Below are positions 1 to 64,000 of a DNA stretch of 64,000 nucleotides, piece after piece; positions within the stretch are counted from its first letter, which is position 1; every line of letters starts with the position of its first letter. The stretch is from an uncultured Lactobacillus sp. GTDB lineage: Bacteria; Bacillota; Bacilli; Lactobacillales; Lactobacillaceae. A model generated the notes under the pieces. It was given only the letters and a program-made list of their open reading frames with translations, had not been told where the DNA came from and ran no database searches. A program made the translations under genes and the position numbers. The DNA is taken from the NCBI GenBank assembly GCA_945873395.1, contig CAMCCW010000001.1, positions 22,467 to 86,466 of the forward strand, given 5' to 3'.

Positions 1-172
1 TCAGCTGATCAGCATCGTTATACAGCATGAGGTGGGCGGCGTGATAATCGTCCTGGTCAACCTCTTGATATGCGCAATCCTGTTCAACCACAAACACCTT
101 GACCCGTTCTTCAACGAGCCGGCACCACTCCGGAGCCGTCATTTCGTCCAACTTTTTAACCACCGTCTTCAT
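1..172 (-). CDS. GNAT family N-acetyltransferase (ElaA-like), N-terminal part only; the gene runs off the left edge of the window
   Basis: Hand translation of the reverse strand from ATG at 172 gives MKTVVKKLDEMTAPEWCRLVEERVKVFVVEQDCAYQEVDQDDYHAAHLMLYNDADQL. GGAGG (184-180) lies 7 nt upstream. The ORF is absent from the track because it is truncated. Family call rests on the VFVVEQ-C-YQE-D pattern. Confidence 0.55.
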   Translation of the reverse strand, partial: MKTVVKKLDEMTAPEWCRLVEERVKVFVVEQDCAYQEVDQDDYHAAHLMLYNDADQL

Positions 173-192
173 AAAAATTCCTCCTTTTACGC

Positions 193-253
193 AAAAAGCA
201 CCCAACCTTATTTCTCTTTCATCCGAAAGCCCTAACGAAATAAGGTTGAGTGC
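193..253 (-). terminator. Long hairpin plus T-run immediately upstream of the GNAT ribosome-binding site (terminator or attenuator)
   Basis: Minus strand reads GCACTCAACCTTATTTC...GAAATAAGGTTGGGTGC, a 17-bp stem with one C-A mismatch. An inner CTTTC/GAAAG hairpin is present, and the stem is followed by TTTTT (197-193). Confidence 0.55.
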
Positions 254-300
254 TATTATTCCTAGTTCCGGGGAACCAGGTAGCGTATTTAATTATGGTT

Positions 301-328
301 AGTATAACATATTTCCGGTGGAAGGCAA
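301..328 (-). promoter_or_regulatory. Candidate sigma-A promoter upstream of the GNAT leader
   Basis: Minus strand: TTGCCT (328-323), 16-nt spacer, TATACT (306-301). Confidence 0.4.
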
Positions 329-426
329 GTCTTTTTTACTGCAGACCTACCGATACCATGAAACACCGCCAACCCTAATAGTCGAAGATCGCTGGCCAGC
401 GGTACTTGCTAAATAGTGTTCGTTTT

Positions 427-1611
427 TCAGTGTCGATCAATAGCATGGTTCAACTTCTGTCGGTTGACAAAGTAAATCAACAAGACCAGTGGAATGATCA
501 CCAGCATCACCGGATAGAAGTATTTCACTGGCATCGTGCTGTCAACGATCCCACCAATGATTGGGCCCAGGGACATCCCGACGTCCAATCCGAGGAAGAA
601 GGTGGAACTGGCCAGTCCTCGTTCCTCTTGTGGTGCCAGCATCATTGCTGTTGACTGACAGACGGAGTAAATGATACCGTAGCCAAATGCCATCCCGGCC
701 GCTGCTAAGGCCATCTCCCAGTTAGTATGCATAATCGTCAGCATTACCAGGTAGAAGGTGGTAGCCACCGTACTAGTAATCAGCCAGGGACCAAAACGCA
801 CCGTATCAAATTGGTTGCGTAAGAATAACCGGATCAGCAGTAACACGGCCGCGTAGATCAAGAAGTAGGCGCCCACAGCGATCGGCAGGTGACGTTGTTC
901 CGTATAGCTGACAATGTCCGCCTGGGTAGCAAAGTACGGGATTGCAAACAGGGCTACTAGGCAGGCCACCGGCACCGAATCCCGCTGGATGATCTTAAAG
1001 TGGTGACCCCGAGATGTCTGGGTACTAGTGGTTGGCTTAGCCCGGTTACCGACGAATTGGATTGTCACCACCATCATCAGGGCAGAAAGAGCGGAGATGA
1101 TGATTGCCTCCCGGTAGCCAATTGTCCGGTAGAGGTTGATCGAAACTGCCGGCGCGAAGGCCATCGCTAACGCGTTCATGATCCCATAGAAGCTCATTGC
1201 CTCGCCGACATGGGAGAACGGCACCAGGTAGGAAAGCCAAGTGGTCATGCAGACCGTGCAGAGGACGTAACCAGCCCCGTTGATCAGCCGAAACAACAGG
1301 AGCAGGCCACTATTCGGCGTAATGACGTAGCCGAGGACCCCAAGAAAACTGAGGGCCCCGCCGATAAAGGACAACTGATACTTGGAAAAGCGGTCGGTGA
1401 GGTTACCAGCAATCGGTCGCAAAAACATTGCCACGATGCTCATCATGCCAACGATCACCCCGGCAAAGGCACTGCTGGCGCCGAGCTCCTGAGCGTAACC
1501 GTTGATCAACGGGTTGCAGTACATATTACTAAACATGAAGAAGAAGGAGGCCGCCATGACCAAAATGACGTCCTTTGAATATACCTTCTCTTTATCCTTT
1601 TGTTTGGCCAT
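427..1611 (-). CDS. MFS transporter
   Basis: 394-aa ORF that is strongly hydrophobic with multiple spans. It has an MFS-type TM2-TM3 loop (GNLTDRFSK) and is divergent from an Rrf2 regulator. Confidence 0.85.
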   Translation of the reverse strand: MAKQKDKEKVYSKDVILVMAASFFFMFSNMYCNPLINGYAQELGASSAFAGVIVGMMSIVAMFLRPIAGNLTDRFSKYQLSFIGGALSFLGVLGYVITPNSGLLLLFRLINGAGYVLCTVCMTTWLSYLVPFSHVGEAMSFYGIMNALAMAFAPAVSINLYRTIGYREAIIISALSALMMVVTIQFVGNRAKPTTSTQTSRGHHFKIIQRDSVPVACLVALFAIPYFATQADIVSYTEQRHLPIAVGAYFLIYAAVLLLIRLFLRNQFDTVRFGPWLITSTVATTFYLVMLTIMHTNWEMALAAAGMAFGYGIIYSVCQSTAMMLAPQEERGLASSTFFLGLDVGMSLGPIIGGIVDSTMPVKYFYPVMLVIIPLVLLIYFVNRQKLNHAIDRH

Positions 1612-1726
1612 TAAATATCATCTTCTATCTGCCATTCATTATAACGCGCGTTTCACGTGGAACACGGCCACTAGTAGCTAAAAAGAGCTTGTTTCACCCT
1701 AAATAACTGGCTAAAATAAAGGCATT

Positions 1727-2161
1727 ATGAGATATTCTTACAAATTCAGCGATGCCATTCACCTTCTGACCTACCTAGTCATCTATCGAGACGGGGACCG
1801 GTCAAGCAAGGCGATTGCCAATAGTATCGAGGCCAATCCGAGTGCGGTACGAAAAATGATGGCTGATTTTCGTCAAGCTGACTTACTGGTCACTCAGTCA
1901 GGTCGTGCTCAACCAACCCTCGCTAAAAGCCCGGCAACGATCACCCTCTTGGATATTTATCTGGCCCTTAAGATGGATCACAATCTACTACACGTGGATC
2001 CGGCAACAAATCCCAATGATCTGGTTGGCCGGGAGATTCAACCAGCCCTCACCGATTATTATCAGCAGATTCAAACCGCCGCTTTTCAAAAAATGGCAAC
2101 GATCACGCTCGCCAATGTCGTGGATAGAATCCGCCAGGCAAATCAAAAAGTATCAAGGTAA
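1727..2161 (+). CDS. Rrf2 family transcriptional regulator
   Basis: 144-aa ORF with an N-terminal winged-helix pattern typical of Rrf2/BadM (YKFSDAIHLLTYL...). There is no Cys cluster. It is a paralogue of the ORF at 29646-30101. Confidence 0.8.
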   Translation: MRYSYKFSDAIHLLTYLVIYRDGDRSSKAIANSIEANPSAVRKMMADFRQADLLVTQSGRAQPTLAKSPATITLLDIYLALKMDHNLLHVDPATNPNDLVGREIQPALTDYYQQIQTAAFQKMATITLANVVDRIRQANQKVSR

Positions 2162-2191
2162 CGTGCTTATCAGCTGCCTTGATACTTTTTT
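2146..2191 (+). terminator. Intrinsic terminator of the Rrf2 gene
   Basis: AAAAGTATCAAGG...CCTTGATACTTTT stem followed by a T-run; it overlaps the stop codon. Confidence 0.7.
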
Positions 2192-2204
2192 ATACGTTAT
2201 TTTT

Positions 2205-2453
2205 TCATTCTCGACGAACTCCAAAAATCATTGAAACAATCAATACTAGCATAACCGCACCAATTATTGATGGTACAACCGCCATCTCGGCGACTTGTGG
2301 TCCCCAGGATCCAAGAATTGCTTCACCGACTGATGAACCAACCAAACCGGCAATCACGTTACTCACCATTCCCATGGAACCACCACGATGGGTAATGGCA
2401 CCGGCGATTAAACCGATAATCCCACCAACTATTAATACCCATAACCAATGCAT
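2205..2453 (-). CDS. GlsB/YeaQ/YmgE family stress-response membrane protein
   Basis: 82 aa with glycine-zipper-rich transmembrane segments (GGIIGLIAG, GLVGSSVG) characteristic of this family. Confidence 0.8.
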   Translation of the reverse strand: MHWLWVLIVGGIIGLIAGAITHRGGSMGMVSNVIAGLVGSSVGEAILGSWGPQVAEMAVVPSIIGAVMLVLIVSMIFGVRRE

Positions 2454-2458
2454 ATTTC

Positions 2459-2641
2459 TTAAGCCTCCTTTTCTTTCTTATCCAGATTGTCTTTTAGATC
2501 ACGCGCCTTGTCCTTAATCTTTCCTTTCGTCTTGCGAAGTTTTCCCATTATTTCTTCCTTCTTGTCACCTTTCGCCTTCCCCTTTAATTCTTTGAGGGTT
2601 CCGGTAACCCGATCTTTTAGTCCGTGCTTATCGCTAACCAT
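2459..2641 (-). CDS. CsbD family stress protein
   Basis: 60-aa Lys-rich protein with a CsbD-like pattern (KDRVTGTLKELKGKAKGD). ATG at 2641 with an AGAAAGG SD is preferred over the TTG at 2650 used in the ORF track. Confidence 0.75.
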   Translation of the reverse strand: MVSDKHGLKDRVTGTLKELKGKAKGDKKEEIMGKLRKTKGKIKDKARDLKDNLDKKEKEA

Positions 2642-2840
2642 GTATATCAAGCCTTTCTATCCTTAACGCCTAATTGCAAATGAACATAGGCAACTATCCT
2701 AATCATGAATTAGTGATATTGCTTATCTTTAATTCTAGCAGTTAATACTAATATATCTATTCTTTCAATAATGATTTATGGTTAGCTTAATCCTATTATT
2801 TAATCTTAATAATAAAAAATACGATAATTACACTGTTGTA

Positions 2841-2881
2841 AAAAAGCGGTCGCAATGAGAATTTGCAGCCGCGTATTTTTT
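2841..2881. terminator. Bidirectional hairpin terminator
   Basis: GCGGTCGCAA...TTGCAGCCGC stem (one mismatch, one wobble), flanked by an A-run and a T-run. Confidence 0.5.
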
Positions 2882-2996
2882 ATAGCAATCTATTTCGAAC
2901 AGAATCGATCGTCCTGATTTACTATCACGTTGAAGGCGCCCGATACGCTATTTATCATGATCCGGATTCTAATATTACTCCGGACGACACCAAACC

Positions 2997-3034
2997 TAAA
3001 AAAGGGTGGCGAAGAATCCTTCGCCACCCTTTTA
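2997..3034. terminator. Bidirectional terminator downstream of pepC
   Basis: GGGTGGCGAAG-aatc-CTTCGCCACCC perfect 11-bp stem, flanked by an A-run and a T-run. Confidence 0.8.
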
Positions 3035-3040
3035 TCATGT

Positions 3041-4366
3041 TTATTGCAATGAGTCCCATGCAGTCAACTCAACCGCCTTGGTTGCGGCCAGCTTCTTAAG
3101 GTCATCATCAAGATACTTCTTGTTAATTACTGCTTCATAGGTGTATTCCTTGAACCAATCTTCGGTCATGACAAAGTAACCATTGTCACCGTTGTCCTTA
3201 CCCCAACTGTTTTCAATCTTCCACCGGGTTGGTTCATCGTTGACCAAGTCAAAGCCAGTCAGAGTCATGGCATGGGAAACCATGGCCTGCTTGGACTCCA
3301 GCCGGTCCTTCTTATCCATCACGAAGTCCACGTCGAGCAGTTCGGCCCGCCGGAAGAGCTTGGCATCCATCAGGCCCCGCTTCCGATCCATCTGTTGCAG
3401 GACATCGTTACCGACCCAGACGGTTTCACCAGCCTTAAGCTGCTTCATGGCCGCCTCCTGCAGGTACTTGAATGGAACGTTGACAAACTTGATTGGAATT
3501 CCACCGGCAACGCTATCCTGGGTTGGCATTGCATAGACCTTGTTGTACTCGTGGTCTGGTGCGTTCGTAACGACAACGTAGTCATTCAGATTGGTGTCGA
3601 AGTATTCCCGGTAGAACTTCAGTGGGGTCAAGCCCAGTACCTGGTGGAACTTCTTGTCGTCGTCCCGGTATTCCAGGTCAAACTTCGTCGGTGGTTCACC
3701 GAAGGAGTAGGCAGCGACCTTGTAAACATCGGCCATCATCCGCTCCTGGGCCTTGCTTAGTTCGTCCTCATCGGCACCATCATTGACCATCCGACGCAGC
3801 TCCAAGGCATCCTTACGCATCAGATAGTTCATGACCTCGGCCACGTCACTGGTGTCCTTGGTGTTGTGGGTGTCAGGCATGACATATTCTGGAACTACCC
3901 CGTACTTTTCGATGATGGAGGCTGCATTAGCCCATTGCCCACCATCGTTCAGGGCGAAGCTAAGGTAGAAGTCCACGGTCCGGTCATGGAGCGGCTTCTT
4001 GGCCGTTTCAATGATCTTTTGGAAGTACATGTTAGCCCGTTCGATCCGGTCCCAGAAGAACAGGTAGTTTTGGGACAGCTCGAAGTCCTTGAAATTGTAC
4101 TTCGTCGCAAACTTGTGCCGGAGTGTGTTCAGGGTCGCAAATGACCAGCAGCGTCCACTATGCCGCTGGTTGGATGGCTTCCCCGTCTTGATCTCGTAGG
4201 AGAAGGCCCGGTGGAGGCGTTGACTCGCTGCCGGATCTTCACTAGCGTTCTTAATCCCATTCTTTTGGACGGCCCGAGCGATTACGTCTGCATCCCGTCG
4301 TGAATGAAATTCCTTTTGGTACTTTTCAACCATCTTATCTGTTAAATGGCGTTCTTCTGTCATCAA
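3041..4366 (-). CDS. pepC: Aminopeptidase C (C1-family cysteine peptidase, bleomycin-hydrolase type)
   Basis: 441-aa ORF with the catalytic Cys context QRHSGRCWSFA. Length and overall pattern match lactic-acid-bacterial PepC. Confidence 0.9.
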   Translation of the reverse strand: MMTEERHLTDKMVEKYQKEFHSRRDADVIARAVQKNGIKNASEDPAASQRLHRAFSYEIKTGKPSNQRHSGRCWSFATLNTLRHKFATKYNFKDFELSQNYLFFWDRIERANMYFQKIIETAKKPLHDRTVDFYLSFALNDGGQWANAASIIEKYGVVPEYVMPDTHNTKDTSDVAEVMNYLMRKDALELRRMVNDGADEDELSKAQERMMADVYKVAAYSFGEPPTKFDLEYRDDDKKFHQVLGLTPLKFYREYFDTNLNDYVVVTNAPDHEYNKVYAMPTQDSVAGGIPIKFVNVPFKYLQEAAMKQLKAGETVWVGNDVLQQMDRKRGLMDAKLFRRAELLDVDFVMDKKDRLESKQAMVSHAMTLTGFDLVNDEPTRWKIENSWGKDNGDNGYFVMTEDWFKEYTYEAVINKKYLDDDLKKLAATKAVELTAWDSLQ

Positions 4367-4522
4367 ATATCCCTTCTTTGATAAAAATCCGTTATCATGA
4401 CTATTACACTATCAATCATAACTCACTTTACCTCATTGCGTCGGCAAAAGTGCTTTTTCTTTCTTACTTATCATTAGTAAGTTACAATAGAGATGAATCA
4501 TTGAATGAGGGAGGAATTTCTA

Positions 4523-5164
4523 ATGAGTAAAGTGTTTATTGTCGGTGGTTCTGGACGGGTCGCAACCGAGCTGATCAAGGACCTTGTCGCAGCCGGTAAT
4601 GAAGTTGTCGCTGGTGCCCGCCACCCTGAGAAGATCGTCAAGAGTAACGGAGTAACCCCTGTCGCCCTTGACCTACACGATGACGTTGACCAGCTCGCCA
4701 GCCTGATGACCGGCTGCAACGCGGTTTACTTCGTAGCCGGATCCCGGGAGAAGGACCTCCTCCAGACCGATGCCATGGGAGCAGTTAAGACCATGCAGGC
4801 AGCCAAGCAGGCGGGGATCAAGCGCTACATCATGCTGAGCTCAATGTACGCCCTAGAGCCAGAGAAGTGGGCAGACTACCCGGCACTGGCCGCCATCACC
4901 GACTACAACATTGCCAAGTTCTTCGCCGATAACTACCTGATCAAGAACACCGACCTGGATTACACGATTATCCAGCCCGCGGTCCTAACTGAGGAAACAG
5001 GTACTGGGAAGGTCAACTTTGGTCCGGGCGATGAATCTACCAACCCAATTCCTGACGTCGCCCAGGTGCTGGCGGATGTCCTAAATGCCGACAACACTAT
5101 CGGTAAGGTCATCATGATGCGCAGCGGTGACACTCCAATTTCAGACGCAATCAAAGCATTATAA
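4523..5164 (+). CDS. NAD(P)H-binding oxidoreductase (atypical SDR / NmrA-like)
   Basis: N-terminal Rossmann motif VGGSGRVA. Start moved to ATG 4523, which follows a GAGGGAGG SD. Confidence 0.8.
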   Translation: MSKVFIVGGSGRVATELIKDLVAAGNEVVAGARHPEKIVKSNGVTPVALDLHDDVDQLASLMTGCNAVYFVAGSREKDLLQTDAMGAVKTMQAAKQAGIKRYIMLSSMYALEPEKWADYPALAAITDYNIAKFFADNYLIKNTDLDYTIIQPAVLTEETGTGKVNFGPGDESTNPIPDVAQVLADVLNADNTIGKVIMMRSGDTPISDAIKAL

Positions 5165-5267
5165 ACAAGAAAGGCGGCCGCGGCCGTCTTTTTTTGTACC
5201 TGCTTGACATTACAACCACGAAATCGGTTACAATAATCTTTAATAGCAACGAAGGGAGAAATTCCAT

Positions 5268-5870
5268 ATGGGACTTCACGATCAACAAATTTACAACCCC
5301 GATGACCCGAAAATTCTGCAGGTGCAGAAGCAAGCACAGCTAAAAATGTACGAATACAACCGGACCCTGCCGACCGAGGATGCCAAGCGGCAACAACTGA
5401 TGAAGGAGATGCTGGGCAAGGTCGGAACAGGATGCTACTTCGAGCCCCCCTTCCACGCCAACTTTGGTGGGAAGCACGTGATGCTCGGCGACCACGTCTA
5501 CGCCAATTTTAACCTGACCGTAGTTGATGACACCTACGTCTACATCGGTGACCATACTATGATCGGGCCCAACGTCACCTTGGCCTCCGCCGGGCACCCG
5601 ATTCTCCCGGAACTACGCGAGAAGGGGTACCAGTTTAACCTACCAATTCACATCGGGAAAAACTGCTGGCTAGGTGCTGGCGTTATCGTCGTTCCCGGGG
5701 TCACGATCGGTGATAATACCGTGGTCGGGGCCGGGGCGGTCGTCACCAAGAACCTTCCTGCTAACGTGGTGGCTGTTGGAGTGCCCGCCAAGGTTGTCCG
5801 GCATATCGGCGATCACGACCGCAAGTACTACCATGGTCAAATGCAGATCGACCCCGAGTTGCTCTCATAA
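5268..5870 (+). CDS. Sugar O-acetyltransferase (maltose/galactoside acetyltransferase family)
   Basis: 200 aa with a Mac-type N-terminus and C-terminal left-handed beta-helix hexapeptide repeats (IGKNCWLGAGVIVVPGVTIGDNTVVGAGAVV). Confidence 0.85.
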   Translation: MGLHDQQIYNPDDPKILQVQKQAQLKMYEYNRTLPTEDAKRQQLMKEMLGKVGTGCYFEPPFHANFGGKHVMLGDHVYANFNLTVVDDTYVYIGDHTMIGPNVTLASAGHPILPELREKGYQFNLPIHIGKNCWLGAGVIVVPGVTIGDNTVVGAGAVVTKNLPANVVAVGVPAKVVRHIGDHDRKYYHGQMQIDPELLS

Positions 5871-5883
5871 TGCCAAACTTTAT

Positions 5884-5936
5884 AAAGTTATCAGTGTCAG
5901 ATATAGATATTATTACACTGATAACTTTTCTTTTTT
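5884..5936 (+). terminator. Intrinsic terminator of the acetyltransferase gene
   Basis: AAAGTTATCAGTGT...ACACTGATAACTTT 14-bp stem followed by a T-run. Confidence 0.8.
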
Positions 5937-6013
5937 AAGGAAAAGATGCATTATTATAATCATTAACACTAATCGAAAAGAAGGCAATAGTCATTCCAAA
6001 GCATAACAACTCC

Positions 6014-6673
6014 ATGTCTATTCGTATTCTGGCACTGGTTACCGGCCTAGTCCTAAATGCCCTCGGCAACGGTCTCACCGTTGCTACTAACGTCGGGACC
6101 AGTCCCTGGACCGCCTCTGAAGTCAACATCGCCAACCTAGTTCATACCACGGTCGGGATCCCGATGTTCTGTGTGGGTGTCCTGGTTGCCGTCGCCAATC
6201 AGCTCCTGATCCACCAGTGGGATAAGTGGTGGTTCTTCGGTGAAATTGGCTTCATCGCCTGCTTCAGCTACTTTGTCGACGTCTTTGTCGCTCTCTTCAC
6301 CTGGCTGGGGGTCCCCCGCCTACCATTCCTCGTTCGGACCATCATGTGCTTCATCGGGGTTGCAACCTTCTGCTGTGCCATCTCCATCTACCAGCGAGCT
6401 AACCTGATCATGCATCCCAACGACGACACAACCAACATCCTTCGTTTTCTCTACTGCCATAACCGTGTCGTTGTGGCCCAACTGATCAACTTCGTCCCAC
6501 CAATCGTCATTATGGTGGTCACCTTCCTGATCAGCGGTCACCTGTACGCCATCAACATTGGGACCCTATTCGCCCTGTTGGCCAATGGTCCCCTGATCGG
6601 TTTCTTCGACCACCATGTCTGGCACGGTCTAACCCACAACTTTCGAGTCAAGGGCGCTGGCAATGCGGCCTGA
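6014..6673 (+). CDS. Integral membrane protein of unknown function (YczE-like)
   Basis: 219-aa hydrophobic ORF. No obvious SD, so the start is uncertain. Confidence 0.6.
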   Translation: MSIRILALVTGLVLNALGNGLTVATNVGTSPWTASEVNIANLVHTTVGIPMFCVGVLVAVANQLLIHQWDKWWFFGEIGFIACFSYFVDVFVALFTWLGVPRLPFLVRTIMCFIGVATFCCAISIYQRANLIMHPNDDTTNILRFLYCHNRVVVAQLINFVPPIVIMVVTFLISGHLYAINIGTLFALLANGPLIGFFDHHVWHGLTHNFRVKGAGNAA

Positions 6674-6680
6674 ACTAAAT

Positions 6681-6722
6681 AAGGACTTGTGGCAATTTCA
6701 TTTTTGCTACAAGTCCTTTTGT
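6681..6722. terminator. Bidirectional terminator between convergent genes
   Basis: AAGGACTTGT...ACAAGTCCTT stem followed by a T-run. Confidence 0.8.
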
Positions 6723-7469
6723 TTATTTAGTTAAGAAATCAGTCACCAGTTTAACCACTTCCGCACGACGGGTCCCATCAAACATGTGCCCCTCCCCATC
6801 AATCAAGCGCAGAATACTCTGTGGCATGATAACGTGGTACTTCCGCGTAGCTTCCGGCGAAACCACCTGGTCAGCCGTGCCGTGGATCAGCAGGGCCGGA
6901 CCAGCAAAGTGTTGCGCCGTCTCATAGATTGGCAGCAGCTGGGCAGTCCGGAAGTAGTCACCGCCAACTTTAAAGCCGTCCACCATCACGTAATCCGGAA
7001 TATGGTTGGGATCGTAAGTGCTTCCCTGACAGGTCCCCTGCAGGGCGTCATCCTTCAGTGTGGCCGCCGGTGCCAGAAGAACCAACTTGTCGATCACGTC
7101 CCGGTAGTAAGCCGCCAGCATCGAGGCCACCACGCCCCCCTGGGAGTGCCCAACCAGGTAGATGTGCTTAGCCTTGACTTTCTGCCGAACAAAGTCAATG
7201 ACCTTCATCCCATCGAGGAGCTCGCTCAGCACGGTCATATCCTCAAAACGGCCATCGCTCTTCCCGCAGCCGTCAAAGTCGAAGCGCAACGTTGCCAGCC
7301 CTACTTGGTTGAGAGCGTGGGCCAGGGTCGGCAGGATCTTAGTATCGTCATAGCCCAGGTCACCCTTGAATCCGTGCATTAGGATCGCCACCGTGTCATT
7401 TTCCAGCGTGTCCGTGCCCTCCAACAAGCCGTGGAGACACAGGCCATCGCGTTCAATCGTAATTTCCAT
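6723..7469 (-). CDS. Alpha/beta hydrolase, cinnamoyl/feruloyl-esterase-like
   Basis: 248 aa with the nucleophile elbow GHSQGG. The layout (ITIERDGL...HGF...LLAPAATLKDDAL...IHGTADQVVSP) resembles lactobacillal cinnamoyl esterases as I remember them. Confidence 0.8.
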   Translation of the reverse strand: MEITIERDGLCLHGLLEGTDTLENDTVAILMHGFKGDLGYDDTKILPTLAHALNQVGLATLRFDFDGCGKSDGRFEDMTVLSELLDGMKVIDFVRQKVKAKHIYLVGHSQGGVVASMLAAYYRDVIDKLVLLAPAATLKDDALQGTCQGSTYDPNHIPDYVMVDGFKVGGDYFRTAQLLPIYETAQHFAGPALLIHGTADQVVSPEATRKYHVIMPQSILRLIDGEGHMFDGTRRAEVVKLVTDFLTK

Positions 7470-7513
7470 GATAATTCACCTCGTTTTTATTATACTGGTC
7501 TGCCTCTGCAATA

Positions 7514-8443
7514 TCACCACAGAGTAGCCAGCCAGTAGACTACCGGGATTGTCAGCAGGCTGAGAATGGTCGAAACACTCATCAGGATGGTTGCCGGCTT
7601 GGCATCCCCACCTGACTGCAGGGTAAAGAGGACAACCAATCCCGCTACTGGGCAAGCGTTGAGAATTACGGTCACCAGCAATGGTACCCCATTAACTCCC
7701 AGCATCAGCAAGATCGGAATGCCAATAATTGGAAAAATCAGGTTGCGCAAGACTAGGCTGACCCATAAAGCCCCCGGCAACTTAATATCACGTAAATTAA
7801 GGTTGGCCAGGTTACTACCAATAACAATCATTGAGAGCGGCGTGAACGCCGGACTGGTGTAGTTGATAAAACCGCTCACCAGTTTGGGCAACCGATAGGA
7901 GCTGATAAACATCACCAGGCCAAGGATAATCGCAATGATGTTGGGATTCAGGATGATCTTTTTAACCTGCTGACCTAACTCCTGCCGTTTTGAGTGGCGA
8001 AAGATCCCGATCCCCTGGGTCCACGACATCACGTTAAAACCGATCATTGACGCCACGGCGTAGAATACTCCGACACTCCCAAACAGCCCCTGAGCAAGTG
8101 GAACTCCCATAAAACCATTATTGGAATAGATACTCCCATAGGTAGCAATGTGCTGGATGTTTTGGTCTGGAACCCGGTGAAAGATTAGTTTAGCAATAAT
8201 AATTGAGACGAAATAAGTGAGGAAGACCGCAATCACCAGAAGGACTAGTTGATAAAAGCGCGTCTTGGAAAAGGGCTGTTCAAATGCCCGAATAATTACA
8301 ATCGGAGATAAGAAATAAAGGGTGATGTTCGTCAGGTCATTAATCGATTGAAGGTGCAAAAAATTAGTCTTTCGAATAATCGCTCCCAACAACATCAGTA
8401 AAAAAATAATGGCGACTTGGTTAAAGATTTGGCCAATCGACAT
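7514..8443 (-). CDS. AEC (auxin efflux carrier) family transporter
   Basis: 309-aa polytopic membrane ORF with a typical AEC two-half architecture. Confidence 0.85.
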   Translation of the reverse strand: MSIGQIFNQVAIIFLLMLLGAIIRKTNFLHLQSINDLTNITLYFLSPIVIIRAFEQPFSKTRFYQLVLLVIAVFLTYFVSIIIAKLIFHRVPDQNIQHIATYGSIYSNNGFMGVPLAQGLFGSVGVFYAVASMIGFNVMSWTQGIGIFRHSKRQELGQQVKKIILNPNIIAIILGLVMFISSYRLPKLVSGFINYTSPAFTPLSMIVIGSNLANLNLRDIKLPGALWVSLVLRNLIFPIIGIPILLMLGVNGVPLLVTVILNACPVAGLVVLFTLQSGGDAKPATILMSVSTILSLLTIPVVYWLATLW

Positions 8444-8581
8444 TTACTCACCACTTTCTTCTTAAAATTTAGTAACATTTCTATTTTACAGCAAGGACAC
8501 GCTCGCCAGAGCAATTACTTTGCCCCACCCCGCTTTCGCCGTATAATTAAACTATCCTAAAAATAAGAAGTGAGTTTTTTA

Positions 8582-11119
8582 ATGACAGAAAGCAAGCGAT
8601 TGTTGGATACCTTCCAACCAGAACACTATGACCTCTACCTCGATATCGACCGGGGCAAGAAGACAATCAGCGGCAAGACGACCATCACCGGTCACGCCGA
8701 CCAAAACCAGATCGCCGTTAATCAGAAGTATCTGCAGGTAAATAGCGTCAAGGTTGCTGGCCAGGACGTGCCGTTTACCACCGATGACCAGGCGGAAACG
8801 ATTAACATCACCCTTCCGCAAGCCGGCGCGGTCACGCTAATCATCGACTACACCGCACCCCTGACCGACACCATGATGGGAATCTACCCATCCTACTACG
8901 AAGTCAACGGAGAAAAGAAGCAGCTGATTGGGACCCAGTTTGAAACCACCGCAGCTCGACAGGCCTTCCCAAGCGTCGACGAGCCGGCCGCCAAGGCTAC
9001 CTTTAGTCTCGCCATCAAGTTCGATGAACACCCTGGCGAAACCATTATTGCTAACATGCCCGAGGATCACGTCGAAAATGGTGTCCACTACTTCCAGGAA
9101 ACGGTACGGATGTCCACCTACCTGGTTGCCTTTGCCTTTGGTAAGATGCAGAGTAAGCTGACGGAAACCAAGTCCGGCGTCAAGGTCGGCGTTTTCGCCA
9201 CTAAGGCCCACCAACCAAAAGAGCTCGACTTCGCCCTCGACATCGCCAAGCGGGCCATCGAGTTCTACGAGGACTTCTATCAAACCCCATATCCGCTGCC
9301 GCACTCATGGCAGTTGGCCTTGCCTGACTTCTCAGCCGGCGCTATGGAAAACTGGGGGCTGGTAACCTACCGGGAAGCCTACCTCCTGCTCGATCCTGAT
9401 AACACCTCCTTGGACATGAAGCAATTAGTTGCCACCGTGATCACCCACGAACTGGCTCACCAGTGGTTCGGTGACCTGGTTACGATGAACTGGTGGGACG
9501 ACCTCTGGCTCAACGAGAGCTTTGCTAACATGATGGAATACGTCTCCGTCGACGCCATTCACCCCGACTGGCACATCTGGGAGCTCTTCCAGACTACGGA
9601 AGCTCCAATGGCCCTGCAGCGGGATGCCACGGATGGTGTTCAGCCGGTTCACGTCGCCGTTAACAATCCGGCCGAGATCGACTCCATCTTTGACTCCGCG
9701 ATCGTCTACGCTAAAGGTTCCCGGATGCTGGTCATGGTCCGGGCACTGCTCGGTGACAACGCCCTGCGCAAGGGATTGAAGAACTACTTTACTGCCCATA
9801 AGTATCACAACGCTAAGGGAAGCGACCTCTGGCAGGCCCTCGGTGAAGCTTCCGGACTGGACATCGGTAAGATCATGAACTCCTGGCTGGAGCAGCCTGG
9901 TTACCCAGTGGTCACGGCTGCCGTCGATGACCAGGGTCAGCTCGTGCTCAACCAGAAGCAGTTCTTCATCGGTGACGGGGTCGACCAGGGCCGGACCTGG
10001 CAGATTCCGTTGAACAGTAACTACGACGCCGTACCGCAGATTATGACTGACAAGCAGGTAGTCCTCGGCGACTACCAGGAACTGCGAGCCAAGAATGGTC
10101 AGCCATTCCGGCTCAACGTTGGGAACAACTCCCACTTCATCGTCAAGTACGATGACACCCTGTTGAAGGACATCCTCAACAGCGCCGACCGGCTGGACCC
10201 AATCAGCCAGCGGCAACTGCTCCAGGACCTGCGCCTGCTTGCGGAAGGTCAGCAAGTTTCCTACGCCGACCTGGTACCGCTACTGAAGCGATTTGCTAAC
10301 AGCCCATCAGCTATTGTCAACGCTGAGCTCTACCACATCGCTAACAACCTGAAGATGTTTGTCCAGCCCGGTAGTCCGGAAGAGCAGGAGCTGCGCGAAT
10401 TCTTCGATCAGCTGAGTAAACAAGCTGTGGCCCGGCTCGGCTGGCTCCCTAAGCAGGGCGAGAGCAACGATGACCAGCTGACCCGGCCATACGTCCTCAA
10501 CGCCTCCCTATACGCCCACAATGCCGATTCAATTGCGGCCGCTCACCAGATCTTTAACGACTATCAGGACCGGCTGGAGCAACTATCCGCCGATGTCCGG
10601 GGATTGGTACTCAAGAGTGAAGTCCAAAACTACGGCACTGCTAAGCTGTTTGATAAGTTGATCAAGGCCTACCAGGATACCGCCGACGCCAGCTTTAAGC
10701 AGGACATCCGCGGGGCATTGCCAAACACAACTGACCCGGCAACGATCAAGAAGATCATTGGTCTCTACGAAAACGCCAGTGTCATCAAGCCACAGGATCT
10801 GCGGGCCTGGTACCGCGGCGTGCTCGCCAACGATGCCGGCCAGCAGGCAGCCTGGGATTGGTTGCGGACCGACTGGCAGTGGCTCAACGACACGGTCGGT
10901 GGTGACATGGAGTTTGCCACCTTCATCACTGTCACCGCGGGCGTCTTTCACACACCGGAACGCCTAGCCGAGTTCAAAGAATTCTTTGAACCAAAGATCA
11001 ACACACCGGGATTGACGCGGGAGATCAAGATGGACATCAAGATCATCGAGAGTAAGGTCGCCTTGATCAATTCTGAGAAGACGGCCGTTAACGCAACAAT
11101 TGCTAAGAGCTTAGACTAA
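8582..11119 (+). CDS. pepN: Aminopeptidase N (M1 family)
   Basis: GAMENWG exopeptidase motif and HELAHQWFGD...WLNESFA zinc motif. ATG at 8582 is preferred to the GTG at 8570. Confidence 0.92.
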   Translation: MTESKRLLDTFQPEHYDLYLDIDRGKKTISGKTTITGHADQNQIAVNQKYLQVNSVKVAGQDVPFTTDDQAETINITLPQAGAVTLIIDYTAPLTDTMMGIYPSYYEVNGEKKQLIGTQFETTAARQAFPSVDEPAAKATFSLAIKFDEHPGETIIANMPEDHVENGVHYFQETVRMSTYLVAFAFGKMQSKLTETKSGVKVGVFATKAHQPKELDFALDIAKRAIEFYEDFYQTPYPLPHSWQLALPDFSAGAMENWGLVTYREAYLLLDPDNTSLDMKQLVATVITHELAHQWFGDLVTMNWWDDLWLNESFANMMEYVSVDAIHPDWHIWELFQTTEAPMALQRDATDGVQPVHVAVNNPAEIDSIFDSAIVYAKGSRMLVMVRALLGDNALRKGLKNYFTAHKYHNAKGSDLWQALGEASGLDIGKIMNSWLEQPGYPVVTAAVDDQGQLVLNQKQFFIGDGVDQGRTWQIPLNSNYDAVPQIMTDKQVVLGDYQELRAKNGQPFRLNVGNNSHFIVKYDDTLLKDILNSADRLDPISQRQLLQDLRLLAEGQQVSYADLVPLLKRFANSPSAIVNAELYHIANNLKMFVQPGSPEEQELREFFDQLSKQAVARLGWLPKQGESNDDQLTRPYVLNASLYAHNADSIAAAHQIFNDYQDRLEQLSADVRGLVLKSEVQNYGTAKLFDKLIKAYQDTADASFKQDIRGALPNTTDPATIKKIIGLYENASVIKPQDLRAWYRGVLANDAGQQAAWDWLRTDWQWLNDTVGGDMEFATFITVTAGVFHTPERLAEFKEFFEPKINTPGLTREIKMDIKIIESKVALINSEKTAVNATIAKSLD

Positions 11120-11131
11120 TATAAACACGAA

Positions 11132-11169
11132 ACGTCCCTAGACTATTCCCGGTCCAGGGACGTTTTTTG
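11132..11169 (+). terminator. pepN intrinsic terminator
   Basis: ACGTCCCTAGAC...GTCCAGGGACGT stem followed by TTTTTT. Confidence 0.8.
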
Positions 11170-11363
11170 ATTAAAATTGATCCATTATCAGCTGCTCTTC
11201 TAATAATTAGATCCGTACACGCTTTTTATAACTATATAACCGCTATTCAGGAATGTACTCTTATAAAGTTATTAGTTCATCCAAAGAAAAATTAATTCTG
11301 TCATAATTTAACAAAGATAATCTTAAAGGTCTTGTTCAGCAACCCGTTTTATGTTGTATAATT

Positions 11364-11392
11364 AATTTTGTAGGTATAGCGCTTACAAAATT
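11364..11392. promoter_or_regulatory. Perfect 9-bp inverted repeat (possible operator, half cre-like) just downstream of a TATAAT box in front of gldA
   Basis: AATTTTGTA-N11-TACAAAATT lies directly after TATAAT (11357-11362). The inner GTATAGCGCTTACA matches the right half of the CcpA cre consensus TGWAANCGNTNWCA. Confidence 0.35.
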
Positions 11393-11414
11393 AACATATT
11401 GGAGGTCTGTTGTT

Positions 11415-12518
11415 ATGATTAAGGAATTTGCTTCTCCATCGTCATATGTTCAAGGCAAGGGCGTGCTCTTAAAGAGTGACCCATATCTGAAGGGCTTTGG
11501 CAAGAAACCGCTGCTGCTGACGGACGACAGTGTCTACAAGATTGTCGGTCAAAAGCTAGAAGGTTACCTGAAGGACAACGGTTATGATGTCGACCTTGTT
11601 AAGTTCAATGGTGAATCTTCCACCAACGAGATTGATCGGGTCACTGCCATCGGTAAGCAAGACGGAGTCACCGTCATCTACGGCCTTGGTGGCGGAAAGA
11701 CCAGTGACTCCGCTAAGGCGATTGCGGACAACCTGGGACTGCCAGTGGTAATTATGCCAACGCTGGCCTCAACTGATGCACCATGTTCCCGGCTATCAGT
11801 AATCTACACTGATGACGGCAGCTTCGACCACTACCGTTTCTACTCTCACAATCCTGACCTGGTCCTAGTCGACAGTCAGATTGTTGCCAATGCTCCAGTT
11901 AACCTGTTGATTGCCGGGATTGCCGACGCCCTGGCCACCAACGTCGAGGCCCAGGCGGTTGCCCAAGCCGGTGCCGACACGATGCTGAACGAGAAGCAGA
12001 CCTTAGTTGGTAACGCCATCGCTCAGAAGTGTGAAGACACCCTCTTCAAGTACGCTCATCTGGCCGTAGCCGACGTCAAGAAGCACGTCGTTACCAGCGC
12101 CCTGGAGAAGATTATCGAGGCCAACACCCTGATGAGTGGCCTCGGTTTCGAAAGTGGTGGTCTCTCCGGTGCCCATGCCATTCACGATGGCCTGACTACG
12201 CTTGAGGAAACCCACTCCCTGTCACACGGGCAGAAGGTTGCTTACGGAACCCTGACCCAGCTGATGCTTGAAGGAGCTAGCCAAGAACGTTACAACAAGT
12301 ACTTCCAGCTGATCCTTTCTCTGGGTCTGCCAACCACGCTTGATGACCTTCATCTTGCCGATGCCTCCGATGAGGAGTTGCTGTCCGCTGCCAAGGCGGC
12401 TTGCTCCGAAAATGACACCATCGGCCGATTGCCATTCAAGGTTGAGCCAGATGATGTTGCCCAGGCATTCCGGGCCGTGGACTCCTACACCAAGGACTAC
12501 CTAGCCGCTCATAAGTAA
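11415..12518 (+). CDS. gldA: Glycerol dehydrogenase (iron-containing ADH family)
   Basis: 367 aa with the GLGGGKTSDSAK nucleotide-binding motif and a conserved His cluster (GAHAIHDG...HG). SD is GGAGG. Confidence 0.88.
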   Translation: MIKEFASPSSYVQGKGVLLKSDPYLKGFGKKPLLLTDDSVYKIVGQKLEGYLKDNGYDVDLVKFNGESSTNEIDRVTAIGKQDGVTVIYGLGGGKTSDSAKAIADNLGLPVVIMPTLASTDAPCSRLSVIYTDDGSFDHYRFYSHNPDLVLVDSQIVANAPVNLLIAGIADALATNVEAQAVAQAGADTMLNEKQTLVGNAIAQKCEDTLFKYAHLAVADVKKHVVTSALEKIIEANTLMSGLGFESGGLSGAHAIHDGLTTLEETHSLSHGQKVAYGTLTQLMLEGASQERYNKYFQLILSLGLPTTLDDLHLADASDEELLSAAKAACSENDTIGRLPFKVEPDDVAQAFRAVDSYTKDYLAAHK

Positions 12519-12540
12519 ATCGCTAGCCACCATAATTTAA

Positions 12541-12665
12541 CTCCGCATAATAAAAGGGAGCGAGACAGAAGTCGTTTACGACTTCGTCTTCGAGCCCCCG
12601 CGAGCACAAATAGAGGTCCAGAGTTCGGCTTTGCCGGACTTTGGACCTCATTTGTGTACCGCGTA
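12541..12665. repeat. Highly structured intergenic element (nested long hairpins) between convergent gldA and amidase genes
   Basis: Hairpin GAAGTCG-ttta-CGACTTC (12564-12588), then a ~24-bp stem CACAAATAGAGGTCCAGAGTTCGGC-ttt-GCCGGACTTTGGACCTCATTTGTG (12605-12656), closed by CGCG/CGCG. Confidence 0.4.
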
Positions 12666-12713
12666 GTTTGCTTTTAAGCTATATAAGGGGACTTATGTCA
12701 CAGCCCCTTTATC

Positions 12714-13493
12714 TTATTTCCCCGCCAAGTCGTTAGCCAGGTCCTGCTTGCTGACGCCGTAGCGGATGAGGTATTCATAGGGATCCTGGTGGTCACCCCA
12801 GATGTGCTGGCTGACCCAGCGGTGGCTCTTGATGCCGTCACTACCCGTACTCCCCTGGTCAAGAGTTAGGGGGATCCCGTACTTACCGGCCATGTCCCGG
12901 GCCAAAGCTACGTAGGCCTGGTAGTCATCCCGGAACATACTGCGGCTGCTGGCGTGGCCGAGCTCGATCTGAACAGGGGCATTCTGGTTAGCGGTTACCC
13001 CGGCACCCCAGGAGACAATCCCCGGACGCTTCATCTGGTAGACTGTCCCGCCGTCGCCGACAATAAAGTTGGTGTAGGCCTGGTTACTGTTGGCCGTCCG
13101 CTGCATGAAGCTAGCCGCTTGTCGACCATTGGCCCGGCTACCAACATCATGCAGGATAATGTACCTTGAACTAGCCGGCTGACTGGTGCCCTGGTCATCA
13201 GAGAGCTGGTACTGATAATTGATCCGGTAGGGTAGAACCTGCTTCCCATCGCGGGCGAAGTGGTAAGTGACCCCGTTGATCTGGCGGGTCCCGGTTACCT
13301 TATGGCCGCCCTGGACAAATGCCCAGTCTCGACCATCGTAATACCAACCGTTACGTAGGAAGAAATGCTGGCGGAGGGTCGCCGATGAAACGTAGTGAAC
13401 GCCCCGTCCCGGAATCATCAGAATTGCTAGCATAATGATTGCTAGGGTAGTGACAATACAGGTTAGAATTAAAATCAGTGGTCGTTTCTGCAT
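12714..13493 (-). CDS. N-acetylmuramoyl-L-alanine amidase (amidase_2/PGRP type) with N-terminal membrane anchor
   Basis: 259 aa with an N-terminal TM segment and one cell-wall-binding-like repeat (GWYYDGRDWAFVQGGHKVTG). The amidase_2-like core is IILHDVG...VSWGAG...IELGH. Confidence 0.75.
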   Translation of the reverse strand: MQKRPLILILTCIVTTLAIIMLAILMIPGRGVHYVSSATLRQHFFLRNGWYYDGRDWAFVQGGHKVTGTRQINGVTYHFARDGKQVLPYRINYQYQLSDDQGTSQPASSRYIILHDVGSRANGRQAASFMQRTANSNQAYTNFIVGDGGTVYQMKRPGIVSWGAGVTANQNAPVQIELGHASSRSMFRDDYQAYVALARDMAGKYGIPLTLDQGSTGSDGIKSHRWVSQHIWGDHQDPYEYLIRYGVSKQDLANDLAGK

Positions 13494-13634
13494 GGCAAAC
13501 CCTCCTTTTCGAATTCGATTGTCACTATCATACGAAATCCACTGCCAAAAGCAAAATGCTTTGTGCTTTTATGAACGATTCGCATTAATACTCTGCTTAT
13601 AGTTCTTATTTTACTATTATAACGAGTAAATGGG

Positions 13635-13663
13635 TTGCATAATATCCGGTTATATCGTATACT
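13635..13663 (+). promoter_or_regulatory. Candidate promoter of the folT leader
   Basis: TTGCAT (13635-13640), 17-nt spacer, TATACT (13658-13663). Confidence 0.5.
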
Positions 13664-13669
13664 ACCCAC

Positions 13670-13815
13670 TGTTGGGGTAGGAATTGCCGAGTAATTGTTC
13701 GACGGAACGGAATGTGAACGTCGAAAGGAGGTCAAATGGGCCGCTTGGTTTTTCCGCATTCACCACATTGGACACGAGTCAATGTCGTCCCTAACAAAAA
13801 AATATTTAGGGAGGT
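13670..13815 (+). promoter_or_regulatory. Probable THF (tetrahydrofolate) riboswitch with SD-sequestering helix
   Basis: The leader of a folT-type gene has a GGUAG junction and hairpin UUCGACG-GAACGGAAUGUGAA-CGUCGAA. The loop GAAUG can pseudoknot with the downstream CAUUC in CCGCAUUCACC, resembling the GGAUG/CAUCC pseudoknot of the known THF aptamer as I recall it. CCCTAA (13779-13784) can pair with TTAGGG (13805-13810), which overlaps the SD. Confidence 0.45.
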
Positions 13816-13822
13816 TTTGACA

Positions 13823-14374
13823 ATGTCAATTCTATCTTTTTCTGGTCCGCGTTTCACAACTCGTCAGATGACCCTGGCTTCCATGCTGATTGCCCTCCAG
13901 GTGGTCCTCGGGAAGCTCTCGGTCGGGGACCCTGCCGTCGTCAAGGTCGGTCTGGGTTTCATCGCCACCGCCCTGATTGGCTACTTCTTAGGTCCCTGGA
14001 TCGGTGGGCTAGCGATGGTGATCAACGACCTGATCTCTAACACGATCCTGAGCTCGGGCACCCTGTTCTTCCCTGGTTTTACCCTGTCGGCATTTATCTC
14101 TGGGGTGATCGCGGGAATGTTTCTTTATAACCAGAAAGTCACCTGGCAACGGGCCCTGGTCTATGAGTTCTTCCAGATTCTCGTAACCAACGTCATCTTC
14201 ACGACTTTGTGGATCTACCTGATGAGTCTCAGTTCATCAAGTACCGGGCGGACGTTCATGGCCCTGCTGTCGGTTCGGCTTCCTAAGGAGATCATCACCT
14301 GGCCGATCGAAGCCCTGATCGTCTTCGTCATCCTACGCCAGGTTGCCAAGATTGATCTCCGAACGACCAGATAA
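13823..14374 (+). CDS. folT: Folate-family ECF transporter S component
   Basis: 183-aa hydrophobic protein with an ECF S-component pattern (MTLASMLIALQVVLGKL...). Start set at ATG 13823, 8 nt after AGGGAGG. The longer ORF in the track covers the leader. Confidence 0.7.
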   Translation: MSILSFSGPRFTTRQMTLASMLIALQVVLGKLSVGDPAVVKVGLGFIATALIGYFLGPWIGGLAMVINDLISNTILSSGTLFFPGFTLSAFISGVIAGMFLYNQKVTWQRALVYEFFQILVTNVIFTTLWIYLMSLSSSSTGRTFMALLSVRLPKEIITWPIEALIVFVILRQVAKIDLRTTR

Positions 14375-14393
14375 AGTTTTCCTAAAAAAGGAC

Positions 14394-14421
14394 TTGCAAT
14401 TACTTAGAAATAGGTTAGAAT
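14394..14421 (+). promoter_or_regulatory. Candidate promoter of the T-box leader
   Basis: TTGCAA (14394-14399), 16-nt spacer, TAGAAT (14416-14421). Confidence 0.5.
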
Positions 14422-14427
14422 ATCATT

Positions 14428-14716
14428 AAAGATTTCAAAAGCGATGAGAAAGAAGAGTAAATCGCCGCACTCGTTAAGTGAGTCCGTGCTAGTGTGAAAC
14501 GGACCGACCCTGGACGATTGAAAAACACTTTCTCGCAATGCCGCTGACCCAAATGATTTCAATCAGAGTAGGCTCAGCCGTCCCCGGTACGTTACCTCGC
14601 CGGTAGAACATGCACGTGTTCGAAAAGAGTGGCCTAGGCATTTGTCTAGACAACTTGGGTGGTACCGCGGAATAAAGCCTTTCGTCCCTTAGTTGATGGG
14701 GACGAAAGGCTTTTTT
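14428..14716 (+). promoter_or_regulatory. T-box leader, asparagine-specific (AAC specifier), with terminator
   Basis: Stem I base GCGATGAGAAAG/CTTTCTCGC, with AGAGTA and a distal GTCCGT...ACGGAC hairpin. Specifier loop is UUGAAAAACAC, with AAC followed by A. The canonical T-box AACTTGGGTGGTACCGCG lies at 14652-14669. The terminator is AAAGCCTTTCGTCCC...GGGGACGAAAGGCTTTTTT (14674-14716). Confidence 0.85.
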
Positions 14717-14756
14717 ATTTGCTCCCAAATACCGATTTTCTAAAGGAGTGTTATTT

Positions 14757-15767
14757 ATGAGTTTGATTATTCCAAAGGACTACGATCCAAAGTTATCAAT
14801 TCGTGATACTGAAGCAGCAATCCGGTTCATCCGGGAAAACTTCCAAGATGAGTTTGGCCACGAACTCCACCTTCAACGGATGTCTGCACCAATGTTCGTC
14901 GAAAAGGGCACTGGGCTGAACGATAACCTGAACGGGGTCGAAAAGCCAGTCTCTTTCTCCATGCAGGCCATTCCGGACGAAACAATTGAAGTGGTCCACT
15001 CCCTCGCCAAGTGGAAGCGGATGGCCCTTAAGAAGTATGGCTTCGGCATGCACGAAGGTCTCTACACCAACATGAACGCCATTCGAAAGGATGAAGATGT
15101 CGACAACTTCCACTCCATCTACGTTGACCAGTGGGACTGGGAAAAGATCATCGCTAAGGAAGAACGGACTGAGACGACCCTGAAGGCCACTGTTCGCCAG
15201 ATCTTCAAGGTCATCAAGCGGATCGAACGCGAACTCTGGGAACTCTACCCAGACGCCGTTTACCAACTGCCTGATGAAATTCATTTCATTACCACGCAGG
15301 AACTGGAAGATCGCTGGCCAGATCTGACACCAATGGAACGTGAAGACAAGATTGCCAAGGAAATGGGCGCCGTCTTCATCATGAAGATCGGTGATAAGCT
15401 CAAGCGTTCCGGTAAGCCACATGATGGTCGGGCACCAGACTACGACGACTGGCAGCTCAACGGGGACATCATTTTCTGGTACGAACCGCTGCAATGCAAG
15501 CTAGAAATCTCCAGCATGGGGATCCGGGTCAGCGAAGAATCCATGCGTGAACAGCTGAAGAAGGCTGGCGCTGAAGACCGGGCCAAGTTACCATTCCATA
15601 AAATGTTGCTCAACGGCGAATTACCATATACAATTGGTGGAGGAATTGGTCAATCACGGCTTTGCATGCTCCTGCTGGGCAAGGCTCACGTCGGGGAAGT
15701 TCAAGCCAGCGTTTGGCCAGAAGATATGCTGAAGAAATGTGAAGCAGCACATATTCAAATTCTGTAA
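14757..15767 (+). CDS. asnA: Aspartate--ammonia ligase (asparagine synthetase A)
   Basis: Strong resemblance to E. coli AsnA blocks ([36 protein letters not shown]). ATG 14757 follows AAAGGAG. Confidence 0.92.
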
Positions 15768-15797
15768 AAATAAACTAGGTTGGGAGAGTATTCAACA

Positions 15798-17096
15798 GTG
15801 GAAACAATTACGATTAGTGAATCACCTAAGCACGTTGGCGAAACCGTTAAAATCGGTGTTTGGCTGACAGACAAGCGGTCTAGTGGTAAGATTGCCTTCC
15901 TGCAACTACGGGATGGCACTGGCTTCTTCCAGGGAATCATCCGGAAGAACGATGTCGACGAAAAGATCTTTGACCTGGCTAAGCACGACCTGCACCAGGA
16001 AACCAGTTTCTACGTTACCGGTGAGATCGCTGAAGATAAGCGGTCCAAGTTCGGCTACGAAATCCACATCAAGGATATCGAAGTCGTTGGGGCAAGCGAA
16101 GACTACCCAATTGGTAACAAGGAACACGGGATCGACTTCCTGCTCGACCACCGTCACCTGTGGCTGCGTTCCCGCAAACCGTGGGCATTAATGCGGATCC
16201 GTAGCCGGGTTAAGCTCGCTACGATGGAATTCTTCGACAAGCACGGCTTCACCCAGTTCGACGCTCCTGAACTGACTGCCAGTGCTCCAGAAGGGACGAC
16301 GGAACTCTTCGACGTGAAGTACTTCGATGACGACGCCTACCTGTCACAGTCTGGTCAGCTCTATGCCGAAGCTGGTGCCATGGCACTTGGTCGGGTCTAC
16401 ACGATGGGCCCAACCTTCCGGGCAGAAAAGTCCAAGACCCGTCGGCACATGACTGAATTCTGGATGATCGAACCTGAAATGGCCTGGATGCACCAGGACG
16501 AAAGTTTGAAGATCCAAGAACAATATGTTGCCTACCTGGTTCAAGACCTGATTGACCACTGTGCAACTGAATTGGAAATGGTTGGTCGTTCCGTGGACAG
16601 CCTGAAGCCATTCACTGAACTGCCATACCCACGGATCACTTACAAGAAGGCTATTGAAATGCTGCAAGAAGGCGGCTTCGACTCCAAGTACGGTGACGAC
16701 TTCGGCTCTCCAGAAGAAACTTACCTGGCCGACCAGTTCAAGAAGCCCGTCTTCATCATGAATTATCCACGGGCCATCAAGGCATTCTACATGCCAACGG
16801 ACCCTGAGGATGACCGGCAAGTTATCTGTGCTGATCTCCTGGCCCCAGAAGGCTATGGTGAAATCATCGGTGGTTCCGAACGTTCCTACGACTACGAATA
16901 CATCACCAACAAGCTGGAAGAAAACGGCCTGAACAAGGAAGACTACGGCTGGTACGATGACCTCCGTAAGTACGGTTCCGTGCCGCACTCCGGTTTCGGG
17001 ATGGGTCTGGAACGGTTCCTGGCCTGGATCACTCTGCAGGACCACATTCGGGAAAACATTCCATTCCCACGGATGCTCAACCGGCTGCGCCCATAA
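15798..17096 (+). CDS. asnS: Asparagine--tRNA ligase
   Basis: Class II aaRS motifs ([15 protein letters not shown]) with an N-terminal OB fold. GTG 15798 after GGGAGAG is preferred (432 aa); the ORF track starts at 15780. Confidence 0.92.
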
Positions 17097-17119
17097 TAAA
17101 CTAATTTAGCAAATTACGA

Positions 17120-17167
17120 ATCCCCCGCAAAATGCGCATTTTAACATTTTGCGGGGGATCTTTTTTG
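17120..17167 (+). terminator. asnS intrinsic terminator
   Basis: ATCCCCCGCAAAATG...CATTTTGCGGGGGAT 15-bp stem followed by TTTTTT. Confidence 0.85.
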
Positions 17168-17478
17168 ACCATAATCTCCAAAAACGCTTTTTTCAAAGTT
17201 TTCATGATGCTTTCATAGTAGCTATTGCTCCAAAACGGCATTTTCGAAGAATAGGGCAAGACGTAATCGTTAAAACGTGACTGAACTTGAATTTCTAATC
17301 GATACTGGCGCAATCAAACTCATATCCAAGAAGCCGAAACAATATGAGATTCTTATTATCTATTTATCGTAGTGGTAACCATTCTTACGTTATTCTTAAC
17401 CACTTCAAAGCATTAATTCAATTATGAACCTGATATAATTAATACTAAAGAAAACTAAATTTTACAGGAGGATCGAAT

Positions 17479-18033
17479 ATGACGAAACCAAGTTCACTGA
17501 AGTCGCGCTTAGTTCGTATGATGGCCGTTACCGTTCTGACCACCAGCGCCATTGGTGGTATCAGTTTCGCCATCAACTCAACCAACGTTAGTGCGGCCCG
17601 AGCCACGACCGCAGACATCAAGCTCAACCAAGAGCAGGCCGTCAAGAGGTTCCATCAGCAGTTCAAGGATGCCCAAGTAACCGAGATCACGCTGGAGCCA
17701 AAGGGCAGCCGGTACCAGTACCAGATCGACGGCTTCGACAAAGATCAAGAATACACTGCAGCGATCAATGCCAAGACTGGCAAGATCAGGTGGAGCCACT
17801 CGACCAAGCTTGACCATGACGATAAATACTACGCCCTCGACCTGGATAAGACGATTAGTCGTCAAGACGCCACTAAGCTAGCCGAAAGTGAGGCCCAGCA
17901 AGGTAAGGCGAAAAAATGGAAGCTAGAAAACGATGAGGGCCAACAAGTCTGGGAGGTGGACGTGATCGATGGCCACCACACCACGGAGGTTAAGATCAAC
18001 GCCCTCACCAAGGACATCATCAACGATAACTAA
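17479..18033 (+). CDS. Secreted PepSY-domain protein
   Basis: 184 aa with an N-terminal signal/anchor and two PepSY-like repeats (...YQYQIDGFDKDQEYTAAINAKTGKI... and ...VWEVDVIDGHHTTEVKINALTKDII). Confidence 0.7.
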   Translation: MTKPSSLKSRLVRMMAVTVLTTSAIGGISFAINSTNVSAARATTADIKLNQEQAVKRFHQQFKDAQVTEITLEPKGSRYQYQIDGFDKDQEYTAAINAKTGKIRWSHSTKLDHDDKYYALDLDKTISRQDATKLAESEAQQGKAKKWKLENDEGQQVWEVDVIDGHHTTEVKINALTKDIINDN

Positions 18034-18084
18034 AATAAGCGCCCCGGACAGCTGAAATATTCAGTTGCCTGAGGCGCTTATTTT
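18034..18084. terminator. Bidirectional terminator between convergent genes
   Basis: AATAAGCGCC...GGCGCTTATT stem with flanking A and T runs. Confidence 0.8.
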
Positions 18085-18088
18085 CTAT

Positions 18089-18592
18089 CTATAGGTCAAT
18101 GATTTCCGGATCATAGCCCTCGGCCTTGAGAAATTTGAAGAGGTCCGGGGTCTTGATGAAGATCGTGTGAGTGTTCTCGTTGGGATGGAAAGTCTGGATC
18201 GGCTCATCGACAATGTCCTGATCAAAGTAGACCTGAACATTGTGCGCGGTGTTGTTGAGTAGGCCGAACGGTGAAACAATTCCCGGTGCCAGACCAAGCT
18301 GTTCCTGCAGGTCCTCGGGCCGGGCCATCGAAACCCGCTTGGCCCCCGTTAGGTCCTGAAACTCATGAAAGTCCATCCGCTTCTTATCATCCATGATGAC
18401 CATGTAGAACTTTTTCTTCTTGCCTTTCAGAAACATCGTCTTGGTCCGCACGCCTTCTCTGCCAGCAATATAGCGGTCAGCTTCCTCCGTGGTATGGGCC
18501 GCCGGGTGGTCAACCACATCATAGTCATCGATTCCCAGCTTTTTGAGTTCATCCTTAACTTGTTGATACGTTCCCATCGGCATCGTCGTCAC
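18089..18592 (-). CDS. YbaK/ProX-type aminoacyl-tRNA editing domain protein
   Basis: 167 aa. Pattern typical of prolyl-tRNA-synthetase-associated trans-editing domains (KTMFLKGKKKKFYMVIM...GIVSPFGLLN). Confidence 0.7.
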   Translation of the reverse strand: MTTMPMGTYQQVKDELKKLGIDDYDVVDHPAAHTTEEADRYIAGREGVRTKTMFLKGKKKKFYMVIMDDKKRMDFHEFQDLTGAKRVSMARPEDLQEQLGLAPGIVSPFGLLNNTAHNVQVYFDQDIVDEPIQTFHPNENTHTIFIKTPDLFKFLKAEGYDPEIIDL

Positions 18593-18721
18593 TCCTTTAC
18601 AGTTAATCGCTTACATTCATTATAACTGTTTCGATTTCTAAGACAATACACGATAAAAGGTCCATCAGCAGCAGTCGGTTACGCGATGGACCTTTTTATT
18701 TATAGGGAGATTATATTTTAT

Positions 18722-19585
18722 TTAGTCATTAGCGTGAATATCAAAGGCATTCAGCAATGCATCCGCAACACCTGGAGCATCAGGATCGTGCATTCCCTTA
18801 CCCTTGTCGAGCTTGCGGAGGGCATCCATCTCGTCAGAGGTCAGTTCGAAGTCGAAGATCTCGGCGTTAGACTTGATCCGGGCTTCATGGACAGACTTAG
18901 GGAAGACAATGACGCCCAGTTGGTGTTCATAGCGCAGGATGATTTGACCGACATTCTTGTTGTACTTCTTTGCCAGATCATTCAGCACTGGTTCGGCGAA
19001 GAGGTCCTTGTTTCCTTCACCCAGTGGTGCCCAGGCTTCGAGGGCGACGTGACTGTCAGCTAAAATGTCACGCAGTTCTTGCTGTTGGAAGTAAGGGTTG
19101 AATTCAACCTGGTTAACGGCTGGGGTGACGTTGAAGTTTGGTACCCATTTCTTCCAGAGCTTGGGGGACATGTTGGAAACCCCGATGGAGCGGATCTTGC
19201 CCGCCTTTTGTGCTTCCTCTAATGCCTGCCAAGCTTCGTCAACCTTGCCATATGGCTGGTGAAGAAGGTATAGGTCAATGTAGTCCAGGCCCAAATTGTT
19301 CAGTGACGTGTCGATAGCCTTCTTGGCATCCTCGTAGGCATAGTCTTGAAGCCACATCTTAGAGGTAACCCAGATTTGGTCACGCGGAATTCCACTGTCC
19401 TTGATGGCCTTACCGACTTCCTGTTCGTTGAAGTAGGCAGCGGCAGTATCAATGTGCCGGTAGCAAAGCTTCAAAGCATTGGAAACGGCCTTGTAAGTGG
19501 AACCGTCAGCGGGGATTTGGAAGACCCCGAAACCAAAGGACGGAATCTCGTTGCCATCGTTTAACTTAAATGTTGGAATATTCAT
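18722..19585 (-). CDS. Aldo/keto reductase
   Basis: 287 aa with AKR signature blocks (GFGVFQ, YRHIDTAAAYFNE, LDYIDLYLLHQP, IRSIGVSN). Tandem paralogue of the next gene. Confidence 0.88.
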   Translation of the reverse strand: MNIPTFKLNDGNEIPSFGFGVFQIPADGSTYKAVSNALKLCYRHIDTAAAYFNEQEVGKAIKDSGIPRDQIWVTSKMWLQDYAYEDAKKAIDTSLNNLGLDYIDLYLLHQPYGKVDEAWQALEEAQKAGKIRSIGVSNMSPKLWKKWVPNFNVTPAVNQVEFNPYFQQQELRDILADSHVALEAWAPLGEGNKDLFAEPVLNDLAKKYNKNVGQIILRYEHQLGVIVFPKSVHEARIKSNAEIFDFELTSDEMDALRKLDKGKGMHDPDAPGVADALLNAFDIHAND

Positions 19586-19600
19586 TCTGAGTGTACCTCC

Positions 19601-20494
19601 TTAAAACTTGTTCTTTTCGTCGTCTTGTACGGCCCGCAGACTGGAGCCGAAGATTTGTTCAATCGTAACTGGATCACGGTGGTCAAAGAATTGACTCTCG
19701 TTCTTATCCAAACCAGCCATGGCCTTCATGTCGTCATCGGACAGTTCAAAGTCAAAGACGTCGATATTTTCGGCCATCCGCTTCTGGTGAACAGACTTTG
19801 GAATGACCGTGATGCCCCGTTGCAGGAGCCAACGCAGGATTACTTGACCATTAGACTTGCCATACTTGGCCGCAATCTTGGCAATCGTTTCGTTGGTGAA
19901 GATATTGTGCTTACCTTCGGCGAATGGTGCCCAGGCTTCAACCCGGATACCTTCACCTTGAGCAAACTTAACTTCCTGGTTTTGTTGGTACCAAGGGTTA
20001 ACTTCGATCTGGTTAACAGCGGGCTTAACTGGTTCCGTCAGCTCAAGGTCCTTCAGTTGGTCAGCGTAGAAGTTGGAAACACCAATGGAACGGATCTTAC
20101 CGGCCTTTTGAGCTTCTTCTAGGGCCCGCCAAGCACCCATCGTATCACCGTATGGTTGGTGCAGGAGGTAGAGGTCAATGTAATCCAGGCCGAGCTTTTC
20201 CAGAGAAGCATCGATCCCCTTCTTGGCTCGTTCGTAGTTGAAGTCGGATACCCAAAGCTTAGACGTTACAAAAATGTCGTCACGCTTAACGCTGCTCTTA
20301 GCAATGGCCTTACCCACGGCTTCTTCGTTTTGATAAGCAGCGGCGGTATCAATCAGGCGGTAACCGGTATTCAGGGCGTCGGTAACAGCTTGTTCAGCTT
20401 GGCTGAGGTCTGGAACCTGGAAAACACCAAAGCCCAGGGTAGGCATTTCAACGCCGTCATTTAATTTTACAGTTGGTACATTTACATCTGACAT
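19601..20494 (-). CDS. Aldo/keto reductase
   Basis: AKR blocks (GFGVFQV, YRLIDTAAAYQNE, LDYIDLYLLHQP, IRSIGVSNF). ATG 20494 after AAAGGAAG is preferred to the upstream ATG at 20527. Confidence 0.88.
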   Translation of the reverse strand: MSDVNVPTVKLNDGVEMPTLGFGVFQVPDLSQAEQAVTDALNTGYRLIDTAAAYQNEEAVGKAIAKSSVKRDDIFVTSKLWVSDFNYERAKKGIDASLEKLGLDYIDLYLLHQPYGDTMGAWRALEEAQKAGKIRSIGVSNFYADQLKDLELTEPVKPAVNQIEVNPWYQQNQEVKFAQGEGIRVEAWAPFAEGKHNIFTNETIAKIAAKYGKSNGQVILRWLLQRGITVIPKSVHQKRMAENIDVFDFELSDDDMKAMAGLDKNESQFFDHRDPVTIEQIFGSSLRAVQDDEKNKF

Positions 20495-20615
20495 GAGATA
20501 ACTTCCTTTCGTTTCATTCACTGTCATTATCTTAACCGCCAGCAGGTGATTTGAAAATTACCAAAATTCAATGGTAGTATAGATACAACGTATACTAAGG
20601 AGGAGCTGACAGTAA

Positions 20616-21482
20616 ATGATTGATAACTACCTATTGGAATACCTCGTCACCTTCACCCAAACCAAGACCCTGGCCAAAACAGCGGCAGCCCTCAACGTCA
20701 CCCAACCCACGGTGACCCGGGGAATGCAACGGCTAGAGGAAGAGTTCGGGGTAAAGCTCTTCGATCGGCAACCGAACCGGATCACCCTCACTCCCACGGG
20801 CAGACTGGCTGCCAAGCTCGCTGGACAACTGCTCCAAGACAACCAGAACCTGGTTACCACGGTCCGCAATTATGACCAAACTAACCGGGTCATCAAGGTG
20901 GCCTGCTCGGCACCGGGGCCCCGTTTCATTGCCGAACAGCTACGTGATCATTCCTCTCATTCTCTCCAGGTCTGGTCCCAACTAATGCCGTCCGACCGGT
21001 TACTCGACCGTCTGCGCAGTCGACAGTTTTCCATGATTATCAGTAACCACGAGGTCCAAAGCGATCAGATAGAGTCGATCTTCCTCGGACAAGAGCACCT
21101 CTTCGTTAACCTCGATCAGTTCATGTACCTGGCCAACCAGCGGTCAGTGACCTTCAAGGAGCTGCGGGGAATCAGTTTTGTCGTCCTCAGCGATATTGGC
21201 CCCTGGCGGAAAATTGTCCAGGATCAGATACCAGACGCCAAGTTTCTCTACCAGACCGATTACGACGCTCTCAGAGAACTGACTAGGTACACCAACTTCC
21301 CCTTCTTTACTACTAATATTACAGATGAACATGGTCCTGAAGACTACCACATCGGTGATCGGGTTACCCTCCCGATCACCGACCCGGCCGCTACGATGAC
21401 CTTCTATGCCACCTATCTGAAGGACCAACGTGATCGTCTCCAACCCCTCATCAAAGACTTCGTCGCAAGCTGGCCCCAATAA
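20616..21482 (+). CDS. LysR family transcriptional regulator
   Basis: 288 aa with an N-terminal HTH (TLAKTAAALNVTQPTVTRGMQRLEEEFGVKLFDR). Divergent from the AKR pair. Confidence 0.85.
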   Translation: MIDNYLLEYLVTFTQTKTLAKTAAALNVTQPTVTRGMQRLEEEFGVKLFDRQPNRITLTPTGRLAAKLAGQLLQDNQNLVTTVRNYDQTNRVIKVACSAPGPRFIAEQLRDHSSHSLQVWSQLMPSDRLLDRLRSRQFSMIISNHEVQSDQIESIFLGQEHLFVNLDQFMYLANQRSVTFKELRGISFVVLSDIGPWRKIVQDQIPDAKFLYQTDYDALRELTRYTNFPFFTTNITDEHGPEDYHIGDRVTLPITDPAATMTFYATYLKDQRDRLQPLIKDFVASWPQ

Positions 21483-21550
21483 TGGCTACCGGGGACTTGT
21501 TCTTTCAAGGTCAGCTAATTAAAATATGTAGCAAAAACAGGTGATTTCAA

Positions 21551-22543
21551 ATGACACAAAAGAAAATCCTCCTGCTTTCCACCGGGGGTACTATTGCCTC
21601 GGTCGTCTCGGACCAAGGCCTCGTGCCTGGCGAGACTGGTGAGCAACTCATTCAAACATTAGGCAACGTTCCTTATGACGTCACTGTCAAAGACATTCTC
21701 CAGCTAGACTCCTCCAACATTCAACCGGAGGAATGGAAAGTGATCGCCCAGGCAATCTACCAGTACCGCAACGACTACGACGGGATCGTTGTTTCACATG
21801 GAACAGACACCATGGCCTACACCGCTTCGATGATGACCTTCATGCTCCAACACATCAATATTCCGGTGGTCTTCACCGGAAGTCAGGTCCCGATGAACGT
21901 CATCCTCAGTGATGCCCCGGATAACCTTCAACTGGCCTTTGCGGCTGCTGCCAACCTCCAGCCAAATATCTACCTAGCTTTCAACCGGAAGATCATACGG
22001 GGCTGTCGAAGCGTCAAGGTCCGGACCACGGCCTTCGATGCCTTTGAAAGTGTCAATGTCCCACCAGTGGCTGAGGTGACCTCCGATGGTTTTACCATTA
22101 AGACCAAACGCCCGCGCAGCACCGCACCGTGTGTCTTGAATACCGAGATCGACACTAACGTCTTCCTGATTAAGCTCTTCCCTGGCTTCGACCCCCGCCT
22201 TCTCATGGCTCTAGCCGAACATGATTGTCACGGGATCGTCATTGAAGCCTATGGCCTGGGCGGCATGACCTACATCCGACGAAATATTGCGGCAGCGGTC
22301 GGCAAGCTGATCAAACGCGGGATCCCCGTCATCGCTACTAGTCAATGTCTGTACGAGCGCAGCGACCTGACTAAGTACGAGGTTGGCCGCCAGGCACTAG
22401 TTGAGGGCGCCATCAGTGCCCATGACATGACCTCCGAGAGTGCCATTACCAAGCTAATGTGGGGTCTCGGTCAGGGAATGGACGTCAAGGCAATTGCTAA
22501 ATTTTTTGAAACCGACGTGGCCGGCGAAGTCACCCTTAATTAA
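21551..22543 (+). CDS. ansA: L-asparaginase, type I
   Basis: 330 aa with the active-site Thr motif STGGTIAS and a second motif HGTDTM. Confidence 0.88.
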   Translation: MTQKKILLLSTGGTIASVVSDQGLVPGETGEQLIQTLGNVPYDVTVKDILQLDSSNIQPEEWKVIAQAIYQYRNDYDGIVVSHGTDTMAYTASMMTFMLQHINIPVVFTGSQVPMNVILSDAPDNLQLAFAAAANLQPNIYLAFNRKIIRGCRSVKVRTTAFDAFESVNVPPVAEVTSDGFTIKTKRPRSTAPCVLNTEIDTNVFLIKLFPGFDPRLLMALAEHDCHGIVIEAYGLGGMTYIRRNIAAAVGKLIKRGIPVIATSQCLYERSDLTKYEVGRQALVEGAISAHDMTSESAITKLMWGLGQGMDVKAIAKFFETDVAGEVTLN

Positions 22544-22545
22544 CC

Positions 22546-22595
22546 GAAAAACGGCTCCTAAACAGCAAATTGCTGCTCAGGAGCCGTTATTTTTA
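22546..22595. terminator. Bidirectional terminator after ansA
   Basis: AACGGCTCCT...AGGAGCCGTT stem with A and T runs. Confidence 0.8.
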
Positions 22596-22787
22596 TTGAC
22601 GATCTTTAAGTCGTTCCCAACCTGACGTAACTGTGAATGTGAGCGCACAGATTAAGAAGATGAACAAGAACACGATCTGAACCCACTTAGGTGTATGGAG
22701 ACTTGGCAACGCAGTGATGACCAATAGGACTAGGCTAACCAGGGCAATGCCAGCCGTCAATCGTTGATTCTTAAAAAAGCTCTTCAC
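22593..22787 (-). CDS. Small two-TM membrane protein, unknown function
   Basis: 64-aa ORF with two hydrophobic spans. No recognisable family. Confidence 0.45.
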   Translation of the reverse strand: MKSFFKNQRLTAGIALVSLVLLVITALPSLHTPKWVQIVFLFIFLICALTFTVTSGWERLKDRQ

Positions 22788-22875
22788 TAGTTCTGCTTCC
22801 TTTCCGGTTTTAACGTGATTATATCACAGGCCGGTGTCTCCGTCGCAAGCCGATTACGCAACACAGAAGCAGTTA

Positions 22876-23337
22876 TTAAATTTGCCTGTTAAGTGAGATC
22901 ATCTCCAAGAGGCTCTGGGCCGTGCCGGCTCCCTCGTTCCCCATCTTGAGGCCGGCCCGTTGCATTGCCTGTTCAATATCATCAGTTGTCAGGATACCAA
23001 ACGTTACTGGGATTTTTCCTTGAGCGTTGAGCTTCATGATTCCGCTGGCGACATTTTGGCAGATCAGGTCATAGTGGTCCGTCTCGCCCTTAATCACAGC
23101 TCCCAGGGTCATGATTCCATCAAACTGGTCACTCGCTAGTAGCCGTTGACTGGCAAAGGGAATTTCAAAAGCTCCCGGAACATGATAAACATTGATCTGG
23201 TCTGTCGGGACCCCAAACTTCTCCAGGGTTGCCACAGCCCCTTCCATCAGCTGTCGAGTAACGGTGGCGTTGAAATCGGCTACTACAATGGCAATCTTTA
23301 GGTTCTGTTGGTCAAATTTTCCACTAAATTCGTTCAT
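22876..23337 (-). CDS. ribH: 6,7-dimethyl-8-ribityllumazine synthase
   Basis: 153 aa with the lumazine synthase pattern (IAIVVADFN...VPGAFEIP...[12 protein letters not shown]). Last gene of the rib operon. Confidence 0.92.
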
Positions 23338-23339
23338 GT

Positions 23340-24521
23340 CTATGCCTCCAAATTTAATAAGTGATGAAATTTCTGCTTCTTCGTCGCCAAATACTTATGA
23401 TCGTGAGCATTTGGCCGGATCTCCAAAGGCAGACGGCGGTTAATAGTGATCCCGTCTAAACGAAGTTGATCAATCTTATCCGGATTATTGGTCAAAAGAT
23501 CAATCGTAGTTACGCCAAGTTCCTTGAGCATCTCTGCCGCCACTTCGTATTTTCGTTCGTCAGGTGCAAAGCCCAGTTGCTCGTTGGCTTCCACGGTATC
23601 GTACCCTTCTTCCTGTAGGCGGTAGGCCTTGAGCTTATTACGCAGGCCAATTCCACGACCCTCTTGCCGCAAGTAAAGGATGATTCCTTGCCCATTCTCT
23701 TCAATTCGCCGCATGGCCTCATGAAGCTGGGGACCACAGTCACACCGTAGGGACCCGAGGACGTCCCCTGTAAAGCATTCCGAATGCAGGCGGACCATCA
23801 CCGGCGCGGCCCTGGTCAAATTCCCCTTGATCAGGGCCAGGTTGCCACCGGGGAAATAGTGTAAGCGAAAGTCCCCGTAGGTGCTGGGGAGCTTCACTTC
23901 TTCGACGGGTTTACTCACTTCGTTTTGCCGGTACTCCTGGAGTTCCTTGATGGTGATGATCGGCAAGCTATATTCGGCGGCCATTTCATGGAGCTCCGTG
24001 GACCGGGCCATCTCACCATTCGACTTCAGGATTTCGCAAATATAGGCTACCGGCTCCTCACCAGCCAGCTTAGCCAAGTCAACTGCCGCTTCAGTATGAC
24101 CGTTGCGTTCCAGGACCCCACCCGCTTTGGCAACCAATGGGAAAATGTGGCCAGGTTTGTAGAAATCCTGGTTAGTCGATTGAGGATCTGCCAGGTGGGT
24201 AATTGTTCGCCAGCGATCAAAAGCTGAGATTCCGGTCGTGGTCGAGCGGTGATCAACACTGATCGTAAAGGCCGTTCCAAACGGATCCGTATTATCCGCT
24301 GTCATCTGAGGTAGTTGGAGGCGTTTGGCCACCCGCGGTGCCATAGGGACACACATCAGTCCCCGGGCATACTTGGTCATGAAATTAACCTTCGCCGGGG
24401 TCGCCTTGCTGGCAAGGCCAATCATGTCTCCCTCTGCTTCGCGGTCCTGGTCATCCATCACGATTACCAGGCCACCATTCTTCAGCTGTGTTAATGCATC
24501 CTGGATTTTTTTAACATTCAT
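23340..24521 (-). CDS. ribBA: Bifunctional 3,4-dihydroxy-2-butanone-4-phosphate synthase / GTP cyclohydrolase II
   Basis: 393 aa with an N-terminal DHBP synthase part (DREAEGD) and C-terminal GCH II Cys motifs (HSECFTGD...CDCG). Confidence 0.92.
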
Positions 24522-25123
24522 TACTTCAGCCCCACTTTCATATTTCTAGCAACATACTTGCCCAAGATATCAGTCTCCATGTTGATCAGATCGTCAACTT
24601 GCAGCTCATCAAGGTTGGTCACCACCTGGGTGTGCGGAATCAAGCCGACACTAAAGCTGTCCTTATCGGCCTGCATTACTGTCAGGCTGACCCCGTTGAT
24701 GGCGACGCTCCCTTGTGAAACCACCTGCCTGCGAAGTCGCGATGGCAATGCAAAGGTTAATTCAATGGCATTTTCGTTCACCCGCCGCTCAATCACCCGG
24801 GTAACCTCATCGACGTGGCCCGTTACAATGTGGCCCTCTAGGCGCTCACCAACCTTTAATGAGCGTTCAAGGTTTAACAGGTCGCCAACTCGCCGCTCCT
24901 TGAAGATCGTCTTGATAAAACTCTGCGGCATCAGGGTAACGGTAAAGCCATCATCAACAAACTGCTCGATTGTCAGGCAGGTGCCGTCGACCGCAATCGA
25001 GTCACCAACAACCGCTCCTTTCAAGAAATCGCTTGCTTGCGGAGCCACGGTCAAACGCATCGTCTCCCCAGATCGTTCCAGTCGGCGAACCTTTCCAGTC
25101 GTTCCGATCAGTCCACTAAACAT
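24521..25123 (-). CDS. ribE: Riboflavin synthase (alpha chain)
   Basis: 200 aa starting MFSGLI, with an internal duplication of the lumazine-binding repeat (DGTCLT / NGVSLT). Confidence 0.92.
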   Translation of the reverse strand: MFSGLIGTTGKVRRLERSGETMRLTVAPQASDFLKGAVVGDSIAVDGTCLTIEQFVDDGFTVTLMPQSFIKTIFKERRVGDLLNLERSLKVGERLEGHIVTGHVDEVTRVIERRVNENAIELTFALPSRLRRQVVSQGSVAINGVSLTVMQADKDSFSVGLIPHTQVVTNLDELQVDDLINMETDILGKYVARNMKVGLK

Positions 25124-26180
25124 TAGCTACCATCCTCTCGCTTATTCTGATATTATCTCCTAACTGTTCTACTAGTGCCCCGTGCTTGGCACCTTCCTTT
25201 GGGTACCAGGCACCGGCCACCCCTTGTTCTCCAATCAGTCCTACACCTTGGTAGGTCAGAAGCTCATTCACCAGACCGCTCTTTAGAAAAGCCCGGTGGA
25301 TGGTTGGGCCTCCCTCAACATAGAGGGCCTGCAGACCACGACGACCACACTCAGCTACGACCGCTGAGATACCAGCGTCTGCCTGGTCGATCACCTCAGC
25401 ATGACTACCTGCCAAGCGGATCTTCAATGTGGGATCACTGGTGAAGACCCAGGTAGGCGCTGCCCCGTCTTTCAACAGGTGCAGGGTCGGATGCTGCGCC
25501 AGCCTTCCCCGCCGATCGAGGATAATCCGGACCGGAGGAAAATTAGTGGGGGCCGTGGTCAGGAGGGTCGGATTGTCAACGATTGCCGTCTGGCTCCCGA
25601 TGACAATCCCGTGGAACCAGGCTCGCTCTTGATGAACCCGGTCATAAACTACCTGATTGGTAATCATGGTCCGCTCGCCGGGGAACGCAGCTACCTTACC
25701 GTCACGCGACACCGCCTGCTTGAGCGTGACCCATGGCCGGTGCTTCTGAAAGTAAAAGTTATAGTGAGGATTCACTGCCGCGGCTCGGTCAGCCAGGACC
25801 CCCGTTACGACTTCCAATCCATTGGCACGTAACCGCCGAATTCCTTTTCCAGTCACTAACGCATGGGGATCGGTCTCTGCAATTACAACCCGGCGGATAC
25901 CTGAATCAACGATCAAATCCGCGCACGGTGGCTGCTTCCCATAGTGGCTACAGGGTTCCAAGGTTACGTATAGGGTTGCACCCCGCAATTGGTCTGCCGC
26001 CAGCTTGTTGATCGCATCTCGTTCCGCATGTACTCCGCCGAATTCGTGGGTGTGCCCCGTCGCCAAGAGTTGGCCATCCTTAACGACTACGGCCCCGACC
26101 CGGGGGTTCTGCCAAGTTGTATAGTCGGCTCGTTTGGCCTGTGCAATTGCTAGATTCATCCATTTTTCATCAACTTGCAT
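25116..26180 (-). CDS. ribD: Bifunctional riboflavin-biosynthesis deaminase/reductase
   Basis: 354 aa with the CMP/dCMP deaminase zinc motif (HAE...PCSHYGKQPPC) and a C-terminal reductase domain. Confidence 0.92.
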   Translation of the reverse strand: MQVDEKWMNLAIAQAKRADYTTWQNPRVGAVVVKDGQLLATGHTHEFGGVHAERDAINKLAADQLRGATLYVTLEPCSHYGKQPPCADLIVDSGIRRVVIAETDPHALVTGKGIRRLRANGLEVVTGVLADRAAAVNPHYNFYFQKHRPWVTLKQAVSRDGKVAAFPGERTMITNQVVYDRVHQERAWFHGIVIGSQTAIVDNPTLLTTAPTNFPPVRIILDRRGRLAQHPTLHLLKDGAAPTWVFTSDPTLKIRLAGSHAEVIDQADAGISAVVAECGRRGLQALYVEGGPTIHRAFLKSGLVNELLTYQGVGLIGEQGVAGAWYPKEGAKHGALVEQLGDNIRISERMVANV

Positions 26181-26197
26181 CTGTCTTCCCTTCCCAA

Positions 26198-26235
26198 CAA
26201 AAAAAGCTCCGAGAATATTTCTCGGGGCTTTTTCA
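26198..26235 (-). terminator. Intrinsic terminator (proximal to ribD) in the FMN riboswitch expression platform
   Basis: Minus strand: GCCCCGAGAA-atat-TCTCGGAGC followed by TTTTTTT. Its 5' arm can alternatively pair with the aptamer 5' P1 strand ATTTCTTCGGGGC. Confidence 0.7.
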
Positions 26236-26256
26236 TCCTAGTCCTAGTATGGCTTT

Positions 26257-26293
26257 AAAAATAAAACCCGGATAATAAACAATTATCCGGGGT
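26257..26293 (-). terminator. Second intrinsic terminator between the FMN aptamer and ribD
   Basis: Minus strand: CCCGGATAAT-tgttt-ATTATCCGGG perfect 10-bp stem followed by TTTTATTTTT. Confidence 0.7.
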
Positions 26294-26340
26294 CATTAAC
26301 GATATTTAAAAACACTACTAAGATTCTTAGTATATTGATT

Positions 26341-26475
26341 TCTTCTCCCATCCAGACTTTAACTGTCGGTACCAGACTCGCACTGGTTCAACCGCCAATC
26401 GTAATGATCAGCGGGTCACGGACTCCAAGATTAACTTGTTACCGTCGGTTGGGAATTTCACCCTGCCCCGAAGAA
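26341..26475 (-). promoter_or_regulatory. FMN riboswitch (RFN element) aptamer
   Basis: Minus strand: CTTCGGGGCAGGGTGAAATTCCCAACCGACGGT...AGTCCGTGACCCGC...GGTTGAACCAGTG...AGTCTGGTACCGACAGTTAAAGTCTGGATGGGAGAAG. These are the conserved RFN core blocks upstream of ribD. Confidence 0.9.
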
Positions 26476-26494
26476 ATATATTCGATTTATTTTA

Positions 26495-26523
26495 AGAATA
26501 CTATCTAACTTACTGTTTGTAAA
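26495..26523 (-). promoter_or_regulatory. Candidate rib operon promoter
   Basis: Minus strand: TTTACA (26523-26518), 17-nt spacer, TATTCT (26500-26495). Confidence 0.5.
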
Positions 26524-26528
26524 GAGCT

Positions 26529-27164
26529 TCACTTAATCATTTTCAACCAACGATGCGTCAGGACCCACTGCAGTAGCCAGATCAGGCCAGCACAGATTAA
26601 GGTCAGGGCCATCGTCAACAAGGTCCCCCAGAGGATCGGTACCACCTGCTGGTTCTGTAAGCCATCAAAGAGTAATTGTCCCAGCCCACCGGCGTTGATC
26701 GTAGCGGCAATGGTAGCCATCGCCATCGCCGACGCCAAGGCGACCTGAATACCACTGAAGATTGCCGGCAGTGCCAGAGGCAGTTGGACCTTAGAAAAGG
26801 TCTGCCAGCGGGTCATTCCCATCCCGTGGGCCACCTCAACCAATCCCGGATCCACGCCCCGAATCCCGGTGATGAAGGACCGCAAGAGGATGTACTCACA
26901 GTAAACTGTCAAAACAATCACCGCCGTCCGCATTCCCAATCCGGAGAAGGGCAACAGGAGGGCGAAGAAGGCAAAGCTGGGGATCGAGTACAGCAAGGAA
27001 AAAAAGTAGACCAGGCCGTTCAGCCAGTTCTGACGGCGCAGAAAGACCAAGACCAGCACCATTGCCACCAGCAGGGCAATCAGGAGTGATAACAGGACCA
27101 TCTGGGCATGTTGCGCTACCTCTTGTAGCATTTCACTGGAATTCATCTGCCAATACTCAATCAT
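26529..27164 (-). CDS. ABC transporter permease (osmoprotectant/choline-betaine type)
   Basis: Hydrophobic BPD-type permease. Start set at MIEYWQ (27164), which overlaps the ATPase stop by 8 nt. The N-terminal extension in the ORF track overlaps the ATPase gene. Confidence 0.85.
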   Translation of the reverse strand: MIEYWQMNSSEMLQEVAQHAQMVLLSLLIALLVAMVLVLVFLRRQNWLNGLVYFFSLLYSIPSFAFFALLLPFSGLGMRTAVIVLTVYCEYILLRSFITGIRGVDPGLVEVAHGMGMTRWQTFSKVQLPLALPAIFSGIQVALASAMAMATIAATINAGGLGQLLFDGLQNQQVVPILWGTLLTMALTLICAGLIWLLQWVLTHRWLKMIK

Positions 27165-27927
27165 GGACCCGCCCCCATAACTGTTCATTCTGCTGGACGG
27201 TTCCCAGTAGTTCTTTGACGAAGGCCGTCGCCGGGTGGGTGACAACCTCCTCAGGAGTCGCAAACTGCTCGATCTTGCCGTCGTGCATTACCATTACCCG
27301 CTGGCCGAGGAAGAGAGCCTCGTTGATGTCGTGGGTGACAAAGAGGAAGGTCTTGTTAGCTAGGCTATCGTGGATTCGTTTGACCTCCCGCTGGAGTTCC
27401 AGCCGGGTCAAGGCATCAAGGGCTCCAAACGGCTCGTCAAACAAAACATATGGCGGGTTAGTCGCCAGGGCCCGGGCCACGCCGACCCGCTGCTGCTGAC
27501 CACCCGACAGCTGGCTGGGGTAGCGATCCGCAAAGCTATCCGGGTCGAGCTGGACCAACTTGAGGAGTTCTGTTACACGTGAAACAATCTTGTCATGCGG
27601 CCAGTCGAGCATATTTGGAACAACCCCGATATTTTGGGCGATCGTCATGTGCGGGAAGAGGCCGATCTGCTGGACCACATAGCCGATGTGCCGGCGAAGG
27701 TTTACCAGGTCTTGGTCAGCCAGTTTCTTACCACCGATCAGGATTTCACCGGCACTCGGTTTCAGGAGGCCATTAACCATCTTAAGGAGGGTCGTCTTAC
27801 CACTCCCTGAAGAACCGAGGATGGTGACAAACTCCCCCTCTTGGACGGTGAAAGAGAGGTCTGGGATGACCAAGTTGTCACCGAAGCTCTTTTGGACGTG
27901 CTTAAATTGAATACTTGTTTTGGTCAT
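27157..27927 (-). CDS. ABC transporter ATP-binding protein (osmoprotectant uptake type)
   Basis: Walker A GSSGSGKTT, signature LSGGQQQR, Walker B VLFDEP. Confidence 0.88.
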   Translation of the reverse strand: MTKTSIQFKHVQKSFGDNLVIPDLSFTVQEGEFVTILGSSGSGKTTLLKMVNGLLKPSAGEILIGGKKLADQDLVNLRRHIGYVVQQIGLFPHMTIAQNIGVVPNMLDWPHDKIVSRVTELLKLVQLDPDSFADRYPSQLSGGQQQRVGVARALATNPPYVLFDEPFGALDALTRLELQREVKRIHDSLANKTFLFVTHDINEALFLGQRVMVMHDGKIEQFATPEEVVTHPATAFVKELLGTVQQNEQLWGRVHD

Positions 27928-28552
27928 TGCGTTGTACCTTCCTAATCAAAAAATCAAAACCGAGCATTGATAACAGCGAGAGTAGTGCCACGCTGACCCC
28001 ACCGATCACGACGTAGGACATGTCATACAGGCCCAGGCCGGTGAAAATCAACGTCCCCAGGCCTCCGGCGCCGATGTAAGTGGCCAGGGTCGCACTGGCA
28101 ATGATTTCGACTAGAGCCAGCTTGATCCCGTTCAGGATATAGGGCATCGCCAACGGAATCTCGATTTGTCGCCGCAGCTGACGCCGATCCATCCCCAGCG
28201 CCAGGCCGACTTCCTTATAAGTTGGGCTAACCTCATTGAAACCGAGAATGGTGTTGATCATCAACGGCGGCAGGGCCAGGACAATTAAGGCGAGCAGGGC
28301 TGGCACCACCCCGGTCCCGATGAACGGGATTAACAGAAATAACAGGGCCAAACTGGGGATGATTCGCAGCACCTGAGCGAAGGCGGTACAAAAGCTGGCC
28401 ACTGGCTTAACCCGGGAGCCAAGATAGCCCAGTGGCAAGGCAATTACCATCGCAATCGCTAACGTGCTGACGCTCAGCAGGATATGCTGACCGACGTATT
28501 GCCAGTACTGACCGCTATCTGTTTGAAAATAATGAATAATCTGCGCTAACAA
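27902..28552 (-). CDS. ABC transporter permease (osmoprotectant type)
   Basis: 216-aa polytopic ORF, paralogue of 26529-27164. Translationally coupled to the ATPase gene. Confidence 0.85.
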   Translation of the reverse strand: MLAQIIHYFQTDSGQYWQYVGQHILLSVSTLAIAMVIALPLGYLGSRVKPVASFCTAFAQVLRIIPSLALLFLLIPFIGTGVVPALLALIVLALPPLMINTILGFNEVSPTYKEVGLALGMDRRQLRRQIEIPLAMPYILNGIKLALVEIIASATLATYIGAGGLGTLIFTGLGLYDMSYVVIGGVSVALLSLLSMLGFDFLIRKVQRNDQNKYSI

Positions 28553-28608
28553 GGGTTGCCTCCTGATACAAATAAAGCTGTGATCTGTTTATCACAGCTT
28601 TCGACGAT

Positions 28609-29508
28609 TTACTTCATGTTCTTATTATACCAATTCTGAGCGACAGTACGATAATTCTGCCCGTCGACACCGACTTCCTTATTCAGCTGGGTCACGGTCT
28701 TGGTGGTCAGCTTAGCGTCAACCTTGTTCAATGTCTTTTCCATCTTTGGGTAACGTTTGACGGCCTGCTTGTTAGCCAGTGGAACCAGGTTGTATGGTGG
28801 CCAGATATTCTTATTATCCTTGACGAGTTGGAACTTGCTAGTAGCCAATTGTCCATCTGTCGTGGAGACTGGCGCAGCATCTGCCTTGCCCTGTGCCATA
28901 ATCTTGTAGAGCAGGTTAGCATCGTAGTCCTTGATCGACTTGAAGTTGAACTTGCCATAGGCCTTGTTCATGGCCGGCAATGCATCGGGCCGCTTTTCAA
29001 ACTCCCCCTGGGAAGCAAAGCGGATCTTGCCGGCCTGCTTCTGGAGGTCACTCAGGTTATTGATGTGGTACTTCTTAGCCACGCTGGTCCGAATACCGAC
29101 TCCTTGTCGGTTATCATCGGGAGCGTAGTTAAAGGTTGTCAAACCATCCTTAGCAACTCCTTGGCGAGCGAGCTTGGCCATCTGGGCTGAAGACTTGCCC
29201 TGACCATTCTTCTTCAGGTAGGCTGTCACGATCGTCCCCGTATATTCTGGATAAACGTCTACTTGGCCGGTCTTTACGGCCTTGTAGACCACTGAATTAG
29301 AGATGTTCTGCTTCCGGGTCACCTTGTAGCCTGCGCGCTCAAGGGCAATGGCGTAAATCTCACTGACCGTCTTACTCTCTGGGACACTCTTGGAACCAAC
29401 AATGATGGGCTTACTGCTGGCGGCACTGGCAGTTGCCGGGGCCACAGTACCCATCACCAGGGTTGCGGTGGCCAACAGAGTCGCCGCCACTAATTTCTTT
29501 AACTTCAT
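28609..29508 (-). CDS. Osmoprotectant (glycine betaine/carnitine/choline) ABC transporter substrate-binding protein
   Basis: 299 aa with an N-terminal signal peptide and an OpuCC/OpuBC-like pattern (VDVYPEYTGT). First gene of a four-gene operon. Confidence 0.82.
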   Translation of the reverse strand: MKLKKLVAATLLATATLVMGTVAPATASAASSKPIIVGSKSVPESKTVSEIYAIALERAGYKVTRKQNISNSVVYKAVKTGQVDVYPEYTGTIVTAYLKKNGQGKSSAQMAKLARQGVAKDGLTTFNYAPDDNRQGVGIRTSVAKKYHINNLSDLQKQAGKIRFASQGEFEKRPDALPAMNKAYGKFNFKSIKDYDANLLYKIMAQGKADAAPVSTTDGQLATSKFQLVKDNKNIWPPYNLVPLANKQAVKRYPKMEKTLNKVDAKLTTKTVTQLNKEVGVDGQNYRTVAQNWYNKNMK

Positions 29509-29645
29509 GTCGATATCGCTCCTTTTTGTAACTTATTAAGTTTCATCGACACCCATAATAAATTTCAAATAGACGTTTGTCAACTAATTTCTCATTGAAA
29601 TTTGTAACTTAATAAATTACAATAGATGCAGAAGGAGTGATAAGC

Positions 29646-30101
29646 GTGAAGATTTCAACCCGTTTCAGTGATAGCATCCATATTCTTGCTTTCATCAATA
29701 TCTATCACGGCAAGGTTCCCCTAACTAGTAACAATATTGCTTCCAGCATCGGAACATCCCCAGTAGTGGTCCGACGCTTAATGAGTCAGTTGCGTAAGGC
29801 GGGATTGCTCAATACCGTCCACGGAGCCGCCGAGCCATCACTGGCTAAGGATCCGACCGCCATCTCGTTATATGACGTGTTCCTCGCAGTGGAAGATAAC
29901 ACCCACCTCTTTACAATTGACCATAAGACCAATCCAGAATGCATTGTCGGGGGCAATATCCAGGAAACCCTCACCGAGGCCTACCACCAGGCCGAAGTTG
30001 CTGCAGAGGCTAAGCTGGCCCGGACCAGCCTCCAAGACATCATCGACACCATCCTGGTTAAGCAGGCCCAAAAAGAAGCTAGACAGAGAAAGGAAGACTA
30101 A
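29646..30101 (+). CDS. Rrf2 family transcriptional regulator
   Basis: Winged-helix N-terminus (KISTRFSDSIHILAFI...). GTG 29646 after GAAGGAG is preferred. The stop lies 1 nt before the next gene. Confidence 0.8.
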   Translation: MKISTRFSDSIHILAFINIYHGKVPLTSNNIASSIGTSPVVVRRLMSQLRKAGLLNTVHGAAEPSLAKDPTAISLYDVFLAVEDNTHLFTIDHKTNPECIVGGNIQETLTEAYHQAEVAAEAKLARTSLQDIIDTILVKQAQKEARQRKED

Positions 30102-30102
30102 T

Positions 30103-30963
30103 ATGAAGTATATGATTACCGGCGCCACTGGTCACCTCGGCCAAAAGGTGGTGGCCCAACTCAGTAAGCTGACCGCTAAGCAAAACATTCGTCTGGGTGT
30201 TCATACCCCTGCCAAGGCCGTCCACTTCAAGGAGGAGGGCTATGAGATTGCGGCGATTGATTACCAAGACGTTGCCAAGATGACGGCCGCCTTCACGGGC
30301 GTTGACGTTCTCATTTACATTCCTAGCCTGACCTACGACGTTCAAGGACGGATCAACGAGTTTGAAAACTCTCTAACCGCCATGAAGCAGGCGGGAGTTA
30401 AGAACCTGGTCGACGTCAGCTTCATTGCCGATCAGTACAACAACCCCTTCCAGATGGCCGGCTACTATGCCTACCTTCCTGCCCGGCTCGCCTCATCGGG
30501 TCTTCAGTACGCGGTCCTCAAGAACGCGCTCTATGCTGACCCACTGATTCCTTACCTGCCAGAGCTGATCGAACGACAAAACGTCATCTACCCAATCGGT
30601 GACCAGGCAATGAGCTTCATCAGCCGTCAGGACAGCGCCGAGGCCATCACCAACGTGGCGGTTAAACCCTACCTCCGTGACCACGGGCAGAACTACCTGC
30701 TGTCTATGGAGCAAAACTACAACATGGTAGAGTTAGCCCGCCTGATGACCGAAGCAACCGGTAAGCAAATCGGCTATGCTCCGGTAACCATCCAGGAGTT
30801 CGCCGATATCTACCGGGCCGAGGGTGACGGGGATGAGCTCGCCTCAATGTACCACGCTGCCGCCATGGGCCTGATGGACGGTGTTACCCGTGACTTCCGC
30901 CACATCACTGGCCATGCCCCACAGGATATGGAGAGCTTTCTCAAGGAAAACTACCGGCAATAA
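30103..30963 (+). CDS. NmrA-like / SDR-family NAD(P)-binding protein
   Basis: Starts MKYMITGATGHLGQ (Rossmann motif). The first 77 codons of the ORF-track version (from 29872) overlap the Rrf2 gene out of frame and are rejected. Confidence 0.8.
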   Translation: MKYMITGATGHLGQKVVAQLSKLTAKQNIRLGVHTPAKAVHFKEEGYEIAAIDYQDVAKMTAAFTGVDVLIYIPSLTYDVQGRINEFENSLTAMKQAGVKNLVDVSFIADQYNNPFQMAGYYAYLPARLASSGLQYAVLKNALYADPLIPYLPELIERQNVIYPIGDQAMSFISRQDSAEAITNVAVKPYLRDHGQNYLLSMEQNYNMVELARLMTEATGKQIGYAPVTIQEFADIYRAEGDGDELASMYHAAAMGLMDGVTRDFRHITGHAPQDMESFLKENYRQ

Positions 30964-30977
30964 TAACGTCTAACCTA

Positions 30978-31022
30978 ATAAGGCGCCGCACGATCAATCA
31001 GACCATGCGGCGCCTTATTTTT
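30978..31022. terminator. Bidirectional terminator
   Basis: AATAAGGCGCCGCA...TGCGGCGCCTTATT stem with a T-run. Confidence 0.8.
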
Positions 31023-31028
31023 AGTTAA

Positions 31029-31880
31029 TTACATCAATTCAATCAAATGCCTAATCACTGGCCGCATTACCCGTTCTTTTTTCCAGACCAGTTGAACGTG
31101 TGTATTCCAAGCGGGATAGTCAATGGGCACCACGGTACTATGCGCATACTCCCCCGCAATTGATTCCGGTACCAGTGCCACCCCCATTCCGCGATCGGCC
31201 CACAGAATTGCGGTCCGGGCATCGTCACATCTGACCGCATAAAATGGTACGATCCCCAATTGGGCAAATTCACGGTTAAAGAGGGCCTCAAAGCGCCGGT
31301 AGAGAATCAGCGGCTGGCTTGCCAAGTCATCGGGATGCAACTTGGCTGATGGTAATTCGAAACTGGTCGAATCATAGACCGCCACCATCCGATCCGTATT
31401 CAGAATCTTCTTTTCCAGCCCCTGCATGTTCAGCGGGGTCCGGACCACCGCCAGATCCAGCAGGTTATCATTGAGTCAGTCTAATAGTTGAAAGGTGTTT
31501 GCTTCGGTGATGCTAAAGTTCAGCTTGGGGTAGTTCTTTGTCAGGGAACGAATCGCAGAATTGGGGATCAGGCTACCTGCCGAGGAAATCAGGCCGAGAT
31601 TAATTTGACCGATAACGCCCCCTTCTTCCTGCTTCAGTTCGTCACGGGCCTGACGATCAAGGTTGACAATCTGCTGGGCGTAGTGCAAAAACGTCTTCCC
31701 GGCTTCCGTCAGGTTAATTCCGTGGGCATTACGGATGAATAGCTGAGCCCCCACTTCCTTCTCCAGCTGCTTCATCTGATAAGACAGTGGCGGCTGGGTC
31801 GTATAAAGCCGCTTAGCCGCCGCAGTGATCTGCCTTTCCTGGGCCACTACTAAGAACGCCCGCAATTGCTTGATATTCAT
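31029..31880 (-). pseudogene. LysR family transcriptional regulator interrupted by one in-frame TGA
   Basis: ORFs 31476-31880 (HTH half) and 31029-31448 (effector-domain half) are in the same frame. The only interruption is TGA at 31478-31476 (...NTFQLLD*LNDNLLDLAVVRTPLN...). The combined length of 283 codons is typical of LysR proteins. Confidence 0.75.
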
Positions 31881-31992
31881 GTTCTCCTCCAGATATTTAA
31901 TTTCTTTATATCTAATATTATAAAACGGTATTTTATTTTATATCAGTTTTCCACTAACATTAACGCCAGAAGCAAATGAAGGAGTACATAAC

Positions 31993-33021
31993 ATGCGGAC
32001 GAAAAAATTCTGGCGCTGGCTAGCACTAGTAGTCATTCTAGGAATCGTCATTGTCGGCGGTTACGAATACCATGCTTGGCAGACCGCTGCTGATAAGGCC
32101 GTAGTCGGAAACAAGAAATTGCCTACCCAGCTCAAGAACCGGCGACCATTTACCGTCCTGGTGATGGGGACCGATGTTGGGGCCCTCGGGCGGGGAACGA
32201 GCTATGCCGGCAACACCGACACCATGGAGTTGATGACCGTCAATCCACAACGCCGAGCCATCACCATGACCGCCATCCCCCGGGACACCTTGGTCAAAGT
32301 TAACACCAGCCACGGCGCCGATTATGTCAAAATCAACGCGTCCTACGCAATCGGCGGCGCCAAACTGGCCCAGCACCAGGTAAGCGAGCTGCTGGGCGTT
32401 CCCGTTGACTACTACGCCCTGTTGAACATGGGGACCCTCAAAAAAGTTGTCAACGCGGTCGGTGGAGTAACCGTCGATAACCCGTTCGCCTTCACCTACG
32501 AAGGACACCACTTCAAGAAGGGGAAGCAACATCTAAACGGTGACGAGGCCCTGAAGTATTCGCGGATGCGCTATGATGATCCGAATAATGACTACGGACG
32601 CCAGCGCCGGGGCCAGCAGGTGATTGAATCTGCCATTACCACCTTTAAGAAACAGGGATCCCTCAGCGATGCTAACGAGTTGATGGCATCTGTTGCCGAT
32701 GGCGTGCGGACCAACTTCCCGATTAACAACGTAGCCACCATCTACCTGAATTACCACAATGCAATGGATCACGTTACAAGAGACCAATTGCAAGGTAAAG
32801 ACGCCCAAATCGATGGCACCGACTTTCAAATCGCCACGCCCAAGGAGATCGCACGGATATCCCACCAGGTCAATGCGGCCCTGGGACGACCGACGACGGG
32901 GGCGATCCATAACAACGAAACCGCCCTTTATCACTACCAGACAACCTGGAACGGCTACAATAATCTCGCATTCACCCTCCCACATGGTGCGCAGTATAAC
33001 GTTCCCGGCAGTGGTAACTGA
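31993..33021 (+). CDS. LCP (LytR-CpsA-Psr) family protein
   Basis: 342 aa with an N-terminal TM anchor and an LCP core pattern (FTVLVMGTD...DTMELMTVNP...IPRDT...INASY). Confidence 0.85.
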   Translation: MRTKKFWRWLALVVILGIVIVGGYEYHAWQTAADKAVVGNKKLPTQLKNRRPFTVLVMGTDVGALGRGTSYAGNTDTMELMTVNPQRRAITMTAIPRDTLVKVNTSHGADYVKINASYAIGGAKLAQHQVSELLGVPVDYYALLNMGTLKKVVNAVGGVTVDNPFAFTYEGHHFKKGKQHLNGDEALKYSRMRYDDPNNDYGRQRRGQQVIESAITTFKKQGSLSDANELMASVADGVRTNFPINNVATIYLNYHNAMDHVTRDQLQGKDAQIDGTDFQIATPKEIARISHQVNAALGRPTTGAIHNNETALYHYQTTWNGYNNLAFTLPHGAQYNVPGSGN

Positions 33022-33102
33022 TATGATCTCCCTGGGCCTTCCCCTGAGAATGGAAATAAGATAAAACCGAATGTCACATTTCCAGCAGAAATAACTAATC
33101 AA

Positions 33103-33145
33103 CGCCGCACGGTCAGCTAAGATAGATCGTGCGGCGCTTTATTTT
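33103..33145 (+). terminator. Intrinsic terminator after the LCP gene
   Basis: CGCCGCACG...CGTGCGGCG stem followed by CTTTATTTT. Confidence 0.7.
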
Positions 33146-33203
33146 GAATAAGATAAAAAACGGGCGCCATCCGCAAAGATAGCTTCCCGTTTTTGCATAT
33201 TTC

Positions 33204-34217
33204 CTAGAACCAGCTGCGCAGCCAATTGACAAACTTATCCCACCAGGACAGGGCCTTCTGCTGGGCCGCCTGGCCATCGGAAGAATTAAGGAACTTCTTG
33301 GCTTTATTCATGATGTCCCCAGAAGAATTCTTAACATTATTGATCGTGTCATTGACGTGGGAACTGTAATCCTTGCTGGCACTGATCGGTGAATTGTTAA
33401 ACTGAACCAGGGCATTGACGATCGGACCAGTGTAGTTCTTGGTCTGATTGTAGATATTGCGCTCCTGCAGGTTTTGATTCAACGTGGTCTGAATCTGGGT
33501 CTTGGTTGGCGTCTCCCCCTGCTTCTTCTGCTGGTTGATTGACTTAGTGGTATCACCAACGGCCGCCATCAGCTTACCAGGGTAGGAGCTGTCATCCTTA
33601 TTAGCCGCAATTGCGCCATTAGTAGCATCCAGCATCTGGTTGGCGGACTGGGTGTTTTGACTATCGAGATCAACCCCGTCGGCTGCGATGGCCTTGTAGA
33701 CCCCAGTCAGGGCTGACTCACCGGAAACTGGCCGGTTAGCACTGACGGTGATCGTCACGTCGGTTACCCCCGCCATCTGGGCGACCATCGCGTACTGTTG
33801 CGCGGTGACCTTGGTGATGTTGTTATTGCCGTTGAACTTCTTGACGTTGACCTGGACCCCGGAACCCGGATCAGTTGGGACAATCGAGACCGAGCTGACC
33901 ATGGCTGCATTGGTGGTCGAGCCGTTCGGGTTGATGTACTTCTGGTAGTCACTGGCCGTCGCCGTCAGGTTCGTGAAGTCATCCCCGACCGCCAGGACCT
34001 GGTTCAGCTCATCCTTATCAGCCGCGCCGGCCCCATAGACTACGTAAGACTTCTTCAAGGTGTGGGTTTGGTTTTGACTGGTCGAACTGGCACTGCTGGT
34101 CGAGGTACTAGTAACCTGGTCGTCAGCGTGGATCACGGCTTGACTGACCGGCACTGCCAGCAGGGTTAATGTCAAGGCCGAAGCCGTCAGGATTTTGGCT
34201 AATTTTGCAGATTTCAT
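33204..34217 (-). CDS. Secreted protein, DUF1002-like
   Basis: 337 aa with a signal peptide (...AVIHADDQV) and a Ser/Thr-rich linker. Family assignment is from memory of similar Firmicutes extracellular proteins and is tentative. Confidence 0.55.
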   Translation of the reverse strand: MKSAKLAKILTASALTLTLLAVPVSQAVIHADDQVTSTSTSSASSTSQNQTHTLKKSYVVYGAGAADKDELNQVLAVGDDFTNLTATASDYQKYINPNGSTTNAAMVSSVSIVPTDPGSGVQVNVKKFNGNNNITKVTAQQYAMVAQMAGVTDVTITVSANRPVSGESALTGVYKAIAADGVDLDSQNTQSANQMLDATNGAIAANKDDSSYPGKLMAAVGDTTKSINQQKKQGETPTKTQIQTTLNQNLQERNIYNQTKNYTGPIVNALVQFNNSPISASKDYSSHVNDTINNVKNSSGDIMNKAKKFLNSSDGQAAQQKALSWWDKFVNWLRSWF

Positions 34218-34353
34218 TTTTATTTCTCCGTTCCTTAGTTTCTCACCTAATCATAGAAAAGCCAGTCGTAAATTACCAGTCTTCTGGCAAATTTTTAGAA
34301 CAGCTTTACAAACTAAAAATGGCCCTCACCACTCTGGTGAGAACCATTTTCAA

Positions 34354-34959
34354 TTACTTAGCGTAGAAGTGCTGCCACTCCTTGTTGACATTTTGACGGG
34401 CAGTCTTCGTTCCGGCCCATGATGGCACCTTAACAACCCCATCAATCTTACTCTTCGGCACGAATCCCCAGTAACGACCATCGTTGGAGACGCTCCGGTG
34501 ATCCCCCAGGACGAAGTATTCGCCCTGCGGCACCTTGGTGGCTCCGTTGTGCTTTAGCCAACTATTTTGAACTGAGATACTCTTTAGGTCCCAATTTCCG
34601 GTCCCCGCATCCCGTTGCTTCATGCTGATGTAGCTCTGGTTGATCTTCTTGCCGTTAACATAGATGTTCCCGTTCTTGGAACGAACCGTGTCACCTGGCA
34701 GGCCGATAACCCGCTTAACGTAGTCGGTCTTAACCGCTACCTGCGGGTCAACCCCGTTGGCATCGAAGATCACGACGCTCCCGTGGCGGATCTGGGACCG
34801 TTTCAAGCAGAAGACCCGCTCATTATTCTGCAGGTTCGGTTGCATCGATGGCCCGTCGACCCGGACAACTTGGAACAAAAACTGTTTAATCAGCAGGGCA
34901 ATCAACAGCCCGATCACAATCGGGATCACCCAGCTCATTACTTGCCGAAATGTTTTCAT
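34354..34959 (-). CDS. lepB: Signal peptidase I
   Basis: 201 aa with an N-terminal anchor, the catalytic Ser box DGPSMQP, a Lys box (YVKRVIGLPGD) and GDHRSVSNDGRYWGF. Confidence 0.88.
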   Translation of the reverse strand: MKTFRQVMSWVIPIVIGLLIALLIKQFLFQVVRVDGPSMQPNLQNNERVFCLKRSQIRHGSVVIFDANGVDPQVAVKTDYVKRVIGLPGDTVRSKNGNIYVNGKKINQSYISMKQRDAGTGNWDLKSISVQNSWLKHNGATKVPQGEYFVLGDHRSVSNDGRYWGFVPKSKIDGVVKVPSWAGTKTARQNVNKEWQHFYAK

Positions 34960-34979
34960 ATTTTACGCCTCATTCATCA

Positions 34980-36530
34980 CTATTTTTCAATTTCATCAAT
35001 ATAATCATGGGCAATCTTACTGTCGGAAGCATACGGGGTATCCACGCCCTTGATCTTCTGGTAGGGGTCCTCCCCCTTGCCGGCCAGGACCACGATGTCG
35101 CCATCCGTGCTTCCGTCAATCGCCTGCTTAATCGCACTGGCCCGGTCCATAATAAACTGGACTGTCCCAACTTGCTGGTGGTCGATGTAAGAATCAATCT
35201 CCTTAGCAATCTTTAACGGATCCTCAAAGCCGGGATCATCGGTCGTCAAGATAATGCGCTCTGGATGTTCCTCCGTCAGGGCCTTACCCAGTCCTGGCCG
35301 CCGGGAAATCCCCTTATCACCGGCCGAACCCAGCACAACCGTTACCTTCCCGGCATTGGTCTGCCGCTTCAGGAAGGCCAGGAGACGCTTGGTGCTGGCG
35401 TAGTTATGGGCATAGTCGACGTAGACCGTCCCGTGGTGCTTCGTCGTCAGCATCTCCATCCGTCCACGGATATGAACATGGTCAAGCGTTGCGGCGGCAT
35501 CTTCTGCCTTGGCCCCCGCTAGGCCACTAGCAATCACGGCTGCTACCGCATTGCCTTCATTGTAGTCACCGGGCACACTCGTTGTATAGCGGTGATCTAA
35601 ACCAAGTTTACGAGCACGATCTGACAGGGCCGTCAACTCAAACTCGCTCTCGTGCAGGTCTTCAAGGTCGTTGCGGTACTCGAAATCTAATTGTCGATCG
35701 TCCGGTAAGTCAACCTTGGCCCCCCGCCGGGCAAACAGGTAGATGTTCTCTGGCTGGGTGGTTGCCTTAGCCGTGTAGTAAACATCCGTGAAGTGCTGCG
35801 TCTCGGCATTGATCACGCACGCGTTGGAATTGACCATCAGCTGTTCCTTGCAGTGCAGGTAATCCGCAAAGGTCGGGTGCTCGTTACGGCCGATGTGGTC
35901 TGGCGTGATGTTCAGGAAGATTCCCACATCATAGTGCAGGCCATAAACACGGTTCTTCTTGTACGCCTGGGAAGAAACCTCCATCACCAGGTGGGTCATA
36001 CCGTTATTAACGGCGGCCCGCATGTCGTGGAAGAGGTCCAGTGACTCTGGGGTGGTCAGGTCCGACTTGAACTTATCGCCGGGCTTATTGCCCAGCACCC
36101 GGTCCAGGGTCGAGAACAGGGCCACGTGATCAGCGGTCGAATGCTTGAGAATATGGTCGGCAAAGTAGGCCGTCGTGGTCTTCCCCTTCGTCCCCGTGAT
36201 GGCGATGATAAACAGGTCGTTCTGTGGGAAACCATAGAAGGCGGCGCCCAGCAGGGCCATGGCCTTCTGTTCATCCTTAACAATAATTGCCGGCAGATCC
36301 TGACCTTCCGGATACTCCTGTTCGGCGACGTAAGCGATCGCGCCCTTCTCCTTAGCCATCGCCAGGTATTTCGGCATGAAGTTCCCCTTGCAGAAGAACA
36401 GCGTCCCGTTCTTGACCCGACGCGAATCATAGGATACATCGGTTGCGGTAAAATCGGTTAAATTGCGGACGTGATCCAGTAAATGGTGCTCACGTAATAA
36501 CGCTAGCATTGGCGTAACATGCAATTCCAT
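34980..36530 (-). CDS. murE: UDP-N-acetylmuramoyl-L-alanyl-D-glutamate--L-lysine ligase
   Basis: 516 aa with the Mur ligase P-loop TGTKGKTT and overall MurE architecture. The Lys-type call is inferred from the taxon. Confidence 0.9.
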   Translation of the reverse strand: MELHVTPMLALLREHHLLDHVRNLTDFTATDVSYDSRRVKNGTLFFCKGNFMPKYLAMAKEKGAIAYVAEQEYPEGQDLPAIIVKDEQKAMALLGAAFYGFPQNDLFIIAITGTKGKTTTAYFADHILKHSTADHVALFSTLDRVLGNKPGDKFKSDLTTPESLDLFHDMRAAVNNGMTHLVMEVSSQAYKKNRVYGLHYDVGIFLNITPDHIGRNEHPTFADYLHCKEQLMVNSNACVINAETQHFTDVYYTAKATTQPENIYLFARRGAKVDLPDDRQLDFEYRNDLEDLHESEFELTALSDRARKLGLDHRYTTSVPGDYNEGNAVAAVIASGLAGAKAEDAAATLDHVHIRGRMEMLTTKHHGTVYVDYAHNYASTKRLLAFLKRQTNAGKVTVVLGSAGDKGISRRPGLGKALTEEHPERIILTTDDPGFEDPLKIAKEIDSYIDHQQVGTVQFIMDRASAIKQAIDGSTDGDIVVLAGKGEDPYQKIKGVDTPYASDSKIAHDYIDEIEK

Positions 36531-36628
36531 TTGTAATTGACCCCTCTTATTTTTCTCTCTTAAAAGTCTATTATTTCATTTTTTAGGCTAAATGTGAATA
36601 TATGGCGGTCAATCGTCATGAATTTAAC

Positions 36629-36669
36629 ATAAATAAAAGCTAGCCCACAATCTTTCATGAGCTAGCTTG
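36629..36669 (-). terminator. Intrinsic terminator about 100 nt upstream of the murE start
   Basis: Minus strand: AAGCTAGCTCA-tgaaagattg-TGGGCTAGCTT (11 bp, one G-U) followed by TTATTTAT. Confidence 0.65.
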
Positions 36670-36700
36670 CATAATTATTTAGTTTTGGCATTTTATTTAA

Positions 36701-36952
36701 TTTTATATCCGAACCTAGTGACCAATCAATTCGAAGCCCATTGGTATCACAAACCTTTCGTCTTCCTTAAGGTCCACAACCCTTAGCTTACTGCCCGAAT
36801 CATCTTCGTCATGGTACTCATCTCACAATTAAGAAACCTTAGTGACTTACCTCAACAAAATTGCCCATTGGTATCACTCCGTTCTCTCAATCCTAAGCGA
36901 CGGAAACGTTAACTTACTGCTCGAATCATCCTTACCATTGGAATCACCTCAC
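36701..36952 (-). repeat. Two diverged tandem 126-nt units (36952-36827 and 36826-36701), each with two mini-ORFs and two hairpins
   Basis: Direct alignment of the two units shows conserved islands ATGATTCGRGCAGTAAGYTAA and GTGATACCAATGGGC. The mini-ORFs are MVRMIRAVS (36938-36909), MGNFVEVSH (36868-36839), MTKMIRAVS (36812-36783) and MGFELIGH (36741-36715). Confidence 0.8.
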
Positions 36953-36977
36953 TAGGTATTACCTTTTCTACACTTAT

Positions 36978-37006
36978 AGTATAGCACGTCTTGTTAGCAC
37001 TTTCAA
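36978..37006 (-). promoter_or_regulatory. Near-consensus sigma-A promoter driving the tandem-repeat region
   Basis: Minus strand: TTGAAA (37006-37001), 17-nt spacer, TATACT (36983-36978). Confidence 0.6.
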
Positions 37007-37013
37007 CCATTGG

Positions 37014-37052
37014 AAAATAAAATCACCCGTCCAGTGCGACAGGTGATTTTAT
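37014..37052 (-). terminator. asnB intrinsic terminator (bidirectional in shape)
   Basis: AAAATCACC-c-GTC...GAC-a-GGTGATTTT stem. On the minus strand it is followed by TTTTATTTT. Confidence 0.8.
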
Positions 37053-37056
37053 TGAC

Positions 37057-38979
37057 CTATGCCTCGGCAGTAGCAGTCTGCTTAGCGCGGTCGATCCCGG
37101 ATTCATCCGGCTTGAATTTATCAATAAAGTACAGCTTGTACCAAACGAGGAAGGTGTAGACCGTCCAGATCTTCCGCCGGCCATCGATCTTACCGTTGAA
37201 GTTATCATCGGCTAGTTTCAACAGCTTGTCCTGGTCGAAGAATTCGCTGACGAAGTCCTGTTCGAACATCTCACGAACGATCTCGTAGTACTTCTTCTCC
37301 CGCAGCCATTCACGGACTGGGGTTGGGAAACCAAGCTTAGGACGAGTAGCCCATTCTTCTGGCAGGTGCCGGTTGGCCGCCATCCGGAATGCCCACTTAG
37401 TCCCCTTGTAGTTAAAGAGGTAGTTGGTTGGCGTGGTTTCCGCCACCTTCATAACCTCTTTATCCAGCAGTGGAACCCGAATTTCAACTGAGTTAGCCAT
37501 ACTCATCTTGTCGGCCTTCAGGCAAATATCCCCAGGCATGAAGCGGTGCAAGTCCACGTATTGTTTCTTGGCCACTTCATTCATATCCTTCTTCTCGTCA
37601 CACTTGTCGTAAAGTGGCTTGAGGAGGTCGGTGATGGATGGACCGTTTTGGTAATCCGGCTTCAGGTATTCGTTGGCTTCGGTTGGGCTGAAAATGTAGG
37701 CCTGACCGATGAAGGTGTCGCGGGCTGGGGCCAGGTTCCGGTAAAGGTGTTCGGAACCGTGGAACTGCTTGCCTTCCAGCCACTTACCCAACTTGTACCG
37801 CTTTTCCTTTGGCAACTTCTTCAGTTGGTCAGTGATCCACCGCAGGAACTTAATCTTGGTGTTGAAACCGTAGGCCGTGTAACCAGCAAAGAGCTCATCG
37901 GCCCCTTCACCAGACAGGAGGGCCTTGTAGCCATTATCCTTAGCCAGCTTGTTCAGGAAGTAGAGCGGCACAACGGATGGGTTGGAGTCTGGTTCGTCCA
38001 AGTAATACTGGATCAGTGGGAAGGTCTTGAAGGCCTCCTCATCCGTCAACAGCTTGTCAGTGTTCTTCAACTTCAACTTGGCTGCCAGTTCACGGGCCTG
38101 CTTAGTTTCATCGTAACCACTGTCAAAACCGATGGAGAAGGTGTTGTTTGGCCGCATCAAGGCCGTTACCAAACTGGAGTCCACCCCAGCCGACAGGAAG
38201 GAACCAACCTTGATTCCCTTATCCGCAAAGGTGTGGGCCTTAACAGAGTCCTTAACCACGTTGTCGATGTTGTCAACGGCCTGGTCAAAGGTCTCATCCT
38301 TTGGTTCGAAGTCCTCGTCCCAGTACTGGGTCATCTCAAACTTCCCGTCCTTGTAGGTGAAGTAGTGGGCCTCTGGCAGGCGGTAAACACCCTTGAAGAA
38401 GGTTTCCTGGGTGACGTTGTACTGGAAAGTCATGTAAGACTTGAGGGCCCGCTTGTTCAACTCCATCTTGAAGTTCGGGTGGTCCAAGAAGGCCTTGATC
38501 TCAGAACCAACAAAGAAGGTCCCGTTCATCTTAGCGTAGTAGAGCGGCTTAATCCCAAAGTGGTCACGAGCACCGAACATTTCCTTCGTCTTCTTGTCCC
38601 AGATGATGAAGCCAAACATTCCCCGGAGCTTGTTGACAATGCCCTTGCCCCACTGTTCGTAACCGTGCAGGATAACCTCGGTGTCGGCATGGGTCTTGAA
38701 GGTGTGTCCGTCCTTGATTAATTCTTCACGCAGTTCTTCAAAGTTGTAGATTTCTCCATTGAATTCGATGATCTTGGAGCCATCCTCGTTAAAGATTGGC
38801 TGGTTACCGGACTTAACATCGACAAAGCTGAGTCGCCGGAAGCCAAGGGCGACATCATCATCCACGTACTGGCCCTCGGCATCGGGTCCCCGGTGAATGA
38901 TCCGGTCTTTCATTTTTTTGATTAATTGGTCCTTAATTTGTGGTTTTTCATTATCAACAAATGCAACAATCCCACACAT
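37057..38979 (-). CDS. asnB: Asparagine synthase (glutamine-hydrolysing), long AsnB/AsnH type
   Basis: 640 aa with the Ntn amidotransferase start MCGI and a PP-loop SAGVDSS. Confidence 0.9.
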   Translation of the reverse strand: MCGIVAFVDNEKPQIKDQLIKKMKDRIIHRGPDAEGQYVDDDVALGFRRLSFVDVKSGNQPIFNEDGSKIIEFNGEIYNFEELREELIKDGHTFKTHADTEVILHGYEQWGKGIVNKLRGMFGFIIWDKKTKEMFGARDHFGIKPLYYAKMNGTFFVGSEIKAFLDHPNFKMELNKRALKSYMTFQYNVTQETFFKGVYRLPEAHYFTYKDGKFEMTQYWDEDFEPKDETFDQAVDNIDNVVKDSVKAHTFADKGIKVGSFLSAGVDSSLVTALMRPNNTFSIGFDSGYDETKQARELAAKLKLKNTDKLLTDEEAFKTFPLIQYYLDEPDSNPSVVPLYFLNKLAKDNGYKALLSGEGADELFAGYTAYGFNTKIKFLRWITDQLKKLPKEKRYKLGKWLEGKQFHGSEHLYRNLAPARDTFIGQAYIFSPTEANEYLKPDYQNGPSITDLLKPLYDKCDEKKDMNEVAKKQYVDLHRFMPGDICLKADKMSMANSVEIRVPLLDKEVMKVAETTPTNYLFNYKGTKWAFRMAANRHLPEEWATRPKLGFPTPVREWLREKKYYEIVREMFEQDFVSEFFDQDKLLKLADDNFNGKIDGRRKIWTVYTFLVWYKLYFIDKFKPDESGIDRAKQTATAEA

Positions 38980-39164
38980 TCTAAAGTACCTCTTCTTTCC
39001 CTAGATTCATTAGCTGATCGCCTGGATGATTGTGGGTGGCGACCAGTAGAAAACAGTGCGTAATTAAACTCGAAACTAAATTATATCATATTCAGGCCAA
39101 TGATTCTGTAATATTGCCCCGTTCCTCCAAAATGACGTTTTCCCGGAGTGGAACTGGATGACCT

Positions 39165-39205
39165 AAAAAGGGGTCGTAACAAAAGCGACTTTTGCTACGA
39201 CCCCT
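39165..39205 (-). terminator. mnmG intrinsic terminator
   Basis: Minus strand: GGGGTCGTAGC...GTTACGACCCC followed by TTTTT. Confidence 0.8.
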
Positions 39206-39251
39206 TAAGGACCTAAGAAGCGGCGGTACAGCTGCCTCTGGTTCTTGACAA

Positions 39252-41195
39252 TTACTGTTCGTTCTTCTTGGAGAACTTACCCTGACGGACGTAGACACTC
39301 AGGATAGCGATATCAGCTGGGTTGACACCGGAGATCCGGGAAGCCTGGGCCAAAGTCTCTGGCCGGATCTTCTCCAGCTTCTGCCGACCTTCCGTTGCCA
39401 GGCCATCAATGCCCTCGTAGTCAATATCGGCTGGAATCCGCTTAGCTTCCATCCGCTTCATCCGTTCGACCTTGATCTCTTCCTTCTTAATGTAACCAGC
39501 GTACTTGAGCTGAATTTCAACCTGCTCAATCACGTGCCGGTCCAAGGTCTCCTGGGGAGCAGGGATAAAGTTCAGCAGGGTTTGGTAGTCGAAGTATGGC
39601 CGCTTCAGCAGGTCCGCGGCGGCGACCGCATCCTTCAGCCGGTTATCACCATGCTGCTCAATGAAGGTATTGATCTTCTCGTCACTTGGCTTGAGCTTGA
39701 TTGACTTCAGCCGCTTGATTTCAGCAGCCACCTTAGCCTTCTTGTCCTCCATCTTAGCCAGCCGTTCGTCACTGACCAGGCCGATCGCATGACCCTTCTC
39801 CATCAGGCGGAAGTCAGCGTTGTCGTGGCGGAGAATCAGCCGGTACTCGGCCCGACTCGTCAGCAGACGGTAGGGCTCCTTGGTCCCCTTGGTAACCAGG
39901 TCGTCGATCATGACTCCAATGTAAGCATCCGAACGCTTGAGGACAAACGGCTTCTTACCCTGGGCCCGCAGTCCGGCATTGATCCCGGCGATCAGGCCCT
40001 GGCCGGCCGCCTCTTCGTAACCGGAGGAACCGTTCGTCTGGCCCGCCGTGTAGAGGTTCTTAATAATCTTCGTCTCCAAAGTTGGGTGCAGCTGGTATGG
40101 GGCCACCACATCATACTCGATGGCGTATCCAGGCCGCATCAGTTCGGCATGTTCCAATCCCTTGATTGAGTGGACGATCTTGTTTTGGATTTCCTCAGGC
40201 ATGGAGGTTGAAACCCCATCGAGGTAGTACTCGTCAGTGTCCCGGCCCTCGGGTTCCAAGAAGACCTGGTGGCGGGACTTGTCAGCAAAGCGAACAATCT
40301 TATCTTCAATTGATGGGCAGTAACGTGGACCAACCCCCTTGATCACACCGGAGAACATCGGGGCCCGATTCAGGTTCGCTCGAATGATCCCGTGGGTCGT
40401 TGGGTTGGTGTAGGTCAGCCAGCAGGCCAGCTGGTCGCTGACGGAGATGTACTGACTATCTGGAGTGTCGAAGCTGAAGTGGTGCGGCTCCTCATCCCCA
40501 GGCTGGATGTCTGTTTCATCGAAGTTGATGGTGTTTCCATTGACCCGTGGCGGCGTCCCGGTCTTGAACCGTTCCAGATCAAAGCCGAGTTCTTCCAGGT
40601 TCTCTGACAACTTGACTGCGGACTTGGAGTTGTTGGGACCAGACTGGTACTGCAACTCACCGATGATGATCTTACCCCGGGCAGCCGTTCCTACCGTCAG
40701 GACAACCGTCTTAGCGTGGTAACGGGCACCGGTGTTGGTGATGACCCCCTTGCAAACGCCATCCTCAACGATCAACTTGTCAACCGTAGCTTGACGAAGA
40801 GTCAAGTTAGGTTCCCGTTCAATGGTCAGCTTCATCTGCCGGTGGTAGGCGTGCTTGTCGGCCTGGGCCCGCAATGCACGGACGGCCGGACCCTTCCCGG
40901 TGTTGAGCATCCGCATCTGAACATAGGTCTTGTCGATGTTATGGCCCATTTCACCACCAAGGGCATCGATCTCACGGACCACGATCCCCTTAGCTGGTCC
41001 CCCGACGGACGGGTTACATGGCATAAAAGCCACCATCTCTAGGCTGATCGTCACCAGCAAGGTCTTATTTCCCATCCGGGCAGCGGCTAAGGCAGCCTCA
41101 CTCCCGGCATGACCGGCACCGACAACAATGACATCATAGTCGCCGCCCTCGTACTGAACGGCGTCCGAAGTTTTTAATGATTCTGCAGACTTCAT
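39252..41195 (-). CDS. mnmG: tRNA uridine-5-carboxymethylaminomethyl(34) synthesis enzyme MnmG (GidA)
   Basis: 647 aa with the FAD motif [12 protein letters not shown]. Conserved position next to mnmE. Confidence 0.95.
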
Positions 41196-41203
41196 AACTT
41201 TCC

Positions 41204-42592
41204 CTACTTTCCTAGGCAGAATTGACTAAACAATTGATCGAGCAGTTCGTCCTGATAACTATCCCCGGTAATCTCACCGAGCAGGTCCCAGCACCGGGTC
41301 ATATCGATCTGGACCAGGTCGACCGGCATGCCATCCGCAATCCCCTTCAAGACATCGTTCAAGGCGTCGTTAGCCTGGTGGAGGAGACCGATGTGACGAG
41401 CATTGGTAACCATGACATTGTTCTGGCTGCTCTCGATTCCCTGGTCAAAGAACATGTGGCTGATCTGCTGACCAAGTTGGTCCATCCCCTCGTGCTTGAC
41501 GATCGAGGTCTCGATTAGCGCATCATCACCTACCAGTTCCTTCAGCCGGTCCAGGTCCAGCTTACTTGGCAGGTCAGTCTTATTTAAGATAACGATCCGT
41601 TGTTTGTCCTTCGTTGCTTCCAGCAGCTTCTCATCCTCATCCGTCAGTGGTTCAGAGTTGTCAATTAGCAGCAGGACCAGGTCGGCCGCATCCAGAGCTT
41701 TCCGACTTCGCTCCACCCCGATTTTCTCAACCGTATCGGCAGTGTCGCGAATCCCCGCAGTATCAATCAGCTTTAACGGCACGCCATTGACGTTGACGTA
41801 CTCTTCAATTACGTCCCGGGTGGTCCCGGCTACGTTGGTCACGATCGCCTTGTCCTCGTGAAGCAGCGAGTTCAGGAGACTGGACTTACCGACGTTGGGC
41901 CGGCCAATAATCGCAGTGGCCAGGCCCTCACGCAGAACTTTCCCCTGCTTAGCTGTCTTGAGCAAAGCCTGGATCCGTTGTTGGATGTCCGTAGCCTTCT
42001 CTTTCAAGATCTTGGTCGTCATTTCTTCAACATCATCATATTCAGGATAGTCAATGTTGACCTCAACTTGGGCCAAAACATCCAGAATATCCTTCCGCAA
42101 GTGCCGGATCAAACGGGAGAGATCTCCATCCAATTGGTTCAGGGCCACCTTCATTGACTTGTCCGTCTTGGCGCGAATCAGGTCCATTACCGCCTCAGAC
42201 TGGGAAAGGTCGAGCCGCCCGTTCAGGAAGGCCCGTTTTGTGAACTCACCTGGTTCGGCCATCCGGGCCCCGTAGCTCAACACTAATTGGAGGATCCGGT
42301 TAGTAGCGAGCAGACCACCGTGACAGTTAATTTCAACCACGTCTTCACGGGTATAAGTGTGTGGTGCCAGCATCACTGAAACCATCACCTCGTCGACCTC
42401 TTGCTTAGTGTCGGGATCAACAATGTGACCGTAGTTAATCGTATGACTGGCCACCTTACTGAGGTCCTTACCCTTGTAGATCCGCTGTGCCACCTTGAGG
42501 GCATCATCACCGCTAATCCGAATGATTGAGATACCACCCTCGCCGACCGGGGTCGAGATAGCTGCGATCGTATCCGCCTCACTGTTTGCCAT
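41204..42592 (-). CDS. mnmE: tRNA modification GTPase MnmE (TrmE)
   Basis: G1 [13 protein letters not shown]3 DTAGIR, C-terminal FCLGK. ATG 42592 after AAAGGAG is preferred to the GTG at 42601. Confidence 0.95.
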
Positions 42593-42611
42593 TACTTGCA
42601 CTCCTTTCTAA

Positions 42612-42671
42612 TAAAAAAAGTGCCCAGTCCACGTCTGAAGGCATTTCTGCCATCACCATGGTCAAAGCACT
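42612..42671 (-). terminator. Terminator-like hairpin plus T7 run about 20 nt upstream of the mnmE start
   Basis: Minus strand: AGTGC...(imperfect arms, inner GGCA-gaaa-TGCC)...GCACT followed by TTTTTTT. Confidence 0.45.
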
Positions 42672-42709
42672 TTCACTACTTTAACTAATTTAATTTGATA
42701 ACCGACAAT

Positions 42710-42738
42710 ATTCTAAAATCATCAATGGTAAATGTCAA
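42710..42738 (-). promoter_or_regulatory. Candidate promoter for mnmE-mnmG
   Basis: Minus strand: TTGACA (42738-42733), 17-nt spacer, TAGAAT (42715-42710). Confidence 0.5.
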
Positions 42739-42753
42739 CCAAAGACTTTCCGC

Positions 42754-43551
42754 CTAGTTCTGTGGGGCCACTACCACACTCCGGTAGGGTTCACGGCCAT
42801 GTGAGTAAGTCTTTACATGGGGGTTATCCTCCAGCTCTTTATGCAGCTGCTTACGTTCTCGGGCTGGCATCGGGTCGAGGAAGACGGCCTGTCCGCTGGC
42901 CACCACCTCAGTTTCGGCACGCTGAGCCAGTTCATGGAGAGTCTGCCGACGACGTTCACGGTAATCCGAGGTATCAAGCATGACCACCGTCTTCGGGGCC
43001 CCATGGTAGTTCATAAAGACATTACTCAGTTGTTCCATGGCATTGATCCGCTGACCATGGCGGCCAATAACCCGGCCCGGCTCTGGTGACTTGATGTCAA
43101 TCGTGATTGCATGGGCCTCGACCGCCTTGATCGTCGGTACAGTGCCGATTCCTAAGGTTTTAAATACCCCCTGTAAGTATTCCACCAGTTGATCACCGGC
43201 AGTCCGAACCTTTTTGATGTTAGCGGCGTGGCGGGCTTTGATGACAGCTGGATCCAAGTCATCCCCAGCCGCTGTAGTAGGCTTCGCTGCTGGCCGCTTG
43301 TTAGCAATTGGGGCCGGTGTAGCCGACTTGGTTGCTTGTGACTTCACCACATCCTTAGCCGGGGCTGGTGACTTGGGTTTGCGGACAACGACTTTTTGAG
43401 CATCAATTCTGGCGAGCCGCCGACCGATTCCCAGGAAACCATGACGCGGTTCTTGAAGGACCTTAACCGTCAGCTGGTCAGCTGAAACCCCGAGGCCTAC
43501 ACTAGCTGCCCGCTTGGCTTCTTCAATTGTTTTACCAGTATAGATTGGCAT
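42754..43551 (-). CDS. jag: RNA-binding protein Jag/KhpB (Jag_N, KH and R3H domains)
   Basis: 265 aa in the conserved position after yidC. It has an N-terminal Jag-like start (MPIYTGKTIEEA), a central basic linker and a C-terminal KH/R3H pattern. Confidence 0.85.
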   Translation of the reverse strand: MPIYTGKTIEEAKRAASVGLGVSADQLTVKVLQEPRHGFLGIGRRLARIDAQKVVVRKPKSPAPAKDVVKSQATKSATPAPIANKRPAAKPTTAAGDDLDPAVIKARHAANIKKVRTAGDQLVEYLQGVFKTLGIGTVPTIKAVEAHAITIDIKSPEPGRVIGRHGQRINAMEQLSNVFMNYHGAPKTVVMLDTSDYRERRRQTLHELAQRAETEVVASGQAVFLDPMPARERKQLHKELEDNPHVKTYSHGREPYRSVVVAPQN

Positions 43552-43616
43552 CTTAATTCATTCCTTTGTATCGAGTTCTTCTATAATATTGTACCTTGTT
43601 CGTCAATGACGAGCTA

Positions 43617-43650
43617 ACAAAAAAGCCGACCACCATCCGCGGTGCTCGAC
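43617..43650 (-). terminator. Weak hairpin terminator after yidC
   Basis: Minus strand: GTCGAGCACC...GGTGGTCGGC (8 of 10 paired) followed by TTTTTT. Confidence 0.4.
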
Positions 43651-43663
43651 TTCAATTGATAAA

Positions 43664-44497
43664 TTACTTCCGACGACTCTGGTAGGCACGGCGCTTAGCT
43701 TTTTCCAGCTTCCGCTTTTTATGCCGTTCCTCACGTTGCCGTTCTTCTCGTTCCCGACGAATCTTGAATGGATTCTGAATCAACAGAGTCTGAACCACTT
43801 GGAAGGCGTTAGAAACCACCCAGTACAGGGTGATTGCAGAGGAGAATCCCAGGGCCATGAAGAATACCATGATTGGCATGAACCAGGTCATCACAGTCGT
43901 CATTCCGTTCCGCTCTGGCATTGAGGCCATTGACAGCCACGAGCTGATGAAGGTAAAGAGGGCAGACAGTACTGGCATGACATAGTACGGGTCGGTGTGT
44001 CCTAGTTGCATCCAGAGGAAGGTCCCCTGCTTCAATTCAGGGGTCCGCCAGATAGCCTGGTACAGGGCCCACATGATTGGCAACTGAATCAGCAGTGGCA
44101 ACATGGAAGCCATCGGGTTAACCCCAGCTTCCTTGTAAAGCTTCCGCGATTCTTCCTGCAATTTCATCATTGATTCACGATCTCGTGATGAGTACTTCTT
44201 TTGCAGAGCCTTCATCTTCGGTGCTAGTTCCTGCGTCTTCATCATCGTCTTCGTCTGGTAGAACATCAATGGTAACAATAGTACCCGGATGATCAGCGTA
44301 AAGACAATGATCCCCATCCCGTAACCGCCAATGTGGTTAGAAAGCCAAATGATAAATTGCGAGAAATTATAAACAATGTAGTGGTCCCACAGGCCGGTAC
44401 TGTGTTTAGTAACCGGTGCATTGGAGCAAGCTGCCAGCAGCAACGTCAAACTCATGACCGCTGACAGGCTTAAGATCTTTTTTCGTTTCTTTGTCAA
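43664..44497 (-). CDS. yidC: Membrane protein insertase YidC (lipoprotein type)
   Basis: YidC/Oxa1 core with a basic C-terminal tail and a lipobox LLLAAC. TTG 44497 after GAGGAA is preferred. The ORF track starts at 44518, which overlaps rnpA. Confidence 0.88.
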   Translation of the reverse strand: MTKKRKKILSLSAVMSLTLLLAACSNAPVTKHSTGLWDHYIVYNFSQFIIWLSNHIGGYGMGIIVFTLIIRVLLLPLMFYQTKTMMKTQELAPKMKALQKKYSSRDRESMMKLQEESRKLYKEAGVNPMASMLPLLIQLPIMWALYQAIWRTPELKQGTFLWMQLGHTDPYYVMPVLSALFTFISSWLSMASMPERNGMTTVMTWFMPIMVFFMALGFSSAITLYWVVSNAFQVVQTLLIQNPFKIRREREERQREERHKKRKLEKAKRRAYQSRRK

Positions 44498-44507
44498 AAC
44501 GTGTTCC

Positions 44508-44852
44508 TCACTTTTCATTCAATAGGTCTGCCCGCTTTAAGGCGTGGACAAGATTCTTCTTCACTTCTGGCATCTCAAGACCATCCGCGGCGGGACGGGC
44601 GATTACCAGGAAGTCGACATCTGACTTGAGCTGGGGTTTGACCTCCAATAAGGTCTGTCGAATCCGGCGCTTTACCCAGTTACGGTGAACAGCATTACCG
44701 ATCTTTTTACCGACAGAGATTCCCACGCGAAAATGCTTTTGGCCTGGCTTGGCCATTTTGTAAATGATGAATTTACGGTTGGCGACGGAATTATGGGTTT
44801 CAAAGACCCGTTGAAACTCACTTTCCTTTTTAACTCGGTATGATTTTCTCAT
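44508..44852 (-). CDS. rnpA: Ribonuclease P protein component
   Basis: 114-aa basic protein in the conserved position after rpmH, with an RNR-type motif ([12 protein letters not shown]). Confidence 0.9.
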
Positions 44853-44945
44853 TTGTATAATCCCTAGCCTTACATTTAGATATGAAAAAAGGGCCAGGCA
44901 AACAATCGCTAACTAAACAAAGCGGCCTGCCCTGCCCTAACACAA

Positions 44946-44971
44946 TAAAAAAAGCCACTATAAAAGTGGCC
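44946..44971 (-). terminator. Hairpin terminator between rpmH and rnpA
   Basis: Minus strand: GCCACT-tttat-AGTGGC followed by TTTTTTT. Confidence 0.7.
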
Positions 44972-44977
44972 GTGTGG

Positions 44978-45112
44978 TTATGCAGATAATACTTTTCTGC
45001 CCTTTTGACGCCGACGTGCTAATACCTTACGGCCGTTACTGGTGCTCATGCGCTTACGGAAGCCATGGACACGTGCACGGTGACGCTTCTTTGGTTGAAA
45101 CGTGCGCTTCAT
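44978..45112 (-). CDS. rpmH: 50S ribosomal protein L34
   Basis: Hand translation gives [44 protein letters not shown] (44 aa). It is below the 60-aa cut-off of the ORF track. Confidence 0.95.
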
Positions 45113-45244
45113 ACAATTGCACCTCCTATTCAATTGAATGGGTTTGCTTCTAGTCTAAAAAGACGTTCTCTTCAAACATACTTTGGAAGTATACCATACT
45201 TTTGGCAATTAATAAATGGCTAAAATTTATTTTAAATTTTTTAT

Positions 45245-45544
45245 TTATCCACAGAACGATAAAAACTATGCACAGGCATGTGCAAGATATTTGGTTGTGG
45301 AAAACTATCCACCACAATATCTTGTAGTTATGCACAATTCACACCCTGTGATTTGAGTTATCCACAGCCCGGTGAGTTGCTGTTCATAACTGTCTCAAAC
45401 ACCGTCGTTATCGCATTTACTTATCCACAGATATTGTGTATTCTCTTGTTTATGATATTAAAACCCACAAAATCAACAACGTTTACCAAAAATACCACAC
45501 AGTGTTGTGTAAAGAACTTTTGCACTTATCCACCCTGTGGAAAA
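45245..45544. other. oriC, upstream DnaA-box cluster (rpmH-dnaA intergenic)
   Basis: Perfect TTATCCACA at 45245, 45358 and 45421. TTATCCACC at 45526, TTATGCACA at 45328, and inverted TGTGGAAAA at 45296 and 45536. Confidence 0.85.
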
Positions 45545-45602
45545 CTTTTTAATGTAATGATAAAATACCGTTTGGAATTTTATATACTTAGGAGGAATTA
45601 TT

Positions 45603-46922
45603 TTGACTGAGCTCGATTCTCTGTGGGAAGCGATCCAAAATTCATTCCGTCAAAATACCACTAAGGTAACTTTTGACACTTTGATTGCTCCGGCAAAAGC
45701 AATTTCTCTCTCCCAAAACCAACTAACCGTTTTGACGCCGACCCCGATTCACCGGGATTTCTGGCGGCAAAATCTAGATGCCAAACTCAAAGAATACGCC
45801 AGGTTAGAACTGGGGCACGATATTGAGCCACGGTACGTTTTAGAGAGTGAGATTAACCCTACCCCCGATAAAAATACGGCGGCAAAACCGACTTTCGAAA
45901 TGGATACCCCGCTTAATCCCCACTATAATTTCAGTACCTTCGTTGTCGGCGAAGGTAATAAGATGGCCCACGCAGCAGCATATGCAGTTGCCGAAAGTCC
46001 CGGCGGCCTATACAACCCCCTCTTCATTTATGGGGGCGTTGGTCTTGGTAAGACCCACTTAATGGAAGCCATCGGGAACCACATGCTGCAGGCCAACCCT
46101 AAAGCCAAGGTTAAGTACATCACCAGTGAAGAATTTACAAATGACTTCATCAACTCCATCCAGAGCAATTCTATGGAGAAGTTTCGTGAAGAATACCGGA
46201 ACCTTGACCTACTCTTAATCGACGATATCCAGTTTCTTGCCACAAAGGAAGGAACCCAGTTGGAGTTCTTCTACACCTTCAACGCCCTACATGACCGGAA
46301 GAAACAGATTGTTATGACGTCCGATCGCATTCCTAATGAGATCCCAGAACTGCAGGATCGTCTGGTATCACGTTTCCGCTGGGGATTACCAGTTGAAATT
46401 ACCCCACCAGACCTCGAAACGCGAATCGCCATTCTGCGGAGCAAGGTCGAGGAGGACCACATCCAGATCGGCAACGACACCCTGAACTACATTGCCGGTC
46501 AAATTGACACCAACATTCGGGAACTGGAAGGCGCCCTGAACCAGGTGCAAGCATTTGCCAACCTCAGTGGAGAACCAATCACGCCACACCTCGCCTCCCA
46601 AGCCTTGAAGGGACTACGGCAAAAGCAGCAGACCACCATCTCCATTGCCGAGATTCAAAAACAGGTGGCTAGTTTCTACAATATTACCCAAAGCGATATC
46701 CTGGGAAAGAAGCGGGTCAAGCAGATTGTTGTTCCCCGCCAAATCGCCATGTATCTCTCCCGAGAGCTGACTGACTTCTCCCTTCCTAAAATTGGGAACG
46801 AATTTGGTGGAAAGGACCACACGACCGTTCTTCACGCCATCGATAAAATCGAAGCCGCGCTTAAGAAAGATACCGACTTACAAAAGGATATCAATAATCT
46901 AAAGGAGCGCCTCCATTCATAG
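45603..46922 (+). CDS. dnaA: Chromosomal replication initiator protein DnaA
   Basis: 439 aa with the AAA+ Walker [11 protein letters not shown] and a C-terminal DnaA-box binding domain. TTG start 7 nt after AGGAGG. Confidence 0.97.
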
Positions 46923-46942
46923 CCTGTGCACAACTCAGGAAG

Positions 46943-47073
46943 TTATCCGCATTTTTATCCACAGGTTATCAACAACTATTTTAGCTTAATATCAAGGGGT
47001 TTGGGTACTTATCCACAGTATTAACATTCCCTACTACTACGACTATTTTAAACTATAAAATATATTTATATAT
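46943..47073. other. oriC, downstream DnaA-box cluster plus AT-rich unwinding region (dnaA-dnaN intergenic)
   Basis: TTATCCGCA at 46943, TTATCCACA at 46955 and 47009, TTATCAACA at 46966. An AT-rich stretch ATTTTAAACTATAAAATATATTTATATATAA follows at 47044-47073. Confidence 0.8.
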
Positions 47074-47088
47074 AAGGAGCAATCACCA

Positions 47089-48231
47089 ATGAAATTTACC
47101 ATTAATCGACCATCTTTCATCAGCCAACTCAACAATGTGTTACGTGCTATTTCCTCTAAGACCACTATTCCTATTCTGACGGGACTCAAAATGGTCGTTG
47201 ATAAAGAAAGAATCGTTTTAACCGGAAGCAATTCCGATATCACGATCGAAAGTGTTATTGATGCTAACAATCCAGACTACGATTTGACTGTTGAAGATCC
47301 AGGTGCCATTGTGTTGCCTGCTCGTTTCTTCAGTGAAATCGTCAAGAAACTCCCAGATAAGCAGGTAACTATTGAAGTTACAAGTGGCTTTCAGGCCGAT
47401 ATTACTTCTGGAACCGCTAAGTTCCAAATCAATGGTCAAGATGCCGAAAACTTCCCACATTTGCCAGAAGTGGAAACCGATAAGACCATTACCCTGCCAA
47501 ATGATGTCTTAAAGGAAGTTATCCGGCAGACCGTTATCGCCGTTTCTAAGCAGGAAAGCCGGCCAATCCTTGCTGGTATCCACATCACCCTGCACGATGG
47601 GTTACTGACAGCCGTTGCTACCGATAGTCACCGTTTGGCACAACGGAAAGTGGCTTTGAATGATGTTGACAATGGGATTGATTTTGACGTTATTATTCCG
47701 GGGAAGAGTATGAACGAACTTTCGGGAATGATCAGCGATGTTGATGAGGACGTGCAAGTTCAGGTAACGGAGAATCAAATTCTCTTCATCTTTGGTAACA
47801 CCCACTTCTACTCCCGGCTGCTGGAAGGGAATTATCCAGAAACCAGCCAACTGATTCCTGACACGGCCGACACCACGGTTGAACTGGATGCCGGTAGCTT
47901 CCTAGCCTCCATCGAGCGGGCCTCCCTGTTGTCCCACGAAAGTCGCAACGACGTAGTTAAGCTCACAATGAAACCAAGCGAAAACCTGGTTCGGATCAGC
48001 AGTGACTCCCCTGACATCGGAACGGTCGAAGAAGAGGTGGCTACGACCAGCCTGGACGGCAACGACCTTGAAATTTCGTTTAACCCCAACTACATGAAGG
48101 ATGCCCTGCGCTCATTCGGTCAGACAACCGTTAAGATTTCCTTCACCTCACCATTGCGTCCATTCACCCTGGTCCCAACTGAAGACGGCGAAAACTTTGT
48201 CCACCTGATCACGCCAGTGCGGACGTTCTAA
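47089..48231 (+). CDS. dnaN: DNA polymerase III subunit beta
   Basis: 380 aa with sliding-clamp three-domain length and pattern. Conserved position after dnaA. Confidence 0.95.
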   Translation: MKFTINRPSFISQLNNVLRAISSKTTIPILTGLKMVVDKERIVLTGSNSDITIESVIDANNPDYDLTVEDPGAIVLPARFFSEIVKKLPDKQVTIEVTSGFQADITSGTAKFQINGQDAENFPHLPEVETDKTITLPNDVLKEVIRQTVIAVSKQESRPILAGIHITLHDGLLTAVATDSHRLAQRKVALNDVDNGIDFDVIIPGKSMNELSGMISDVDEDVQVQVTENQILFIFGNTHFYSRLLEGNYPETSQLIPDTADTTVELDAGSFLASIERASLLSHESRNDVVKLTMKPSENLVRISSDSPDIGTVEEEVATTSLDGNDLEISFNPNYMKDALRSFGQTTVKISFTSPLRPFTLVPTEDGENFVHLITPVRTF

Positions 48232-48256
48232 CGTGAATATTCAGAACTGATTTAGA

Positions 48257-48289
48257 AAAGTCACCTGTTCAGCTGCGGGTGGCTTTTTA
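48257..48289 (+). terminator. dnaN terminator
   Basis: AAGTCACCTG...CGGGTGGCTT stem with wobbles, followed by TTTTT. Confidence 0.55.
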
Positions 48290-48476
48290 ATTTGCCCTGC
48301 TAGACGAATTTTTAAAGGTAAAAGTGACGGAAAGTGGCTTGATCGGTCCGTTGATCATTTTGAAAGCGATTTTGAAGAAAATGACTCAAAGGGCGTTAAC
48401 GGGCTGAGATTGGCTCTTAACGCCTATTTAGTGGATAACTGTGTTATAATAGAATAAGTAAAGTAGGTGAATTAGT

Positions 48477-48698
48477 GTGGAAGACAAGCAAATCACGATT
48501 GATCGACCATTTATTACGCTTGGTCAATTACTAAAAGAAGAAGGAATCATTCCTACCGGTGGTGCCGCCAAGTGGTATCTCAAGGAAAATAAGGTCCTTG
48601 TAAACGGCGAGCCAGATGACCGGCGGGGACGGAAATTGTACCCCGACGACCAGGTTGCTCTTCCTGACTACTCAACGCTGGTCATCAAGGCTAAGTAG
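48477..48698 (+). CDS. yaaA: S4-domain RNA-binding protein YaaA
   Basis: 73 aa with a GTG start, in the conserved position between dnaN and recF. S4-like pattern (ITLGQLLK...GGAAKWYL...VLVNGE). Confidence 0.8.
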   Translation: MEDKQITIDRPFITLGQLLKEEGIIPTGGAAKWYLKENKVLVNGEPDDRRGRKLYPDDQVALPDYSTLVIKAK

Positions 48699-48707
48699 GC
48701 GACGGCG

Positions 48708-49829
48708 ATGATTCTGACGGAACTACGGTTACATAACTTCAGAAACTATCAGGATCTGACCGTTCATTTTGCCCCGGGAATCAACGTCCTAATTGGTCGC
48801 AATGCCCAGGGAAAGACCAATATGCTGGAGGCGATCTACGCCCTGTCATTGACCCGGAGTCACCGGACCAGTAACGATCGGGAGCTGATCAACTGGCAGC
48901 AGCAGTCCGCATCCATTAGTGGCGTGGTCCAGAAGGCAACGGGAAAGGTTCCGCTGGAGCTGCAATTTACTAAGAATGGCAAGAAGGCCAAGGTTAATCA
49001 CCTTGAGCAGGCCCGGCTCGGCCAGTATGTCGGGCAGTTGAACACCATTCTGTTTGCCCCCGAAGATCTCTCACTGGTAAAAGGGGCACCCGCTGTTCGA
49101 CGACGTTTCATGGACATGGAATTCAGTCAGATGAGCAGTAAGTACTTGTACGATGCGAGCCAGTTTCGGACGCTTTTACGGCAGCGTAACAAGTACCTGA
49201 AACAATTGAAGTATGGTCAGCAGCATGACCGGGTTCTTCTAACGGTTCTGTCAGACCAACTAGCAGCGTATGGTGCCGAAGTGATCGTTGCTCGGCATCA
49301 TTTTTTGCAGCATTTGGAGAAATGGGCAGCGGACCTGCACTACCAAATCTCACTCAACCAGGAGAAACTCCACCTGGCCTACGTGACCCAGGTGAAGGTC
49401 GATGATGAGACGACGGTTGATCAGGCCTACCACGAGTTGCTAAAGCAGTACACGGATAACCAGGAACGTGAGATTGACCAGGGAACCACGATGTATGGTC
49501 CCCAGCGTGACGATATCCGTTTCATGGTTAATGGCAAGAATATTCAATCCTTTGGTTCGCAGGGTCAGCAGCGGACGACCGCTTTATCGGTTAAGCTAGC
49601 TGAGATCGACCTGATGAAGGAGCAGACAGGTGAATACCCGCTTCTGCTTTTGGACGATGTCTTGTCCGAACTCGATCCGGTCCGGCAGACCCACCTGCTG
49701 ACGGCGATTCAGGACAAGGTCCAGACCTTTCTGACTACTACTAGCCTGAGTGATGTGGCCCGGCAGCTGATTAAGGAACCAACGATTTTTGAGATTAAAC
49801 ACGGCACTTTGAACAAGGAGGAAGCATAG
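48708..49829 (+). CDS. recF: DNA replication and repair protein RecF
   Basis: 373 aa with the Walker [14 protein letters not shown], signature SQGQQRT and Walker B LLLLDDV. Confidence 0.95.
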
Positions 49830-51775
49830 TGAGCGACGAGCATAAGGAAACAAAGGCTGAGCTGGCGAGTGAGTACGATGCCAGCCAGATTCAAGTTCTA
49901 AAGGGATTAGATGCGGTTCGTAAGCGTCCCGGAATGTACATCGGTTCGACGTCTGCGCAAGGTTTACACCACCTTGTTTGGGAAATCGTCGATAATGGGA
50001 TCGATGAAGCCTTGGCAGGGTTCTGTACCGAAATCAACGTTGAAGTCGAGCCCGACAACAGTATCACGGTCCGTGATAACGGGCGGGGAATCCCAGTCGA
50101 TACCCAAAAGGAAACCGGTAAGCCCGCTTTGGAGACTGTCTTCACAGTCCTACACGCCGGTGGTAAGTTCGGCGGTGGCGGCTACAAGGTCTCCGGTGGT
50201 TTGCACGGTGTTGGGGCCTCAGTCGTTAATGCCCTGTCAACGGAACTGGATGTCAAGGTGGCCCGGCAAGGCAAGCGTTACTACATGGACTTCGACCACG
50301 GTCACGTCAAGACGTCCATGAAGGAGATCGCCACGGGGCTGCCGGAGGATGTTCACGGGACCACGGTGCACTTCAAGCCGGATCCGGAGATCTTTCGTGA
50401 AACCACCACTTACAACATCAAGACCCTGACCGACCGTCTGCGTGAACTGGCCTTCTTGAACAAGGGCTTGAAGATCACAATCGAAGATAAGCGGAACCCG
50501 GATGCCGAGCGACAGGAATTCCTCTACGAAGGTGGGATCCGCCACTACGTTGAATACCTTAACCGGGGACGGGAAGTACTCTTTAACCCACCGATCTACG
50601 TTGAAGGAAAAGAAAATAACATCACGGTGGAAGTGTCCCTCCAGTATATCAATGGGTACCGGAGTGAGCTGCTGACGTTCACCAATAATATTCATACCTA
50701 CGAAGGTGGGACCCACGAGACCGGGTTTAAGATGGCCCTGACTCGGGTGATCAACGACTACGGTCACAAGAGTGGAGCCTTGAAGAGCAACGAGACCCTC
50801 TCGGGGGATGATGTTCGTGAAGGCTTAATCGCGGTAGTTTCTATCAAGCACCCTGATCCACAGTTTGAGGGTCAGACCAAGACTAAGCTGGGGAACTCCG
50901 ATGCCCGGACAGCTACTGACCACATCTTCGCAGAGACCTTCAACCGCTTCTTAATGGAACACCCCGACGAAGCCAAGAAGATCATCGAAAAGGGTCAACT
51001 TGCTTCTAAGGCCCGGGTTGCCGCCAAGCGTGCCCGGGAAGTTACCCGGAAGAAGAGCGGTCTGGAAATTTCCAACCTGCCTGGTAAGCTGGCCGATAAC
51101 ACCAGTAAGGATCCGAACATCTCTGAATTATTCATCGTCGAGGGGGACTCCGCCGGTGGTTCCGCTAAGCAAGGCCGTTCACGGCTAACCCAGGCGATCT
51201 TGCCGATTCGGGGGAAGATTTTAAACGTTGAGAAGGCCACTCTGGATCGTGTCCTAGCCAATGACGAAATTCGCTCCCTCTTCACAGCATTGGGGACTGG
51301 CTTCGGTGATGACTTTGATATCACCAAAGCCAACTACCACAAGCTGATTATCATGACCGATGCCGATGTCGACGGGGCCCACATTCGGACCTTGCTCTTG
51401 ACCCTGTTCTACCGGTTCATGAAGCCAATGATTACCCACGGCTACGTCTACATTGCGCAGCCACCGTTGTACCAGGTTCGTCAGGGGAAGTTCGTCAAGT
51501 ACATCGAGTCTGACGAAGAACTGGAACGGGTCGTCAACTCCCTGCAACCGAGCCCGAAGCCGGTTATTCAGCGGTACAAGGGGCTTGGTGAAATGGATGC
51601 CGAACAGCTCTGGGAGACCACGATGGACCCCGAACACCGGCACCTGCTCCGGGTTCAACTGGACGACGCCAAGCAGGCGGACGAAATTTTCCCAATGCTG
51701 ATGGGAACCAAAGTTGGTCCACGGCGGGACTTTATCGAAAAAAATGCCAAGTTTGTTGAGAATCTGGACCTGTAA
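49829..51775 (+). CDS. gyrB: DNA gyrase subunit B
   Basis: 648 aa with a GHKL ATPase N-terminus ([16 protein letters not shown]), a TOPRIM domain (EGDSAGG, PLRGKILNV-like IRGKILNV) and a GTG start after AAGGAGG. Confidence 0.97.
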
Positions 51776-51810
51776 ATTAATCACGAGAAAATAAAAAAGG
51801 AGGAGCGGCA

Positions 51811-54315
51811 TTGGCTGAAGAAGATATGTCAAATCGGATTACGGACGTCAAACTGACGAGCCAGATGAAGAACTCATTCCTGGACTATGCCATGAGTGTT
51901 ATCGTCTCACGGGCCCTGCCAGACGTGCGTGATGGCTTAAAGCCGGTTCAGCGGCGGATCCTGTACGGGATGAACGAACTGGGGGTTACCCCGGATAAGC
52001 CGTATAAGAAGTCAGCCCGGATTGTCGGGGACGTCATGGGGAAGTTCCACCCCCACGGTGACTCCTCGATTTATGAAGGGTTGGTCCGGATGGCGCAGGA
52101 CTTTAGTTACCGTTACATGCTGGTTGACGGCCACGGTAACTTCGGGTCAGTTGACGGTGATAGTGCGGCCGCCATGCGTTATACCGAGGCGAAGATGAGT
52201 AAGATCGCGGTGGAGATGCTGCGTGACATTAATAAGGACACTGTGGACTTCCATCCAAACTACGATGGTACCGAAAAGGAACCAGACGTCCTGCCAGCAC
52301 GTTTCCCCAACCTGCTGGTTAACGGGGCTTCCGGGATTGCCGTTGGGATGGCCACCAACATTCCAACCCATAACCTCGGTGAAGTTATCAGCGCCATCCA
52401 TATGCTGATGGACAACCCGGATGCCACCACCGAGGACCTGATGAAGGTTCTACCGGGACCAGACTTCCCAACTGGTGGGGTCGTCATGGGTAAATCCGGT
52501 ATCCGTAAGGCCTACGAGACTGGTCGTGGCACGATCATCGTGCGGGCCAAGGTTGACATTGAGGAACAGAAGAACGGTAAGCAACGGATTATCGTTCACG
52601 AGATCCCGTACATGGTCAACAAGGCTAAGCTGATTGAGCGGATCGCTGAATTGGCCCGGAACAAGGAAATCGACGGGATCACCGATATCAACGATGAAAC
52701 TGACCGTGACGGGATGCGGATCGTGATCGACGTTCGGCGGGATGCTAGCGCCGAAGTTATCTTGAACAACCTCTACAAGATGACCTTGATGCAGACAACC
52801 TTCAACTTCAATATGTTGGCGATTGTCAACGGGGCGCCAAAGATTCTGAGTCTGAAGCAGATCTTGCAATACTACCTTGAGCACCAGGAAAACGTCGTTC
52901 GGCGGCGGACCCAGTTTGATCTGAAGAAGGCCCAAAACCGGGCCCACATCGTTGCCGGGTTGCGGATTGCTCTTGACCACATCGACGAGATTATCAAGAT
53001 CATCCGGAACTCCCAGACCAGTGAGATTGCCAAGGACGAGCTGATCCAGAACTATGGTCTGTCCGATCGTCAGTCCCAAGCCATCCTTGACATGCGGCTG
53101 GTCCGGCTGACCGGTCTGGAACGGGAAAAGATCGAGGCTGAGTACAAGAAGCTGATGGACGCCATTGCTGATTACAAGGACATCCTGGCCCACGACGAAC
53201 GGATCCACCAGATCATCTATGACGAACTGATGGAGATTCAGCGTAAGTTTGGTGACAAGCGGCGGACCGAATTGCAGGTCGGCGACATCACTAATATCGA
53301 GGACGAGGACCTGATCGAAGAGGAAGACATCATTGTTACCCTCACCCACAACGGTTACATCAAGCGCCTGCCAGTTGACGAATTCAAGTCTCAGCACCGT
53401 GGTGGCCGGGGCGTCAAGGGAATGGGCGTTCACAAGGACGACTTCATCGAACAGCTGATTTCTAGTTCGACCCATGACCTCCTGCTCTTCTTCACAAACT
53501 CCGGGAAGGTCTTCTCTATGAAGGGTTACGAGGTTCCTGAATACGGCCGGTCAGCTCAGGGGATCCCGATTATTAACCTTCTGGGGATCAACAACAAGGA
53601 GAAGATCAGTGCGGTCATCAACGTTTCCCACGCGGCCAATGACGATAACAAGTTCCTCTTCTTCACGACCAAGCACGGGACGGTCAAGCGGACGCCGGTT
53701 CCAGAGTTCAAGAACATCCGGAGCAACGGTCTAAAGGCCATCAACCTTCATGATGGTGACGAACTGATCAATGTCAATGTCATCAAGGATGGTCAGCCGA
53801 TGATCATTGGAACCCATAATGGTTATGCCCTGAGCTTTAACTCCGATGTGGTCCGGTCAATGGGCCGGTCTGCTGCGGGGGTTCGTGGAATCCGTCTTCG
53901 TGATGAAGACTACGTAATCGGGGCCGCTCCACTGAATCCGGACAGCAAGGTGCTGGTCATCAGTGAAAACGGCTTTGGTAAGCAGACCCCGGCCAGTGAG
54001 TACCCAATTAAGGGTCGTGGTGGCCTCGGGGTCAAGACGGTCAACGTGACGGCCAAGAATGGTCCACTGGTTGGCCTGACCACGGTTGCCGGTGATGAGG
54101 ACATCATGCTGGTTACCGATCGTGGGGTCATCATCCGCTTCGGCATCGAGACGGTCTCCCAGACTGGTCGTTCTGCCGTTGGTGTTCACCTGATTAAGAT
54201 GGACAAAGGCACCAAGGTCGCAACGATGGCTAAGGTCGAAAAGGAATCTGATGATGACGAGGAAGACCAGGACAAGACTGAACAGACCCCGGTCAAGTCT
54301 GAGGACCACCAATAA
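51811..54315 (+). CDS. gyrA: DNA gyrase subunit A
   Basis: 834 aa with the active-site Tyr context AAMRYTE, QRDR-like [10 protein letters not shown], and an acidic C-terminal tail. TTG 51811 lies 7 nt after AAGGAGG; ATG 51826 is the alternative. Confidence 0.97.
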
Positions 54316-54334
54316 AATTTACTAATTAAGACGA

Positions 54335-54392
54335 AAATCCTGAGTACTTGCGTATTATCTTTATAGAGCGCAACTCTCAGGATTTCTTGTTA
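54335..54392 (+). terminator. gyrA terminator (long-loop hairpin)
   Basis: AAATCCTGAG...CTCAGGATTT stem followed by a T-rich tract. Confidence 0.5.
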
Positions 54393-54400
54393 TTTGTTTC

Positions 54401-54429
54401 TTGTTTTAAAGCTTAGTATATGCTATATT
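54401..54429 (+). promoter_or_regulatory. Candidate rpsF operon promoter
   Basis: TTGTTT (54401-54406), 17-nt spacer, TATATT (54424-54429). Confidence 0.5.
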
Positions 54430-54435
54430 TTATAT

Positions 54436-54518
54436 CTGTGAGTATACGTACAGACGTCTACTCTCCTTGTTCTTCTACATTTTAGAAGAGCCAGAGTCCA
54501 TAAGGAGGTGTAACATTC
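54436..54518 (+). promoter_or_regulatory. Structured rpsF 5' leader (possible S6:S18 autoregulatory leader)
   Basis: Hairpins GAGTA-t-ACGT-acag-ACGT-c-TACTC and CTTCTA-cattt-TAGAAG lie before the SD. The assignment rests on position only and I could not verify the consensus. Confidence 0.3.
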
Positions 54519-54815
54519 ATGGAAACACGTAAATATGAAATTACTTACATCATTCGTCCTGACATCGAAGAATCAGCTAAGAGCGAATTAGTTGACCGTT
54601 TTGACAAGGTATTGACGGACAATGGTGCAGATGTCGCTGAATCAAAGGATTGGTCAACGCGTCGCTTCGCTTACCCAATTGAAAAGTACACTGAAGGTAC
54701 TTACCACGTAGTTACTTTGACTACCAACACTGACGAAGCATTAAACGAATTTGACCGTTTGGCTAAGTTCAACGACGATATCCTACGTCACATGATCGTT
54801 AAGCTTGATGCTTAA
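54519..54815 (+). CDS. rpsF: 30S ribosomal protein S6
   Basis: 98 aa starting [15 protein letters not shown], typical of S6. Confidence 0.95.
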
Positions 54816-54852
54816 TTAGATCGTCAATGTAAATAGAGAGGAGAACGATCGA

Positions 54853-55431
54853 ATGATTAATCGTGCAGTCTTGACTGGACGCTTAACGCGAGATCCTGAG
54901 TTGCGATACACTACCAGCGGTACTGCGGTAGTCTCATTTACGCTCGCGGTTGATCGGCAGTTCCGGAACCAAAATGGGGATCGGGATGCAGACTTTATCA
55001 ACTGTGTTATCTGGCGTAAATCTGCCGAGAACTTCAGCAACTTCACCCATAAGGGCTCCTTGGTGGGAATCGACGGGCGGATTCAAACCCGGAACTACGA
55101 AAACCAACAAGGCCAACGGGTATATGTTACTGAAGTCGTGGTTGAAAACTTTGCCCTGCTCGAACCCCGGCAAAATGGCGGGATGAACCAGGGTGGTCAA
55201 CAGCCGTTCAATAATGGTAACCAGGCCCCATTTGGTGGCCAGGGTCAATACGGTGGTGGTAACAACAACCAACCACAGTCGACCAACAACGCTCCTCAAC
55301 CTAATTCGTCAGCCAATACCGGGGCCTCGGGCTTCGGTGCTGGTCAGAATAGCTCAGCCAACCCATTCTCCAATAATAACGATGATGGGGATCAATCGAC
55401 TGAGATCTCTGATGACGATTTACCATTCTAA
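54853..55431 (+). CDS. ssb: Single-stranded DNA-binding protein
   Basis: OB-fold N-terminus ([20 protein letters not shown]), a Gly/Gln/Asn-rich linker and the acidic tip DDDLPF. Confidence 0.95.
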
Positions 55432-55460
55432 AATTTTTTACCGGATAGGAGGGTAATTTC

Positions 55461-55697
55461 ATGGCACAACAACGTCGGGGCGGCCGTCGTCGTCGTAAAG
55501 TCGACTTCATCGCCGCAAACCACATCGAATACATCGATTACAAAGACACTGATTTATTACGTCGGTTCATCTCCGAACGGGGTAAGATCTTACCACGTCG
55601 GGTAACTGGTACGAGCGCCAAGAATCAACGTAAGTTAACGGTCGCTATCAAGCGTGCCCGGATCATGGGTCTTCTGCCATTCGTTGCTGAAGACTAA
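55461..55697 (+). CDS. rpsR: 30S ribosomal protein S18
   Basis: 78 aa with [22 protein letters not shown], typical of S18. Confidence 0.95.
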
Positions 55698-55705
55698 TCC
55701 AAAAT

Positions 55706-55741
55706 AAAAAAGCTTGCTTCGTTTGAAGTGAGCTTTTTTTG
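55706..55741 (+). terminator. rpsR terminator
   Basis: AAAAAGCTTGCTTC...GAAGTGAGCTTTTT stem followed by a T-run. Confidence 0.8.
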
Positions 55742-55816
55742 TATTGTCGTTAAGATGAAATCCAGTTGTTGCTCAGTGATCGACTGGATTGCCGTCTTTG
55801 ATGAAAGGAAAGTAGA

Positions 55817-56800
55817 ATGCGCAAAATCGAAGGACATATTCACCTTGTCCGGGAGATGGCTGGTGCTAAAGGGCAGGGCCGGCTCAGTCCCCTGGGCAAT
55901 GGTTACGCCATCTGGGACGACGGTGAAATTATTAAACTGATTCCAGACGGCTGGGGAGATGACAATTTTCTAGCTGAAAAATACCTCCAAATTATGGATG
56001 AGGAAGGAATTGAACGGGCGGTTATTCTTCAGGGAACCCTGAATGGCTACCAAAATTACTACACTTACCAGGTGGTCAAACGCTATCCGGACCGTTTCAT
56101 CGGGGCCTTTTCTGTGGACCCCTTTGACGACCAGGCGATGGCGATCGTCCACCGGTACGTTGTCGATCTCGGTTTTCGGGCCATTAAGTTTGAGATCAGC
56201 CAAGGCGGCGGTCTCCATGGTTTTCACCAGCCATTTCGCCTCGATATTGATAACCGGGTCGCCCAAATTTTCCACTACCTGGCGGACTACCCCGGCTTTG
56301 TAGTAACGGTTGACTATGGGGCAGCTGACCAGACCAGTTACCAACCAGAAGCAATTGTTAACCTGGCTCGGCGCTATCCAGAATTAGACTTTGTGGTCTG
56401 TCACCTGTCCTTCCCGGACGCTCAGCACCCTAACCAGCTGGCTAATGTTCTTGGTCAGTTTGCTCCGCTTGCTAACATCAGCGTTGATATTTCAGCCATT
56501 CAGGATATCCTGGGTGAGGGTCGTGATGATTTCCCGTACCCGCGGAGTCAATGGGCAGTTCGCCTAGCCAAGGAACGATTAGGGGCTAAACGGATCATCT
56601 GGGGAAGTGACGCCCCGTGGTCCGCAACCTTTAACAGCTACCACCAGCTGGCCACCTGGTTAGAACATACCGATATTTTTACCCCGACGGAACTGGCCGA
56701 CGTGATGGCCAATAACGCTGCGCGGATCTACTTCAAGCCTGCCAACGTTGAAGCGGCTCGCCAGGCTAATGATCCCGTCTTAGCGCACTTTAAGGCCTAA
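55817..56800 (+). CDS. Amidohydrolase-family (amidohydrolase_2, TIM-barrel metal-dependent hydrolase) protein
   Basis: 327 aa with an N-terminal metal-binding H-x-H (EGHIHLV) and later CH and WGSDAPW blocks typical of the family. Substrate unknown. Confidence 0.7.
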   Translation: MRKIEGHIHLVREMAGAKGQGRLSPLGNGYAIWDDGEIIKLIPDGWGDDNFLAEKYLQIMDEEGIERAVILQGTLNGYQNYYTYQVVKRYPDRFIGAFSVDPFDDQAMAIVHRYVVDLGFRAIKFEISQGGGLHGFHQPFRLDIDNRVAQIFHYLADYPGFVVTVDYGAADQTSYQPEAIVNLARRYPELDFVVCHLSFPDAQHPNQLANVLGQFAPLANISVDISAIQDILGEGRDDFPYPRSQWAVRLAKERLGAKRIIWGSDAPWSATFNSYHQLATWLEHTDIFTPTELADVMANNAARIYFKPANVEAARQANDPVLAHFKA

Positions 56801-56908
56801 CATCCGAGAACGGTTGATTAAGCGAATCAGGCTTCTTTTAGTTGCCGGTGTGATATGATAGTAATATCCAATTAAAGACGGTATTGCCGCCGATTTGGGA
56901 GGATTATT

Positions 56909-58933
56909 ATGCGTGAATTTTTCAGTCGTGAAAACTGGCTGTTTTATCTGAAACACCCAGCGGTCCGCTGGAATGTCTATTACATATTGTGCGTGACCGT
57001 GATCAGCCTGGTCCTGGCCTTCATGTTTAACTGGGTGGTCGGACTGGTGGTTTTAGTATTGGCAGTTATTGGGAGTACTGTCAGTCTTCGTAAACTTCGC
57101 CAGCTGGTTAACGACACTCACGAGTATCTTAAAAGATTAACTTATCAGATTAAAAATGGGCAACAAGAGGCCTTACTAGAGATGCCACTGGGAATGATCA
57201 TGCTCAACGCCCGGAACGAGATTGAGTGGATTAATCCGTATATGGCTCGTTACTTCAAGCTTGAGAAGGTTGTTGGCAAGAACGTTAACAGTGTTGATGA
57301 GCAACTGGCAAAGCTGATCGATGATGGTCGTAGTCACCGCGGAGCACAAATCGTTACCTGGCGGGACCGGCAATTTGAGTTCCTGGTTCAACCACGCTAC
57401 CGAGTGGCATACTTGCTGGACATTACCAAGTACACAGCGGTGGAGCGGCGTTACCGGCAGGAACAGATCTTCCTGGGAAACATCTACCTGGATAACTACG
57501 ATGAATTAATTCAGGGGATGAGTGATACGGATGTCTCTAACCTGCACAACTATGTTACCTCAGAGATCAGTAAGTGGGCGAGTGCCAACCATCTCTTGAT
57601 GAAGATCATTGATGACGATAACTACCTGATTATCGGGCACCAGAGTTCATTGACAGAACTAGAGAAGAAGAAGTTTAAGATCCTGGATGTGATTCGCCAG
57701 AGTACGTCCCAACGTAACTCGCCGGTTACGCTGAGTGTGGGGATTGCTTACGCTGAAAACGACCTGATCAAGCTGGCGGATACGGCCCAGAACAACCTAG
57801 ACCTGGCACTTGGTCGTGGGGGCGACCAGGTTGTCGTCCGGGCTAAGGACCAGCCAGCCCGTTTCTATGGTGGAAAGACAAACCCGATGGAGAAGCGGAC
57901 ACGGGTCCGGGCCCGGATGATCAGCCAGGCATTGCAGGAGCTGATCAACCAAGCGGACCAGCTGTTTGTTATGGGACATCGTAATCCTGATATGGACTCG
58001 CTGGGCGCCTGCCTGGGGATTCGGCGGATTGCTGAGATGAACGGTAAGGAATGCTGGATCGTGGTGGATGATGAGCACCCCCACGCCGATATCCAGCGTC
58101 TGATGAACGAGCTTGACAATTACCAGACGATCAAGGATCATATCATCACGCCGGCGGAGGCCTTGGAAAAGGCTACTGATAATAGCTTGCTGGTGATGGT
58201 AGACCACGCCAAGCGGAGCATTACGATTTCGCCTGAATTGTACGACCAGTTACAGAACCGGTTAGTGATTATTGACCACCACCGGCGCGGCGAAGAGTTC
58301 CCCGAGAACCCGCTACTGGTCTACATTGAGCCGTATGCTTCCTCAACCTGTGAACTGATCACCGAGATGTTTGAGTACCAGCCACGGGAAGGCAAGGGCT
58401 TGAATAAGCTCGAGGCCACGACGATGCTGACGGGGATCCAGATTGATACAAAGTCCTTCACGAAGAGTGCCGGGACCCGAACCTTTGATGCGGCCAGCTA
58501 CCTGCGTTCGGCCGGGGCTGATGGGATGATGATTCAGTCCTTCATGAAGGAGGATCCACAGAGCTTCATGGATCGTAATCATTTAATTTCCCGGGCAATA
58601 ATCAACGACCATATTGCCATCTGTGCCGGTGAGGACGACCGGGTCTATGATTCTGTCACGGCAGCCCAGGCAGCAGATATGCTCCTTCAGGTCGAAGGGG
58701 TGGAGGCCTCATTTGTCATCACCAAGCGGGCTGATGATAAGGTCGGCATTTCCGCGCGTTCGGCTGGTGACGTCAATGTTCAGATTATCATGGAAAAGAT
58801 GGGCGGTGGTGGTCACCTTGCCAACGCAGCAACCCAGATTGCCGGTGAGACCGTCGATGCTGTCCGAAAGGAATTAATTGATCTTCTGGCGAAGACGGTT
58901 GATAATAGTAATCAGGAAGATGAAGAGGAGTGA
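56909..58933 (+). CDS. gdpP: Cyclic-di-AMP phosphodiesterase GdpP
   Basis: 674 aa with two N-terminal TM helices, a PAS-like and degenerate GGDEF region, and DHH (HRNPDMDSLG, IIDHHRRG) and DHHA1 (GGGH) motifs. Conserved position before rplI. Confidence 0.9.
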   Translation: MREFFSRENWLFYLKHPAVRWNVYYILCVTVISLVLAFMFNWVVGLVVLVLAVIGSTVSLRKLRQLVNDTHEYLKRLTYQIKNGQQEALLEMPLGMIMLNARNEIEWINPYMARYFKLEKVVGKNVNSVDEQLAKLIDDGRSHRGAQIVTWRDRQFEFLVQPRYRVAYLLDITKYTAVERRYRQEQIFLGNIYLDNYDELIQGMSDTDVSNLHNYVTSEISKWASANHLLMKIIDDDNYLIIGHQSSLTELEKKKFKILDVIRQSTSQRNSPVTLSVGIAYAENDLIKLADTAQNNLDLALGRGGDQVVVRAKDQPARFYGGKTNPMEKRTRVRARMISQALQELINQADQLFVMGHRNPDMDSLGACLGIRRIAEMNGKECWIVVDDEHPHADIQRLMNELDNYQTIKDHIITPAEALEKATDNSLLVMVDHAKRSITISPELYDQLQNRLVIIDHHRRGEEFPENPLLVYIEPYASSTCELITEMFEYQPREGKGLNKLEATTMLTGIQIDTKSFTKSAGTRTFDAASYLRSAGADGMMIQSFMKEDPQSFMDRNHLISRAIINDHIAICAGEDDRVYDSVTAAQAADMLLQVEGVEASFVITKRADDKVGISARSAGDVNVQIIMEKMGGGGHLANAATQIAGETVDAVRKELIDLLAKTVDNSNQEDEEE

Positions 58934-58938
58934 ACAAG

Positions 58939-59391
58939 ATGAAAGTTATTTTTACACAAGATGTTCGTGGCCGGGGTAAGCGCGGTCAGGTTAAGGAAGT
59001 TCCCGATGGCTATGCCCAAAACTACCTGATCAAGCGGGGTCTGGCTAAGCAAGCCACCAAGGCCGCGATGAGCCAACTGGCTGGTCAGCAACGGGCCGAA
59101 GCTAAGCACGCTGCTGAAGAGCTGGAAGAGGCTAAGCGCCTAAAGAAGGTTCTAGAAGACGACAAGACGGTCGTTGAGCTCAGCGGAAAGGCTGGTACGG
59201 ACGGACGGATGTTTGGTTCAATCTCAACCAAGCAGATCGCCACGGCCCTGCAAAAGCAATACAAGATCAAGATCGACAAGCGTAAGATCGAGCTAGCTGC
59301 GCCGATCAAGGCCTTGGGCTACGTTAACGTACCGATCAAGCTCCACCCCGAAGTTAGTGCCGAAATTCGGGTACATATTGCGGAAAAGTAG
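58939..59391 (+). CDS. rplI: 50S ribosomal protein L9
   Basis: 150 aa starting MKVIFTQDVRGRGKRGQVKEV. ATG 58939 lies 8 nt after GAGGAG. Confidence 0.95.
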   Translation: MKVIFTQDVRGRGKRGQVKEVPDGYAQNYLIKRGLAKQATKAAMSQLAGQQRAEAKHAAEELEEAKRLKKVLEDDKTVVELSGKAGTDGRMFGSISTKQIATALQKQYKIKIDKRKIELAAPIKALGYVNVPIKLHPEVSAEIRVHIAEK

Positions 59392-59439
59392 TTTAATCGG
59401 TATAATTGAATTTCGATTTATTAAAAGCGAGGTATCGTC

Positions 59440-60834
59440 ATGGATAATGCACCAATGCAAGAAGAGCCACACGATATTGAAGCTGAAAAGGCAGTTCTCG
59501 GAGCTGCTTTTTTAAGTAAGAACGCGTTGGCCGACGCAATGGAATACTTGCAACCCGGAGATTTTTACAAGCGGGCCCACCAGATTATCTTTTCGAAGAT
59601 GGTGGCGTTAAATGATGACGACCAACCAATTGACGTGGTAACGATCAAGAGTGCCCTGGATAAGGACAAACAGACCGAAAACGTTGGTGGGATGGTCTAC
59701 CTGGCCGAACTGGCCTCGTCAGTTCCGTCCGCGGCTAATGTGACCTTCTATGCCAAGATTGTCCATGATAAGGCCGTGCGGCGAAACTTGATCAATACCG
59801 CTACCAAGATCATCAACGAAGGGTATGCGGATGATAATGACACCACCGACCTGATCGACCAGGCGGAGCAGTCCATTTTGCACGTGTCCGAGTCAAACAA
59901 CCAGGACGGCTTCCAGAATATCCAGCAGGTCCTGAATAGTGCGATGAACCACATCGAGACTCTCTCTGGTAATGACTCGGAGATCACTGGTCTGGAGACG
60001 GGGTACCCCCAACTGGACCGGATGACGACTGGTTTCCACCCCGATGAACTGGTAATCATTGCGGCTCGGCCAGCGGTGGGAAAGACCGCTTTTGCCCTTA
60101 ACATTGCCCAGAATGTTGCTACCAAGACTGACAAGACGGTGGCAATCTTCAGCCTGGAAATGGGGGCCGAGTCACTGGTCAACCGGATGTTGTGTGCTGA
60201 GGGGAATATTGATGCTAACCACCTCCGGACCGGTAACCTGACTCCAGATGAGTGGGAGAGCCTGTTCTTTGCAGCGGGGACGCTGTCAAATGCCCACCTC
60301 TATATCGACGACACCGCCGGGATCAAGGTGGCCGAGATTCGGGCCCGCTGCCGCCGTTTGAAGAAGGAGACTGGTAACCTGGGCCTGATCGTGATCGATT
60401 ATCTGCAGCTGATTGAAGGGAGTAATCCGGATAACCGGCAACAGGAAGTGTCCGAGATTTCGCGGCAGCTCAAGAAGCTGGCCAAGGAATTAGAGGTACC
60501 AGTGATTGCACTGTCACAGCTCTCCCGGGGAGTTGAACAGCGGCAAGATAAGCGGCCAGTCCTGTCTGATATTCGTGAATCTGGATCAATTGAGCAGGAT
60601 GCGGATATTGTTAGCTTTCTCTATCGTGACGACTACTACGAGCACGATGATGGAGACGATGACCAGCAGGATGGTGGTCAAAACGGTGGTGGCGATGACT
60701 CTAATGTTAGTGAAGTCGAAGTCATCATTGAGAAGAACCGGAGTGGTCCACGGGGGACGGTTAAGCTGTTGTTTGCTAAGTCTTACAACAAGTTTGCTTC
60801 TGTGGCCTACGTGCCGGGAGAACAACAAAATTAA
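59440..60834 (+). CDS. dnaB: Replicative DNA helicase
   Basis: 464 aa with the Walker A ARPAVGKTAFALN and a RecA-like core. It has an unusual Asp/Gly-rich insertion near the C-terminus (HDDGDDDQQDGGQNGGGDD). Confidence 0.95.
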   Translation: MDNAPMQEEPHDIEAEKAVLGAAFLSKNALADAMEYLQPGDFYKRAHQIIFSKMVALNDDDQPIDVVTIKSALDKDKQTENVGGMVYLAELASSVPSAANVTFYAKIVHDKAVRRNLINTATKIINEGYADDNDTTDLIDQAEQSILHVSESNNQDGFQNIQQVLNSAMNHIETLSGNDSEITGLETGYPQLDRMTTGFHPDELVIIAARPAVGKTAFALNIAQNVATKTDKTVAIFSLEMGAESLVNRMLCAEGNIDANHLRTGNLTPDEWESLFFAAGTLSNAHLYIDDTAGIKVAEIRARCRRLKKETGNLGLIVIDYLQLIEGSNPDNRQQEVSEISRQLKKLAKELEVPVIALSQLSRGVEQRQDKRPVLSDIRESGSIEQDADIVSFLYRDDYYEHDDGDDDQQDGGQNGGGDDSNVSEVEVIIEKNRSGPRGTVKLLFAKSYNKFASVAYVPGEQQN

Positions 60835-60955
60835 TGTTTGAGAATTGGTCGATGGACTGTTTCTCGTTTACGTAACTATGTATAGAAGGGGGCGTTTCAG
60901 ATTTACTGGAGGGCTCTTTTCGTTCGCTTAAGGAGAAAAACAAGGAGGCGTTAGG

Positions 60956-62161
60956 ATGAACCGTCAAACAAAGGGAATTGAGTTGAAATGGCTGCTGTTA
61001 GGGATGTTCTTTGGGAGTATCGGTAACAGCTTTGTCTGGCCATTGACCACGATTTATATGCATGAACAGCTACACGAGTCATTAACCGTATCAGGGATTG
61101 TGTTGTTATTTTATTCCGGGGCCAATGTGGTCGGTAGCTATATCAGTGGCCTTCTCTTTGATAAACGGAATCCGCGCCACCTGATGCTAGGTGGGACCAT
61201 CGCCGCGACCATCGTGATCGGCGCGATGATCTTCTTCAACGGTTGGCCCATCTACGCCATCCTGTTAACGGCGATTGGCTTTTTCAACGGCTGGATCATT
61301 ACGATGGTTAACTCGTTTGGGACCCGGTTGCACAAGGATGGGCGTTATGTCTTCAACATGCTCTATTTCGCTAACAACTTGGGAATGGTGATCGGAACCA
61401 CGATTGTCGGTCCCCTCTACCAGCACGCTCACGGAAACATTTCGCCACTGTTTACCATTACGACGATCCTCTACATCCTCTTCACGATCGTCGTCTTCGT
61501 CTACTTCCGTGAGGACCCACACCCAGCAGCGGTGGATCCAGAGCGGTTCAAGAGCGATGAACCGGAGACAACGACCAAACTTCCCCGGGCCAATCTGTGG
61601 ATCACCTGGATTTTCTTTGTGGCGCTCTGTGTGGTCTGGACGATGTACGAACAATGGTCCAGTAACCTGTCTGTCTTCATGACTGAACAGGGGATTTCAA
61701 TGACCAAGTACAGCCTGCTGTGGACGTTGAACGGGGTCTTGATTGTTGTCATGCAACTGCTTTTGACCTGGTTGAACCGCTGGGACAACAACCCTTACAT
61801 CCAGGTCTTCATTGGGATCTTTACCGTTGGCTTCTCCTTCGTTCTCTTGCTATTTGCTAAGAGCTATGTCTGGTACGTCGTTGCCATGGTAATTCTGACG
61901 ATCGGGGAGGCCACGGCCTTTCCAACAATGCCTGCAATCGTCAACAGCCTCTCGCCAGTCGATGTCAAGGGGAAGTACCAGGGGATCCTCAACGCGTTCT
62001 CGTCACTCGGAAAGGCATTTGGGCCGTTGTTTGGGGGATTGATCATCGGAGCAGCCTCCTACCATGTTCTCTTTGTGGTCTGTGCTGTTTCAATCTTTGC
62101 AATGGAAATTATTGTCTGGGTAGTTGTCCAGCTGAACAAGGCCCAGACGGTCAAGTACTAA
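60956..62161 (+). CDS. MFS transporter
   Basis: 401-aa polytopic ORF with an MFS-type loop (LFDKRNPRH). Confidence 0.85.
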   Translation: MNRQTKGIELKWLLLGMFFGSIGNSFVWPLTTIYMHEQLHESLTVSGIVLLFYSGANVVGSYISGLLFDKRNPRHLMLGGTIAATIVIGAMIFFNGWPIYAILLTAIGFFNGWIITMVNSFGTRLHKDGRYVFNMLYFANNLGMVIGTTIVGPLYQHAHGNISPLFTITTILYILFTIVVFVYFREDPHPAAVDPERFKSDEPETTTKLPRANLWITWIFFVALCVVWTMYEQWSSNLSVFMTEQGISMTKYSLLWTLNGVLIVVMQLLLTWLNRWDNNPYIQVFIGIFTVGFSFVLLLFAKSYVWYVVAMVILTIGEATAFPTMPAIVNSLSPVDVKGKYQGILNAFSSLGKAFGPLFGGLIIGAASYHVLFVVCAVSIFAMEIIVWVVVQLNKAQTVKY

Positions 62162-62174
62162 GGAAGTAATTGTC

Positions 62175-62483
62175 GTGTTTTATAACAACTTTGACAATGT
62201 TCATGGCGAGGACCGCTACGGAATGGTCGGGAAGACCGGTGACGGTTTTCGTGAAAATCGGCAACTGAAGATTTCGTGCTACAAGTGCCATAAGGAACCG
62301 CTGGTGATTGCAGAACGGAACTGGATGGATACCAACCAGGACGACTCGCAGCGCTATCAGATTGTGGTGGCATGTGAGCATTGCGGGGCGGTTGACGAAT
62401 TTATTGTCAATGATGGTCGTGAGGGTAAGATCGGTAATCTGAAGCATGGCAAGCAGCCGGTCTACCCCGAACAACTGAATTAA
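62175..62483 (+). CDS. Hypothetical small protein with CxxC...CxxC (zinc-ribbon-like) motif
   Basis: 102-aa ORF with a GTG start 13 nt after the MFS stop. Cys pairs are CYKC and CEHC, and a strong terminator follows. No family recognised. Confidence 0.5.
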   Translation: MFYNNFDNVHGEDRYGMVGKTGDGFRENRQLKISCYKCHKEPLVIAERNWMDTNQDDSQRYQIVVACEHCGAVDEFIVNDGREGKIGNLKHGKQPVYPEQLN

Positions 62484-62485
62484 CT

Positions 62486-62525
62486 AAAAAAGATTAGGCA
62501 CTGGATGGAGTGCCTAATCTTTTTA
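62486..62525 (+). terminator. Intrinsic terminator
   Basis: AGATTAGGCAC...GTGCCTAATCT 11-bp stem followed by TTTTT. Confidence 0.8.
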
Positions 62526-62615
62526 GTTTAGAGTTATTTCCTGGGAAATGTCTTGCTTTCCCGACTGGTGATGATGCTAAAATGGGACTTATAAAGGCTA
62601 AGGGAGGTAAGAGCG

Positions 62616-63503
62616 ATGGATACTAAACAGTACCGTTATACGAAAGACAATTTTAACATTAAGAAGGCCCCAACCTGGGTAGCGGATTCTGCTGACCAGC
62701 TCGACAAGATCAAGGACACAATCGGTAAGAATGTAAAGCGAATCAAGGAAGCGCAGAAGAAGATGTATGCCCGTCACCGTTATGGGGTAATTGTCGTCTT
62801 TCAGGCGATGGATGCCGCTGGTAAGGACAGCATGATCTCACACATCTTCTCGGGAGTTAACCCGGTCGGCTTTAAGGTAGCCAATTTTAAGCAACCAACC
62901 CCAGAGGAGCTGCAGCATGACTACCTTTGGCGGATTAACAGAGCTCTGCCGGAACGGGGATTAATCGGGGTATTCAACCGTTCATACTATGAGGATGTCC
63001 TAGTTTCCCGAGTGCACCCAGAACTGATCCTCAAGGCGAACCTGCCGGGAGTAACCACTTTGCCGGATGTTAACGATGAATTTTTCGATATGCGCTATGA
63101 GGATATTCGTAACTACGAACAGCATCTTTCCCGTAATGGCTACATAATCCTAAAGTTCTTCCTTCACGTTTCCAAGGACGAACAGAAGAACCGTTTCCTG
63201 TCTCGGATTGAGACGCCTCGGAAGAATTGGAAGTTCTCTGCGGCCGATATTCGTGAACGGCAGTACTGGGATAAGTATCAGTCAGCCTACAACAAGGCGA
63301 TCAACGCCACTGCCACCAAGGAAAATCCGTGGTACGTCATTCCAGCCGATGACAAATGGTACTCGCGGCTGATTGTCTCTGATATCATCACCAAGCGAAT
63401 TGAAAAGTTGCCACTGGCCTACCCTGAGATGACGCCTGATCAGGAGGGTGAGTTGGCCAAGGCTCACCAGATTCTATTAAACGAAGACGAGAAGAAAGAG
63501 TAA
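62616..63503 (+). CDS. ppk2: Polyphosphate kinase 2 family protein (polyphosphate:nucleotide phosphotransferase)
   Basis: 295 aa with the PPK2 Walker A-like FQAMDAAGKD and a lid/Walker B region (FNRSYYEDVLV). Confidence 0.85.
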   Translation: MDTKQYRYTKDNFNIKKAPTWVADSADQLDKIKDTIGKNVKRIKEAQKKMYARHRYGVIVVFQAMDAAGKDSMISHIFSGVNPVGFKVANFKQPTPEELQHDYLWRINRALPERGLIGVFNRSYYEDVLVSRVHPELILKANLPGVTTLPDVNDEFFDMRYEDIRNYEQHLSRNGYIILKFFLHVSKDEQKNRFLSRIETPRKNWKFSAADIRERQYWDKYQSAYNKAINATATKENPWYVIPADDKWYSRLIVSDIITKRIEKLPLAYPEMTPDQEGELAKAHQILLNEDEKKE

Positions 63504-63509
63504 GATACC

Positions 63510-63541
63510 AAAAAGGATCGCGTAGTGTGCGATCCTTTTTT
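63510..63541. terminator. Bidirectional terminator between ppk2 and phoU
   Basis: AAAAGGATCGC...GCGATCCTTTT stem. Confidence 0.8.
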
Positions 63542-63547
63542 ATGTTG

Positions 63548-64000
63548 TTACTGTTCTTTTAGCTTACGTTCAACCATCGTGGGGTCAGCCTTGCCAGGGT
63601 TTAATTCCACCAATTTTCCGGAACTAATGTAAATGATCCACTCAGCGAGGTTGACGATGTGGTCACCTGATCGCTCAAGGTAGCGGATTACCGCCAGATA
63701 GTCACCGTAAGTTTTAACATTGCCGCCCGCCTTGGCTAGAGCCGTCAGGATGGCTTGTTGCTGCTGAACGTAGATCATGTCGACACGTAAGTCTTCGTTA
63801 GCGACCTCGTATGCCGCCTGCTCATTGGTTTGGGCATAGGCATCGAGAACTTTTTCCAGCATCTCGCGCACGATCATCATCATTTTTTCAATTGGTTCTT
63901 CAATCAGCTCGTTATGCTCCCGATCGCTCAGGTTGATTGCGGCCCGAGCAATGTGGGTAGCGTAGTCCCCAAGCCGTTCGATATCGCTACTGGCCTTTAA
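63548..64000 (-). CDS. phoU: Phosphate signalling complex protein PhoU (C-terminal part; the gene continues past the right edge)
   Basis: The reading frame stays open upstream of the Met used in the ORF track (...ASSDIERLGDYATHIARAAINLSD...). PhoU repeat motifs E-R-x-GD-x-xxNIA are present twice. Confidence 0.85.
   Translation of the reverse strand, partial: LKASSDIERLGDYATHIARAAINLSDREHNELIEEPIEKMMMIVREMLEKVLDAYAQTNEQAAYEVANEDLRVDMIYVQQQQAILTALAKAGGNVKTYGDYLAVIRYLERSGDHIVNLAEWIIYISSGKLVELNPGKADPTMVERKLKEQ

Follow-up and report, generated by a model that had tools for sequence, protein, structure and literature searches.

A putative stand-alone micro-ORF RNA between asnB and murE in a few Limosilactobacillus species

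How should the insert of ~380 nt that widens the asnB-murE gap in the window (the whole 64-kb stretch of DNA analysed here) be understood? The first-pass annotation had left three options: a discrete small RNA of ~340 nt, a leader or attenuator controlling murE, and an operon of tiny peptides. The discrete ~340-nt transcript and the tiny-ORF readings have survived, and the murE leader or attenuator has not. The best explanation, which is held with moderate confidence and has been derived from sequence comparisons, is a stand-alone, ribosome-engaging micro-ORF RNA located after the asnB terminator and before the murE promoter.

The module and its insertion site

All features of the module are found on the minus strand of the window. 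The predicted promoter (36978-37006) consists of a -35 TTGAAA, a 17-nt spacer and a -10 TATACT, just as described before, and additionally has a TG extension in front of the -10. It is followed by a predicted 5' leader (36953-36972, beginning with GUGUAGAAAAGGUAAUACCU), the start of which was placed from the -10, and by two units of 126 nt. Unit 1 (36827-36952) comprises the Shine-Dalgarno (SD) box A1, ORF A1, a spacer hairpin, SD box B1 and ORF B1, and unit 2 (36701-36826) is its diverged duplicate. SD box A1 (GAGGUGAUUCCA) and ORF A1 occupy 36909-36950, and the frame reads MVRMIRAVS plus stop (ATG at 36938, TAA at 36911-36909). SD box B1 (GGAGUGAUACCA) with ORF B1 (36839-36880, ATG at 36868) would give MGNFVEVSH plus stop. 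The weak SD box A2 (GAGAUGAGUACC) and ORF A2 (36783-36824) correspond to MTKMIRAVS plus stop, with an ATG at 36812 and an alternative in-frame ATG at 36821, and SD box B2 (AAAGGUUUGUGAUACCA) and ORF B2 (36715-36758, ATG at 36741) to MGFELIGH plus stop. The first-pass coordinates of these mini-ORFs were all correct, and the GAGGTG that had been noticed before the A1 ATG is present, although at a distance of 6 nt and not 7 nt. An AT-rich linker (36670-36700) leads from unit 2 to a predicted intrinsic terminator (36629-36669), where, in agreement with the hairpin and T-run reported earlier, a stem (36668-36637) is followed by UUUUAUUUAU. Outside the module, the predicted promoter of murE itself (36570-36598; TTCACA-17-AATAAT with TG) serves as a boundary marker.

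The proposal of two diverged 126-nt units is well supported by alignment: their identity is ~62%, and their global alignment score is 27 vs. -23 +/- 5 for 1000 dinucleotide shuffles (z = 9.9). Tandem Repeats Finder did not call units 1 and 2 because they are too diverged. The two islands of conservation that had been pointed out between the units were both recovered as exact repeats in their places. The 64-kb window contains exactly two copies of island (a) vs. 0.01 expected, and the 15-mer of island (b) has two exact copies and a third, diverged copy at 36947-36933. The boxes are repeated at a spacing of 126-127 bp. The module is C-poor (79 G vs. 34 C), and its GC content is ~0.34-0.42 vs. 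0.51 for the genome. The predicted RNA is ~340 nt long. The module lies in the neighbourhood of jag-mnmE-mnmG, and the gene downstream is murE, with Mur ligase domains.

In Lactobacillaceae generally, asnB and murE are syntenic neighbours, ~70-190 nt apart. The extra ~380 nt are present only in the window and in the loci L001, L002, L003, L005, L027, L122 and L084 (an L. frumenti metagenome contig); the module is missing from ~70 of the 80 asnB-murE loci, and in carriers it is always at asnB-murE. Where it is missing, the asnB stop, the terminator, the murE promoter and murE are found in direct succession. As read from these loci, the module has been inserted as a self-contained piece downstream of the asnB terminator and upstream of the murE promoter. 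It was found only in a few Limosilactobacillus species, with an apparently patchy distribution among close relatives: L115, L119, L121 and L123 do not carry it, although the murE genes of L115 and L121 are nearer to those of carriers than the murE of other carriers is. On account of this patchiness, a single vertical gain in one clade was rejected.

Searches beyond these loci returned little. A nhmmer profile found no second copy of the module in the window or in the 1.27 Mb of fetched loci, and no terminal inverted repeats bracket the insert; for these reasons, and given its constant position at asnB-murE in the loci examined, a MITE, an IS element or another mobile repeat was rejected. Metagenomes were scanned for a pattern that combines islands (a) and (b), which identified one L. 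frumenti contig. The other five pattern matches in metagenomes were on contigs of 58-68% GC that were otherwise dissimilar, and they were taken as chance. Phage BLAST gave no match to the module, pattern scans of viral contigs gave only chance or generic RBS matches, and literature searches gave nothing on this locus.

Plasmid BLAST produced a single local match, in L. crispatus. The plasmid NZ_CP083394 contains a partial relative of the module, with an exact 24-nt match (GAAAGGTTTGTGATACCAATGGGC) at the ORF B2 region and a Smith-Waterman score of 56 vs. a shuffle maximum of 35. The -10/+1 stretch GTGCTATAYTATRAGTGTA is also present in this relative. Its design is the same as that of the module, with a TG-extended -10, strong SD boxes and a terminator hairpin of its own, and its mini-ORFs have 3-5 codons (MGT plus stop, SD -15.2; MGIVN plus stop, SD -13.4). 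It is not beside murE and adjoins an IS element, and the downstream gene encodes a 48-aa hypothetical protein. When the plasmid version was used for BLAST, only the IS end was matched elsewhere.

Conserved boxes, short frames and RNA fold

The comparison of orthologues is based on three well-separated lineages only. At fourfold sites of the flanking genes, identity amounts to 0.51-0.77 in L001-L003 and to 0.30-0.49 in L005 and L027, and the identity of the two units to the window is 0.94-0.99 and 0.70-0.79, respectively; for unit 1 taken separately, it is 94-99% and 77-79%. The same is observed close to the module, with 0.58-0.84 at fourfold sites when only the closest quarter of asnB and of murE is counted vs. 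0.94-0.99 in the units. The identity of the asnB terminator is 0.89, 0.63, 0.70, 0.41 and 0.32 in L001, L002, L003, L005 and L027, respectively. With units far more conserved than neutral sites, the earlier impression of a selected locus is confirmed, and the module is, by this measure, under strong purifying selection.

This conservation differs from part to part. Across seven sequences, all 30 positions of the MIRAV cores are invariant, and the 15-nt core AUGAUUCGRGCAGUA is found in both units (36929-36915 in unit 1 and 36803-36789 in unit 2). The SD-to-AUG boxes are invariant at 73-93% of positions, the predicted leader at 19 of 25 positions (85-100% identity in five orthologues), and the spacers and B-frame bodies at 20-43%. 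The module promoter is 71-89% identical to that of the window across orthologues; it reads TTGTAA-17-TATAAT with TG in L027 and TTGTAA-17-TATATT with TG in L005. The linker and the terminator of L027 have identities of 42%, which is the neutral level, and 36%, respectively, vs. 70-79% for the units. The terminator hairpin is related in L005, and L027 and L122 have an unrelated hairpin and T-run at the same place. The predicted terminator is kept in function and not in sequence, and linker and terminator are, to judge from these alignments, free to change.

The islands are better described, on present sequences, as SD/AUG boxes plus one invariant ORF core. Every box contains an extended SD complementary to the 16S 3' end, then 4-6 nt, then AUG. 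The predicted SD energies are -15.9 for A1, -12.4 for B1, -13.0 for B2, only -5.7 for A2, and -10.9 kcal/mol for murE and asnB, as calculated with a Bacillota-consensus 16S 3' end taken from general knowledge, which may differ from that of the host. The values are equal in all orthologues, and among the 2017 ATGs of the window, A1, B1 and B2 are at percentiles 0.1, 2.5 and 1.5. Long genes of unrelated phage contigs also have the 15-mer GTGATACCAATGGGC as their ordinary RBS and ATG.

The frames behind these boxes are very short. The A frames have nine codons in 14 of 14 copies, with the consensus M[VI][RK]MIRAV[SR] for ORF A1 in seven orthologues and M[TM]KMIRAV[SRI] for ORF A2, which ends in TAA or TGA. 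ORF B2 has eight codons in seven of seven copies, even though its last four codons are wholly different in L027 and L122 (MGLEVDEC with stop TGA in L027). The orthologues of ORF B1 read MGNCVEVSH, MGSFV, MGDIV and MGEIV and end in TAA or TGA, or in an earlier TAG; the two differences within the L. frumenti pair (GGA/GGG, GAT/GAG) each affect a third codon position. The B peptides, of 5-9 codons in the module, vary (F to C, E to K), and since they are not conserved, a function at the peptide level is unlikely for the B frames. Stops of the mini-ORFs change from TAA to TGA or from TAG to TGA and are never lost; about four stop changes, all of which keep a stop, correspond to an estimated p of roughly 0.01-0.04, a statistic for ORF preservation that is based on few independent substitutions. 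None of the eight synonymous sites within the MIRAV cores varies, in lineages with neutral sites near saturation. Because these sites never vary, peptide selection alone is insufficient for island (a), and a ligand at the RNA or DNA level is therefore needed too, or instead. Two further coding ideas were rejected: a sensor of rare Arg codons (CGG is the commonest Arg codon here, with 51%) and a sense 32-aa ORF across the terminator, which was dropped because of a frameshift there in L001.

The first-pass idea of a structured RNA did not hold up. RNAalifold found essentially no consensus structure (about -1.9 kcal/mol; -1.86 over 12 units), there is no covariation, and the fold z-scores of single sequences are weak (-0.3 to -2.3). 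The four hairpins can be drawn as described earlier, and compensatory change does occur between the two paralogous units, but it lends the hairpins no support among the seven orthologues, where 0 of 27 pairs change on both sides and column shuffles match the observed structure. The candidate SD-sequestering hairpins H1a/H1b and H2a/H2b are paired in 69-100% of cells, with no two-sided changes, and shuffles do equally well. In these alignments, the RNA is not demonstrably folded, as no conserved helices were found. The orthologue alignment that had been recommended bears out the frames (ORF lengths and stops are kept and the MIRAV core is invariant) but not the covariation. Other candidate pairings were rejected as well. 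A helix closing the 5' and 3' ends (ACCUAGUGA/UCACUAGGU) pairs perfectly in the window group and weakly in L005, L027 and L122, and the MFE fold pairs island (a) of unit 2 with the B2 frame, an interaction that is lost in L002, L005 and L027 and absent from unit 1.

No known RNA motif had been recognised in the region, and the comparison with Rfam returned no family either; the covariance-model check gave nothing at or above the gathering threshold. The best Rfam 15 matches have 14-22 bits vs. thresholds of 44-142 (E = 1.4-10), and the L027 and L081 versions gave nothing at E <= 1. The gathering scan of the whole window reported only FMN, T-box and THF, all elsewhere, and ARAGORN found no tRNA-like gene.

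Explanations for the module

The stand-alone micro-ORF RNA would be transcribed from a strong sigma-A promoter with an extended -10 as a discrete RNA of ~340 nt that ends at a generic intrinsic terminator. Its functional body would be the ~270-nt 5' part, i.e., the leader and the internally duplicated 126-nt unit. We infer that 30S subunits load at A1, B1 and B2 and that the RNA acts by engaging ribosomes. The very short frames (A, nine codons; B, 5-9 codons), whose stop positions are kept, would be translated, and this translation would precisely set how densely ribosomes occupy the RNA. The A frames (M-x-K/R-MIRAV-x) may be constrained both as a peptide frame and in their nucleotides, like leader or arrest ORFs. 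Since the B SD would lie in a local hairpin just 3' of the A stop, translation of A could gate B. Possible outputs include micropeptides, a signal of translation status, and RNA stability or trans-action controlled by ribosome loading.

A more specific idea, a free-standing tandem sensor based on ribosome arrest, is improbable; it would have the architecture of an attenuator but no gene to regulate. The MIRAV frames would sense a small molecule through nascent peptide and mRNA, and the ligand could be a drug on the peptidyl-transferase centre or the exit tunnel. Drugs of this kind prefer a penultimate Ala, and with Val8 in the P site, Ala is the penultimate residue of the A frame. Stalling would open the SD-sequestering hairpin, so that MG... 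frames would be translated on a highly expressed RNA. The output in trans might be pentapeptide-type, cis-acting mini-peptides for resistance (MGSFV, MGDIV, MGEIV, MGIVN) or, alternatively, tRNA or ribosome sequestration.

The mini-ORFs could also be by-products of SD/AUG mimicry in a non-coding trans-acting sRNA, which is possible though rather doubtful. Such an sRNA would bind through three G-rich single-stranded boxes in each unit (GAGGUGAUUCC, AGGAUGAUUCG and GGAGUGAUACC) and through the invariant 15-nt core, and its partners would be C/U-rich RNA (as for sponges or decoys like RosA and RsaI), the 16S anti-SD or an RNA-binding protein. The promoter and terminator of its own, the constraint on island (a) at the nucleotide level with zero synonymous change and the unconserved B peptides would suit it, and the excess of G over C without a stable conserved fold is as expected for the display of single-stranded motifs. 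However, each box retains an AUG at optimal spacing, and frame lengths and stops are kept even in ORF B2 of L027, which has a different sequence and still ends at codon 9; such retention is not predicted by a pure binding-site model. A complementary site is absent from the 64-kb window, and CsrA-type GGA motifs, rejected as a candidate, are not conserved: AAGGAUGA and UUAGGA of the window become AAAGAUGA or vanish in L005 and L027. Little credence can be given to a non-functional relic of mobile or plasmid DNA, e.g., a duplicated promoter-RBS-start fragment that has recently recombined. It would account for the patchiness in close species (L115 and L121 lack the module), for a GC content below that of the genome and for the plasmid location of the sole outside relative, beside an IS element. 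Nevertheless, the units are more conserved than nearby fourfold sites and the asnB terminator, and the pattern, with invariant boxes and core and free spacers, persists even near synonymous saturation. Promoter and terminator function is maintained despite different terminator sequences. Neither terminal inverted repeats nor a second copy in the window and the 1.27 Mb of loci were seen, nor a phage match or a plasmid match beyond L. crispatus.

Regulation in cis of murE (or of the asnB 3' end) was weighed, whether by a leader, an attenuator or a promoter module with read-through, and it now appears very unlikely. The module is co-oriented with murE and immediately upstream of it, its terminator is ~100 nt before the murE ATG, and short ORFs followed by hairpins resemble an attenuator. 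However, the earlier statement that no convincing second promoter precedes murE was mistaken: the TTCACA-17-AATAAT promoter with an upstream TG is located downstream of the terminator and is conserved in every Limosilactobacillus locus, with or without the module. Most species have asnB-murE without the module, the L. crispatus relative is not beside murE, no antiterminator is visible, and nothing upstream is complementary to the 5' arm of the terminator. In L. frumenti (L027), the linker and terminator are replaced by unrelated sequence and the body is conserved, which is not expected of an attenuator with a coupled sensor. Since linker and terminator change at the neutral rate and are replaced in L027, they indicate insulation from murE and not coupling. 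By all indications, the module does not regulate murE in cis. Conservation that acts on DNA, with boxes 126 bp (12 helical turns) apart that bind a protein, e.g., an origin-related one, has hardly any probability. The constraint on nucleotides including synonymous sites, the jag-mnmE-mnmG neighbourhood and the phase-preserving spacing of 126-127 bp are in its favour. On the other hand, the boxes are not palindromic, and to our knowledge they match no DnaA-box or parS consensus. They are strand-specific SD/AUG sequences of top-percentile strength, a conserved promoter and terminator bracket them exactly, and most relatives do not have the module.

Relation to known systems

The systems chosen for comparison, namely erm/cat leaders (ErmCL, ErmAL1/2, CatA86L), SR1/SR1P, RNAIII/hld, CsrB/RsmZ and RosA/RsaI, come from general knowledge. 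With the attenuation leaders of erm and cat, the module shares a leader ORF of ~9 codons behind a strong predicted SD that is constrained in nucleotides and frame, a hairpin that can be drawn over the SD of the next frame, and a tandem arrangement as in ermA. However, no resistance, effector or other long gene comes before the terminator, the 'regulated' frame has only 5-9 codons, and a terminator and an independent murE promoter follow. The plasmid collection contained no similarity to erm or cat leaders. Like SR1/SR1P and RNAIII/hld, the module is a promoter-to-terminator unit of a few hundred nt with predicted small frames in one lineage, but those RNAs have one peptide of 26-39 aa, mapped pairing regions and stable stem-loops, and the module has four frames of 5-9 codons and no conserved fold.

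The repeated purine-rich SD-like motif, the internal duplication and the predicted small RNA are reminiscent of the sponges CsrB/RsmZ and RosA/RsaI. In contrast to CsrB/RsmZ, the GGA-in-loop motifs of the module are not conserved, and every motif precedes an AUG and a kept frame. As far as we know, Lactobacillaceae are mostly without CsrA and Hfq. Tandem riboswitches of the glycine type also have two units (here of ~126 nt) and then a terminator upstream of a biosynthetic gene; the module differs from them in that there is no Rfam match, consensus structure or covariation, the terminator is set apart by an unconserved linker and uncoupled, and the downstream gene has its own promoter.

If the predictions hold, the module represents a small gene, uncharacterised so far and restricted to one lineage, in Limosilactobacillus species of the gut, food and vagina. 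What is conserved in it are not helices but ribosome-binding sites and frames of 5-9 codons, and elements of this class go entirely unnoticed in genome annotation and in RNA-family scans. It may provide a compact test case for whether very short ORFs on stand-alone RNAs function via translation itself, and for the origin of synonymous-site constraint in very short frames. It would also correct a tempting misreading, in which the cell-wall gene murE is controlled by the module.

Toxin-antitoxin systems were considered and rejected. A type I system does not fit sense frames of <= 9 codons and antisense ORFs that vary in frame and length. ToxI arrays of type III systems likewise combine promoter, tandem direct repeats and terminator in a compact unit, and the sole outside relative of the module is on a plasmid. 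However, the module has two repeats of 126 nt vs. ~36 nt in 2-5.5 copies, and no toxin gene follows: the downstream gene is murE, or on the plasmid the one for the 48-aa hypothetical protein. Antisense protein coding was also rejected, as the frames are not conserved in frame or length between species. L027 has a 126-aa antisense ORF (P0121) that is interrupted in both the window and L122, and a search among 5.8 billion proteins gave no homologues, the only database protein being this ORF of L. frumenti. Assemblies of L. frumenti annotate the locus as a spurious 126-aa antisense protein.

The insertion between asnB and murE

The module lies on the minus strand between an asparagine-synthase-type amidotransferase ORF (asnB, 37057-38979) and a Mur ligase ORF (murE, 34980-36530), in the gene order jag/khpB, mnmE, mnmG, asnB, murE, signal peptidase. 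Over 36400-37200 the minus strand agrees with the first-pass annotation, and all mini-ORFs are in their reported positions. A consensus scan recovered the module promoter (TTGAAA-17-TATACT, TG before the -10, 37006-36978). The terminator-like hairpin (36668-36637) is followed by TTATTTATGT, and an inverted-repeat finder placed its 11-nt arms at 36637-36647 and 36658-36668. The two 126-nt units (36952-36827 and 36826-36701) are absent from the output of Tandem Repeats Finder. Their alignment has 78 identical columns, and the duplication is real because its global score is 27 versus -23 ± 5 for 1000 dinucleotide-preserving shuffles (z = 9.9). Island (a), the conserved block that ends the 9-codon A frame of each unit, occurs twice in the window versus 0.01 expected. 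The 15-mer of island (b), where each B frame starts, has two exact copies and a third, diverged one at the start of unit 1. The GC content is 0.34-0.42 across 36600-37050 versus 0.51 for the whole window, and the GC skew of -0.30 to -0.34 on the plus strand means that G greatly exceeds C on the RNA strand; such a composition would fit either a foreign origin or an RNA that is purine-rich and unstructured. A 10-nt minus-strand repeat, TTCCAATGGT, stands just upstream of the -35 (37006-37015) and again in the A1 box (36934-36943). It was seen in the window only, is absent from orthologues and is probably due to chance.

The murE protein was scanned against one genome per species, which gave 80 loci, all from Lactobacillaceae; the closest relatives are Limosilactobacillus (95-96% identity). 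In most of these loci asnB directly precedes murE, and about 70-190 nt separate the two. A module-bearing gap of 530-660 nt is confined to L001, L002 (L. galli), L003, L005 and L027 (L. frumenti); no other locus of the 80 has islands (a) and (b) or matches the segment in nhmmer. Module-free Limosilactobacillus spacers consist of the asnB stop, a terminator and ATTCACWTTT...TGAAATAAT before murE, and their murE promoter and 5' UTR match those of the window. What the window has in addition is thus a self-contained insert, placed between the asnB terminator and the murE promoter, and this alone takes away the chief argument for a murE leader. The first-pass annotation saw no convincing second promoter between the terminator and murE; this is wrong, since the same scan finds TTCACA-17-AATAAT with TG at 36598-36570. 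The proposed leader or attenuator of murE is contradicted as well, murE having a separate promoter that is kept without the module, and the module appears to be independent of murE.

Selection and folding

Identity to the window was compared across L001, L002, L003, L005 and L027, in this order. Fourfold sites give 0.61, 0.64, 0.51, 0.33 and 0.30 in murE and 0.75, 0.77, 0.68, 0.49 and 0.43 in asnB, and the asnB terminator gives 0.89, 0.63, 0.70, 0.41 and 0.32. Unit 1 reaches 0.99, 0.94, 0.98, 0.77 and 0.79 and unit 2 reaches 0.97, 0.95, 0.94, 0.77 and 0.70, above both references in all five loci, which supports the earlier impression of a selected locus. The 5' leader is 0.85-1.00 identical. 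Local homogenisation does not account for the excess, because even the gene quarters nearest the module reach only 0.58-0.84 at fourfold sites. In L027, identity falls to 0.42 in the AT linker and 0.36 in the terminator, and a different but perfectly good predicted terminator occupies the same place; the module promoter is kept in L005 and L027. Selection therefore acts on a promoter and a body of about 270 nt that may be followed by any terminator, a pattern that marks a discrete RNA rather than a sensor-coupled attenuator. The comparisons establish an inserted, selected unit that runs from predicted promoter to predicted terminator.

The description of this RNA as structured did not hold up, as no conserved fold was found by RNAalifold, pair counts or fold z-scores. 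The single-sequence z-scores are unremarkable, at -2.3 for the whole RNA and -0.7 and -0.3 for the units, and RNAalifold gave -1.9 kcal/mol for 12 unit copies. The four hairpins proposed earlier are 86% paired over seven orthologues, with no two-sided pair changes among them and pairing no better than in column shuffles. Their compensatory character stands as a difference between the paralogous units 1 and 2 and fails among the orthologues. A 5'-3' closing helix is perfect in the window group and weak elsewhere, and the RNA contains little C (A 83, G 79, U 76, C 34). Judged from these alignments and folds, it is not demonstrably structured. Rfam holds no family for three divergent module versions; scores above the gathering threshold were obtained in the window for an FMN riboswitch (26336-26479, minus strand, 119.9 bits), a T-box leader (14435-14692, plus strand, 109 bits) and a THF riboswitch (13671-13767, plus strand, 50.7 bits).

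Initiation boxes, very short frames and possible readings

In the conservation map, the four SD-to-AUG boxes are 73-93% invariant. Conservation is complete in the two 15-nt MIRAV cores (30/30 positions) and falls to 20-43% invariant positions in spacers and B-frame bodies. The SD energies, scored against the general Bacillota consensus for the 16S 3' end rather than this genome's own sequence, are -15.9 (A1), -12.4 (B1), -13.0 (B2) and a weak -5.7 kcal/mol (A2). This places A1, B1 and B2 at percentiles 0.1, 2.5 and 1.5 among 2017 window ATGs, and murE and asnB are weaker (-10.9 kcal/mol). The values are identical in all orthologues. Ordinary genes in unrelated phage contigs use the 15-mer as their RBS and ATG. 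The A frame has nine codons in 14/14 copies and the B2 frame eight in 7/7, even with the last four codons unrelated in L027 and L122. Stop codons change from TAA or TAG to TGA with 0 losses, and B1 differs within the frumenti pair at third positions only. This stop-preserving pattern (p ~0.01-0.04 by rough estimate) is suggestive but not decisive. What is conserved, then, are top-percentile predicted initiation boxes, an invariant core in each unit and the lengths of the frames. The eight synonymous sites of the two cores are unchanged in lineages with a neutral identity of 0.3-0.5, and the chance expectation is estimated at < 1e-4. Island (a) is therefore under RNA- or DNA-level constraint besides its frame. 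These frozen sites, together with B peptides whose sequence is not conserved, speak against a purely peptide-level reading.

We conclude that the module is a genuine orphan small gene, restricted to one clade and under selection, for which stand-alone micro-ORF RNA is the best description. Such an RNA would work through ribosome engagement on very short frames, the A frames acting like leader or arrest ORFs; we consider this about evenly balanced. A putative hairpin begins 7-11 nt after the A1 stop and reaches into the B1 SD with its 3' arm, and unit 2 has the same layout, so A translation could act as a gate for B in the manner of translational coupling or attenuation. The closest systems in working are the erm/cat-type leaders, in which a short SD-led ORF precedes an SD-sequestering hairpin and which are tandem in ermA; the module has a tandem layout too, with putative hairpins of this kind. 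Unlike them, the module has no effector gene downstream in its transcript, no hairpin covariation among seven orthologues and no resemblance to those leaders in sequence. A non-coding sRNA or sponge displaying G-rich SD-like boxes would suit the frozen sites and the unconserved B peptides, less so the kept frame lengths, and is rather unlikely. SD-mimic sponge RNAs are defined by conserved GGA loops, which the module lacks despite the likeness. Small-ORF-bearing sRNAs are also similar, but they are defined by a 26-39-aa peptide and mapped pairing regions, which are missing here.

Protein-binding sites at the DNA level would likewise be compatible with the constraint on island (a); set beside the kept promoter and the terminator that enclose the boxes, this is highly improbable. 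A cis effect on murE, to which the position just upstream would lend itself, is very unlikely given the separate murE promoter. A relic of mobile DNA is quite improbable: the base composition is consistent with foreign origin, and the units are under selection. No second copy turned up in the window or in 1.27 Mb of fetched DNA, L. frumenti assemblies always carry the module between asnB and murE, and BLAST against phage gave no match to it. Riboswitch, MITE, and type I and type III toxin-antitoxin readings were rejected after testing. In L027, the strand antisense to the module (2494-2874, minus strand) has an uninterrupted run of 126 codons that gene callers annotate as a protein, P0121. It has no homologues among 5.8 billion proteins, neither the window nor L122 keeps its frame intact, and it is an annotation artefact. 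The stand-alone micro-ORF RNA belongs to a kind already known, lineage-specific small RNAs with small ORFs, and no described family fits.

Distribution and the plasmid relative

A search for further orthologues through murE homologues added one carrier, the frumenti-like L122. Several non-carriers equal or exceed carriers in murE closeness, including L115 (88% identical to the window) and L121 (87% identical to L027). This patchy distribution implies losses or lateral replacement by recombination. In a metagenome scan for island (a), a gap and island (b), the only true match was an L. frumenti contig; the other five, on contigs of 58-68% GC without further similarity, are probably due to chance. 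Plasmid BLAST gave one local match, in L. crispatus NZ_CP083394 (23043-23428, L081 1355-1740), just past the end of an ISLcr2 transposase copy. This partial relative has a 24-nt exact match, GAAAGGTTTGTGATACCAATGGGC (Smith-Waterman 56 versus a shuffle maximum of 35), shares the -10/+1 stretch GTGCTATAYTATRAGTGTA and the GAGGTGAGTTCCGATGGGC box with the module, folds into a strong 14-bp terminal hairpin and is unique among 72,556 plasmids. It has a TG-extended -10 and strong SD boxes with MGT* and MGIVN* frames (-15.2 and -13.4 kcal/mol). A third box, GUGAUAUUAAUG, opens a 17-codon frame, and the gene downstream encodes a 48-aa hypothetical protein, RelB/DinJ-type antitoxin-like by eye.

In L004 and L117 (L. 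kribbianus-like), a pterin-binding (folP-like) gene replaces asnB before an unchanged murE promoter, and the synteny break falls exactly at the spacer. The asnB-murE gap is also enlarged, to 616 nt, in Ligilactobacillus hayakitensis (L042, ~2565-2900); there it accommodates an ordinary ORF of some 110 codons (MELKVTTKAAQKLSQQ...) that has no relation to the module. L003, a MAG, has an extra insertion of about 130 nt right after the module terminator (~2775-2905; alignment columns ~490-615) with its own GC-rich hairpin, GGGACTGGAGAAG...CTTCTCCAGTCCC. The asnB-murE spacer appears to be a hot spot where small insertions occur. A palindrome, TTCCCCGGGAAAT, lies directly 3' of the module terminator in the frumenti lineage only (L027 ~2885-2900, L122 ~1385-1400).
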